Source: Okamejei kenojei (taxonomy: Eukaryota). From it: a DNA stretch of 64,000 nt. Every line of letters begins with the position of its first letter. The first letter of the stretch is position 1. Below are positions 1 through 64,000 of this stretch, one piece after another. The notes under the pieces were generated by a model. It was not told the DNA's origin and did not search any database. It saw nothing but the letters and a program-made list of their open reading frames with translations. A program made the position numbers and the translations under genes. Location of the stretch: the NCBI GenBank assembly GCA_035221665.1, contig CM069137.1:80166001-80230000 (forward strand). The letters run 5' to 3'.

Positions 1-59
1 TCAGGTAAGTTTTTACTAACCTTGAGTTGGTTAGTTTCTGTATTTGTTTGTTCACTTAC

Positions 60-691
60 AAGACAATGGAACGGTGGACCGCTTCAGTCCGGAAAACCGC
101 GGACAAGCGGCAAATCTGCGCGGGAGTCGTGTAGCCCCGTAGGAGCGGCAGGCACCGACTACCTACCTAGGTTCCTTAGACATCTCCTCGACGATGTGCG
201 GACTGATGGTAGAAGCCCCAATTCTTCATCAGAACTTGGGGAAGTCGCCGTCCGCAAATAGTGGCGACAGTCGCATAGCTCATATGGAGCGAATGGTGGA
301 GCAGCTGCTCGAAAGGGACCTTCTCCATTAAGAACGTGTGTCTATAGGATCCAGAAGACACACAGCAGAACTGCCAAGCATCTCTCCCTCTTCAATAGGG
401 AGTGCCAGAAGTCAGGCATTAGCTGACTTTGAAGAGGGGTTGGTGCAAGAACCTGTGTTGCAAGAGATGCCTGAAGAGGAACTTCTGGAAGATGTGTCGA
501 AGTTCGCCCAAGCAGCACAATCAGGGCAACCTCTTCAGCCTAGGCTAACGGCCAGTATCAATTATTTAACTACACACCAGCTGCAGGAACAGGTGATCAC
601 GGAGACTACCAACAAATACAAAGCTCCGGAAAATTGTGTGTTGCTCAATGTCCCTACGTCAACACACCCATCTGGGGAACCATGGAGGTAA
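60..691 (+). pseudogene. DIRS gag-like ORF remnant
   Basis: Lies upstream of RT; contains 'KYKAPENCVLLNVP', resembling DIRS gag; frameshifted. Confidence 0.55.
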
Positions 692-719
692 GGGGGTCTG
701 GTTCTCTTGGGAGTGCTGC

Positions 720-2600
720 ATGTATAACCTCACAAGTAGGAGGGAGATTGCGTACATTCTGGGATGCATGGGGATCTATAACTTCTGACACTATATTACA
801 AAGTATTCAGGGTTATGAAATTGAATCCATAAATGGACACCTTCCCCCAGCTCAGCATGTACCTAACTGGAAATTTGCACTTTCTCACAAAGCAAACGTG
901 GAAGGACATGCGGAACTATTAAGGTTACACACCAAGGGGGTTATAGAAAAAACGACACATGAACCTCTTGAGTTTGTATCTAACATCATTACTAAAACTA
1001 AAAAAGATGGTGGATGTCGTATCATAATTGATTTAACCCACTTGAATACCTTTGTACAATATACCCATTTCAAGATGGAAACATTTGAAACGGCTAAGCA
1101 ATTGATTTCCAGAGGGTGCTTCATGGCCTGCATCGATCTAAAAGATGCATACTATTCAGTACCTATATGGGAACATCACCGTAAATACTTAAAATTTGTC
1201 TGGATGGGGCAACTATGGCAATACAAAGCCCTACCTAATGGGCTTACAACAGCCCCTAGGTTATTTACCAAAATACTAAAACCAGTATTGGGATCTCTAA
1301 GAAGACAAAACCACATAGTCATGGCATATCTAGATGACATTTTAATTGTGGGAAAAACTTAGGTATTAGCTAAATTAGCAGTAACAGCTACCAAATCATT
1401 ATTTGAAAAACTAAGGTTTGTCATCCATCCAGACAAATCTAAGTTCAACCCCTCTGTGATTATGGACTATCTGGGATTCACAATTAACACCAATCATATC
1501 ATTATCACTATCCCAGGGAACAAAGCAACAGACATAATAGAGGCATGTAACAGCCTTGCTTGCGCCAGGAAACCGACTATTAGACATGTTGCTAAGGTGA
1601 TTGGGAAACTTGTAGCTACATTTCCAACTGCACAATTTGGCCCGTTACACTATCAAAACTTGCAAAGAGCAAAAATCTCAGCATTAAAAGCAAACGCTGG
1701 ACATTTTGACAGACCTATGCAGCTGCCAAACAAGGCAGAAATTGAGCTACAATGGTGGATTAGCAATATTAGTGATTTTTTAATCCCATCATTATATCAA
1801 ACCCATCAGTCGTGTTACAAACCGACGCAAATGCCCGGGGCTGGGGAGCTACCGACACCACTTCCAGTTGTGGCGGCAGATGGGATTTGCATGTGTCTAC
1901 TCTTCTTCAATCACAAGGTATAAACTATTTGGAAATGCTGGGAGCATTTCACAGGCTTACTGCACAAATCTGCATCATACGCATGTCCGTCTTCAAATAG
2001 ATAATACCACAGTGGTGGCGTATTTAAACCACATGGGAGGTATCAAGTTAATATCTTGTGATGAATTGGCAAACTTAATGTGGCTCTGGTGTATTGAAAG
2101 AAATATTTGGATATCAGCTATGTACCTTCCGGGTAAGCTCAATACAGTGGCGGACACCAGGTCACGAGTATTTAATGACAACATCGAGTGGATGTTGAAC
2201 CCCCAAATATTTGCTAAAATTATAGCCAAATATGGAACACCAGATATCGACCTCTTTGCGTCCAGGTTGAACCATCAGATACCAACATATGTCTCTTGGG
2301 AACCAGATCCTGGGACAGTGGTGATGGACGCATTCTCGCTACATTGAGGGAAATTGTTTTTCTATGCATTTCCCCCATTCTGCCTCATCAGTCGGGTATT
2401 ACAGAAAATTCAACTAGATTCTGCATCATGTATACTGATAATACCGACTGGCCCACACAACCATGGTACCCGGTGATCCTCAACATGATGAAAGAACCAT
2501 GGGTACAGGTTACCAAATGCCCGAATTTGGTAACCAATCCCATAACAGGTGAAAATCATCTGTGCCATGGTCATCTGAACCTGTTAGCTTGCAGGTTCTG
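720..2600 (+). pseudogene. DIRS pol: reverse transcriptase + RNase H + DNA N6-adenine methyltransferase-like domain (disrupted)
   Basis: RT motifs GGRL, RIIIDL, IDLKDAYYSVPI, LPNGLTTAPRLFTK, YLDDIL. RNase H motifs TDA..GWGA, INYLEM, IDNTTVVAYLN, LPGKLNTVAD. MT motifs DLFASRLN and YAFPPF (~2362-2380). In-frame TAG at 1360-1362 plus frameshifts. Confidence 0.92.
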
Positions 2601-3557
2601 AAGAGGCCATTACTGGAATTCGGGCTGTCAACAAGAATCATGGACATCATAACAGCATCGTGCAGAGAGTCCACAAGAAAGCAATAATTCACCCACATAA
2701 GGAAATGGGAGGCCTTCTGTAGTCGGACCAAGACCACCTACAACTCTGCTACGATCACCATTGTGCTGGAATTCCTCGCGGTCCTTCATTATGATGAGGG
2801 CCTCAGTTACAGTGCCATAAACAGTGCCAGGAGTGCACTGTCATCCTATCTCAACATTGGAGTGGGATCTCACCAGCTGGTATCTAAACTCATGAAGGGT
2901 ATATTCAATTCCAACCCTCCCCAACCACGATATAATATTACCTGGGATATTGGGGTTGTGTTGTCCCTACTCAGGTGATGTTCGCCTATGTTGGATTTAC
3001 CACTGGACAAACTCACCTTCAAAGTGGTGATGTTAATTGCACTGACCACATCACAACGGGTCCAGACTCTACATAAACTAAAACTGGATAGAATGGTCTC
3101 GACCCCCAATAAATTGACTTTCTTTATAGTTGAGTTACTTAAACAACACATGTCTGGATCTACAGGTATGACATTGGAATTCCTAGCATACCCCATTGAT
3201 GTAATACTCTGTATAGCCACCTATCTCCGACATTATATCAATGTCACACACAACATCAGGAAAATGGAGATGGGTCTGTTTATCAGCTATAACAACCCAC
3301 ATCACAGGGTGATGGTGCAGACTATCTCCAGGTGGCTCAGGGTGGGTTTGGGTGCAGCAGGTATAGACACTAACATTTTAATATCTCATTCTACCAGGGC
3401 TGCATCCACATCAGCGGCGAGGACCATGGAGGTACCCACGGATCATGTCCTCGCAACAGCGGGCTGGGCCAGTGAAAGTACATTTCAGCGTTTTTATAAC
3501 AAACCTGTGGCCGCTCCCGCAACGTTTGCGGATTCAGTTTTAAGTGCTGTTCCCTAA
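2600..3557 (+). pseudogene. DIRS tyrosine recombinase (disrupted)
   Basis: Motifs YSAINSARSALS, LIALTTSQRVQTL, HSTRAASTS and AGW.SESTFQRFY.K (R, HxxR, W, Y catalytic residues). Internal stops near 2687 and 2977. Confidence 0.92.
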
Positions 3558-3751
3558 ACGTTTGTCCCTGAATTCAGGGTTTTTTTGTTTGTATTAATAA
3601 ATACGTTATTATTTTTCAGCTTGTTCAAGTCTGAAATAAGTTAACATACTTCCTCCATCAGTAATTACGGCAGTGTGTGAGCATGGACGTGGTCCAGGGC
3701 TTGGAATCACAGAGCTTTGAAATCTTCACGAAGTCACGCACGTGACACCAA

Positions 3752-4056
3752 AGTAAAATGTTAAGATTAATTGAGAACTTACCAGTTTGAAGTTTGATCC
3801 TTATTTTATGAGGAGTTACAATGAGGGATTTTGTGCCCTCCGCTCCCAACCCTCTATCATCAGGTCAACTGGTATATTAGTGTCTCTTAATCTTACTACC
3901 TTCAGTCATTGTTGTTATCAGTGATTCCACACCGCTGCTTTGAAGAATGTTGCGCATGCGTGCTGGTGGGGTCTTCACGAAATCCCTCATCACAACTCCT
4001 CATAAAATAAGGATCAAACTTCAAACTGGTAAGTTCTCATTTAATCTTACTATTTT
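3752..4056. repeat. DIRS internal complementary region and right terminus (~80-bp inverted pair)
   Basis: AAGATTAATTGAGAACTTACCAGTTTGAAGTTTGATCCTTATTTTATGAGGAG (3762-3814) is the near-perfect reverse complement of ~3996-4048. Confidence 0.9.
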
Positions 4057-5304
4057 GACAGTTGATACAAGCACTAGCCAGCCGTTACCCTTTGCTTTCT
4101 ACCACAGAGCCAATTTTGTTTCCAACTTACATCATTCACATCCATTTTGGATCTTACTTTTTTGACCAGTTTGCAGGATAGGACCAGATGAAAGATCATG
4201 CTAAGCTCTGTGAGGACTACCTCAAATGCCCTGCCCTCGGTAACCCTGGCCCCATGCTATTGTCTCAAACATTTAAATCTAATTCCCTTAATAAATCCAA
4301 ACTGACTCTGCCTGATTAATCTGTGCTATCTAAGCAATGGTATATATTGTTCCTTAGCGTGGATTCCAAAATATTACTCACCATTAAACGTAAACTTGCT
4401 TGTAATTACTACGTTACTTTTACATCCCTTTTTAAAACAACATAGCATTAGCAATTCTCCTATCCTTTGGTATCACTCTTGCAGCCTGGAAAGGTTGAGT
4501 AATCAAGCTTTTCCCTGTTCCCAGACATCAATATCCCCAATATTCCTCGCTGCTGGTTTCTTGCTCTTCCTCGGCAGCTGACCTCTGGAAACAAAGTTAA
4601 CAAAGCACTGATCTCAACTAAAGTCTAATGCACAAGGATTCATTCATGCCGACTTCATATTGGAAGTTAATATCAGCCCTACTTCCAACAAGACTATCGT
4701 GTTCAGAAAAAATCTTTGTCTAACATGAATGACTGATAGCTACATTTTCCATATTCTTGACTCAATCAAGAAATAGACGCTGAATCATGAAGTAGCAGTG
4801 TTTTTCAGCTCAGATAGCCACTTACAGTCTTGATGTATTTTGTCTCAAATAACTTTTCATTCCTGATTCATCGTCAATTCTGGTACTTCACTCTGACTTT
4901 GCACTGTCTGTGCTTGTTACAATGTGGGATGCATCATATCCATTAAAATAGTGAAGATGTAGTTTCTCCTGTGTCATTCTAAGACATCAATGATTTCTCC
5001 ACACTATTCATCTTCTTTAAGAACTTTCTAGTCTACTTGTCTTTAGTTATTTGCTTCCTTCCACTGAATGATGTATTGTAAGTATACTGATGCATCTTGC
5101 TTTCTATCTGATGAGAGAACTTGGAATCCTTTGTTTAAATGCATTGGTACTGCATTTGAGCTGAAGATGTGTTGCCAGCAATGGAAGCAGCAATGGAATC
5201 AGAGCTAAAAGGGATTTTAATAACATTACAGACAAAAAAAGTATTTTCCTGTCAGCTATGGGTAGGAATCTTCTTCAACCTCACTTGTTTTCTGTAACTC
5301 TTGA

Positions 5305-6050
5305 TTAGAATGGATGTCAAGGGTTATGGGGAGTAGGCAGGAAAATTGGATTAGGAGGCAGAGATCAACCATGATTGAATGGCGGAGTGGACTCGAAGGG
5401 CCAAATGACCAAATTCTATTCCTATAACGTGTGAACTGGTGAACTTGTAATTCTGCAGATACATTATCAATGAATCGAGGTTTTAAATTATATCCTCCAA
5501 AGATGGTGAACTCGCTGTACAGAAACTGAGATGCCTTTCACTAAAAACACATTTTCAACTAAATGGATTCCTCCTCAGTAGCATTAACTATGGTGACAAA
5601 TGCAATATTTTTCATCTCTGAAATTCATTCCAATGCTGTTTTTGGAGAGCTTGCTGTGTTCAAATTGTTGTTTATTATTTATATTAACAATTTGGATATG
5701 AACGAAGTGCTATGGCTAGTAATTTTTGCAGATGACACCAATATTTGTGGTCTAGTGGAGAATGAAGAAGATTACAGTGGGATCTGGATCATGGTCAATG
5801 GGCCGATGAATGGCGGAAGGTGGTGAGTATGTGGAATGAGCTGCCAGAGGAAGCTTTAGAGATGGGTACAGTTACACATAAAATAAATTAGGACAGTTCA
5901 TGGATTGGAAAGGTTCAGAGGCAGAGATAAGAAGAGAGAGATAGGGAGAGGTAGAGAGAGGTAGAGAGAGGTAGGCAAATGGGATTGCTTAGATGTTGGT
6001 TGGCATGGATAAATTGAGCTGAGGTGATCTTTCCCTGCTGTATAACACCA
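5305..6050 (+). mobile_element. CR1 LINE fragments (3' tail and RT piece)
   Basis: 'FIIYINNLD...IFADDT' and CR1 3' tail motifs (ggatgtcaagggttatgggg...gaagggcc). Confidence 0.75.
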
Positions 6051-6699
6051 CAATATAGTCCACTCATTCTCGATTGCTCTTTCAAAAAGCTGGCCCAGAC
6101 TTGATGGGCAGAATGGCATCCATCCATCCATGCTCTAACCTTTTGAACCCGCGGGTGTAGAAGTATTTCCCATTATGTCACAATCCTGGAAATGGCATGT
6201 GTTCAATCAAATTGACTATTCCAGCTCCTGCTGTTACTTCCTTTGCAAAAGACAGAATAATTAGGTTATAATTAAGATATCAGAAAGCAGCGTTCATTTT
6301 CCAGCTGATAGGAAATCTGTAATTCATACATCAGAAGTCTCCTTAATATTCTTTGCAGGTTTAAGGCACTGCAACTAAAGGACATTTTCATTATAACTTC
6401 TGTGAAACGTACGACCCACATTACTATTTTATCATAATATTTTATAATCTTACTCTAGTTCATGTTCTATGGTTGGTGTATCTTTCACAGTATAATAGGT
6501 GGGGTAGTGTGCCTTGCACATTACAATTAATGTTACTTCTAATTCTGGTATATGATATACCAAAGCTATAGCTGATTGTCATTGCTAGTATGTAAAGAAT
6601 TAATGTCTGGGCACCTAAAGTATTGGTCTGAAGTAATGAGTTTCAATACGACCATGGCAATTTGGCGGCTTGGTGGTGCAGCGGTAGAGTTGCTGAGAC

Positions 6700-6753
6700 G
6701 GAGTGGAAGATTACAACCTTCACGTTGTCCGCCCTGTTTCGACGAATGCAATC
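6700..6753 (+). ncRNA. Minimal HDV-like ribozyme lacking P4 (mutated copy)
   Basis: P1 GGAGTGG/CCGCCCT, P2 GATTACA/TGCAATC, P3 ACC/TGT, L3 TTCACGT, J4/2 C-GAA. One mismatch each in P1, P2 and P3 relative to the family consensus. Confidence 0.7.
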
Positions 6754-6840
6754 AAGCCGGTGTGCACAATCAAATAAGATCAAATAGAACAAGTTGTCCT
6801 ACAACTTTAGGCTGTGCATGCCATCCGCAGGAAGAAGAAG
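6700..6840 (+). mobile_element. ~140-bp short retroposon with minimal HDV-like ribozyme head and (AAG)n tail, copy 1
   Basis: Homologous to 45955-46095 and 54542-54674; inserted in a V-SINE head; ends gaagaagaag. Confidence 0.85.
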
Positions 6841-8247
6841 CGCCAGAGACCCGGGTTCGAACCTGACTATGGGTACTTTTTCTGTACAGAGTTTGTATTT
6901 TCTCCCCATGACCTGTGTGGGGTTTCTCCGGGATCTACAGTTTTTCTTCCAGCACTCCAAAAACATACAGGTTTGTAGGTTAATTGGCTTGGTATAATTT
7001 TAAATTGTCCCTAGTGTATGTAAGATAACATTTGTGTATGGCGATTGTTGGTCGTAACGGACTAGTTGGAACGAAGAGCCTATTTTGGCGCTGTATCTCT
7101 AAATGAATTAGAGTTTTAGAGTCATACAGCATGGAAATAAGCCCTTCAGTCCAACTTGCCCATGCCATTCAAGCTCCCCTATATGCACTATTCCCATCTG
7201 CCCATGTTTGGCCTATATCCCTCTAACCCTTTCCTATCCATGTACCTGTTCTTTTAAATGGTATAGCACCTGTGTCAAATACATCCATTGGCAGCCAGTT
7301 TCATTTATCCCCTCAGGATAACTCAGGTCCTCAAGACTTGGCAATATCCTTGTGAATCTTCTGTGCACAATCTCCATTGTAACAACATTCTTCCAATAGC
7401 AGGGTGACCAAAACTGAATACAATACTCTAAATACGGCCTCACCAATGTCTTGTACAACTGTAACATGACCTCCAAACCTCTCTACCCAGTACCCTGACT
7501 GAAAAAAGCTAATGTACCAAAAGCCTTCTTAACCACCCCGGCTACCTGAGACGCCACTTTCAGGACACTATGTACATGCAGTCCTTAATCCCTCTGCTCT
7601 ACCACACTTCCCAGGGCCTTGCCATTCACTGTGAAGGTCCTGCCCTGGTTTGACTTCCCAAATGCAATACCTCGCACTTAACTTCATTAAACTCCATTAA
7701 CCACTCCTCAGACCACTTGCTCAGCGGATCAAGATCCTGCTGTAATTTTTGATAACCATAATCTCTATTTACCATACCACCTACTTTAGTGTCATCTGTA
7801 AACTTACTAATCATGCCTTGTACATTCTCATCCAAAACTCAATCAGGTTCACGATACACAATCTCCCAAGTACAAAACCATGCTGACTATCCCTAATCAG
7901 CCTCTGTCAATCCAAACGCATATATATCTTAAGGGCCTGTCCCACTTGGGCGACCTAATCCGTGAGTTCTGGCAAGTTTGCCCTCGACCCATACTCGCAG
8001 CGTGTTCGACACGAGGTCGTAGGAGGTCTTCGTAACTCTCCTTCATGCTCAAGAGTGGTCTCCGTGTACTCGAGGCCTCGGTAGGTCGCGCCGTTTTTTC
8101 CAATGTTAAAAAATGCCCGCGAGTAAAAAAAGGTCGCCATGGAAAAAATTGATACTTTTTTTACTCATAGGTTTAGTCGTAGTAGGTTGTAGTAGGTCAG
8201 AGTAGGTCGGCATGTTAGTCGTAGGTAATCGAGGGTTGTCATAGGTA

Positions 8248-11200
8248 CTTCTTCGAGTCCGTTGCAATCTCAGATGTCGTTCTGCCAGTATCTGGCGCAG
8301 GTCACAGCTGGTCGGTTCAGCCAGGTCCTGGGGGCTGCACTGGGGGGCGTCGTCACACTCCAGTAGGTGGGACATTGTCTGTACTGCCTGGTAGTTCCAT
8401 GCTTTCATAGGTGCTTTGCACCTCCCCTGCTCCACTCGTAAACTGTTGAGGGTCTTCCAGGTTGGCCATGGGAGGTCGTGCCCGCTGGCGAGGCATTCAG
8501 TCGGAGTGATTCCTCTCTCCATCCAGTCGTGGGCTCGTGTGTTGAGCTGGTTCCATTCATCTTTCCAAATGTTGATCCTTGCTGTTTCTTTGGTTGTCTG
8601 GAGAGGTGGGACTGTCTGCAAGAAACTGGCTCTGGATTTCAGTCGGGGTGGAGGTGCTGTGTGTCCGTGCAGGGGGTGCCTGGTATCGATCTCCTGTGCT
8701 CTCCACTCATCTTGGGCGATGATGGATCGTCTAATATATGGGGGGGGGGGGCAATACCAGCTAGGGCGTAGAGGCACGGGACTGGCGTTGTCTTTATGCA
8801 TCCATTGATGATGCGGCAGGTGTTGTTGAGGGCTGTGCCAACCAGTTTGGTGTGATGGGAGCGGCTCCAGCTTGAGCACGCATATTCAGCTGTGGAGAAG
8901 CACAGGGCCAGGGCAGTTGCGCGGATGGTTGGTGGATCAGCGCCCCACTTTGAGTTTACCAGTTTGCGCAGGATGTTGTTGCGAGTGTTGACCTTGGCTT
9001 TGGTGTTCTGAAGGTGGGTTTTGAAAGAGAGTGTCCTGTCGAGTGTGACTCCGAGGTACACGGGGTGGAAGTGGTTGGAGAGTTCGTGGCCATCCCATGA
9101 GACGCTCAGTTGTTTTCCTGCATCTCGATTTTTAAGGTGGAAGCTGCATAGTTGGGTTTTTGATGGGTTGGGTTTCAGGTGGTTGTTATTGTAGTAGGTT
9201 GTCATCTCTTGGAGGGCGCTTCCCAGGACATACTCGATCTTCTGGAAGTTCTCCTGTTGGGTGGTGATGCAGAGGTCATCAGCATAGATGAAGCGGCGGC
9301 ATTGTGGGGGAAGTGGTTGGTCGTTGGTGTAGATGTTGAAGAGGACGGGGCCAGTACGCTGCCTTGTGGTAGGCCATTCTTTTGGGCTTTCCATTTGCTC
9401 TTCTTGCCGTTTAGTTGAACGAAGAAGCGCCTGCTGTTGAGAAGGCTTTTGATGACTTGGCACAGGTCGAGGTCACCAGTCATGTCAAAAAGTTTCCTGA
9501 TCATGGTGCGGTGCTGGACAGTGTCGTAGGCAGCGGTGAGGTCTATGAAAGCTGCTCCGGTGATGAGTTTGCACTCAAAACCGTCCTCAATGTGTTCAGT
9601 AGCTGCCCGGCACAGGAGCGGCCAGAGCGGAAGCCAGCTTGATCTTTAGTAAGCTTGGAGTCTATAAGTGGCATAAGCGTTGGAGTAGTAGCCTCTCGTA
9701 GAGCTTGTAGGTGATGCAGAGGAGGGAAATGGGTCTGTAGCTCTTTGGGGATGATGGGTCCTTTCCAGGTTTGGGAATTGCGACAGTCTTGGCCTTTCTC
9801 CATACAGGTGGGGTGCCCATGCATGAGTTCAGCATTGCTAAGAGCCAGGTCTATGCTTTAGGTCCCAGGTGCTGTATCATTTCCGTCAGTACATCATCGA
9901 TTCCTGCTGCTTTCCCAGGTTTCAGCATGCTCATTGCAGCTTCGAGTTCTTCTAGGTCGAAGGGCTTGGTGAGAGCGCTGGCTGGTTGTAGGCGGTCTGT
10001 TACCGCTGTCCGGCGGTATTCTCCTGTGGGTCTGCGCCGGTTTTGGCTACAACCGTTTGCCACCAGCTGTGCTGCAACTGAGTTTGCTGTGACTGTTGTG
10101 AGTGTGGGCGGTGTGGTATGGTCTTCACCGAGGCGGTGGATTGTGGCCCATGCCTTCCTGCTGTTATTGTTATTCTATCAACTCCTTCCAGACTTGCCTT
10201 CGGTCCTCCCCGACTGTGTTCAACAGGATCTCTCCGAGTTCCATGGTGGTGGAGGAGAAAGGGCCCTCGTGGTGTGCCCTGTGGTAGGCTTTCAGTAGAT
10301 CGCTGGATGTTTCCGACAGCCCGGGGATGTACTCGGTCTGGCATCCTCTTGGTATATGTTGCCTGGCTGACCTTTTCAGCAGTTCTGTGAACATGGTATA
10401 GTTGTTGGGGTGTGATGGAATACTGGGGATGGAGTCTTCGATCTCCTGTTGGAATGACAGCCAGTCGGCCTTCCGCAGATTTTCCCCTTCTGCAGAAGGG
10501 GACGGTTGTTGCTTGGAGAGCGGATCGGATGGTTATGGTGATTGCCTGGTGTTGCGTATGGGGGATAGGGTCCAGGACCTCTTTCACAGCTCTGGATGAT
10601 AGTTCGCTGCTCACACAAACAAGGTCTGGGTTATATCCTCGTTTCCATCTGGCACTGTGGAAAGATTTTGGCAGTTTGGCGCATGGATCAGGGTCAGGTG
10701 TTTCGACTCGAGCCAGGTTTCGACTTCATCTCCATATTGATTGTTCACTTCATAGCCCCACATGAGCTATGGGCATTGAAGTCCCCAATGCTAATGTGGC
10801 ATTTCCTCTTGCATCTGTCTGGCAGTTCAGGGTGGAGGAACGGACTTTGGGGGGGTTTATACACTGATGTGACAGAGATGTTTGGGAGGGCAACTGTGAT
10901 GGTTTCCATTTGCCCTTCGGTGGTGTGGGTGCAGACCTCTTCGATCGCGAGGTTTGGTCTGCTGAATACAGCTGACCCATACTGTCTGTGTCGGATCTCG
11001 GCCACCAGCTTCATTCCAGGGATGGCTGGTCGGTGTTGTGTAGGGCCGGTGTGGGTTTCCTGCATGCACACTATGTCGAAGCCTTTGGCCGCTGTCGCTA
11101 GTATGTCTGCCTTGCATCTGGAGAAGCCTTCAATATTGATTGAGGCGATTGAAAGTGCAGGCCCCGGGGAGGGCGAGTGTCTGTGGCGTGTCGGCATGGT

Positions 11201-11321
11201 CATCTAGTAGATTGCTTGGGTAAGTATACAGATATTGGCCCACTGGTGGTAATAATATCAGATTATACCATTCAGTGTTTCCCAGGCTGCACCACGGGGA
11301 GGTTTCTGTATTAGCAGCCCC
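8248..11321 (-). mobile_element. Full-length RTE-X/RTE-clade LINE (APE endonuclease + RT), frameshifted
   Basis: ATG at 11203. APE motifs SINIEG, CMQETH, SVYKPP, GDFNAH, PHTQH; RT motifs GLPQGSVLAP, LFNIY, YADD; C-terminal QTMSHLLEC. Stop at ~8270, very short 3' UTR and (AAG)n tail. Confidence 0.9.
11226..11320 (-). ncRNA. HDV-like self-cleaving ribozyme at the 5' end of the RTE-X LINE
   Basis: Minus strand: P1 GGGCTGC/GCAGCCT (G1.U wobble), P2 ATACAGA/TCTGTAT, P3 ACC/GGT, L3 TCCCCGT, P1.1 GG, P4 CACTG..TGGT/ACCA..CAGTG, J4/2 GGCCAAT. Coincides with the element boundary. Confidence 0.9.
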
Positions 11322-13019
11322 TCGAAGGCAGTCAAGGTGGTCGTAGATATTCTTCATCATAGTCGAAGGGCGGTCTTCACTCTCCACTATTCGGTGTCCA
11401 ATTTTACCAAAGTTAGTCGTAGCTAGTCGAAGCTGGTCTTCAACATAGTCGAAGGAGGTCGTAGGAGGTCTTCTACATGTCATTTTTTCAAACTCTTCTA
11501 AACTCGCCAATTAGGTCGCCCAAGTGGGACAGCCCCTTTATACTCTCCAGCAATATTTCCCAGGCAGCCCCTCTTAAATAGAAACACAAATGTAACCACC
11601 TTCCAGTCAAGCCGCACCTCACCCGTGTCTAATAACGATTGATGTATTTCAGCCAGGGTACCTGCAACTCCTTCTCTAGCTTCCCACAGTATCTTCGGAT
11701 TTATCTGATGAGCCTGGAGATTTATCTACCTTCACACACTTTAGGACATCCAGCACATCCTCGACTGTGATACAGACTGTTCTCAAGCCATCTTCATTAA
11801 CTCCCAAATTCCCCAGTCTGCATGGTAAAACAAAGACATACCCATTGAGGACCTTGCCCATCTCCTGCAGCTCCACACAGAGATGACCACTTTCTGAAGG
11901 GCCATAGGTTCTCTCTAATTACCCACTTTCCCTTAATGTACATACAATCTCTTTGAGTTTTCTTTAATATTATCTAGCAGAGCAGATGGAGATATTGTGG
12001 AATTTAAATAAATCTAGAATTAAAATTGTTATATCATTGAGTATAAATTGTATACCTGCATTTTTCAAAGGAAATTTGTTATCCTTACCTAGTCCATTCT
12101 CTCATAAATATACTTCTCTTCATGGTTTAGGAGCGATTGGATTTGAATAATATATGCTGGCAAATCCATGTGAATGCATAAGAAAGAACTATATACTTGA
12201 AAAGATTGTACAATCAGATCAGAAAGGATAAATCAAGCCAGGTTTATTTTAAATAAAATAGAACTGAGTTGCATTCATGTTTCACAAGAAAGTAAATGCA
12301 CAAAAAAAAAAAAAAAAGATAAAAGAATTATAGATCGTGTTAAAAAAAGACCCTTTGTTAAAAGTACTTCATTCACATTTTGTTGGCTGAACTGATTTTT
12401 AATGAAGGACCCTTCCATGGACATCTTGCTAGTAGCTACGACAATTCCTATGTTAATCAGAACTGAACTAAGGAAATGGTTGTATTTATTTCATATTTGT
12501 GGCCACAGGGGGAATGGAGCTGCTCATCAACCAAATTCAAGGACACAATACCATTGCAAGCAATGAATGACAGGGAGATGGTGATGTGTTTTGCCAGATA
12601 TTGGTGGAACATTCACGTTATGTCTATGAGATGACCATGTTTTCCCTGTGTTCTTCTGGTTGAAATGTGCCATGGCATGACTTTCATGGTGGATGCAAAT
12701 TGGAAACCTTCAGCCCAATTTGTTGAAACTTCTGGGAAGTGGTGAATGGAGGGATAGATAAACATCGGAACAGAGGAGAAAGAGAAAAATATTAGAATAT
12801 GAAGAGGATGAACTAGAGTCTAATTAGGTACAGTAAGAGCAAATTGAGATAAGACGAAAGAAAAATAACTTAGCACTTCCAAACACTCAAGCAACAATTT
12901 CCAATGATAGGATTGAGAGTGAATAGATTAAATGGACCTTGGTCCAGTAACTGGTTTGGCCTTATATTTTACAACTTCAATCAAGGAAAACATCTTAAGC
13001 CACAAATGTGACAATACCA

Positions 13020-13293
13020 ACAATGTGTGGACGTAGCCCAGACCATCACGCAAATAACCTCAGTTCCATTGACTCCATCTACACTTCACGCTGACTCTGC
13101 GAGGCCACCAGCATGATCAAGGACCAGTCTCACTCCCTCTTCTCTCTCCCATCAGGCAAGAGGTACAGAAGTTTGCACTAAATGTTGTACACTTGATCCT
13201 TTACCTGTGCACTGTGGACAGCTTCATTGTAATCATGTATAGTATTTTCTTTGACTGGATAGTACACAAAAAAAAGTGGGTACAAGTGACAAT
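13020..13293 (+). mobile_element. L2/Rex-like LINE 3' fragment
   Basis: ccattgactccatctacacttcacgctg...ccatcaggcaagaggtacagaag; homologous to 57950-58660. Confidence 0.6.
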
Positions 13294-13369
13294 TACTTGG
13301 ACAACAATGGACCATTTGGTTCTAAGTCTGCAAAAATGTTGCAGCAGATAAAGAATGTGGCAAAATTCC

Positions 13370-14650
13370 TTTCGAATTTTTTCAGGAGGTGACGAAGGTG
13401 ATCAAAGAGGGTAGGGCAGTGGATGTTGTCAACATGGATTTTAGTGAGGCATTTGATAATGTGGTTCATGGTAGGCAGATCCAGATGTATTTATTTATTG
13501 TGTGTGTGTGTGTGTGTATGAAAGTAGGCATGCAGGTGCAGCAGGCAGTGAAGAAAGCGAATGGTATGTTGGCATTCATAGCAAAAGGATTTGAGTACAA
13601 GAGCAGGGAGGTTCTACTGCAGTTGTACAGGGTCTTGGTGAGGCCACACCTGGAGTATTGCGTACAATTTTGATCTCCTAATCTGAGGAAAGACATTCTT
13701 GCCATAGAGGGGGTACAGAGAAGGTTCACCAGACTGATTCCTGGGATGGCAGGACTTCCATATGAAGAAAGACTGGATAGACTCGGCTTGTACTCGCTGG
13801 AATTTGGAAGATTGAGGGGGGATCTTACAAAATTCTTAAGGGGTTGGACAGGCTAGATGCAGGAATGTTCCCGATATTGGGGAACTCCAGAACAAGGGGT
13901 CACAGTTTAAGGACAAGGGGGAAGTCTTTTAGGACCGAGATGAGAAAATAATTTTTCACACAGAGAGTGGTGAATCTGTGGCATTCTCTGCCACAGAAGG
14001 AAGTTGAGGCCAGTTCATTGGCTATATTTAAGAGGGAGTTAGATGTGGCCCTTGTGGCTAAAGGGATCATGGGGTATGGAGAGAAGGCAGGTACAGGATA
14101 CTGAGTTGGATGATCAGCCATGATCATATTGAATGGCAGTGCAGGCTCGAAGGGCCGAATGGCCTACTCCTGCACCTATTTTCTATGATTCTATGATTAA
14201 GATTCATGTGGTTAGTGGTGACTTGGTCATTTGGATTCAGAACTGACTTACTCATGTAGCCAGTGGAGTTCCTCGGGGTTCTGTGCTGTGACCTTTGTTC
14301 TTTGTGATTATATACACACATGTCAGACTTGTGTGNNNNNNNNNNNNNNNNNNNNNNNNNNNNNNNNNNNNNNNNNNNNNNNNNNNNNNNNNNNNNNNNN
14401 NNNNNNNNNNNNNNNNNNNNNNNNNNNNNNNNNNNNNNNNNNNNNNNNNNNNNNNNNNNNNNNNNNNNNNNNTTAAAAAAACATGGATATAGATATATAT
14501 ATTTAAACAACTTGGACATAAATGTAGATGGGTTTGTTAGTAACCTTGCAGATGACACCAACAATAGAGGAATTGCAGATAGTGAGGAGTGCTGTTGAAG
14601 TAAATAGTGGGATATAAATAATCGACAGAAATGGGCTGAGAAATGTCAGA
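13370..14650 (+). mobile_element. CR1 LINE fragments (younger copy ~13517-14195 within an older one); spans a gap
   Basis: DVVNMDFSEAFDNV, LLQLYRVLVRPHLEYCVQF, 3' tail gggccgaatggcctactcctgc...(ttctatg)n, and NLADDT. Confidence 0.85.
14336..14472. other. Assembly gap
   Basis: Run of N. Confidence 1.
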
Positions 14651-15018
14651 CTTGTCTGATTTTACACTCTAACTGCAGCAGTAACTCATTCAATCTCACA
14701 TTTCAGACACATTCTCTTTGCCTATCTAGCCTTCTCCACATCCTCCGCTATCGAAAACAAACTTGCTTTTCTCTCTTTCCTAGTTCTGATGAAGAGCCTG
14801 AGAACAGGTTCTCTTTCCACGAATACTGCCGGACTTGCTGACTGTTTCCAACGTTTTCTGCATTTATTTCACATTATTGTTGAACAATACATCTGAAATT
14901 CTGCTGTGGTCGCAATCCTGAGAAATAGTGACGAAGTTAATTGGACTATTTTTTCCAATTAATTTTCAATGAAGATAAATTGATTACATTAATAATAAAC
15001 ACAATTCATGTATTGATA

Positions 15019-15297
15019 TGGGTGGCACAGTAGTGCAATGGTAGAGTTGCTGCTTTACAGCTCCAGAGACCCTAGTTGGATCATGACTACAGGTACGGTC
15101 TGTACTGGGTTAGTAGGTTCTCCCTGTGATCATGTGGGTTTTCTCCATGTGCTCTGGTTTCTTTCCACACTCCAAAGATGTGCAGGTTTGTATCTTCCAT
15201 AAATTGTCCCAAACGTGTAGGATAGAACTGGTGTACGGGGATCGCCGATCAGCGCAGACTCGGTGGGCCGAAGGGCCTGTTTCCACGCTGCATCTCT
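15019..15297 (+). mobile_element. V-SINE
   Basis: tRNA-like head, V-domain, tail gggccgaagggcctgtttcc. Confidence 0.85.
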
Positions 15298-15504
15298 GAA
15301 GGAAAATTACAATGTGCTTTGACTTTTAAAGTATGAATGTTAATCCCCAAAATTGTGCACGAAGAAATGTCTCTAAATTATTCATTGTCATTGTTATCAT
15401 CAGAATTATTTTGTCATAGGTTTCCAGTATCTGAAGTTTTTCATTGTTATCAGAAACGTATGTATTTATTTATTTTTAAAAAAACATAAAATGGTATTGT
15501 CGTT

Positions 15505-15930
15505 TGCCGGCACTGGGCCTATAGTCGCTGGAGTTTAGAAAGATGTGGGGGGACCTCATTGATACATGCAGAAAAGTGAAAGGCTTGGATAGAGTGGATG
15601 TGGAGAGGATGTTTCCAATCATGGGAGAGTCTAGGACTAGAGGTCATAGCCTCTGAATTAAAGGATATTCTTTTAGGAAGGAGATGAGGACAAATTTCTC
15701 TAGTCAGAGTGTGGTGAATCTGTGGAATTCTTTGCCACAGAAGGCTGTGGAGGCCAGGTCAGTGGATATTTTTAAGGCAGAGATAGATAGATTTCTGATT
15801 AGTACAGGTGTCAGAGGTTATGGGGAAAAAGGCAGGAGAATGGGGTTAGGAGGGAGAGGTAGATCAGCCATGATTGAATGCCGGAGTAGACTTGATGAAC
15901 CTAATTCTACTATTCCCTATGATCTTATGA
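15505..15930 (+). mobile_element. CR1 LINE 3' fragment
   Basis: NFSSQSVVNLWNSLPQKAVEA followed by a CR1 tail. Confidence 0.85.
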
Positions 15931-16383
15931 CCTTATATATTAAAAAAAAAAGAATTAATTCCGTTCTTAAAGTAAAGGGTGGAACTGCAAGGAACTCTAC
16001 CCCATTTTTCAGAGTGCCATTGACCACTTCCTATTTGATGGGTTCCCATCTGACTCAAAACCTACAGAAATTTGGCACACAATAAAAACCCATAAATGAA
16101 CTAATTTTGATAGGGCTGTTGGAGGAAGTAATATATTACTAATCAAATTTAAATTGGTGAAAGACTTAATAAAGACTATAACGATTACATTGAGCACATC
16201 AAACAACAAATAAATCTGTTAGATGTAATCTGTTCCGTTATTTGTGTTATTCCCCTGACATTTTGATTGACGGTTAGCAGCTTAAAGAGGGAGTGACTGA
16301 ATCAGGGTTCCATTCAAAAATCAAAGTTACCACGTGTGAAGAGTGAATTCTGAATACATCAATGACAAAGATAATTTGGAGAC

Positions 16384-16963
16384 AAAGGCCTGTTGACCTG
16401 GCAGCAGTACTGGGTCAAAGATGGAGTTGCAGTGGTCTGCCTGTTATTATTAATTATTTTTTCAGGATGTTGGTATTGTCAGCAAGGCTAGTATGTATTA
16501 TCCATCAATAATAGCTATTGAAAATATAACAATGCAATGCCTTTTTTAAAGCTACTCCCACAGTGCTATGGGGTAGGAAGAGCCAAGATTTAGACTCATC
16601 AATATTCTTGTTAGCATGTGGAGTAAATGTAATTGCCTGAATACAGTCTTGTGTGATAGTGGGGATCTCAGGAGGACGTTGTGAAGCATTCATCCATTTG
16701 GTACATCTGGCTGAATAAGGTTGTGAACGCTTCAGCTTTGGCTTGAGCTCTTGCATGCTGTTCCCTCCATCACTGAGGATGAGGATGCAGCTGCCCTGTG
16801 CCCCACTAGATGTCTATTGTCCACCACCATTCATAATCCGTCATGGCCTGCAGCGGCACGGAGCGTCCTGGCAGCGATGGAGGACATCTACACATCGCCT
16901 GGCCAGGCAGACCGCTGCAACTCCAGCTTTGACCCAGTACTGCTGCCAGGTCAACAGGCCTTT
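16384..16963. repeat. 60-bp inverted repeat (16384-16443 vs 16904-16963)
   Basis: 58/60 complementary by eye. Confidence 0.85.
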
Positions 16964-17618
16964 ATGGCCAAGTTAAGACTCTAACATCTGTGTGCACGTT
17001 CTCCCTGTGGCTGCGTGGATTTCCTCTAGATGCTCCAGTTGCCTTCCACATCACAAAGACGTGCAGGTTGGTAGGACAATTGACCTCTGTAAATTGCCCC
17101 ATGTGTGTAGGTGAGTAAGTGGGGAATTTATGATAATATGGAGACAATAAAGTTGTATTAGACTCATGTATATTTGTTTATAAAATTATGAGAGCATAGA
17201 TAGGGTAGAGAGTCAGAACTTTTTTTCCCAGAGTGAAATTGCCCAACACTGGGCATGGATATAAGATGAGGGGGAGGCAGGTATGATAGTGGGGTTCAAG
17301 AGGTTTTTAGATAGGAACGTAGAAATGAAGGGAAAAGTGGGATTAGGATCATGTGCAAGCAGATGAGATCAGTTTAATTTGACGTCATGTTTTGGCACAG
17401 ACATTGTTGGCTGAAACGCCTGTTCCTGTGCTGTACTGTTCTATGTTCTAGGTTAGGGTTAGTGTTAATGGGTGGTTAATGATCAGTGTTGACTTGCTGG
17501 TCCAAAGGGCCTATTCCATGCTGTAACTCTCTTTGTCTACTTCTCTCTATGGAGCAGCACTGATTAGTCAGCTGAAGAGGAATAGGAGGCAGTAATCAGA
17601 ATGTTTCTTTGCCCAGAA

Positions 17619-18800
17619 GGGCGGCTCTGTGGCGCAGCAGTAAAGTTGCTGCCTAATGGGCCTGTCCGACTTAGGCGACTCTTTAGGTGACTACAGGAGA
17701 CTCTGTGGTTGCCACATGGTCGCCACATGTTCACGGGTTGTTGCCGGGGAGTTGCCTTCATGGTTGTAAGTAGTTCCTGCATTCTCGGAACTAGTCGCGG
17801 CTTCATTCTGGTTGAAAAATTAGCGGCGACCAGAATGAAGCCGCCATGGAGAGTAGCGAGATTTCTCGTGCCGTAGGTGCAGTGGTAATGGGTCGTCAGG
17901 AAGTGGTAGGTTGTCGTAGGTTGCCGCCGCTGCTGACCGGTGAATTTCATTGGCTCATTGGGGAAAAAAAACGCAAAGAGTAGTTTTCAAAAGCAAAGAT
18001 AACCGACCGGTAATGTTACTGTCTGCCGAGCTTCACAGCTGTGTATCTCTGGCTTCTTAAAAGTTGTCTCCACTCCTTCTCCCCACCCTGTCTCCCCCTT
18101 CTCCCCCCTTCTCCCCCTTCTCCCCATTCTCCCACCCTCTTTTAAAGGAAATGACTCTTCCCAGTGTGCTTTCACCATCTTAATTACAGCGCCAATCTTC
18201 CTGTTCATCATGGTGTGTTTCTCTATCACATTGGCTTTGCATCGTCTTAATTTCACTCAGACAGCGCTCCCCCTGCTTGCCTTGTCTCTCGCTTGCGTAA
18301 TTGGCTGGTGAAGGAAGCAATGTTTGTGTGTGTGTGTGTGTGTGTGTTCCACTCTGACAGTCGCCGGGTTTTCAGCAACCGGTTACAACTTGACTGTCCG
18401 GCAGTTGCCTGAAAAATCGCTTAAGTGGGACAGGCCCATTAGAGTGCCAGAGGCCTGGGTTTGATCCTGACTACGGGTGCTGTCCATACAGAGTTTGTAC
18501 GTTCTCCCTGTGACCACGTGGGTTTTCTCCAAAATTCCCAAAAAGTACCGGTTCGAAGGAACTGCAGATGCCGGTTTACACTGAAGAGAGGCACAAAATT
18601 CTGGAGTAACTCAGACAGCATCTCTGGTGAAAAGGAATAGGTGACGTTTTGGGTTGAGACCCTTCTTAATTGTGTTTTGTAAAATTGAAAATCATTCCTA
18701 GTGTGTCGGATAGTGCTAGTGTACAGGGTTCGCTGTTCGGCAGAGACATTGGTGGGCCGAAGGGCCTGTTTCTGCATTCTATCTCTAATCTAAATCTCTA
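17619..18800 (+). mobile_element. V-SINE interrupted by a MITE (17657-18438) and a PLE terminus (~18555-18668)
   Basis: Head ...gttgctgcc resumes after the MITE as ttagagtgccagag; tail ends atctctaatctaaa. Confidence 0.8.
17657..18438. mobile_element. PIF/Harbinger-type MITE (family B)
   Basis: TIRs TGGGCCTGTCCGACTTA / TAAGTGGGACAGGCCCA; flanks TAA...TTA; homologous to 51795-52500. Confidence 0.85.
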
Positions 18801-19914
18801 AACATATTAGACCTGATGACAAAGAGTTGTGCATCCTTTGAAGGAGCAACGTTAATTAATGCAAAATCAAATACCTCGCATTAATAATTCCATCTGTCAG
18901 CAACCTTACAGGTTGGTAGTCAGTAATTCCCTTTAACTAGTTCACCCCCATGAGATTACACTAAAAAATAATAATTTAATAATTCAGGAATGCAGCAGAA
19001 CATCATAAAATAAGCACTTAAGATAGCCATATTTTTCTTTGAAGTGCATCTTAATGGTTAGTCCCTTCACTTTAAATGTCAAATGCCAGTCTCTTTTTCT
19101 ATCATCAGAATGTACTGCTTGGCATTCTCTCCGTATCTCATTGTGACATACATATTTCATTGACTGATGTACATGATAATTTCTAAAACATGCACAGGTC
19201 ATCAATTATGAACGTCTCACCTGCAGTCCATTGCTTGATCAACACTTTTTAACATGTTCTGTGCAAGAATTTACTGTGTTGCGACTAACTTATGTCAGAC
19301 CTGTTTACACATCAAAATATTTGGCAATAATTTAGGAAAGGTTAGAGGCTTGCAGCTTATTTCAAGTGCCGTGGAAAAATCGTAGATTCTCCAAATCTGT
19401 GATGGGAATATTTTGTGAGAACTGCCAAGGTAGGAACCTGGGTTTCCACTTCTTGTTTGTGCTTGGACAGGAAATACTGAACTGACTGCATAACTAGATC
19501 CTATCTTCCATCACCCTCAGATGATTATTTTATACAACCAATAATAGAACCTTGTGGAAAGAAAGCATTGGTAAAGTTTTCCACCCAGGACTTCTTGGAC
19601 GGAAATCTCAAGGCAGGTTTAGCAGATGCCAAATTTAGTTTGTTGGTTATGCTTAAAAATAAAAGGCTTTCCATATGCAGTAGTGACATTCCTTATTTGG
19701 TGTTTAAAAATTAATGGCGAATAGATAAATCGGAACATATTTTTTGTCAACCACAAAAATACTCAGTCTTAGCTCTTGGATACGATCTCAGCGAATGAAA
19801 TTCATCATAGAGTTTGGTTTAAAACTGGCAAATTGGCAATGGGAATTATACTCCTGTAGAACATAATTCACTGGCTCTGCTGAAGCAATGGTTTTTCACA
19901 CATTTCAATAATTT

Positions 19915-20172
19915 ATTTCAGAGATACAGCATCGAAACAGGCCTTTCGGCCTACTGAGTACATCCTGAGCAATGAAAAACCGTTTACAATAGTTTGATGT
20001 TTACCCACTTTCTCTTCCACTCCCTCAACATTACAGACAATTGTACATAGGCCAATTAATCTACAAACCCACACATCTTTGGGAAGTGGAGAAACAGGAG
20101 CACCTGGAGGAAACCCATGCGGTCACAGGGAGATTATATAAAATCCATACAGACAGTACCCAAGGTCAGGAT
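19915..20172 (-). mobile_element. V-SINE (5' truncated)
   Basis: Reverse-complement tail and V-domain. Confidence 0.75.
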
Positions 20173-20366
20173 TGCCAGAGTTGCTACATCATTTGCCAAT
20201 GTTTGTGCTCAATGCTATGACTGAGGAAGATGTGTATATCGCAAACCAACCTTGTAAGAACAAACCTGAATAAAATTCGGGAGTGATAATGTTTAATTAT
20301 ATCATTTCTCATCTTCTACCTTAATTTGTTTCCATTGTTCGATGTTCCGGTGTTTTGTTCATATTA

Positions 20367-22082
20367 TGGGCCTGTCCCACTTAGGTCTTTGCAGTGCACC
20401 GAAAATTTTCAACATGTTGAAAATCCAGCGGCGACTAGAACAAAGTACGACAGTTTAGGCGACAACTCCCGACCATACATGCTTCACCCCACGACATGTC
20501 GCCAGGGTGTCGCTTGTATGGTTGTGAGTAGTCTCTTCAGTCACCCAAAGAGCCGTAGCGTCGGTACGGGTTAACTTCACGCCGCTCCCGGACGCTAGAT
20601 TTGACATTTATCACATATAGGCGATAATTTTGGAAATATATTATGTAATTTAGATTTGGAGTAATGTAGTCTATGTAGAATTTTAAACTGTATAAGAACA
20701 TGTTTAGCATTTAACGAACAATGATGTATGTGTTGTAAGCTTTCGTCCCATATTTCTGAGCTTATTATTTGACCTAATTCATTTTCCCAAATCTGTCTAT
20801 GTGTTTCCGTTGATGGGATATCACTTTCCAATAAAATATTATAAATATATGATATCATTTTTTCTGTATTTGGATGTTTATTCAAGCATTCATCTAAAAT
20901 TTCAGTCTTTCTATTTCTAAGTTCTTGTGTATTTGCAGAGATATAGTTTCTGATTTGTAAATATCTAAAATATTCATTGTTATGTAGTCCATAAGTTTGT
21001 TGTAACTCTTGAAATGCTTTCCTTATAAAGATCCCCTATGTTTAAAATTCCTTTATTTTTCCATTGTAAAAAAGCCTTATCCATCGTTGAAGGTTTAAAC
21101 GTAAAATTGTTGGCAATGGTAAGACCTAACGGTATAGATTTTAATTTTAATGTTTTCTTTATTTGTTTCCAAATGCGGATTCCGTTTTCTATTATCGGTT
21201 TTCACTATAAATTTTCTTAGTTACGTTAGTGTTAGCAAATATTATAGAACTAATTTCAAATGGAGAACAATCTTCTTTTTTTCATTTTTAACCAGTTTGG
21301 TTTGTTATCTATTTCTTCTAGCCAAAAATTCATATTTTTGATATTAACTGCCCAGTAATAAAACATAAAATTTGGTAATGCTAATCCCCCATTTATTTTA
21401 GCTTTACATAAATGTTTTTTATTTATTCTGTGGTTCTTATAATCCCAAATAAAGTTAGTAACTAGGGAGTCTAATTTTTTGAAAAAAATTTTAGGGAGAT
21501 ATATCGGGAGAAAAATCATTTTTATCGCGTTGATTTTACCTAACATTGAAATAGGTAAACTTTTCCAGTATAAAATATTCTTATTTAATTTGTTCAGTAA
21601 TAACGGGAAGTTAGATTTAAATAAAGAATCAAATCTTTTTGTAACGAAAATGCCAAGATATTTAATATTTTCATTTGTTATCTTGAAAGGAAATCTGTAA
21701 ATTATTCATCGTTATTGGCATAAGTTCACTTTTATTCCAATTGATACTGTATCCTGAAATTAATCCAAATTCCGTTATTAGTTTTAACAAATTTCGGATA
21801 CTTATTTCCGGTTCAGTGATATAAAGTAATACATCGTCCGCATATAACGAGATTTTATTCTTAGTATCTTTAGTATCATATCCATGTATTTCCGGATGTA
21901 ATCTCATCCTTTGGGCGAGAGGTTCTATTGCTAGCGCGAACAATAAAGGTGATAGAGGACAGCCGTAGCGCCTTTCTAGTTGCCGCTGAGTTTCCAACAC
22001 GTTAAACATTTTTGGCGACCTGCAACGACCTATGACGGGTGCCGGCAGTCGCCGAAAAAGTCACGTAAGTGGGACAGGCCCA
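20367..22082. mobile_element. PIF/Harbinger-type MITE (family C), interrupted by an L1 fragment
   Basis: TIRs TGGGCCTGTCCCACTTA / TAAGTGGGACAGGCCCA; TSD TTA/TTA. Confidence 0.85.
20561..21960 (-). mobile_element. L1/Tx1 LINE ORF2 internal fragment, no poly(A)
   Basis: GCPLSPLLFALAIEPLA, SLYADD, GGLALPN, QFKILHRLH, CDKC; flanked by the direct repeat AGCCGTAGCG (20551-20560, 21961-21970). Confidence 0.9.
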
Positions 22083-22147
22083 TTAGAGTATTATAATACT
22101 AGGGGTCCAGATACCTGTAGTTTATTAATTCTATTCAGAAGATTATT

Positions 22148-22458
22148 CAGTTTAGTTTAGAGATACAGCGCGGAAACAGGCCTTTCGGCTCACTGGGTCC
22201 GCGCCGACCAGCGATCCCTGCACATTAATACTATCCTACACCCACTAGGGACAATTTTTACATTTCCCAAGCCAATTAACCTAGAAACCTGTACATTTTT
22301 GGAATCTGGGAGGAAACCGAAGATCTCTGAGAAAATACACGCAGGTCACGGGGAGAACGTACAAACTCCGTACAGACAGCACCCGTAGTTGGGATCTAAC
22401 CTGGGTCTCCGGCGCTGCATTCGCTGTAAGGCAGCAATTCTCCCGCTGCGCCACCGTG
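22148..22458 (-). mobile_element. V-SINE
   Basis: Complete head-to-tail match on the minus strand. Confidence 0.85.
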
Positions 22459-22714
22459 ACTGGCTCTGCTGACGAAAATCAACCTTGCTTGGATTGCACG
22501 GTAACAGGTTGTAGGTAAATTCAAGGCTGTGGGTGCGTGCATGTTAACCAGATTTGCAGGCAGAGGAGATTTACCTGACATCATGTCCGGCACTGACATT
22601 GTGGGCTGAAGGGCCTGTTCCTGTGCAGTATTGTTCTATGTTCTATGTTCCTAGGATGCTCACCATTTGGGGATGTGCATTCCATGGCAGCAATTAACAA
22701 TAAAAGATGAGTTT

Positions 22715-23345
22715 GGGGTGGAGTTGCCATACTTTACAACCTGCTGTTATTTGGTGAGTTCACCGTATGCTTTATACCCGGTGTTATTTGGTTGCTTTAC
22801 AATATGCTTTATATCCTGGTGCTTTTTGGGGAGCTTACATAGTAGTAGAGCCCTCTCGGTCAGGACTGACCATGGGTGATGCATCCTGGTCGGATGCAAG
22901 CCTGGGCGCTGTCATATAGAGGACAGGATGTTGCCCATGCAGCACGTCCCCCCTCTCCACGTCGCTGATCGATCCAAAGGAACAGCAGGGCCATTACAGT
23001 TTGACACCAGTGCCGTCGCAGGAGCTGCCAGAGCAAGGGGTTGTAGACAACGACGAACTGCCTTGGGGGCTCCGACTCCGGATTTTCTTGAGGTTTACTC
23101 CTGGGGCCTTTTCCATGACTGGATATGGCCACAAGGCAGTGGAGTTTTAAATCAGAGTTTCCCCTCTCCTAGATGGACTGCCTTCCCAGGCTGACGAGCC
23201 CCATCTGCCTGAGGAGCTTACAACAGGTATTACAATGCTGTTATTTGAGGTTCACAGATGCATTAAACCCTGGTGTTATTTGGTGAGTTTACCACGTGCT
23301 TTAAACCCGGCTGTTATTTGGTAAGCTTACAACAGACAATTTAAC
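22715..23345. repeat. Degenerate ~38-bp minisatellite, interrupted by an RTE-derived element
   Basis: About 7-8 units like tgttatttggtgagtttaccacgtgctttaaacccgg. Confidence 0.75.
22840..23212 (-). mobile_element. Non-autonomous bipartite RTE-derived retroposon (5' UTR + 3' end)
   Basis: RTE-type 5' UTR motif ggggctcgtcagcctgggaaggcagtccatctaggagaggggaaactctga; 3' hairpin gtcagtcctgac and (ACT)n tail; TSD GGAGCTTACA (22830-22839, 23213-23222). Confidence 0.75.
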
Positions 23346-23505
23346 CTGCCGTGACGTTTTAATCTCCATAACATGAAACAAAAAAGGAGCTGAACTTCAA
23401 CAGTCAGTGTAATTCAGGTGTTTCCTCGAAGAACAAGTAGCAACGAAAAACTTCATGGAGTTATTAATATTATAAATTGACCAAATAGCGCTAGATTATA
23501 AAATT

Positions 23506-24172
23506 TAGAAGCTAACTTGACACACTCATTTACAAATTGTGTAAAAATCACAAAATTTTGGATAGAAATATTTAGGATAATTTCGAATGTTGCTAATATG
23601 AATCTGACTCCTGACTCAAAGTTAATAATATTGGGAATACTGGAAACAGATCAATTAATAACAACGAATCAAATAATTTTTATTGATTATAGTTTAATAA
23701 TTGGGAAAAAATGAATATTAAAATTCTGGAAAGGTCCTACATCCCCCACAATCAAAATGTGGATTACAGGAATGTCGGAGACACTCCATCTGGAAAGATT
23801 GAGGCTTGTCCTAATGGACAGGTTGGATCTTTTCAGAGGAATATGGGCTCCATACATTGAATATCTAAAGGGTCAAAATGGCTCGGTGCGAGAGCCTGAC
23901 TGAAACCTGAATAATGGAATAGATAAAGAAATACGTATAACAAATCATGGATATATCTCCAACGATGGATAACTTTTTAATACTCCATTCACTTCTTTAT
24001 TTTTGATTTCTTATCTTTATATTATTTTTCTCTATCTTTTCTTACTTATAAAAAGATGTATAGAAATATAAATAAGTCTTAAATATTAATATTAATAATA
24101 TTACGAAGGTATGTAAGAAGTATTTTCTATTAATATGTATTTACAATTAATAAAAATATTCATCAAAAAAAA
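23506..24172 (+). mobile_element. 5'-truncated L1/Tx1 LINE 3' end with poly(A)
   Basis: LEANLTHSFTNC..KFW, AATAAA plus A-tract, TSD AGATTATAAAATT (23493-23505, 24173-24185). Confidence 0.9.
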
Positions 24173-25309
24173 AGATTATAAAATTCACCAAAGCACGGCT
24201 GTGGGCAGTTTTAGTGAGCACTCTCAATCCAATTGTTGGACTCATCCCACCTCTTCCACATTATAACTAATACACCAAATTGTGGGAGAATCCTTGGGGA
24301 TGTCCGACCCGAATTTGTAGCTAATGACTCAATCTCCAGTCACTGCAGATATTTGGAACAGGAGCTAAACCTTTATGTAGTTGTGTGTCTAGTTGTTTTT
24401 TTTTTGTATGGCTGTATGGTAATTCGCATATCACTGTACCTTGTGGTACATGTGACAATATAAGACCTTTGAAACATTTGAAACCTTTGAAACTCTTGCA
24501 CCTCCTCTTTCAGAGAAGCAAACATCATCACTAAACCAAGGGTAGAAATGATCCACTGGCCCCATTGTCCGACATCCAAATGCCACCATCTCTCAACTGG
24601 TGTTGTCACCGGAATAAAGTTGCTCAGTCACTGAATTCTATGATTGGTGCTGGGAGCTGCCATCATACAAGCAATACTTTGCTGCCTAACTCCTATAGAG
24701 ATGCCAAATGTTTTCATTGCAAGCATCAAACAATCATACATTTGTCTGAATGTCAAGAAATCTGCACAATACCTATTACTATTTTTTTTAACATAGAAGA
24801 AAATAAAGTAATTTCAATTTGTTTTCTGTTCCACATATGTGGAGTAAAGTGGAAGCTGGAGGGATAGTGACATCGACAGATGGTGACTTGTCTAGATCAT
24901 ATTAATGTAATCAGCCATCCATTAATTTTTACATTACTTCAGAATCTACCTTAGCTGTGGATGTTTTTATTGTACAAGTGAATGTTACTTCTGCCACTAC
25001 ACTATAACTGCAGAGCAGATGGGAGAGAGGGGATCTGTCTATAAAGATTAAAGTTAATCATTTCCAGAACATAAGCACATTACCTTAACAAATGCAAACC
25101 GTTCCATTCCACTGCTGTGCTCTCTGTAAATCTATTATTTGTGAACCTATTTCATTTTCTCAACTTCCAATCTTAAGAACACTCACTGGAGTTCAAATTC
25201 AGCACATTTTGCAAGCGAGTACAGCAATTGTTCAATCAAACAAACTTGGTACATCCAATTGCACATTCCAATGATATCAGCATCTAGCCAATCAACACTG
25301 TAATTATGC

Positions 25310-26050
25310 ACAAAGTGCTGGAGTAACTCAACGGGTCAGGCAGCATCTCTGGAGAAAAACGATCAGCGACGTTTCAGACGTCCGACCTTCCGACCCAAAA
25401 CTTCACCCATCCTTTTTCTCCAGAGATGCTGCCTGACCCGCTGAGTTACTCCAGCACTTCGTATCTATTTTCAGTATAAACCAGCATCTGCAGTTCCTTC
25501 CTATATGGTGCGATTATACAGGCTGGTTGCACCAAATGGGGATTAAATATTGCCATTGGCTCATAGTGGTTAAAGTTAGCCCACATTGCCTAAAGCAAGT
25601 ACATGCATCCAGAATTGCAGAGATTTATAAAATAAGAAACTACAGATGCTGGTTGATACATAAAAGGACACAAAGTGTGTAGGAAGAAACTCCAAATGCT
25701 GGTTTACACAAAAGATAGACACAAATTGCTGGAGTAACTCAATGCTTCAGGCAGCATCTCTGGAGAAAAGGAATAGGTGATGTTTTGGGTCGAGACCGTT
25801 CTTCAGACCAATCTTAAGAACCTTAACTACCAATCTTATAAACAGTCACTTTCTGAAGACAGGGTCTGAAGAAGGGTCTTGACCGGAAACGTCACCTATT
25901 CCTTTTTTCCAAAGATGCTGCCTGACCCACTGCGTTTCTCCAGCATTCTGCGTGTATCTCAAGGACACAAAGTGCTAGAGTAACTCAGCAGGTCAGGCAG
26001 CATCCCTGGAGAGCATGGATAAGTGACGCTTTGGGTCTAGACTCTTTTTC
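25310..26050. mobile_element. Cluster of Penelope-terminus-derived fold-back elements
   Basis: Hairpins at 25310-25505 and 25677-25958 (gctggagtaactca...gcagcatctctgg / cca.agatgctgcctgaccc.ctg); hammerhead core at 25866-25893. Confidence 0.8.
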
Positions 26051-26819
26051 CAAGATCCTTGAATCTCTTGGCAGGAAGATGTGATGGGCACATATACTGA
26101 AGGGTGCACAAGAAGTGGATCTAATTTGCAAATGTGACACGACATCGGAGGGAGTTTGCTGCAGGTTTACTTTGCAGGGTGAAGCAGGGGGGCCTTGCAC
26201 TAGATTCTGAACAGCTCTCTGGAAAACACAAAGAAAACATTGAGAGCAGATGGCTGCTGAGCACAATAATAGGAACCAAGCTGCAAGAAGCAGTAAGAAA
26301 TCTAACAACCTTGTAGAAGTAGTCAAGGTCATTAAATGCATTTTGAAATGGCATATCCTACTGGTCACATCCCTGGGATCTGATAGCGCTCAATGCTTGT
26401 TACCTGTCACACATCTGCCAACAATCTCTGTCAAGAAGCAATCAGTCCCCATACTCATCAGATTCATGTCAGTCTGAGACACTTGGCACTGCAATAAGTG
26501 TCACAGCCTCATCTCACAACCTGCACATGCTTCCAGCTTTCAATGCAATGGATTTGCCAGCTAAGCAGATTCCGGGACACCCACTGGGATACTTCCTTCT
26601 CCCTTGCAGGCCAAGATGGCGCAGAAGCTGATGAGACTAGAACCAGCTGGCAAGGGACTGGCATGGCAGTGCTTCCAACCCATGGAGTAAATGACTCTGC
26701 CCATTCGAGGGGTGGCTTCGCTGAGGCAGTGAACAGTGGTGGGGTTCAACTCTGGAGATGACAGTATTCCTATTTTTTTAACCACATCGTACCACACCCC
26801 TGGCCCACACTCTCCTTAA

Positions 26820-26965
26820 AGGGTCTGTCCCAATCTTTGGCGACTGCTGGCACCCGTCATAGTCGCAGCAGGTCGCCGAAAATGTTCAACATGTTGAAAA
26901 TCCAGCGGCAACCAGAAAAAGGTACGACTCTTTGGGCGACTACTCACGACCATACAGGCAACATG
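26820..26965. mobile_element. Truncated Harbinger MITE (family C)
   Basis: taa-agggtctgtccca plus internal sequence shared with 20367-22082. Confidence 0.65.
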
Positions 26966-27737
26966 TCAACCCAAGCTCAGCAACATGACCTGGCAAGGTA
27001 GGGAAGGCAGGAAGACAAGACGATAGTTTTTGCTCCGAGGCTGGCACTGTGATTTAGTTGGAGAACGGCGTGGAGTTGGTATTGGGTATGGGGGACTAGC
27101 AGCCAGCGCAGATGGATGGCAAGGACAGCTCGGATGTCCTCATCTCCTGCATCACCTCATGGTCTAGTTTTACTGTCAAGAAATTCAGATGGTAACATTT
27201 GATGGGCAGGCTACATTTAAAGGCTAAAGGGGAGGCTCAAAGAAATACTAGGTGCATACGGCCAACATTGTATGTGAGCATTAGGCCTAGGGTCGCTGGA
27301 TCTGTAAGGCAGCATTTCTACTAGCATCACCTTCAAAAAGTCACATCACCCTTGCCACAATCCCCAGGATGCCTTCCAAGTTGGATTGGGAATAGCTCCA
27401 TCCAAGACCACAAGGAAGGAATTGCAGAGGAATGTGGATGCAGTCCAGACCATTGCACAAACCAACCTCCATTGACTCCATCTACACCTGGTTTGTGTGA
27501 TGGTCTGGGCCGCGTCCACAATTCACTGCAATTTATTTCGGTCTTGGATGGAGCTGTCCCCAAACCAAGCTGTGATACATCTTGATAAAATGCTTTCAAC
27601 CTGTTTCCCTTAGAAGAGATATGAATAACAAGCAACCTCCTCCCTCGCCTCTGTCCAGGGACCCCGACAGTCCTTTCAAGTTAGGCACCTCATCCAACCT
27701 CATCTACTGTATCCGTTGTTCAAGATGTGGAGTCTTA

Positions 27738-28016
27738 TGCCCCTGTCCCACTTAGGAAACCTGAACGGAAACCTCTGGAGTCTTTGCGCCCCACCCAAGG
27801 TTTCCGTGCGGTTCCCGGAGGTTTTTTTCCACCGGCAACCACCTTCAACTAGCATCGCAACCGGCTTCGACTACAAAAATACCGATTTTTAAAACGGAAA
27901 CCACTTTCGACCATTAGGGAGACTGACAAAAACCTCCGGGAATCTCACGGAAACCTTGGGTGAGGCGCAAAGTCACCAGAGGTTTCCGTTCGGGTTTCCT
28001 AAGTGGGACAGGCGTA
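27738..28016. mobile_element. PIF/Harbinger-type MITE (family D)
   Basis: Long TIRs TGCCCCTGTCCCACTTAGGAAACC...; flanks TTA...TAA. Confidence 0.85.
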
Positions 28017-28180
28017 TAATACATCGACGAGACCAAACAGAGACTGGCCGATCATTTCGTGGAACACCTTCGCTCAGCCCACGTGAACCAACAATGTCTC
28101 CCGGTTGACGGACACTTTAATTCTCCTTCCCATTCCTACACAGATCTTTCTGTCCTCGGTCTCCTGCACTGTCAGAGTAA

Positions 28181-28685
28181 AGCCCCTATCCCACTTAGGA
28201 AACCTGAATGGAAACCTCTGGAGACTTTGCGCCCCACCCAAGGTTTCCGTGCGGTTCCCGGAGGTTTTTTCAGTCTCCCTAATGGTCAAAAGTGGTTTCC
28301 GCTTCCTCTATGTTCCGGCGATTATTGGTGGTTGCCGGAGGTTGCAGGTAGTGGAAGGTAAGACCTTTTTTTCACCCAGTTTTATTGGACCAGGGAGGTC
28401 TTACCTTCCACTACATGCAATCTCCGGCAACCACCTTCAACTAGCATCGCAACTGACTTTGACTAAAAAATTACCGATTTTAAAAACAGCAACCTATTTT
28501 TAGTCACGGCCGGTTTTGAATTTTTTTAAATAATCGCCGGAACATAGATGAAGCGGAATCCACTTTCGACCATTAGGGAGACTGACAAAACCCTCCGGGA
28601 ACCTCCGGGAACTGCACGGAAACCTTGGGTGGGGCGCAAAGTCTCCAGAGGTTTCCGTTCAGGTTTCCTAAGTAGGACAGGAGCA
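28181..28685. mobile_element. PIF/Harbinger-type MITE (family D)
   Basis: TIRs over 100 bp; TSD TAA/TAA. Confidence 0.85.
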
Positions 28686-29489
28686 TAAGACTAAACTTAA
28701 GCAAATCGAGGAACAGCATCTCATATTTTGCTTGGGCAACTTACAGCCCTCTCACTTCAGGTAGCCCCGGCATTCCCCCTCTCTCTTTCCCTCCCCCTTC
28801 CAAGTCGCACTAGCTTCTCGTTTTCACCCTACAAACAGCTAACGGCCTGTTTCCTTTATCATCATTACTTTTTTGCATATCTTTTATTAATTGTTCTTTA
28901 TCTCTCCACATCATCGTCTATATCTCTCGTTTCCCTTATCCTTAACCAATCTGAAGAAGGGTCTCGACCCAAAATGTCATCCATTCCTTCTCTCCAGAGA
29001 TGTTGTCTGTCCCGTTGAGTTACTACAGTTTTTTTTGTGTCTATCTTCTGAATAACAAGCAGATTGGATTTAAATTAAATGTTGCAGAATAAAGGGAAGC
29101 TGAGGAAAGTCTCTCAATCTAAGACTGCACTCTGGTTAAAAAAGAAACCGTATACACGTTACACTTTTGTACTGTAACCACGAAAGCTGAAGACTGAGAA
29201 CTGGATTAGTCCCCAGAGCTCTTTATTTGGCAGGTTCCAATTCAGGGGGACCTGATTATCATCCACAATGCTGCAAAATCATATTATTGCAATAGGAATA
29301 CGATGCAAACAGGCGGTGAATCATTCCCGCCCTGATTATGAAGTAACTTAAAGGTAGAAACCTCACAAGTAAATTCCTGGTGTTCATCTGTACAGCACGA
29401 GTTAGAATGGATTCAGATATGAAAGGGGAATGTTCCATTAGCCACTGCCATCAATTTCCCCGACGCATCGTTTGTGTAGGAAGGAACTG

Positions 29490-29971
29490 GTCATCCCGCG
29501 GCCTACCAGCTGGACTGGCACGGCCTTTCCTGCCGGGACCGGATGAGAGCTTCAACAGCAGTGGCGAGACGCTGGAAACATTGCGGAGTGGGCGAAGCCT
29601 TCCTGGGATCGCTGCTTGGAGCTCCAGAGTGTTGGGTCGCTGCTCCAACATCGCGGAGCTGTGGGTGCGGAGCTCTCAACATTCCCGGCGAGAGGGCCTG
29701 AACATCGGGCCGCCCGTAGCGGCAACTACGGGGGGCTCGGGAGGCCCCGACCACGGGTGAACATTGGGGAACATCAGTGAGGAGGTTGACTGGACTGTGC
29801 TCCCTTCCCTCACAGTGGGGAACTTTGGTGCTGATGTGGGGATATTTGTGTTGTGAACTACTGAGTTCTGTGTTTTGCGTTTTTTTTACCTTTTTTTTTG
29901 TATGACTGTAAGGGAAAAACAATTTTGTTGTCTCTTCATTGAAGTCAATGACAATAAATTAAATCAAATCA
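29490..29971 (+). mobile_element. GC-rich non-autonomous retroposon with L2-like tail, inserted in a PLE terminus
   Basis: Ends atgacaataaattaaatcaaatc; host ggaaggaactg|cagatgctgg is split with an AACTG duplication. Confidence 0.55.
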
Positions 29972-31599
29972 AACTGCAGATGCTGGTTTAAACCGAAGAT
30001 AGACACAAAATGTTGGAGTAACTCAGCGGGACAGGCAGCATCTCTGGAGGGAAGGAATGGGTGACGTTTCGGGTTGAGCCCCTTCTTCATCCTTTCTTTT
30101 GCTTGGAAAACAGTGATACCTTGTGATGGAGGCATGGCAGCTATTTGTCAGGCTCATAAAAGATTAGTTCAAAGATAGACCCAAAATGCTGGAGTAACAA
30201 GCAGCATCCCTGAGGAAAAGTAATTAGGTGACGTTTTGGGTCGAGACCCTTCCTCAGAAAGATTAGTTCATCAACATTGAAACTACAGATAGAGGGTCCA
30301 ATGGTAAATAGTATTCAAACCTCCTAAGAAGATGTTTTGGAGTGTACATGATTCCCTGTCATGTTGCCTGGAGAATTATCAAAGGGATTGTTGACTACAG
30401 CAGCACCAACATGTTCTGGTAAGAAATAAATACCAAACACTGTCATTCGATGATCATCTGAAAAACCGGGAGGCATCTAATGCAGAATTTGATTTGCTGT
30501 GTATATAGCATCAATCTGAAGTACCAAGTCCATCTTTTGATACTTCAACAAGGCATGCACATCCCTTTGAACTTGAAAGTGGGTGCATGTGACAGATTGA
30601 AGTTGAATGAAAATATATGGATGACAGATAAAGAGGAATGACCAAAGTTAAAAAGATAAGTGTGTGCAGAGAGATAGTGATGTGCACTTACTGTCATATG
30701 CCTGCCTAGTGGAATTTAAAGTGACAGGCGCATGTACAAGGGATCAGAACATATCAGACAACATAGCAGCAAGTACAGATGGAAGTTCAGTGCAGCAAAT
30801 TCTTTCAATAGTTGTGAGGAATGATGAAGAGAAGGCAAGAGAAAAGAAAAATCATTATTTATGTTTGGATCGGTTGCATTTTTTCAATAATGCTGCCATT
30901 GATTGTATCTTTGAAAACTGATTCGGAACTTAAAGGGAACAATGTACTGTACACTTGACAAGTGTGACATTGTATGCTTGCACATGAAGGATGGGAGAAG
31001 GAGAAGGGGAAAGGGTGTAGGGGAAATAAGAGGGTGGGTTCCCACACTGTCAGCAGGTTACACATCAGAAGAAGTCATGGACTGAAGGTTAAGAAAGTGT
31101 GAGAACGAAGATCAGGCAGCTGGATACCTTCATCGGGGGACAACACCAGGTTTGATGGTGCCCACACTGACACGTGTAGTAAGGTGAACATATACGGTCA
31201 GACTTATTTCCGATGTCAAACATCAGTGACAAGAGGTCCAGGGCCACACAGGAGTATAGTCCTTCATCATTACTAAGGAGGGACAATTGATAAGAGGTCT
31301 TCCACTCCCACTTTCTTCCTGTCCCACTTTTCCCCTCTCCTTCCTGATTGGAACTGCTGGATTTATAAGAGATAGGGCTGAGATGAGGATGAGATTAATT
31401 GGTCCAATAACCATTTATTGGACCTAGCCGTGGCTCATTGCCTGTGGCCTCAGTTTATTCCAGAGTGCCGATGTGTTCCGGCAACGGTCCTCATCCGGCT
31501 TGTGACAAGGATCAGGAGGATGTGCCACCACGCTGCGGCCTTCTGGGCTCAGCATTGAGTTCCACAACTTCAGCTCACTTGCGTTCTCTTTTAGAATTC

Positions 31600-32130
31600 G
31601 GAGTTTAGAGATGCAGCGTGGAAACAGGTTATTCAGCCCCACCAAGTCGATGCTGACCATCGATCAACCATTCAGCAATTCTATGTTATCCCACTTTCTC
31701 ATCAACTCCCTACACACGAGTGACCATTTTTCTGCTGACTGGAGAGCACGCAGCAGAAAAGGTTTTGACTGTACCTCGGTACACGCAACAATAAACTGAA
31801 CTAAACTGAGAGACCAAGTAATCTGCACACCTGCACATCTATGGGAGGAAGCCCACACGGTCAAAGGGAGAACTGGTAAGTTCTCGTTTAATCTTACTAT
31901 TTTATCCCACTTTCTCATCCACTTCCCTATACACTCTAGAGGCAATTTACAGCAACCAATTAACCGGAAACTCACACGTCTTTGGGATGTGGGAAGAAAC
32001 CAGAGTATCCAGAGGAAACTTCCGAGATCACAGTGAGAATGTACAAACTCCACACAGACAGCACCCGAGGTCAGGATCGAACCTGGGTCTCTGGCGCTGT
32101 GAGGCAGCAGTTCTACCAGCTGCACCACTG
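31600..32130 (-). mobile_element. Two abutting V-SINE pieces with an orphan DIRS terminus (31871-31903) between them
   Basis: SINE tail, V-domain and head on the minus strand; 33-bp match to 4024-4056. Confidence 0.75.
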
Positions 32131-32384
32131 TGAGTATGTTAGGCATTCATCCATGATATGGGCTCAGCTTGAGTATTTGTCTCCCTTTTACTCTGGGAGG
32201 AGAGATCTTCCCTTGCCTGACTTGCTGCCTTGTCCTCCTGTTCTGCATTTTGCAACTCAGCCATTCTACTCTTAAGTTCTCACACTCTCTCCAATTCACT
32301 CATCAGTTAGAGTTAGGAGGGTTACACAAAAAGCTGGAGAAACTCAGCGGGTGCAGCAGCATCTAAGAGGCGAAGGAGATAGGC

Positions 32385-32412
32385 GACGTTTCGGGTCGAG
32401 ACCCTTCTTCAG
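32385..32412 (-). ncRNA. Minimal hammerhead ribozyme core in pLTR
   Basis: CTGAAGA-A-GGGTC-TC-GACCC-GAAA-CG-TC on the minus strand. Confidence 0.65.
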
Positions 32413-33469
32413 ACTGGTCAGGGATCAGGGAAACGAGAGATATAGACAGTGATGTGGAGAGATAAAGAACAATGAATGAAAGATATGCAAAAAAGTATCG
32501 ATGATAAAGGGAACAAGCCATTGTAAGCTGTTTGTGGTGTGAAAATGAGAAGCTAGTGCGACTAGGGTGGGGGAGGGAGATAGAGATAGAGGGAATGCCA
32601 GGGCCCGAGGGCTGAGGGAGAGGTGGGAAGGGGAGGAGACAGCAAGGGCTAACAGAATTGAGAAAATTCAATATTCAAGCCCTAAAGGATGCAGACTCCC
32701 CAAGCGGAATATGAGGTGCTGCTTCCTCCAACTTGCGGTGTTGCTCACTCTGGCCGTGGAGGAGGCCCAGGACCGAGAGGTCGGATACGGAATGGGAGGG
32801 GGAGTTGAAGTGCTACCGGGAGGTCGGGTTGGTTTTTGCGGACCGAGCGGAGGTGTTCGGCGAAACGATCGCCAAGCCTCCGCTTGGTCTCACCGATATA
32901 GATCATCTGGCATCTGGAGCAGCGGATGCAGTAGATGAGGTTGGAGGAGGTGCAGGTGAACCTCTGTCGGACCTGGAAGGACTGCTTGGGTCCCTGAAAG
33001 GAGTGGAGGGGGGAGGTGAAGGGACAAGTGTTGCATTTCTTGCGGTTGCAAGGGAAAGTGCCCGGGGAAGGGGTAGAGCGGGAGGGGAGGGAAGAATTGA
33101 CAAGGGAGTTGCGGAGGGAGCGGTCTTTGCGGAAGGCAGACAACACCGCAAGTTGGAGGAACAGCACCTCATATTCCGCTTGGGGAGTCTGCATCCTTTG
33201 GGCTTGAACATTGAATTTTCTCAATTCTGTTAGCCCTTGCTGTCTCCTCCCCTTCCCACCTCTCCCTCAGCCCTCGGGCCCTGGCATTCCCTCTATCTCT
33301 ATCTCCCTCCCCCACCCTAGTCGCACTAGCTTCTCATTTTCACACCACAAACAGCTTACAATGGCTTGTTCCCTTTATCATCGATACTTTTTTGCATATC
33401 TTTCATTCATTGTTCTTTATCTCTCCACATCACCATCTATATCTCTCGTTTCCCTGATCCCTGACCAGT

Positions 33470-33497
33470 CTGAAGAAGGGTCTCGACCCGAAACGTC
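33470..33497 (+). ncRNA. Minimal hammerhead ribozyme core in pLTR
   Basis: CTGAAGA-A-GGGTC-TC-GACCC-GAAA-CG-TC; palindromic helix III; helix I weak. Confidence 0.65.
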
Positions 33498-33952
33498 GCC
33501 TATCTCCTTCGCCTCTTAGATGCTGCTGCACCCGCTGAGTTTCTCCAGCTTTTTGTGTCACCCTCGATTCTCCAGCATCTGCAGTTTCTTCGTTAACAAT
33601 TAGAGTTAGGAGTTGGCAACTTTATCTCGCTAACATCTCGGATGACATGTTTGTAGGTTAATTGGCTTTGGTAAAATAAATTGTCCACTGCATGTGTAGG
33701 TTAGTGTACGGGGTGATCGCTGGTCGGTGTGGACTCGGTGGGCTGAAGGGCTTTCTTCACTGCCTGCTGGACCTGCATGCCAACTTTCAGTGACCGGTGT
33801 ACAAGGACACCCAGGTCTCGCTGTACCAGGTCTCCCTTACCTAACCTAACCCCACTGAGATAATAATCTTCCCCTTTGTTTTTGCCACCAAAGTGGATAA
33901 CCTCACATTTATCTATATTATTCTTCTTACTGATGCCACCAGGGCGCAGTTA

Positions 33953-34241
33953 TGCCCCTGTCCCACTTATGAAACCTGAACGGAAACCTCTGGAGACTTT
34001 GCGCCCCACCCAAAGTTTCCGTGCGGTTCCCGGAGGTTCCCGGAGGTTTTTGTCAGTCTCCCTAATGGTCGAAAGTGGTTTCCGTTTTAAAAATCGGTAA
34101 TTTTTTAGTCGAAGCCTGTTGCGATGCTAGTTGAAGGTGGTTGCCGGCGGACAAAAACCTCCGGGAACCGCACGGAAATCTTGGGTGGGACGCAAAGTCT
34201 CCAGAGGTTTCCGTTCAGGTTTCCTAAGTGGGACAGGGGCA
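33953..34241. mobile_element. PIF/Harbinger-type MITE (family D)
   Basis: TIRs TGCCCCTGTCCCACTTA / TAAGTGGGACAGGGGCA; flanks TTA...TAA. Confidence 0.85.
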
Positions 34242-34551
34242 TAAGGCAACAAATCTACAGCTGTGCCACCATGTCTCACTTCCTGCTGGGTAATGAGCAG
34301 GAATCCTCAGGAAGTGTAATGTTCACCTAAGCCGTGAGGCTGCCGTGGTAATATGCCACCTCTCAGAATCAGAATCACAGTCACTAATAAGGACTGGGTT
34401 AAAACTTGATCGTAGTTGGAGAGCAGGAGGCATCACAGAGGGGGGGCAGCGAGAGAGGATGGTACAGAACTCTTGTCGGAGAGAGGAGGAGAACTTTTTC
34501 AAAGTAGATACAGTACACCTTGAGGAGATTTCGCAGTGGAGCAGACAACAT

Positions 34552-34817
34552 GTGTAGGAAAGAACTGCAGATGCTGGTTTAAACTGAAGATAGACACAAA
34601 AAGCTGGAGTAACTCAGCTGGACAAGCAGCATCTCTGGAGAGAAGGAATAGTGATGTTTCAGGTCGAGACCCTTCGAGTCCAGTCCGAAGAAGGATCTCG
34701 ACCCGAAACGTCACCCATTCTTTCTCTTCAGAGACGCTGCCTGTCCCGCTGAATTACTCCAGCTTTTTGTCTCTATCTTCAGTTTAAAGCAGCATCTGCA
34801 GTTCCCTCCCTCACACT
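34552..34817. mobile_element. Penelope-terminus-derived fold-back element
   Basis: ~120-bp arms gtgtaggaaagaactgcagatgctg... / ...cagcatctgcagttccctccctcacac, with opposed hammerhead-like cores at the centre. Confidence 0.85.
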
Positions 34818-35244
34818 GATATAGGACTGTTGTTTGCCGGTGGTTAAAGATATCACCATCCTGACCTTTAAATGCAAGCCTCTCTCAAGGTTGCTACAGG
34901 CTGCTGCAATCACCTTGCTGTTATTCGGGTTCCAGACTTACTCTTTCTAAGCAAGCAGATATCAAGAACCTATACCCCAAGGAACAGCAGCCACAGCTAT
35001 TAATCAGCATAAAGACACAAGAAACTGCAGATGCTGGAACCTTGAGCAAAGTGCAAGGTGCTGGAGGTACTTTGGGTTAGGCAATAGATAGTTACAAAGT
35101 GCTGGAAGTAACTCAGTACGTCAGCCAGCATCTCTGGAGAAAAGGATTAGATGACATTTCAGGTCAGAACCCTTCTTTAGGGTTAGGCAGCATCTGTGGA
35201 GGGAATGGATTGGGAACATTTCAGGATGGGACCGCTCCAATTAT

Positions 35245-36560
35245 AGTAGTTTAGTTTAGTTTAGTTTATAGATAGACACCGTGGAAGCAGGCCCTTTGGC
35301 TCACCGGGTCTATGCCGACAGCGATCACCCGTACACTAATTCAATCCTACACACTCGGCACAATCTTGTAGCAATGTTACAAAATTTTGAGATTTTAAAA
35401 ATCAAGTCTGCAATTTATCCCATCAGATAACGCATAAAAAGAAGTTTAATTTGACACCTAATTCACTTTCATATCTTCAGTATTAAAAAGATTTTGGCCA
35501 TTTTCATTCTTGACTTAACACAAAAGCTGTGATCTAGAACAGTCAAAAGCCCATAACTTTCTTAAAAATTAAGAGAACTCAATGAAATGTTCAGTTATTA
35601 TAGATTGAAGCATTCTGAAACAAATATGAAACAATATTACTTGGATGACCTGAAATTAAAGCATATAATTAGTTAGTTATCTAATTGTAGCTAATTACAA
35701 AATTCAATTACTAGATCTAAACATCTATCAATTTCTTAAAAAATGATAAACATTTTTAAATTGCCTAAGTGTCCAAATAACATTCACACAATAATCCACA
35801 ATATAACATGATTTTTAAATCTCATTTTCATGAATTTATAGGCCAAATGGAAGGAATTTAGTGTTTAATGCCCGTAAATTAATGGCCATTTAAATCAACG
35901 CGAGTGGGTTTTAGTGGAACGCGGTGGATTGGAACGTGGCGGTTTGCGGTGAAGTCGGCATGAAAAACACCGCCGGTTCTTTTTTTTTTTTTGTCCCCTC
36001 CTCGCAACATGAAAATGTGATTAAATGCTTCCTAAAAAACAAGTTATTATTTAAAAATAAACTGTGTCGCTTCTTTTATTGCCTACGTTAGATCCGTTCT
36101 GCTGTCAGCGTTCAGAGCTTTGGAAGATGATTTTTAAACTATTCTAGTTAATAAATAATCTATCGTAGTTTAAAAATAACTTCATGAATGAAATGTCGGA
36201 GCGATTTCTCTTTAGCGACGAAATCGCCCGACATGGATCGATTTGGACTGTCTAGGGAAAAACGGGATTTTAAACCCGCCCCCCTCTGAAAGGCGCCAAA
36301 GTCACGCACACGGGTGGCGGCAGAACTGCAGCCCCGCTCAAGCTAGGTATTGTAACATACCTACAATTTACAAATGCCAATTAACCTGCCAACCTGCACC
36401 TCTTCGGAGTGTAAGAGAAAACCGGAGCACCCGGAGAAAACCCAAGTGGTCACAGGTAGAACATACAAATTCTGTATAGACTGCACCCGTAGTCAGGATC
36501 GAACCCGGGTCTCTGGCGCTGTGAGGCAGCAACTCTACCGCTGCACCAACGTGCCAGCCC
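35245..36560 (-). mobile_element. V-SINE interrupted by a 1-kb TIR element
   Basis: Tail at 35245-35367; V-domain and head at 36365-36560. Confidence 0.8.
35368..36364. mobile_element. Non-autonomous DNA transposon, superfamily unassigned
   Basis: Imperfect TIRs GTAGCAATGTTACAA / TTGTAACATACCTAC; cleanly interrupts a SINE; no ORF. Confidence 0.7.
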
Positions 36561-37504
36561 AGTAGTGGGGAGAAAGCTGGAAAAAAGAGACGTGGACGGG
36601 ACAAAGGTGGGCAAGTGACAGAAGATGGTTGAAAAGCAGGAGAGCAGCAGGAATCGCAGAGGGGGAGCAGTGTGAGATGGTCTCACACAACTCCCGTCGG
36701 AGAGAGTAGCAGTATTTTAAGGAGATTTTGCAGCAGAGTCTTTAAGTGGAGGCATGTGGAACCGCAGATGCTGGAATCCTAAGCAAAACACAAGGTGCTG
36801 GAGTATTGCAGCGGGCCAGACAAGGTACAGGCTTTGTATTGGAGCCGTTAACCATGTACACATACAAACCAGGCAGAAGGAAAGGAAAGTGTAAATAAAC
36901 CGGAAATCATGAATGGGATTCAAATGTTCACATTGCCCCTCCTGCCTCAGGGCTGAAACAAACATTGTGAACATCTCCCAAGTATTCCACCTCATGAATC
37001 TCATACACTTCCCCTATGGGCACATCCCTCAAAGAAACTCTGTTTAAAATCAAGTGGTGTGGGGGATAAACAGCTGTCACTCCTCCATTTTAATTGCATC
37101 CATGAAAACAAACGTTGGGAATTGGTACAACTGGTGGCTGACACTCACTGCCTCATCTCACATGAGTTACCCTAGGTAAACTTTGACATGCATTTAGTAC
37201 AGCTCTGGGGCACTGATACAGCACTTCCAATGTTCATTCCTTTGCACAAGGACCGCCAAATAAATTAAAGATTGCTGAGATGCGTGTAATGTGGTCCTCG
37301 ACGAAAGCATTCCCTGAGAATCTGCTGAAGAGCAGCTGTGGCAAAGGGAATTGAAAAGTTGGATGGTGTGCAAGCTAAACTAATACTAATGCAAGGAAAC
37401 TGTGGCATCAGCAACTCAACAATGAGTTTCTCAGTAGTTACCAGATCTGGTATCGTTACAGCAAACCCATCACTGTATGTTTGCAACACATTTGCCTTCC
37501 AGTT

Positions 37505-37706
37505 GTGTAGGAGCGAACAGCAGATGCTAGTTTACACAGAAGACAGACACAAAGTGCTGGAGTAACTCGGCATGTCAGGCAACATCTCTGGACAAATGGA
37601 ATGGGAATAAGAATGCAGTCTGACGAAGACTTCCAACCCGAACGTCACCCATTCCGTTTCTCCACAGATGCTGCCTGACCCGCTGAGTTACTCGAGCATT
37701 TTGTGT
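37505..37706. mobile_element. Penelope-terminus-derived fold-back element (degraded)
   Basis: Same arms as 34552-34817; core ctgacgaag...cccgaacgtc. Confidence 0.7.
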
Positions 37707-38639
37707 TTAACTTCCAGTTTCCTGATATCTTTGCCTACATATTAAATGTTTTTATCTGCCAGTGTTACTGTCCACCTGGTGGTCCACCTCTTCATGGATC
37801 ATACAGGAACTTTTCAAGAAATCACAATGCCCTTGATTATATGGAACAAGTTTTATTGATGCTTAGTACTGGTGATCAATCTTCACTTGGTGGAAGAGTG
37901 GGGTTTGGATTCAGGTTCTAGCTTTCAACCTTTCTGAAGCATGGGTATTTCAGGAAAAAATGTCTCTCAACCTTTGTTAAGTACATTTATTATTTATTGA
38001 ACTTTTATTTGTTTGATTTATCATGTTATCTATTGAGCATTGTGTTTGCAGACCTGTTACGCTGCTGCAGGTAAGAATTTCATTGTTCCTTTTCACTATA
38101 TATGACAATTAAACACTCTTGACTTGACCGTTTATCTGTTTAAAGTGCTTCTCAAAAATTGGTCATGTTTGTATTACTGTGAATTACTGCTGTGTTATAC
38201 ACCTGATTTGGTACCAAGAAGTTACATATCATGGAAAAGATATCAGGACACATTTATTCCTGAACCATTGACAGCAGCATATTCAAGAACAAATGTATAT
38301 ATTTTACATCAGATTTTTCTTGAAGAAAGTCTTCCTCACTTAATTGTTCTGCAAAGCTTTCTCAAATTATTAACCAACGCAGGAAAAAGCTCTATAGTCC
38401 ACAATGCCTGTGCTAAACATTATGTCATATTAAACTTAGTCCCTTTTGCCTGCACATGATCCATACACCTTCATCAAGTGTTTTTTTGTCATATGTCCCG
38501 AAAATGGAACAATTAAATTCTTACTTGCAGCAACACACCCGATACGTAAATGTATTACACCGTAAATCCCATAGTAAAGAACAACAAAAGTTCAGTATAT
38601 ATTATATATTAAAACACAGAAAAATAAAGAGACAATAGC

Positions 38640-39102
38640 AGTACATCCCTTATATCCTTGTGTCTATCTAAAAGTCTTTTAAATACCACTATTGTATTTG
38701 CTTCCACTGCACTCCTGCAAGTGCATTCCAAGCACCCACCACTCTGTGTAAAATTTATTCCCCCACATCTCTGTTAAATCTACCTCTTTTATTTTAAAGC
38801 TATGCCCTTCGAGTCTTTGACATTTCCACCCAGGGGTCTCCCCGCAACCTCCGACACTCGATCTCTCTTTATAGCTAATGCCCTCTAATCCAGGCAGCAT
38901 CCTGATAAACCTCTTTCGCACTTTCTACAAAGCCTCAACATCCTCGCTGTATTGCAGCAACCAGACTGCATACAAAACTCCAAATGCAGCCAGTTAAAAA
39001 TGCACCAAAACTTCCTGACTCTTATACTCAATGCCCTGACTGATGAAAGCAATCATACTCTAATGCCTTCTTTACCATGCTGCCTACGTGTGCTGCTACG
39101 TT
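38640..39102 (-). mobile_element. CR1 LINE fragment
   Basis: RKRFIRMLPGLEGISYKER. Confidence 0.75.
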
Positions 39103-41280
39103 CAGGCCTGAAATAAACTGCTCTGTGAGGTTAAGTCTGCAAGCACCCACGGTTGGCGCTCTGAGGTCGATCCCAGGCGAAGTGATTGTGGGCTCCACGA
39201 TGAGAAAGTCCCGTAGGCTCCCCACGGTGGACCTCTCAAAAGTCGGTCTCCCATAAAGGCCGCCAAATCTTTGATGTTAGGCCGCAGTGCGGACAGAGAT
39301 GCGATACTGAAAAAAATCACATCTCTGTTGAGGTAAGATATTAGAAACAGTTTCCCCCAACCCTCCCACTCCCAACCCCCCACATAAAACAAGCTAAAGA
39401 ACACTAAAAACATACATTTAACACATATTATTAAAATGCAAAGAAAGAAAGGACAGTCAGACTATTGGCGAGGCAGCCATACACACCAATTCAACATAGC
39501 TTTTCATTACAAAAACTGATGCCTTGAGGAGCATCTAACAAAAAGTCAATTATGTCTAACAATTGCATGTCTAACAAAAAGTTAATTATGGAGTAATATC
39601 CTTTGTGTGGACACTTTCCTATTGAATAATGCCTCTGAGATAGGAACACTGATCCACCATCCCTGAAACAGGAACATTCATCCATTTCGCATGACAAGTT
39701 TTCCCCATCTTGTCTTTCTCTTGACAGGTTGGATCCATGAGAGGGATAGTTTGGGTAATTGCACAGAGTCTCTGGCCCAAAGTACTATCGCTTTGTTTAA
39801 GAAGTATTCCGTTAGGTACATGGATATCAATGGATATTTATTGTCACATATGCAATTAAACATTACACAGTGAAATTCATTTTGCCCAAACCGTCATCCT
39901 TCTCATCTCCTTGTCGACCATCTTGTGTCCCGGGGGCAGCCTGTAGGATAGGTTCAGAGGGATAGGGGCCAAACACAGGTAGGTGGGACTAGTGTTGATG
40001 GGGCATGTTGGTCAGCGTGGGCATGTTGGGCTGGGCAGTCTGTTTCCACGCCGTATGACTCTATGAGGATAGCTGCATTTTCCTTCTGTTAGAAAATATT
40101 TAGTTTGAACATTGACCTCTGTTTCAGACCTGAGGAATTTCACTGCAGTAACTTCATCACAGCCTTCCCACTGTGCGAGGAAACATTCTCAAAATCATGA
40201 GAAGAAACTACTGGCTTCACATGGCCTTTTCAGCTTTGAAATCGATCAGCACATGATAAACTGCATTGACCAGCCAGCCATTGCAAAGCTGTCCTGAGCA
40301 GCAGTGACTGCCAAGGAAGACCAACCTTCTTGCTCTACAGCCTTCTCAGATGTGTAAGGTGGAATAACGTGTTGGATGATATTTATCCTTCATTAAAATT
40401 GGTCTCTTTCATATTTAGCCAATTTTATGTGGGTCCAGAAAAGGGACCAGAAAAGGTGGAGCTGAGCTGCCTGCCTGAACCACTGCAATAACAGTGAAGG
40501 TAACATCACTGCTTTTGGGCAGGGAGGTCCAGGATTTAGACCCAGCACTGTTGATGTTTCAGGACCAGTGATGAATTTCCATGTCACAATGTGCAAGTGG
40601 GAGGGAAACTTGTCGTTGTTGTTGTTCTCATGCATCTCCTTGTCTTGATTGGTGATGGAGGTCATGGGTCTGGGCTGGGGGTGTGGGAGAGGGTTGTTGT
40701 CAGAGTAGCTTGCGTAAATAATATATAGAGCAAGCTGCCAGAGGAACTAGTTAAGGATGGTACAAAGACAGCATTTAAAAGACATTTGGACAGGTACATG
40801 GATTGGAAAGGATTAGAGGGTTATGGCTAGATGTGGTTAAATGTGATTAGTTTAGATTGGAAATCTTTGCGACATGGATGAGTTGGGCTGGAAGTCCGGA
40901 TGTGTCGGTGGGACAACTCTCCCAGTTTAGGCACCAGTCTCCAGTTGTTTGTGAGAAGGACTTTGTAAGGTTGACTATGCTGGCAGTGACCTTACTGTGC
41001 CCAGGTTTGTTGCCTACGTCAATACCAGTGGCTCTATGTAGTTTATTCCTCCTCTGGTCAAAGGTAACAGGAACAGGTCAACTGCGTGACTTATGAGAGT
41101 CATTAAGTGTTATCCACTTGGGGTCAGACCAGCCAAGCCAGGATGACAGATGATTAATGAGCCTGATGTTTGTTTTTTAATGATAGTTCTGTAGTTTGCA
41201 TCATTACTAAGACTGGGTGGCCAAAGTCCAGACTATTAACTGAATTTAAATTACAGAGTTGATGTGATGGATTTGAATTA

Positions 41281-41585
41281 GGGGCAGCACAGTAGCATCG
41301 TGGTAGAGCTGCTGCCTCACAGCGCCAGAGATCCGGGTTTGATCCTGACCTCAGGTGCTGTCTGTCTGTACGTGAGTTTGCATATTCTCCCTGTGACTGC
41401 GTGGTCCCACATTCCAAAGACGTGCATGTTTGTAGGTTAATTGGCTTCCCTAAATTGCCCCTAGTGCTTAGGGAATGGATGTGAAAGTGGGATACATAGA
41501 GCTAGTGTGAAAGGGTGACCGATGGTCAGCATGGACTCGGTGGACCGAAGGGCCTGTTTCCGTGCTCTCTCTGAACTAAAACCAA
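41281..41585 (+). mobile_element. V-SINE
   Basis: tRNA head, V-domain, tail. Confidence 0.85.
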
Positions 41586-41727
41586 AACTCTGGATTGTTA
41601 GTGATGTTCCTGGAACATCTCTCAGCCTTAATGCCCATAGCTATAGGAAGACTAATATCCAGTTATTTAATGGGTTAGAACAAGAGGCTGGCAGGTCAGA
41701 ACAGAACAAGAGAACCATCATCACTCT

Positions 41728-42051
41728 GAGTTTAGATACAGCACAGATACAGGCCCTTTGGCCCACCGAGTCTGCACCGACCAGCAAAATCCGCACATTA
41801 ACACAAGCCAACACACACCGAGGGACAATTTACATTTATACCAAGTATACAAACCCAAGCCAATTAACCTACCAACCATTACATCTTTGGAGTGTGGGAG
41901 GAAACTGTAGATTTTGGAGAAAACTCATGTGGTCACAGGGAGAACGTACCAAACACTTTACAGATTGACCCGTATTCAGGAACGAACCTGGGTCTCCTAC
42001 GCGGCAAACACGGTAAGGCAGCAACTCTTCCGCTGCGCCACTGTGCCGCCC
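41728..42051 (-). mobile_element. V-SINE
   Basis: Complete on the minus strand. Confidence 0.85.
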
Positions 42052-43011
42052 ACTCTCGTCTGACCTAGGCCTGTACTTGAAAAGGCAACATAATTAAAAA
42101 AGCTTTTCTGGCTCATGCAAGGACCTGTTCTGTGCATGAGAGGGAATTTAAGTAAATAATACTGGAAAGCTGACCTCTGATTTTCTGCTTTTGATGGCAT
42201 AAAGATACAAAACCTCTGGGAAATTTACACTGCTGTACAAACTCCATCTCCATGCAGCAGGAACAGTTGTACTAAACAATAGAAAAATAAATGTTTTCGC
42301 TGTTTGTCAAAGTTTAATGTTTTCAGCGATGTTCCTTTGATAAATACAAAGGTTACATTACATCCTGGTACAATACATCCTGGTTAGCTCAAATTTCTCA
42401 ATAACTAAACCTAAGCACCCAATTATCCAATATCTCAGAAATATATTCCCTTTCAAGAAGAAAAGACCCTTTAATGATCATCCTAAATATAATTAAAGAT
42501 TACATTTGTTACATATTAGCTATAACATACAGATAGTAGTTCATATTCAAATATGAAAATTTCATGATAAAATTAATCACTCAATATTCCAAAAACTTCA
42601 ACAAGATTCATCACAAGGCCAAACCAAGTCTCCAATGGAGACAAGGCCAAACCAAGACTTTAATGGACGTCTCAGCTTGGCACTGCTATTGGTATTGGTT
42701 TACTACTGTAACGTGTATCATGATACAGTGAAAAGTGCTTAGATGATATCAAGCCAGATCAAATCACAGCATACATGAGTACAATCAAGTTATACATGAG
42801 AACAGCAGGTGGTGTAAAGAGAAAAATACCAGAGTTCAGAATATGGTGTCCAACATCTGTAATGTGGTAGGTTGGAAGATTGGGACTGCAATCCAGCTTA
42901 CGGGAGGACCGTTCAGTAGTCTGATAACAGTGGAGAAGAAGCTGTAGGTGAATCTGGTGGTACATGCTTTCAAGTTTTTGGTATCAGCAGAACTGTTCCC
43001 AAACTAAAGAT

Positions 43012-45437
43012 TTTAAAATTTTATTTATTTATTTTTAATTCATATTTTTATTAGAAGCAATGTACAGTAGTATAAACTGCGGCATATGACAAAATACATT
43101 TTGTGTACAACTTCTATTTTCAATTTAACAAGAAAGAGGTAGAACAAGCGAGAAAGAATGAGAAAAAGAAAGAGTGAAGGGAGTAGTGATGTGTAAACCC
43201 CTAGACTACCAGACGTGCAGTCCGGGGGTGAACAAGTGATAGCCTATAGAAAAATAAAGACAAAAACCCCTAAAATAAATTTAAAAAAAAAGAAAGGAAA
43301 GAAAAGAAAAGAGAAAAGAAAAAGAAAGAAAAAAAAGGGACCCTTATGTGTGGATATACCTGCTTCATATCTCACCACACCCATCACCCAGTTCGTGAAT
43401 CGGTTTATTTCCAGAGTTGTGTTGCACCATATTATACTTGTAATGAATCAATAAAAGGAGACCATTACTTTAAAAATTGTTCTGATATTCCTGCTAAGAC
43501 AAGTCTCATATCTTCAAGATGTAGCGTCTCAGACATGCTTGTGATCCACACTTTAAGCGTTGGGGTGGATGCAATAGTATAGGTTTTTTTTTTGCCATTA
43601 TCAGGCCGTAGTTAAGGAAACGTCTTTGAAATATTGATCTCAGAGCAGACACCTGTTGTTCCAAAAATAATCAATTCTGTATGGGGGTCCAAGTTTTTGT
43701 TTTTTAATAATTTTGTGAAGATTTCAAAGATTTCTTTCCAAAATGTACGGAGTTTTATGCAGGAGGCGAAGGAGTGTGTTATAGTTGCTTCTGAATTCTT
43801 TCGAAACTTTCGAATTCAGCGATAAGCCACACAAACTTCTGGCACGTCAGCTGAAAAAACTGGAAAAGGATCATATTATTCTAAAAATCGAATCAGATAA
43901 AGGTGAATTGTTAACGCTGCCTAAAGACATTAATAAAAGATTTGCTCAATTCCATCAAAACAACAACAGACAGCACTAAAATTATAAATTTTCTGGACAA
44001 CTGCAAACTCCCAAAACTCAATCCATTGGAACAAAAGGAACTAGGAGCACAGGTTTCAATTAAAGAAATAGAAGAGACAATAAATTCACAGAAGAATGGT
44101 AAAACACCGGGACCAGATAGATTCAGTAATGAATTTTATAAAATATTTACGAGATAATCTCACCACATTTACACAAGCTTTATACATATGCATTTAAAGA
44201 ACAGACACTACCAGAAACACTAGCGGAATCAACTATTACACTCATACCCAAAAAAGATAAAGACCTAGAAGATCCGGATTCATACAGAGCTATTGCATTA
44301 TTATATACAGATCAGAAAATACTAGCAAAAACTCTGGCAAGAAGATTAAGCAAATACGTTAGTAAATTAATACATGCGGATCAAACGGGGTTTATACCCA
44401 AGAGGCATTCATTTAATAATCTGTGACGTCTTTTTAATATAATGTATTCACACAAAATTGAAGAAGAAGACTTATCAATTATTTTTCTCCCACAAATTCT
44501 CTACTTATTTCAAGCACCTTATTTCTGATCTGTATATATACCTACTTCCTTTTTTTTAAAACTTGTCTCCAACATCACAAATTTTATTTGGGAATATAAA
44601 TCACATAGAATTCATAGGCGACACCTATGTAAACCCAACGAATTTGGTGGACTGGCACTCCCCAATTTCTTGCACTATTACTGGGCAGTGAATATTAAAA
44701 TGTAATTTACTGGTTGGACAATTCAGCCCAACAGGTAGAGTGGTTAACAATGCAGAGAGAGGATTGTTCGCCTTTTAACATTCTTTCCCCAATAAAGATC
44801 CTTCTCTCCCCAATAAAATTGAAGAATACAATATACAAGAAAAATCCGATTATTCATAGCACCTTACGAATTTGGAGACAAGTAAAACTTACTCTTAAAT
44901 TAAGAATTTATCTCTTCTCTCTCCTATAGCTAATAATCTGTCATTCAAACTATCTACTATAGGTAAGACGTTTACTCACTGGGAAAGACTAGGAATCAAA
45001 ATGATTGGAGATTTATACGCAATGGGAAACCTTTTATCATTTCAGAAATTACAATCTGAGAGGTAATCAATATTTTTGATACCTTCAAATTTGAGATTAT
45101 TTGAAAAAATATACACACGAATATCAAAGCCAGATATATTAGATGAAGGTATGAATAGAAACGCAGAGTCAAATAATTTAATATTATACTTGTATAATAT
45201 CATTCTAAATATAGAAATTCCATCCTCAGATGCAATTAGAAGAGAGTGGGAACAGGAATTAAGTTTAAAAATTCCCAAAGACAGATAGGATAAATATCTT
45301 CTATATGTACATAACTGCTCGATTAATGTAAGACATATTCTAATCCAATTTAAAATATTACATAGACTATATTACTCAAAAACTAAACTGAACAAAATGT
45401 TTCCAAATGTATCCCCCATCTGTGACAAATGTTTATC
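43012..45437 (-). mobile_element. 5'-inverted L1/Tx1 insertion (3' part on minus ~43012-43793; ORF2 part inverted ~43794-45437)
   Basis: T-rich tail at 43012-43050; EATITHSFASC on minus; KPHKLLARQL, GKTPGPD, DQTGFI, QFKILHRL, CDKC on plus; TSD TCCCAAACTAAAGAT (42997-43011, 45438-45452). Confidence 0.9.
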
Positions 45438-45509
45438 TCCCAAACTAAAGATAGACACAAAAAGCTGAAGCCACTCAGCGGGACAGGCAGCATCTCTGGG
45501 GAGAAGGAA

Positions 45510-45875
45510 TGGTTGTGATGCAACCTGATAGAATGCTTTCTATGCTGTAGAAGTTGGTCGGAATTGTTGACTTGCAAAGCTTTCTTGGTCTCCTGAGGAA
45601 GTAGGGGCTTTGGTGTGTTTTTTTGGCCGTAGATTCGACGTGGTTGGTCCAGGACAAACTGTTGGTGATATTTATGCCTAGAAACTTGAAACTGTCTACC
45701 ATTATACTTCAGCACCACTGATGCTGATAGGGGCATGTAATCCATGTTGCCCGAGGTCAATAACTAGCTCAATAAAGAGGGAGAAATTGTTGGTTTGACA
45801 CCATGTTGCTGAGCTCTCTAACTCATTTCTGTACTCAGTTTTGTCTTTGCTTTTAAATCCTGTCTACTATGGTGA
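45510..45875 (-). mobile_element. L2/Rex-Babar-like LINE RT fragment
   Basis: VDSFKFLGINITNSLSWTNH...IESILSGCIT. Confidence 0.75.
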
Positions 45876-45952
45876 CACTCAGTGGATATACTCAGTGCAT
45901 CTCAGTGGATATTTTTAAAGCAGAGATAAATAGATTCTTGATTAGTACGGGT

Positions 45953-46006
45953 GTGGTGGAAGATTGCAACCTTCACGTGGTCCGCCCTGTTTCAACAAAT
46001 GCAATC
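45953..46006 (+). ncRNA. Minimal HDV-like ribozyme lacking P4
   Basis: P1 (GT)GGTGG/CCGCCCT, P2 GATTGCA/TGCAATC, P3 ACC/GGT, L3 TTCACGT, J4/2 C-AAA. Confidence 0.75.
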
Positions 46007-46095
46007 AACCTGGCGTGCACAATCAATAAGATCAAATAGAACAAGTTGTCCTATAAAGTTAGGCTGTGCACACCATACGCAAGAAGAAGAAGAAC
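45955..46095 (+). mobile_element. ~140-bp short retroposon with minimal HDV-like ribozyme head and (AAG)n tail, copy 2
   Basis: 14-bp TSD ATTAGTACGGGTGT (45941-45954, 46096-46109); (AAG)4 tail. Confidence 0.9.
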
Positions 46096-46854
46096 ATTAG
46101 TACGGGTGTCAGGGGTTATGGGGAGAAGGCAGGAGAATGGGGTTAAGAGGGAGAGATAGATCAGCCATGATTGAAAGACGGAGTAGACTTGATGGGCCAA
46201 ATGGCCAAATTCTATTCCTATTCCTTATGACCTTATGACACCATCTGTAAAATTGTAAATGGAATTTGAGCAGAATTTGAGTGCCCAGCCGAAAGTAAAC
46301 AGGGAATATAGTTAGGAGCTGAATATGCATCCTGGTGGAGCATGGGAGTAGAATTATGGTGGAGGATGCTTTTTTGCCTATCCTCACACATTGTGGTCAA
46401 TGGGTTAGAAACGTAAGGATCCAGTGGCAAAGAAGGAGTTGACACTTTGGTCAGGAGTTTGGAGATAGAGAAGAGTTTGGAGGTTTGAGTCTAACACTTT
46501 CTTTCATCCTGACCATTGCCTCACCCCTATCCCAATCTAAACATAGAAGTTCACAAGTTTTAAGCCATAAATTCACAGAAACCACAACCTTTGCAGAATC
46601 CTCTTCCCTCAGGGATTAACATACGATTGCATTGCCCCCACCTCTTTAAGTGGCAGCGATATACAGGGTTTGGAGGAAGGCAGAATTTAACAATCCAGAT
46701 GTGATACAAGGACTGTGCATCAATAAGTAACATTGTATCCTTGTGTAGGAAGGAACTGCAGATGCTGGTTTAAACCAAAGATAGACTCAAAAAGCTGGAG
46801 TAACTCAGCTGGACAGGCAGCATCTCTGGATGCTGGACAGGCAGCATCTTTTGT

Positions 46855-47355
46855 CCCTTGTGACCCAATGGGAAGTACACAGAAAGAACGTGCAAACTCC
46901 ACACAGTCACCACCCAAGTTCAGGATTGAACCTGGGTCTTTGGCACTGTGAGGCAGCAGCTCTATCAGCTGCTCCACTGTACCATACTTATACAATTTTT
47001 GTACAAGTTTGTTTTTTGTGCGAGCCTTTGTGTGGGTGAATTATTTTAGTTTAGTTTAGAGATACAAAGAGGAAACAGGCCCTTTGGCCCACCGGGTCCT
47101 CACTGACCAACGATCCCCATATCCTAGCACAATCCTATACGCTGGGGACAATTTATAATCTTTACCGAAGTCAAATTAACCGACAAGGCGGTATGTCTTT
47201 GGAGTGTGGGAGGAAACTGGAGCACCCAGGGAAAATCCACGCAGTCACTGGGAGAATGTACAATTTCTGTATAGACAGCACACAGAGTCGGGGTCAAATC
47301 TGGGTCTCTGGCATTGTAAGGCAGCAACTCTATCATGGATCCACTGTGCCGCCCT
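46855..47355 (-). mobile_element. Two V-SINE copies (partial 46855-46980; full 47045-47355)
   Basis: Reverse-complement head, V-domain and tail motifs. Confidence 0.8.
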
Positions 47356-47419
47356 AAAAGTTAACTGCTGTGTTTCTGCATTCATCCTGTGTATACACTT
47401 CAAATGTACATTGTGATGT

Positions 47420-48835
47420 AGAGTCATAGAGCCATAGAGTATTTAGCATGGAAACAGGCCTTTCGACCCAACTTGCCCATGCCAACCAAGATGCCCCATC
47501 TACACTAGTCCCATCTGCCCATGTTTGGGCCATATTCCTCTCATTCTTTCCTATCCATGTACCTGTACAAATGCCTTTTAAACGCTGTTATAGTACCTGC
47601 CTCAACTACATCTTCTGGCAGCTCATTCTGAGCATTTACCCTATTTATTCCCTTCATGATCTTATACATGTCTATCAGATCATCTCTCATCCTCCTGCGC
47701 TCCAAGGAATTAAGTTCTCACCTGCCCAATCTCTCCCTAGTTCAGACTCTCTGGTTCTGGCAATATCCTTGTAAATCTTTGTTGCACACTTGCTAGCTTA
47801 ACAACATCCTTCCTCCAGCAAGGTGACCAAACTGGACACTACATTCCAAATAAGGCTTCATTAACTTCTCATATTGACAATGTATTGTGATTTTATGTCC
47901 TGTAAGTGTCCTTGGTTGTCCCGAAAGGCGCCAGCAAATAAAATTCATTATTATTATTATTATTCATACAACTGTGACATCACATCTCAATTTCTATATT
48001 CAATACTGATTGATGGAGGTCAATGTACCAAAAGCTTCTTGACCACCTTATTTACCTTTGATGCTATTTTCAAGGAACTATGTACTCCTAGATCCCTCTG
48101 CTGTACAACACTCCCCGTGGCACTGTCATTCAGGCTTTTCAGTTTTATTCTGTTTCTTCCCAGCTGTTATCAGGTAATTGAATCATCCTACCACAACCAG
48201 AGAGCAGTGCTGAATTACTATCTACCTCTTTGATGAACCTCGGAATATTCTTGATCGGACTTGCTGGCTTTACCTTGCTCTAAACATTATTCCCTTATCA
48301 TATATCTATACACTGTAAATGGGTTGATTGTAATCATGTTTTGTATTTCTGCTGACTGGTTAACATGCAGCAACAAGCTTTTCACTCTATCTCGGTACAT
48401 GTGTCAATAAACTAAACTAATTAACTATTCACTGAAGATTCTGCCATGGTTTGACTACCCTAAATGCCACACTGCATGTATCTGCATTAAACTGCATTGA
48501 CCAACCCTCAGATCGTTTGGCCCTTATCAAGGTCCTGCTGTAATTTTTATCAGCCATCTTTGGTATCCATGATACCACCCACTTTAGTGTAATTTGCATA
48601 TCTGCGCATCTTCTACATTCTCATCCAAATCATTGATACAAAACTGCAAACAGCAAGGGGGTCTGCACTGATCCCTCAGGCCCACCACTAGTCACAGGCC
48701 TCCAGTCCGAAAAGTATCCTTCCTCCATCACATCATCATTTACTCTCCTCATGATCTTACACACACTTTCCAGCTTAATAACATCCATCCCATAGCAGGG
48801 TGGCCAAAGTGAACACAATGCTCCAAATGTGCTCC
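47420..48835 (-). mobile_element. CR1 LINE fragments with a nested L2-like piece
   Basis: CR1 tail at 47420-47620; FSDWRPVTSG.PEGSV..PLLF at ~48640-48720. Confidence 0.75.
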
Positions 48836-49199
48836 ATCAACTTGTTGTGCGGGAAGGAACTGCAGATGCTGATTTAAACTGAAGATTGATGCAAAAAGCT
48901 GGAGCAACTCAGCAGGGCAGGCAGCATCTCTGGGGAGAAGGAGAGGAATTACTCCAGCGTTTTGTGTCTATCTTCCATTAACTTGATGTTCAACTGTAAC
49001 ATAACATCCCAATTTCTATTCTCAATACCCTGACTAATGGCCGCATCCCTGCATGAAGCCAATTCTCTATCCAGGCGGCTGGATCCCTAGAGGTATGGGA
49101 AAGACACTTTGGAGATGCAATTCTCTCTTGGTTATCACTTTTGACTGAATTGAACTCACTCTGAGCAAATAGTTGACCTGATAAATCTCCAGGTGGTGT

Positions 49200-49690
49200 C
49201 CTTATTCTGCGGGCCATTGGAGGAGTTTCCCATGATTTTCACATTCCCTTGCTGACCTCCAGACGATGTTTATAACATCAATAATCGCACTGTGGAAATG
49301 TGTTCTTAGTACTGTGACAGCTCTTCCAAGTCTTCCATCCTTTCCATTCGGTCTTGTCAGGAGATTTAGTGGAAGAAAATGGAGTGCTTTGTAATTGCTA
49401 CATAGGTATCAACTTACAGATCTGAGTCTTTGTCCTATGTCAGCTGTCTTTAATTAATGTCACTGCTCTTTCTCCACCGATGATGGATGATCCAGTTCCA
49501 GACGCTGAAATCGCTGCATGAGAACATTTTATATTCCTTTATACTGCTTCCACAGTCATTGCAGGTTGCATATTTGGCATTTTAAAAATTAGATTTTGAT
49601 GCTTGGGGAATGGACGACAATTTAGCTTTAGGAGAAATCTGCACATAATTTGTTGATCGCTGCTTCCTGTATAAAATGCCACACTTAATA
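49200..49690 (+). pseudogene. Fossil PIF/Harbinger (HARBI1-like) transposase, C-terminal part
   Basis: FGILKIRF*CL at 49573-49605 resembles the family motif FGxLKxRFRCL; weaker upstream similarity; many stops. Confidence 0.55.
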
Positions 49691-50329
49691 GTACGATCGT
49701 CAACTTGTCAGGAGGCTGAAATGACAGATGGATCTCGGAGATGCATAGTCAAAATGGATTTGCAGAAACAAGATCATACAGCCGCTAGAGAGCCTATAAT
49801 CTCATTTTCTATAATTACTTTCCTGTTTCCTCAAAACCATACACAAAATTGAGACTATGCTTATATGAAGTTATTGGATCTGATTTTGTGGCAGCATTGT
49901 AACAGACTTGCATACTAAAAGGGCAGGGCTGTATGTGTGTTGATTCATATCACTGGCTTTAGACTGAGGACAGGTGGTACTTGGAGGTAAATTTGCAAAA
50001 CGCAATTTTGAGGTCCGGGGTACATTGGTGATTCGAAAAAAAAAAAATCAGGGTTTTAATTTGCTTTGCTGATTTCTGTGGGAGTCTTGTAGAATGTCTG
50101 CCTTGCCACGTCCTGGTCTGCAATGGAAGCTTTCGGAGGCCATGGTCAGGGCAAGGTGAAGAAGGGTCTCGACTTGAAACATCACCAAAACCTTCACTCC
50201 GGAGATGCCGCCTGTCCCGCTGAGTTAAGGAACTGCAGATGCTGGTTTACACCGAAGATATTCACTAAATGCTGCAGTAACGTTTTGCACGATTTCCGCA
50301 TGTTTGTTGTTCCCAAGTCTATGTAGTTC

Positions 50330-50520
50330 AGAGCTTATTTGGAGGCTGTTGCGTTTAATAGCCCGATGGCTGCAGGGAAGAAGTTGTTCCTCAACCTGGG
50401 TGTTACAGTTTTCAGGTTCCCATATCTTTTTCCCAATGGCAGCAGTGAAATGAGTGTGTGGCCACGGTGCTGTGGGGCTCTGATGATGCTGGCTGCCTTT
50501 ATGAGGCAGCGACTCCTAAT
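50330..50520 (-). mobile_element. L2/Rex-like LINE C-terminal fragment
   Basis: RCLIKAASII..PQH.GH.L.SLLP.GKRY...RLRNNFFPAAIGLLN. Confidence 0.75.
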
Positions 50521-50839
50521 CTTATAATCCAAATCTAAAATTCTATTGACTAGAAATACATATTCCCAACTATGGTGTAATGTTTTATTTCCATTATTAT
50601 AAATACTGTATCAAAAACATCAATTGCTAGATTTTTAATGTATAAAATACATAAATTCTTATGTCACGAGTGACATTCAAATAATATCGATGAAATTCCA
50701 TAACGCATTAAACAATCATCAATAATGCCGAGCAATTTTTGTTAATTGTGAAGTTTTCTTACTTAGACGACCTGTTAATTAATAATGAAACAAATTAATG
50801 TCAATTGGTTTTACCACTTCAATGTGCTAAATGATTATT

Positions 50840-51390
50840 GTGATCAGTTTTGGGCCTCATATCTGAGGAAATATGTGCTGGCTTTGGAAAGTGTCCAGAA
50901 GAGGTTTATGAGCATGTTCCCAGGAATTATTGGGTTAACATATGATGAGTGTTCAACAGCACTGGGCCTGTACTCAATGGAGTTTAGAAGGATGAGGGGA
51001 CACCTCATTGAAACTTACCGAACAGTGAAATGCCTGGATAGAGTGGATGTGGAGAGGATGTTTCCACTTGTTGAAGAGTCTACAGCTTGAGGTCATAGCC
51101 TCAGAATTAAAGGATGTACCTTTAGAAAAGCGATGAAGAGGAATTTCTTTGGTTAGAGGGTGGTGAATCTGTAGAATTCATTGCCACAGACGGCTGTGGA
51201 GGCCAAGTCTTTGGGTATGTTTAAGGCGGAGTTTGACAGATTCCTGATTAGTAAGGGTGTCAGGGGTTATCAGAAGGCAGGAGAATGGGGTTGAGAGGGA
51301 AAGATTGATCAACGATGATTGAATGGCAAAGTAGACATGATGAGCCGAGTGACCTAATTCTGCTCCTATAACTTATGAACTTATGAACTT
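50840..51390 (+). mobile_element. CR1 LINE 3' fragment
   Basis: LESVQKRF..LGLYSMEFRRMRG.LIETY followed by the tail. Confidence 0.85.
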
Positions 51391-51794
51391 CGATGATTCT
51401 TAATCTAGAGGCACAGATCTGTGCGTTTTCACACATATTGAGTTGACTGAGATTTCTTTCTAGTAGTTTATGCAAAGCCACAATAATAGCCGTTCTTTGG
51501 GGAATCTTTTGCAGAAGCTAAAGGATAGCCTGACCCCACCCACCTTTACTCGGTCAACTCTCATCCTTCTCTGTTCAAGTTAAAATAGGTCCAATCTCTT
51601 CACCCTGCGATTACATTTGAAAGATTTAATCTTGAATACTGGTGTGTCTTTTTTGCACCGTCTTGAGCATGACCCTCCCCTCCTATTTTTTAAAATAATA
51701 TGGCAACTGCACATCTGATACTGAGGCAGGCTATCCTGAGATCAAATGGAAGGTCAGAACTATGTTCTTTTAATTCAACTTAATTTAACAATAA

Positions 51795-52500
51795 TGGGCC
51801 TGTCCCACTTAGGCTACTTTTTAGGCGACTGCAGGAGACTATGCAGTCACTACATTGTCGCCACATGTTCGCGGGTGGTTGCTGGGGAGTGGCCTTCATT
51901 TGTGAGGAGTTCCCGCATTCTGGGAACTAGTCGCGGCCTCATTATGGTCGCCGCGAATTTTTCAACATGTTAAAAAATTAGCGGCGACTAGAATGAAGCC
52001 GCCATGGAGAGTAGCGAGAATTCTCGAGCCGTAGGTGGGTCACCAGGAGGTCCTAGTGGGTTGCCATTAGGTCGGAAGTTCTCGGAGGTTCCCGTAGGTT
52101 GGAGCCGGTGCTGACCGGTGAATTTACACAGCTGTGTATCTCTGGCTTCTTAATAGTTGTCTCCACATCTTCTCCCCCTTCTCCCCCCTCTTCCCCCTTT
52201 CCTCCCCTCTTTTAAAGGACTTACCGTACACTGTGCTTTAGCTGTCTTTTTACAGCGCCAACCTTCCTGTTCATTGCGGTGTGTGTCTGTGTCACCTTGG
52301 CTTTGCACCGTGTGAATTTCTTAGGGCAAGCGGGAGGAGCACTGTCTATAAAATTCACATGGGCTGGTGAAGGAAGCGATGTGTTTGTGTGTGTTCCACT
52401 CTGACAGTCGCCGTTCCAGTTCCCAGTTTATCAGGCGACTGCCGGCAACTTGACAGTCGCCGGCAGTCCGCTGAAAAATCTCCTAAGTGGGACAGGCCCA
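51795..52500. mobile_element. PIF/Harbinger-type MITE (family B)
   Basis: TIRs TGGGCCTGTCCCACTTAGG / CCTAAGTGGGACAGGCCCA; TSD TAA/TAA. Confidence 0.88.
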
Positions 52501-53149
52501 TAAACCCCAGTGTTTAGTATTTTGTGCTCAGGTCCCTCTGGTCAACTTGCTTTCCAAGTAAGAAGTTGGTGGTTTTCTACCCAAGGCCTGTCCCCTGACT
52601 TATGTTTTTGCCTCACTTATGTTGATTCAAGTCTCCTTGTAGTTCATTGCAACAGTTCTTGGTATTGACCAATTTAATGTCAATCTTATATTTAGAAATT
52701 GTACCTTCAATTGAAAATTTTAAATTGTTAGATCGGGTTGTCAATGGCATAGGTTCAAACATTGATTCTTTCGAGACCCTACCCTGCACCACCTGCCCCC
52801 TTGTATAAATGGTGTTTGACCCTATCTCAGCTTTCTCACAGACAGCTGGCTATCCAGTCTGCTCTCTGCCCCCTGACTCGATATTTACTGACCTTGTTCA
52901 TTGTATGGCAGGATTTCCAAAGGCCTTTTGGGAATCTGGATAGATTACTTCTACCATATTACCTTTCTTTACTCTGTCTGTTGCCTCTTCAAACTATTCA
53001 ATCAGATTCTTTCAAAAATCCGTACTGAATATATTTGGCTTCAGAATGTTTTTCTGTTTGACAATAGACAATAGGTGCAGGACTAGGCCATTCGGCCCTT
53101 TGAGCCAGCCAGTTGGCTATTTTAAGATTCCACTATTATTCTTTGGTGA

Positions 53150-53410
53150 GCTCACAGCAGTATGGGTAGTGCAGGGGGTGGAACGGAGTTTGGACGTTCT
53201 CCCTGTGACCATGTGGGTTTTCCCCAGGTGCTCCAATTTTCTCCTACACTCCAAAGACTTCAACCAAGTTTGTTGGTTAATTGGCTTCTGTAAAATTGTC
53301 CCCAGTGTGTAGGATGAAACTAGTGTACGGGTGATCGCTGGTCAGCGTAGACTTGGTGCGCCAAAGGGCCTGTTTCCACACTGCATCTCAAAATAAATTA
53401 AACTAAACTA
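53150..53410 (+). mobile_element. V-SINE (partial)
   Basis: V-domain and tail. Confidence 0.75.
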
Positions 53411-53584
53411 CAGTTTATTGTTGCCTGGACCTATCTCCCTTCTTAAATACAGGTATATTATTAGCGATTCAGCAGCCCCATGGCACTATACTTTTTCCTT
53501 ATGAATTATTAAATAAGCATAATAGCACCAATGCAGTCTCTTCTAGATTATTTAAGAATGCATGGAGAAGTCCGACTGTAGCAG

Positions 53585-54140
53585 AGGTTTGACACAAAAT
53601 GCTGGAGTAACTTAGCGGGACAGGCAGCATCTCTGGACAGACGGAATGGGTGACGTTTTGGGTCAAGACCCTTCTTCAGACTGAGAGTCAGGGGAGAGGG
53701 AGACACAGATATATGGGAGGGTAAGGTGTGTGAAAATGGGACATCGGAGGGGACGAAGCTCAAGAGAAATGTAGAATAGATCATTGCTAGCTTGGGGAAG
53801 GTGACAACAAAGCATACAAAGATAACATTTAATCAGGGGGCAGTCAGGTTGGTTGGAGAACAAGAATAGGGGAGGGATGGAGAGAGGGAAACAAGGGCTA
53901 CTTGAAGTTAGAGAAGTCAATATTCATATCGCTGGGTTGTAAGCTGCACAAGTGAAATGTGAGGTGCTGTTCCTCAAATTTGCATGGGCCTCACTCTGAC
54001 AAAGGAGGAGGCTCAGGACAGACAGGTCAGTATTGGAATGGGAGGGGAAGATAAAGTGTTTAGCTAACAGGAGATCATATAGGTTTCGGCGGACTGAGCT
54101 GAGTTGTGCAGCAGAAAGATCGCCGAGCCTGTACTTGCTT
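53585..54140 (-). mobile_element. Penelope-like element 3' fragment / pLTR
   Basis: Homologous to 32320-32900; degenerate hammerhead core at 53652-53679. Confidence 0.8.
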
Positions 54141-54541
54141 TATTCTCTCTGACTTTACTTAATTTTATTTTTTTCTCCTCTTAATTTTAATTGCAGTTAT
54201 TCTATTTTAATTTCACTCTCTGGAGTCAGCTGCATTGGATCTGATTCTTTGATAAATTAATTAAATTACAAAGCAATTAGTTGATATTTTACTATTTCGC
54301 TATAGCTGACTATGATTTGATCCTGTGCCATAGTGTGGCTCCAAATGTCCATATTTGTGTCTGTAACATTTTACAATGTTATATCTGAGAGCCAGAGACA
54401 TATTGGACCAAAGTAGGTCCTTTGGTCCAACTTGTCTACACTGACCAAGGTAACTCCCTGAGCTAGTTCCATTTGCCTACGTTTGGCCCACATTCCCCTG
54501 CACCATTCCTACCCATGAACCTGCCTATTTGTCTCTTAGAA

Positions 54542-54674
54542 CTTCTTCTTCTTGCTTATGGCGTGCACAGCTTAAAGTTGTAGGACAACTTGTTCTATTT
54601 GATCTTTTTTGATTGTGCACGCTGGGTTCATTGCATTTGTCGAAACAGGGTGGACCACGTGAAGGTTGCAATCT
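54542..54674 (-). mobile_element. Ribozyme-headed short retroposon, copy 3 (lacks the first ~8 nt), inside a CR1 tail
   Basis: Minus strand: agattgcaaccttcacgtggtccaccctgtttcgacaaatgcaatg...gtgcacgccataagc(aag)4. Confidence 0.85.
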
Positions 54675-54849
54675 ATAGATGTTGCAATTGTATCCTCAAC
54701 CACTTCTGTGGATGCTCAATCCATTCGCCCCACCTCCCTCTGCATGAAAATCTTGCAAATTAGATCATATTTTAACTTAAACCTATGCCTTCTAGTTCTA
54801 AACTTTCCTCCCCTAAGAAAAAGACTGTGGCCGTCCATGTTATCTGTTT

Positions 54850-55435
54850 AAGAAAGAACTGCAGATTGTGGAAAAATCTCAGGTAGAAAAATGCTGGAGA
54901 AACTGAGCGGGTGAGGCAACATCTATGGAACAAAGGAATAGGTGGCGTTTCGGGTCGAGACCCTTCTTCAGACTGATGTAGGGTTGGTGGGGGCGGAAAG
55001 AAGAAAAGAAGAGGCAGAGACAGTAGGCTGTGGGAGAGCTGGGAAGGGGAGGGGAAGGAGGGAGAAAGCAAGGACTACCTGAAACTGGAGAAGTCAATGT
55101 TCATACCGCTGGGGTGTAAACTACCCAAGCGAAATATGTGGTGCTACTTCTCCAATTTGTGGTGAGACTCACTCTGGCCATGGAGGAGGCCCCGGACAGA
55201 AAGGTAGGATTTGGAATGGGAGGGGGTTGAAGTGCTGAACCACCAGGAGATCAGATTGGTTAATGCGGACTGTACGTGGTACTGGGCAAAGCCTGCGCTT
55301 GGTCTCACCGATGTAGAGCAGCTGACACAATAGATGAGGTTGGAGGAGGTGCAGGTGAACCTCTGCCTCACCTGGAAAGACTGCTTGGGTCCTTGGATGG
55401 AGTCGAGGGGGGAGGTAAAGCGACAAGTGTAGCAC
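54850..55435 (-). mobile_element. Penelope-like element 3' fragment
   Basis: QGPKQSFQVRQRFTCTSSNLIYC, YIGETKRRL, pLTR. Confidence 0.85.
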
Positions 55436-55439
55436 ATTA

Positions 55440-56575
55440 TCTGCATCCCTCATGATTTTATGAAACTCCATAAGGTCACTCCTCAACCTTTGCTCCAGGG
55501 AAAACAGTTGCAGCCTATCCAGATTCTCCTCAAACTCAAGCTTTCCCATCTCAGCAACATCTTTGTGAATCTTTACTTCTCTAGCTTAATCACATGCTTT
55601 CTGTGTTAATCACACCCATACTGAGGTGGCCATAACTGGACCCAATATGCCAGGTGTGGTCTCCCCAGCATCTTGTATTGCTGTAATATGAAGTCCCATC
55701 TCCAGTATTCAATGCCCCATTTGATGAAGGAAAGCATTCCATATGCCTTCTTTACTTTTGTCCATCTATGTTGCTATTTTCCAGGAACTATGTGCTGGTA
55801 CCGTTCCTCTCATGTGCTTCCCTCTGATCTACAACACTCCCCAGGGCCCTGTCATTCATTCACTGTCATAGTTTAACTTCCCAAAGTACATCCATTCACA
55901 CTTGGCACAGTTAAATTCAATTTGCTATTCCTTTGCTCATTTTCCTGCCAATCTAGACCCTGCATAACCTGAGACAACCTTCTTCACCGTCTGCCACAAT
56001 ACCAGTTTCACTTTAATTTGCAAACATACTAACCATGCCACCTACATTCCCATCCCAAACGTTAATACATGATAAACAATAGGAAATGTAGTAATGATCC
56101 CTGCAGCACATCACTGGTCAGAAACCACCAATCTGTAAAACAACCCTCCACTACCACTCTCTAACTCTTTCCACCAAACTAATGATGTCTTTAATTAGCT
56201 AACTCACACTGGATTCCATGCGATTTCACCTTTTGGACCAGTCTAAAAACCAAGAGCTTGTTAAATGCCTTGCTAACATTCATAGAGTCATACAGAATGG
56301 ATACAAGTCCTTTGGCCCAACTTGCCCATAAAGATCAAGATCTACACGAGTCCTAACTGCCCATGTTTGGACCATATCCCTCTAAACCTTTCCAAATCAT
56401 GTACCTGCCCAAATGTATTTTAAATGCTGCCTCAACTAACTACTCTGGCAACTGATTCCACATACCCACCAACCTGCGTGTGAAAAGGTTGCCCCTCAGT
56501 TTTCCCATGATATCTTTCCCCTCTCACATTAAACCTATGACCTCTGGTTCTTGATTCCCCTATTCTGGGTATATG
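55440..56575 (-). mobile_element. CR1 LINE fragments
   Basis: LDRLQLFSLEQRLRSDL; GESRTRGHRF.V.GER; tail at ~56280-56400. Confidence 0.75.
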
Positions 56576-56699
56576 ATCTGTGGATCTACATTGTTCATGT
56601 TCACAGCCCTTGCCTTCCTCAGTTCCCTTGGTCACCTCTTCAGAAGCTCAATCTCTTGTCGTGTTGCAAAAAACAAATAGCAATGTTAAAGGGGCAGCA

Positions 56700-57250
56700 G
56701 GGTGGCACAGTGGTAGAGTTGCTGCCTTACAGCGTCAGAGACCCGGGTTCAATCCTGATTACGGGTGCCTGTCTGTACGGAGTTTGTAATTTCTCCCCAA
56801 GCCCATGTGGGTTTTCCCCAGGTGCTCCAGTTTCCTCCCTTACTCCAAAAACGTACAGGTTTGTAGGTTAGGGGGTTACACAAAAAGCTGGAGAAACTCA
56901 GCGGGTGCAGCAGCATCTAAGGAGCGAAGGAGATAGGCGACGTTTCGGGTCGAGACCCTTCTTCAGACTGGTCAGGGATCAGGGAAACGAGAGATATAGA
57001 CGGTGATGTGGAGAGATAAAGAACAATGAATGAAAGATATGCAAAAAAGTATCGATGATAAAGGGAACAAGCCATTGTAAGCTGTTTGTGGTGTGAAAAT
57101 GAGAAGCTAGTGCGACGAGGGTGGTAGGTTAATTTGGCCTTAGTAAAAAAATTGTAAATTATCCCTAGCATGTAGAATACCACTAAGTTGCGGGGATTGC
57201 TGGTCAGCACGGACTCGGTGGGCTGGTTCCACACTATCTCTAAACTAAAC
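56700..57250 (+). mobile_element. V-SINE interrupted by a young pLTR fragment (~56871-57123, hammerhead core 56939-56966 on minus)
   Basis: The insert is nearly identical to 32320-32570 and is flanked by a GTAGGTTA duplication. Confidence 0.85.
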
Positions 57251-57929
57251 TCTTCTATAGAATCAAGAAAGCTAAAATATATGATCTAACTTTGGTATCT
57301 TCAGAGGCGTCTCCCTTCTGATGACCACAGGAAAAGTCATCACTGGTGTCCTCCTGTATAGCTTCCTCCTGGCAGTGGAGAATCTGCTTTCCAAGTCACA
57401 GCATGGATCCATCCATCTGGAGGCCGAGGAGACATGATTTTCACAATACACCCTTGCTTCACGTTTCCTCTTTGCCTTCCTAATAGTTTATCACCTTCTC
57501 TCCATGTATTATCCCGTCATGCTCACCCCTTTTGTCCGTGAACTTTGTTAACGTTGCTTTCCTTCCTCTTGTGCCTTCATTCAGATAGAGTGCCACAAAG
57601 CTGTTCACTTTATTCTATCCAAAGACATTCATAAAACAGATTTTCTCCAATCTATTAGTCTCTGATCTTTGTCAAACTAAACAAAGCTAAACTAATCATG
57701 GGGTCTATTACTTAAGTGTTTCCTGTTTGTAACTTTTGATCTCTGCTCTGCTTCTATTTTATGGTAACAGATGTAATAGTAAAATTGCTTTCTCTTTCAT
57801 CTTACAGACCAGTTTAAGTAGGCATCCAGTTCCAATGTGATAAAAAGGAACTGCAGATAGATGATGTTTCAGGACCTTTCTTCAGACTGGTTATAATGGA
57901 GAGGGGGGTGGGGGGGAATATTCTATCCA

Positions 57930-58660
57930 TCTGGTTGGCAATTGCAGAGAGCTGTGTACGTAGCCCAGACCGTCATGCAAAGCAACATCCCTTCCATTGA
58001 CTCCATCTACACTTCACACTTCACTGCCTCAACAAGGCCACCAACATAATTAAAGACCAGACTCACCCCGGTTACTCCCTCTTCTCCTCACTCCCATCAG
58101 GCAAGAGAATGGAATACTTTATTGTCACATGTGACTAGGCGCAGTGAAATTCTTTGCTGCAAACCAAATGTATACAAATAGCAGCCACCTACGGTGCTGA
58201 CAAAATTACAAAGCATGCCGGCTCCTCCTTTTGTTCTCCCCCCATCGCGTTCCCCCACGCCCGGTCCCCATTGTCCTTTGTTCTCCCCACCCCGCTCACG
58301 GTGGTCCTCCACATCGACCGTCAACTGTGGGTCCACCCGCGAGGCATTGCCACCGCCGCGAGGCTTCACCACCGCCGAGGCCCCATTGTCGCGAGGCTTC
58401 ACCGCTGTCGACGCGAGGTATTGCCACCGAGGTACAGAAGGCTGAAAATGCACATCTCCAGATTCAGGGGCAGTTTCTTCCCAGCAAATGAACCACCAGC
58501 TAGAAATCAGTTCTCACCACCCATTTATGCCTGTCCACTGTGAACGGCTTGAGTGTAATCATGTACTTCCTGTTTTTTCTTTGACTGGAAAGCAGGCGAC
58601 AAAAAGCTTTTCACTGTACCTTGGTACACGTGACAATACTAAACTAAGCTAAACTAAACA
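57930..58660 (+). mobile_element. L2/Rex-like LINE 3' fragment with a nested GC-rich insert (~58108-58430)
   Basis: Homologous to 13020-13293; tail cttttcactgtaccttggtacacgtgacaat(actaa)n. Confidence 0.65.
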
Positions 58661-59199
58661 GAACTGAACTATACAGAAACAGACTTCATATATAGAGAAG
58701 GTGAGTAGAAAAGCAGATGATTAATGTTGAGTCATTATTATTCTCTACTCACTATATTGCGTATACTTTTTCTCACCAGACTAAAGCATGGGTATGAAGG
58801 CTCAGGTGATCGTACAGAAAGGATTTACTGATCCCACTCCAGGGATGAGGGATCTCAGTTATAAAGATTTTTCTCTCTTTGTAACTGAGAAGCTGAAATG
58901 GTTCTTTTCAGAGCAGTGAAGGTTGAGAAGACATTTGTAGAATATCATGACAGGTTGTGACAGCGTGGATAGCAAAAAGCCATTCCTATTAGTCAAGGAG
59001 CCAAGATCGAGAAGACACAATTTCAAAGTTATTGGCAATAAGTCTGGAGATGATGTGAGGAAAAACCTCCTTCCACAGTCATCAGTTACAATCCAGAATG
59101 GACTTCCTAAAAAGTTAATTTAGATCTAATTTTTAAAAATAAATCTGATAAGTATTTTTACCAGAGTGGAACTGTCAAAGCCTGGAGGACATAGTTCCA

Positions 59200-59969
59200 A
59201 GTGCCTGTCCCACTGACGTGACTTTACAGCGAGTGCATTCGACTTTCAAGCTCGAGGGCACTCGCCTGGAAAACCTCGAGCTGGATCGAACATCAGCGAT
59301 GAAACCNNNNNNNNNNNNNNNNNNNNNNNNNNNNNNNNNNNNNNNNNNNNNNNNNNNNNNNNNNNNNNNNNNNNNNNNNNNNNNNNNNNNNNNNNNNNNN
59401 NNNNNNNNNNNNNNNNNNNNNNNNNNNNNNNNNNNNNNNNNNNNNNNNNNNNNNNNNNNNNNNNNNNNNNNNNNNNNNNNNNNNNNNNNNNNNNNNNNNN
59501 NNNNNNNNNNNNNNNNNNNNNNNNNNNNNNNNNNNNNNNNNNNNNNNNNNNNNNNNNNNNNNNNTGGGGAAGTGCTGTCTGAAATTCACACCTCAGATGA
59601 AGAGGAAGGTAAAAGACGGCTGCACACTGTACGGTAAATCCTTTGTAGTCCTGTGCCACAGTACGAGTTCATTCCAAGCGCTCTCCCGAGTTTAAAAAAA
59701 ATCAAACTCGTGGTAAGCACAGAGAATGAACGTAGCGGGCACGTCGGAGCTCGGGGACGTCTCTTAGTGCTAACGGCAGGTACTCGGGAAGACTCGCTAA
59801 CGGCAGGTAAGTACGGGAAGACTCGTGAAGATTTTTCAACATGATGAAAAATGTCCACGAGTGACCTCATAGGACCTCTTAGGACCTCGTGTCGACCATG
59901 CTGCGAGTTTGAGTCGAGGGCAAACTCGTTTAAACTCGCGAATTGTGTCCCCACAGTGGGACAGCCCCT
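59200..59969. mobile_element. PIF/Harbinger-type MITE spanning an assembly gap
   Basis: AGTGCCTGTCCCACTG ... CAGTGGGACAGCCCCT followed by TTA; interior related to family A. Confidence 0.75.
59307..59564. other. Assembly gap
   Basis: Run of N. Confidence 1.
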
Positions 59970-60225
59970 TTAAGGTGCGGGGGGCAACGTTTAAAGGAGA
60001 TGTGCGGTGAGTTTTTATGCAGTGACTAGTGGGCTGTTGGAAAGCACTGACAGGGGTAGGGGTGGAGGCAGATTCGATTTCAGCCACGGTAGACACATAG
60101 ATAAGCAGGGAATGGCAGGGGTAGTATGGACCATGTGGAGGGAGAAGAGATCAGTTTAAGTTGGGGGCATGTTTGGGACAGACATTATGGGCTGAAGAGC
60201 CTGATCCTGTGCTGTAAAATTCTAT

Positions 60226-60447
60226 AGAAAGAAAGAACTGCAGTTGCTGGTTTGTATCAAAGATAGACACAAAGTGCTAGAATAACTCAACGGGTCAGGC
60301 AGTATCTCTGGAGAAAAAGGATGGGTGACGTTTCAGGTTGGGTTGGTTCGGGTTAGGTCTGAAGAAGGGTCGCGATCTGATACATCATTCATCCGTTTTC
60401 TTCAGAGATGCTGCCTGACTCGTTGAGTTACTCCAGCATTTTGTGTG
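60226..60447. mobile_element. Penelope-terminus-derived fold-back element
   Basis: Arms aactcaacgggtcaggcagtatctctg / cagagatgctgcctgactcgttgagtt. Confidence 0.8.
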
Positions 60448-61159
60448 TACCTTCTGTAAATGTTCTAGGTTTCCGCTGGAAGGTTACATTTTCCAGGGTT
60501 TGGGAGAGAGCGGCCACTGGCAGGAATTCTGGTTTCAAGCAGAAGATTGTCGCGGCTTGATGGCGCCATGAACTTGGGGAGGCCTTTGGATATTTCAATA
60601 TTTAGATTCCTTCATGGGATGTGTGAATGAATGGACCTGGAGACATGGCTGAAGTGGAAACCACCAAGTGAAGTTATGTGGGAGTAAGGCTGAAATAAGT
60701 GGGTACAACTCTGTCCGTTAAGTGCCTTAATGTTTTCACTCTTGCTTCACACAGAAATACAGCCAGAAAAAGGCCCCTTGGCCCATTAAATCCATGCTGG
60801 CCCTGAACCACCTATTTATGCTAATTCTGCATCATATTCTGGGTTGTATGACACCTTCCTCATGAGAGAACCAATCATAAGTTGACTGATATCAGGAAGT
60901 TGCACAGCCAAGTATAAACTTTGCTTTTTCAACCATCACAATTCAATAGTTGTTATCATGCGCTCTGATCTCAATAAGCAGTTGATCTGATTCATTCCCC
61001 TCAAAGGTAATCAGAAAAATAGAAGCCATAAGAGAAAGAAGATAACAAAGTCACAGAAGTGAATGATGTTATGACTTTGGAACCCAAAACTATTTGAGAG
61101 ACACCTCATCAATTAGAACAGTCCCAATGACTGACTGAACCAGGCATATTAAATTCAGT

Positions 61160-61580
61160 GTTAACGAAGAAACTGCAGATGCTGGAGAATCGAGGGTTAC
61201 ACAAAATGCTGGAGAAACTCAGCGGGTGCAGCAGCATCTAAGGAGCGAAGGAGATAGGCGACGTTTCGGGTCGAGACCCTTCTTCATTCAGTTCAGTTCA
61301 GAGATACAACATGGAAACAGGCACTTTGGCCCACTGAGTCCACACCGACCAGCAATCGCTGCACATTAACACTATCCTACTAGGGACAATTTACACTTAT
61401 ACCAAGCCAACTAACCTACAATCTTGCACTTCTTTGGAGCAATCTCGAAGGAAACCCACGAGATCACGGGAAGGACGTACAAACTCCGTACAGACAGCAC
61501 CCGTACACAGGGTCGAACCTGGGTCTCTGACGTTGTAAGCATTGTACGGCAGCAACCCTACCACTGCGCCACTGTGCCAT
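61160..61580 (-). mobile_element. pLTR terminus (61160-61285) followed by a V-SINE (61286-61580)
   Basis: Terminus matches the reverse complement of ~33475-33597; SINE motifs on the minus strand. Confidence 0.8.
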
Positions 61581-63865
61581 CCGAAATATGAGATATTTAA
61601 TGTTTAATTAACATGGAAATCTGATTGCAATAAGCTTTTGGTTGTTCCTTTTTGGAAAATAAAGCAGTACACATTTCATGGATGAATACTACATGCTAGC
61701 AACTTGCCAACTATAACATTAGTGATGCTGGGGCCCAAGTTAGGACTGTCCTTTGGGTCCCTTGATCACAATAGGCACAATATGGAAAGCAAGCTAGACA
61801 TGTTTCTACTCAATCTTTAATCACAATGCTTTCTGAAGCACAACCTGGGAAATTATCATTTGCTGTTGTGTATCACCACCTGAGGAGAAGTAAATGAATC
61901 AGTGAGCTGTGGCAGAACTCGTAGCAAAGGCAGATGTGCATGGCTAAATGCATCATTGTCTTCAGTGCATCAGTACTGACTTTGCCTGAGGAAAAGAGTG
62001 AAGATCAAGAACTCAGAACCAGCACTGATCTCAGGGTCTATGGAACAGCAGTAATCTCTGAACTCCTGTACACTACTGTCAGCAATACTCCTTAAAGCGC
62101 TAGAGAAATATCACTAACACAGTCCTCACAAACTTTTCTGGTTGGAGAAGTAAAACAACATTAGCATCCTTTCCCAGGCCAACATCCCCAGCTCTGTGGC
62201 TGAAATTGCACTTATATGGCCCTGATGGATAGGCCATGTCATTTACATACCCTACACTGAACTCCTGAAACAAATTCTCAAACTGGTGTAGTATCCACTG
62301 CAGATTTCCCATGCTGCGGGATGGTAGTCTTTATCCTACTGCTAGTTACAGTTCTTTCTTCTATCCCAAGAGTTTGGCATGGCCTTGAGCACATGTACTG
62401 TACGATTCAAGTGACATAATCTGCAGCTCTTCCTTGTAGACTTTGCTACAAAGATATTGGATGAATCGAGTACTGGGGAGTGAAAGTCCTGTTTAAAGTG
62501 GAATGTTTATGCCTGACCTTATATTTGAGGCCTCGGACTATCGAATTTTATTCCACCTACTTGCTATTCATATTCCCAATTGCATGATATTTGGCAAAGC
62601 TCATCCATTAATATATTTGACCAGGGTTATCCATTAATGATCCTCATTGTAAATGTTATATCAATATTTCATTATATCTAGGTTTCACTGGGTCAACTGC
62701 CACCGTAAGTTTTGAACACATTATGTTGAGTTCTTTCACCTTTGGCTTTGTGTGGGGTGGTAAAGAAGGCATAGAGAAACTATAACTGATTTTCATTAAA
62801 CTCTGGGTAGACAAAAAATGCTGGTGAAACTCAGCGGGTAAGGCGCATCTATGAAGGGAAGGAATATGCGACATTTCGGGTCGAGACCCTTCTTCAGAAT
62901 CTTGTAAACCCTTGTTCTTTATGAAATATTTGGATTATAGCAGCCAGACCTACTGACCTTCACCGCTAGGCCAGGCTGCAGACGCAAGCCCACACCATCA
63001 CCCTGCCTGCTTCCAGGCTGGATCTATGCGCTCCACCGCTAGCCCACACAGCTTCCAATCCACGCCTGCCTACACCGCCACCACGGCCCTTACCTGCACT
63101 CCGGCCACCCACTGGCCGTGACCAATTACTCCGCCGATCCTTACCTCAACTCACCTGGATTCCTGCCCAGCTCTGGACAAGAGTTTCAAGAAGGGTCTCG
63201 ACCCGAAACGTCACATATCGATGTTCTCCTGAGATGCTGCCTGACCTGCTGAGTTACTCCAGCACTTGATGTCGTTTTGTGTATTAACCAGCATCTTCAG
63301 TGCTTTGTTTCTACTGCTTATACAATGATAGTCGATTACTCAATAATCCCTTATTCAGTTATAGTGGACAATCAGCAATAATGATTGTCCACTTTATGGT
63401 CCGTTGTTACAAGGGGTTACTGTATGTGAGCATGAGTTCGAATTGGCCAGTTTAGATGTCAAGTCATTCACCTCAAATCAGTTTTTCTCTCTGTACAGAT
63501 AGTGCTTTGTCAAATTAGTATTTCCAGTAGTCAATCATGACCTCTGATTCTGTCTGCATGGAGATTATATGTTCTCCCAGTAACTGGGAGGAACCAGTTT
63601 CCTCAGGGTGCTTCACTTTCCACCCACATCCCAAAATTGTGCAGCTTCATTGACCACTGTAACTTGACCCAAGATTGTTGGTGAGCAGTGAAATGCAGAG
63701 GAAGTTGATGGGAGTGTGGAGAGAATGAAATGGGATTAGTGCATGGTTGGCGTAAATGGATGCTTATTGATCTGTATTGATCTGTGCAGACTTGGTTGAC
63801 TGAAGGCTTGTATTGTGTTGTATGATGCTATGAATCTATGATTGCAGAATGCTGTACGGCATGAA

Positions 63866-64000
63866 GAGTACATAGAACATAGTACATAGTGCATAGTACA
63901 TAGAACATAGTACATAGAACATAGTACATAGAACATAGAACAAAGTACATAGCACATGGTACATAGAACATAGTAAATAGAACATAGAATATAGTACATA
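63866..64000. repeat. Heptanucleotide tandem repeat (CATAGWA)n
   Basis: About 19 units; the reverse complement (TTCTATG)n matches CR1 tails in this window. Confidence 0.9.

What the first reader, a model, noticed from the sequence alone, without database searches (positions are those of the whole stretch)
11226..11321. Canonical HDV-like ribozyme forms almost the whole 5' UTR of a full-length RTE-X LINE
Seen (minus strand): GGGCTGC-TA-ATACAGA-A-ACC-TCCCCGT-GGT-GCAGCCT-GG-GAAA-CACTGAATGGT...ACCACCAGTG-GGCCAAT-A-TCTGTAT. All helices (P1, P1.1, P2, P3, P4) are intact. G1 at 11320 is at the element/MITE boundary, and the ATG (11203) lies ~22 nt after P2. It shares P3 ACC/GGT, L3 TYCMCGT and the (AAG)n tail with the 140-bp element. 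Known: RTE-clade LINEs can carry 5' HDV-like ribozymes. Inference: this LINE clade supplies the machinery for the short element. Their 3' ends differ (GGACTCG vs CCATACGC before AAG), so the direct partner may be a sister family.
Basis: partly seen in the sequence, partly recalled or inferred. Interest (0 to 1): 0.72.

Follow-up and report, generated by a model that had tools for sequence, protein, structure and literature searches.

The report
Ribozyme-headed Vingi LINE, not RTE-X
This is a broken full-length copy of a jumping gene, likely of the Vingi type, that begins exactly with an RNA fold predicted to cut itself out of host messages; four sister families in the same genome begin the same way, one of them with a close match to the mammalian CPEB3 ribozyme.

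Summary
Observation confirmed. Window 11320-11226 (-) has every HDV-ribozyme element (P1 with G1.U, two-pair P1.1, P2, P3, P4, catalytic C at 11238) and fills 95 of 117 nt before the ATG. 18 of 40 genomic matches start at G1, and the 17 checked have unrelated upstream flanks. (1) The LINE (11320-8248, single ORF, APE-RT-CCHC-type finger, no RNase H) is likely Vingi, not RTE-X: its RT groups with RNase H-bearing Ingi-type proteins; grouping with RTE is rejected (AU p=0.002). (2) The 140-bp element comes from a distant sister family B (38-40% protein identity), whose two ends it matches; it shares no significant sequence with this family. All five ORF-linked Vingi-type families found start with an HDV-like fold, with compensatory changes; one scores above Rfam's CPEB3 cut-off. 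Cleavage is untested. This copy is dead (7 frameshifts). 5' ribozymes are known for Ingi/L1Tc, R2 and RTE; my searches found none reported for Vingi. This scan has already noted the Vingi and CPEB3 link many times on other DNA.

The parts
11226..11320 (-). HDV-like ribozyme fold (nt 1-95 of the element); predicted cleavage 5' of G1 at 11320; catalytic C at 11238
11263..11271 (-). Two-codon upstream ORF (ATG GTA TAA) inside P4, out of frame with the main ORF
   Evidence: sequence; ATG positions
11204..11225 (-). 22-nt spacer between P2 and the ATG; three inverted copies elsewhere begin their inverted piece at nt 113 (window 11208)
8270..11203 (-). Single ORF, broken in this copy: APE endonuclease, reverse transcriptase, C-terminal CxC..H..C finger, no RNase H
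8248..8269 (-). 3' UTR ending GGACTC and (GAA/AAG)n tail of two units
11321..11537 (-). 5' part of the host MITE (terminal inverted repeat at about 11537-11510) into which the LINE inserted
7932..8247 (-). 3' part of the host MITE (terminal inverted repeat at about 7960-7932)
45950..46092 (+). 140-bp element: the two ends of family B, not of this family
54542..54674 (-). Second copy of the 140-bp family-B derivative (5' clipped)
6703..6840 (+). Third copy of the 140-bp family-B derivative

Best explanation
The 95 bases are the 5' end of a 3.1-kb single-ORF LINE that is likely a Vingi element, and they form an HDV-like fold predicted to cleave the RNA just before G1. Shown: the fold, its position at nt 1 of independent insertions, the single APE-RT-finger ORF, the tree position, and the same kind of head on four other ORF-linked families. 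Inferred from L1Tc and R2: a copy is read through from a host promoter; the ribozyme cuts at G1 and frees a unit-length RNA with an uncapped 5' end; the folded pseudoknot shields that end and helps start translation at the ATG 22 nt downstream; the protein binds the 3' end, nicks DNA and copies the RNA back to G1, giving 7-13 bp duplications. This copy's ORF is dead while its ribozyme is intact, so it could still cut a host transcript that runs through it on the minus strand. The 140-bp element is the two ends of family B and is likely moved by family B protein, not by this one.
For: All helices and core residues are present. 18 of 40 scored genomic matches start at G1; the 17 fetched have unrelated upstream flanks, mean identity 0.27 and maximum 0.50 over 30 nt. 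9 of 12 full-length copies have 7-13 bp duplications ending 0-3 nt before G1. The catalytic C is kept in 17 of 17 copies. Across six head types (A, B, C, D, F, H; a seventh, G, was dropped because that copy was mis-parsed) 40 of 42 P1 cells, 18 of 18 P3 cells and 36 of 36 P2 cells pair, with up to 5 pair types per column, and the first P1.1 pair changes from C-G to U-A in family C. Clade: the nearest non-chimeric long relatives are single-ORF proteins with RNase H; trees; AU test. Family F, in the same subclade as this family (SH-aLRT 98), has a head that matches the published Vingi-2_Gav 5' end at 52 of 59 positions outside the P4 loop (by eye). Partner: short element nt 1-76 is 87% identical to the family B head (E=3e-23) and nt 102-134 is 91% identical to its tail (E=4e-9); best match to this family is 11 nt, E=0.17. 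Function by analogy: PMC6765202, PMC4035085, PMC11331408.
Against: No cleavage data. The Rfam score is below every cut-off, and the folding z-score is only -1.2 (pseudoknots are not modelled). A pile-up at G1 is also what an internal promoter starting at nt 1 would give. The one raw RNA run had about 5 reads over the ribozyme, none over the ORF start and no pile-up of read starts. Copies within the family are 1.4-3.1% from their majority, so within-family conservation is descent, not selection; only 5 of 17 copies pass the strict descriptor. The cross-family parse picked the best-pairing register. No labelled Vingi, Ingi or RTEX protein was in the trees, and the RTE label rests on Pfam DUF6451 (my recall) and on motifs.
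Confidence: 0.85

Rival explanations
1. The head is both a ribozyme and an internal promoter, as Pr77 is in L1Tc, so the G1 end is set partly or mainly by transcription start.
For: The L1Tc head has both functions (PMC3383444, abstract start), and Ingi is the sister clade. Hundreds of dispersed copies need some source of transcription. Precise G1 ends fit either route.
Against: Head sequences of the five families share only the ribozyme core, with pairs kept through different letters. Among 9 copies with a duplication, 4 have no extra base before G1 and only 2 have a single extra G, which does not point to a capped RNA; the sample is small.
Confidence: 0.25
2. The fold no longer cleaves in this family and is kept as a stable 5' shield or as a binding site for the element's protein.
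For: For R2 templates a stable HDV-like fold improves insertion (PMC11331408 abstract). 6 of 40 matches end within nt 35-44, at the pseudoknot. Three inverted copies start next to the fold.
Against: The catalytic C, the G1.U pair, the L3 U and G and both P1.1 pairs are present; the catalytic C is present in all five ORF-linked families.
Confidence: 0.08
3. The LINE belongs to RTE-X (RTEX).
For: Single ORF of about 1000 residues, short-repeat tail and a 5' HDV-like ribozyme are also RTE traits. No RTEX protein was sampled.
Against: RT groups with RNase H-bearing Ingi-type proteins in two models; union with RTE rejected; no ORF1, whereas RTEX is contrasted with RTE by having one; no DUF6451; DNA anchor to Vingi-2_Gav through family F.
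Confidence: 0.04
4. This family's protein also moves the 140-bp element in trans.
For: Same clade, same AAG tail and similar duplication lengths (10-14 bp). An 11-nt word is shared between this family's 3' UTR and the short element's head.
Against: Both ends of the short element match family B and neither matches this family; the two proteins are 38-40% identical and lie in different subclades. The 11-nt match has E=0.17.
Confidence: 0.07

Closest known systems
Vingi non-LTR retrotransposons (PMC13708176 passages; PMC5786205 passages and supplement; the defining paper, Kojima 2011, was not held)
   Same: Compact single-ORF APE-type element, no RNase H, sister to Ingi; about 3.1 kb (Vingi-2_Gav is 3128 bp); gives short internally deleted derivatives.
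   Different: [quoted passage not shown] Yet the Vingi-2_Gav 5' end printed in its supplement reads by eye as one.
L1Tc/ingi with the Pr77 / L1TcRz HDV-like ribozyme, and NARTc, RIME, SIDER (PMC4035085, PMC6765202 passages)
   Same: HDV-like ribozyme at nt 1 of a dispersed single-ORF APE-RT LINE, about 12-bp duplications, short derivatives that keep both ends.
   Different: L1Tc encodes RNase H and lives in trypanosomes; its cleavage and promoter activity are shown by experiment, here neither is.
R2, RTE and Baggins HDV-like ribozymes (PMC6765202 passages; Ruminski 2011 not held, title only)
   Same: 5' ribozyme that frees the element from a co-transcript and is thought to aid translation start.
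   Different: Other clades; R2 is site-specific with another endonuclease; the RTE RT is distant from this one.
Mammalian CPEB3 ribozyme (Rfam RF00622; PMC4836649 passages)
   Same: Same fold. Sister family F heads score up to 66.8 bits against a cut-off of 35.
   Different: This family's head has a two-pair P1.1, a long P4 and no RF00622 match at E<=10; it is closer in core letters to the HDV model.

Membership tests
HDV-like ribozyme | Nested double pseudoknot: P1 (7 bp), P2, P3 (3 bp), P1.1, P4 | tested here: met
   By pairing; pairs kept across families with different letters
HDV-like ribozyme | Catalytic C in J4/2, G1.U pair, L3 U and G for the reverse wobble | tested here: met
   C at 11238; kept in 17 of 17 copies; roles from PMC4836649 passages
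HDV-like ribozyme | Score above an Rfam family cut-off | tested here: not met
   26.6 bits against 50 for RF00094, 16.9 against 44 for RF02682, 14.4 against 37 for RF01787; these models are lineage-specific
HDV-like ribozyme | Self-cleavage 5' of G1 | not testable with these tools
   RNA reads uninformative; element ends at G1 are consistent
Vingi clade | Single compact ORF with APE and RT | tested here: met
Vingi clade | No RNase H domain | tested here: met
   No RNase H in Pfam scans of three family-A ORF pieces and two full-length homologues
Vingi clade | RT sister to Ingi (RNase H-bearing) | tested here: met
   97/90 and SH-aLRT 92; the Ingi label is inferred from architecture, no named Ingi protein was in the tree
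Vingi clade | RT groups with named Repbase Vingi proteins | not testable with these tools
   No labelled protein available; indirect DNA anchor through family F and Vingi-2_Gav
RTE-X (RTEX) | RT in the RTE group | tested here: not met
   AU test rejects union with RTE, p=0.0017; RTEX itself was not sampled
RTE-X (RTEX) | ORF1 upstream of the RT ORF | tested here: not met
   ATG of the APE-RT ORF is 117 nt from the 5' end; feature from PMC3905857 passage
Autonomous partner of the 140-bp element | Shares 5' and 3' ends with the short element | tested here: not met
   Met by family B, not by this family
CPEB3 ribozyme family RF00622 | Match to the covariance model | tested here: not met
   No hit at E<=10 for this head; met by sister family F

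The most novel reading that the evidence does not exclude
An HDV-like ribozyme at nt 1 is a general, unreported hallmark of Vingi LINEs, and the mammalian CPEB3 ribozyme is a fossil Vingi 5' end: sister family F in this family's own subclade carries CPEB3-scoring heads on a near full-length element, and the published Vingi-2_Gav 5' end agrees with all 22 comparable CPEB3 positions named in PMC4836649. In addition, three independent inverted copies of this family start at nt 113, which would mean that the protein holds the RNA just behind the ribozyme next to the second DNA nick, explaining why short derivatives keep the 5' end.
Probability: 0.7. Interest if true: 0.8.

Novelty: new member of a known kind. 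Interest (0 to 1): 0.52.

Why it matters
It extends 5' self-cleavage from trypanosome Ingi/L1Tc to the Vingi clade of animals, with five natural head variants (about 54 to 95 nt) that can be assayed side by side. Vingi-1 from the anole is being developed as an RNA-only gene-insertion tool with its native 5' UTR, and the 2026 review read here mentions ribozymes for R2 only, so a ribozyme in that UTR would bear on template design. The clade also offers a testable origin for the CPEB3 ribozyme. This single copy is an ordinary dead insertion.

Tried and rejected
Rfam at gathering score: no hit in the window; at E<=10 the short element gives no ribozyme hit either. Energy folding is uninformative for a pseudoknot (z -1.2 and -0.45). 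RNA evidence: 24 runs listed, 4 laid; three are contigs, and the one raw run had about 5 reads over the ribozyme and no pile-up of starts, so there is no evidence for or against cleavage or expression. Solved structures: only distant L1, R2 and group II intron RTs. Labelled Vingi, Ingi or RTEX proteins were not obtained from three homologue searches. Short two-ended derivatives of this family: the 5 short or partial matches checked were inversions or large internal deletions, not 140-bp-type elements; the search was not exhaustive. Target-site duplication for the window copy: none. Family G head was dropped from the pair count because the copy used lacks the J4/2 junction; heads G and H showed no ORF downstream, so their link to Vingi is not shown. 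Trees: one search used 60 rows; one search left out 15 of them (long branches and near-duplicates) and added 2; the window-copy row spans frameshifts and its long branch is an artefact. Literature: Kojima 2011 and Ruminski 2011 were not held; patents, Repbase reports and bioRxiv supplements could not be searched and may already note a Vingi ribozyme.

Full report
Observation. P1 has 7 pairs with a G1.U wobble, P3 has 3, both P1.1 pairs form, P2 has 7 pairs plus an A-U pair past a bulged A, P4 is a long interrupted stem, and J4/2 holds the catalytic C at 11238. The ATG is at 11203, so the fold takes 95 of the 117 nt of the 5' UTR. A strict descriptor finds only this site in the window and none in 300 shuffled windows (written after seeing the site). 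Rfam gives no hit at gathering score; at relaxed threshold three of seven hits are HDV-type models on this site, best 26.6 bits, E=0.04.

The element. It runs from 11320 to 8248 and sits in a MITE with terminal inverted repeats. A genome search with its first 421 nt scored 40 of 44 candidates; 18 start at G1, the window copy included. The query itself began at G1, so I checked the flanks: 17 such copies share no upstream sequence (mean identity 0.27, maximum 0.50 over 30 nt). Full-length copies are about 3.12 kb and end in GGACTC plus an AAG repeat; 9 of 12 have 7-13 bp duplications, 4 abutting G1 and 5 with 1-3 extra bases. Eleven copies differ from their majority by 1.4-3.1%; the window copy has 10 internal indels, 7 frame-shifting, and no duplication. 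It cannot make the protein, but its ribozyme is intact.

Clade. The ORF has an APE endonuclease and an RT and no RNase H, and ends in a CxC..H..C finger. Its close homologues are mostly 960-1050 residue proteins on 3.0-3.6 kb contigs. The nearest non-chimeric longer relatives are single-ORF proteins of 1350-1570 residues with RNase H, several with a PHD finger. An RTE set was obtained through Pfam DUF6451 in this genome and its homologues (that DUF6451 marks RTE is my recall). In a 60-row RT tree the family and 18 homologues form a 100/100 clade, grouped at 97/90 with the RNase H-bearing proteins and apart from RTE; a mixture model on 47 rows agrees (99, 92, 99); forcing the clade with RTE is rejected, p-AU 0.0017. 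Vingi is defined as a compact single-ORF sister of Ingi without RNase H (PMC13708176, passages). RTEX is called an RTE-clade group and contrasted with RTE by its ORF1 (PMC3905857, passages). No named Vingi, Ingi or RTEX protein was in the trees. A DNA anchor helps: family F, in this family's subclade, has a head matching the printed Vingi-2_Gav 5' end at 52 of 59 positions outside the P4 loop (by eye; PMC5786205 supplement passage). I put Vingi at about 0.93.

Partner of the 140-bp element. The short element has three copies in the window and at least 2392 candidates in the genome. A search with a distant homologue revealed families B, C and D. Family B ends in the short element's tail and begins with its head; L253 is one 3040-bp copy with both. 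The short element's nt 1-76 are 87% identical to B's head and nt 102-134 are 91% identical to B's tail; against this family the best match is 11 nt at E=0.17. The proteins of A and B are 38-40% identical. Such two-ended derivatives are known for RTE, Ingi, Vingi and R2 (PMC5786205, passages).

A clade-wide head. All five families with an ORF link (A, B, C, D, F) begin with an HDV-like fold. With one real copy per head type, six types give 40 of 42 P1, 18 of 18 P3 and 36 of 36 P2 cells paired, with up to five pair types per column; the first P1.1 pair is C-G in five and U-A in family C. A seventh type was dropped as mis-parsed, type H has no shown ORF link, and the parser chose the best-pairing register, so the counts lean upward. 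This is the best evidence that the fold is selected; within family A the copies are too young to show it.

Mechanism. Shown: the fold, its place at nt 1, the ORF and the duplications. Inferred from L1Tc and R2 (PMC6765202, passages; PMC4035085, passages; PMC11331408, abstract): read-through transcription, cleavage at G1, protection of the uncapped end and help with translation start, then target-primed reverse transcription back to G1. An internal promoter in the same bases, as in L1Tc, is not excluded. RNA data did not help: one raw run gave about 5 reads over the ribozyme and no pile-up of starts.

Side results. Three duplication-flanked copies on three contigs carry an inverted 5' piece that starts at nt 113, between P2 and the ATG. 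Among 102 copies chosen by their 3' end, 3 had an inversion and 2 of these were at that site (6 of those loci did not reach the 5' junction). Counting two more found by the 5' search, 3 of 5 inversions start there. Six of 40 matches end within nt 35-44, at the pseudoknot. Both samples are small. Rfam's CPEB3 model finds 42 matches among 59 scored candidates, 30 above cut-off, best 66.8 bits; 2 of the top 20 are followed by a clear Vingi-type ORF, and L318 is near full length with a 10-bp duplication. The Vingi-2_Gav 5' end agrees with 22 of 22 comparable CPEB3 positions named in PMC4836649 (passages; by eye; three P4 positions are not comparable). I noticed this resemblance from recall; the genome search followed a lead from earlier scan notes.

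Novelty. PMC5786205 lists six ribozyme-bearing clades without Vingi. A search for Vingi and ribozyme gave 6 papers; three were read in passages and none links the two, and three concern alpha-synuclein (listing only). Searches on CPEB3 origin (listings) showed no such link; PMC8233481 contains neither 'transpos' nor 'origin', PMC10919898 was read in passages, and a bioRxiv CPEB3 structure paper gave no hits for my terms. PMC5753468, PMC3391268 and PMC3747384 were read in passages for clade terms. Kojima 2011 and Ruminski 2011 were not held, and patents, Repbase reports and bioRxiv supplements were out of reach. The scan's own notes report the Vingi and CPEB3 reading on many other stretches.

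Verdict. A real, canonical HDV-like head on a dead full-length LINE that is likely Vingi; a new member of a known kind. Interest 0.52, carried by the clade-wide pattern and the CPEB3 link rather than by this copy.

Noticed in passing
L313, L097, L125 (family A copies on G000 C4, C3, C8): Three independent duplication-flanked copies carry an inverted 5' piece starting at element nt 113, between the ribozyme and the ATG; two other inversions start at about nt 145 (L314) and 1157 (L360). Possible twin-priming hotspot.
   Followed up: partly
L024, L025, L026, L314, L097, L125: 5' truncations and ends of inverted pieces cluster at nt 35-44, where P1, P1.1 and P4 meet; reverse transcription may stall at the folded pseudoknot.
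   Followed up: partly
L293, L298/L318, L296 (G000 C14, C27): Family F: Vingi-type LINE whose head scores above the Rfam CPEB3 ribozyme cut-off; further CPEB3-like head types (L294, L295, L300, L306) have no ORF link shown.
   Followed up: partly
L246, L248, L250, L251 (family D): A younger Vingi-type family (two copies 99% identical) with a compact HDV-like head that shares P3 and L3 with this family; no fully open ORF among 7 fetched copies.
   Followed up: partly
L201-L220 (family C): Head with a variant core: L3 and P1.1 carry a U-A pair in place of C-G, and G1 pairs with C.
   Followed up: partly
L159, L257, L158: Internally deleted family B copies of intermediate size, and a family B copy with a short family-B derivative inserted near its own start.
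   Followed up: no
L238, L239, L244, L245: Decayed D-like heads with identical upstream flanks on several contigs, so spread by segmental duplication or inside another repeat.
   Followed up: no
window 11271-11263 (-): Two-codon upstream ORF inside P4, present in most copies.
   Followed up: no
window 8271-8261 (-) and the short element's head: An 11-nt word is shared between this family's 3' UTR and the P2 strand of the family B head; E=0.17, probably chance.
   Followed up: partly
window 11537-11321 and 8247-7932: Very abundant MITE of about 530 bp with terminal inverted repeats and internal 10-11 bp repeats; TTAA-like flanks suggest a Kolobok or piggyBac type (recalled, untested).
   Followed up: no
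window 544-3557 (+): ORF pieces with an RT (E=3e-13) and a tyrosine recombinase (E=5e-7): likely a DIRS/Ngaro-type retrotransposon remnant (label recalled).
   Followed up: no
window 32317-33565: 369-nt inverted repeat, 99% complementary, 511 nt apart.
   Followed up: no
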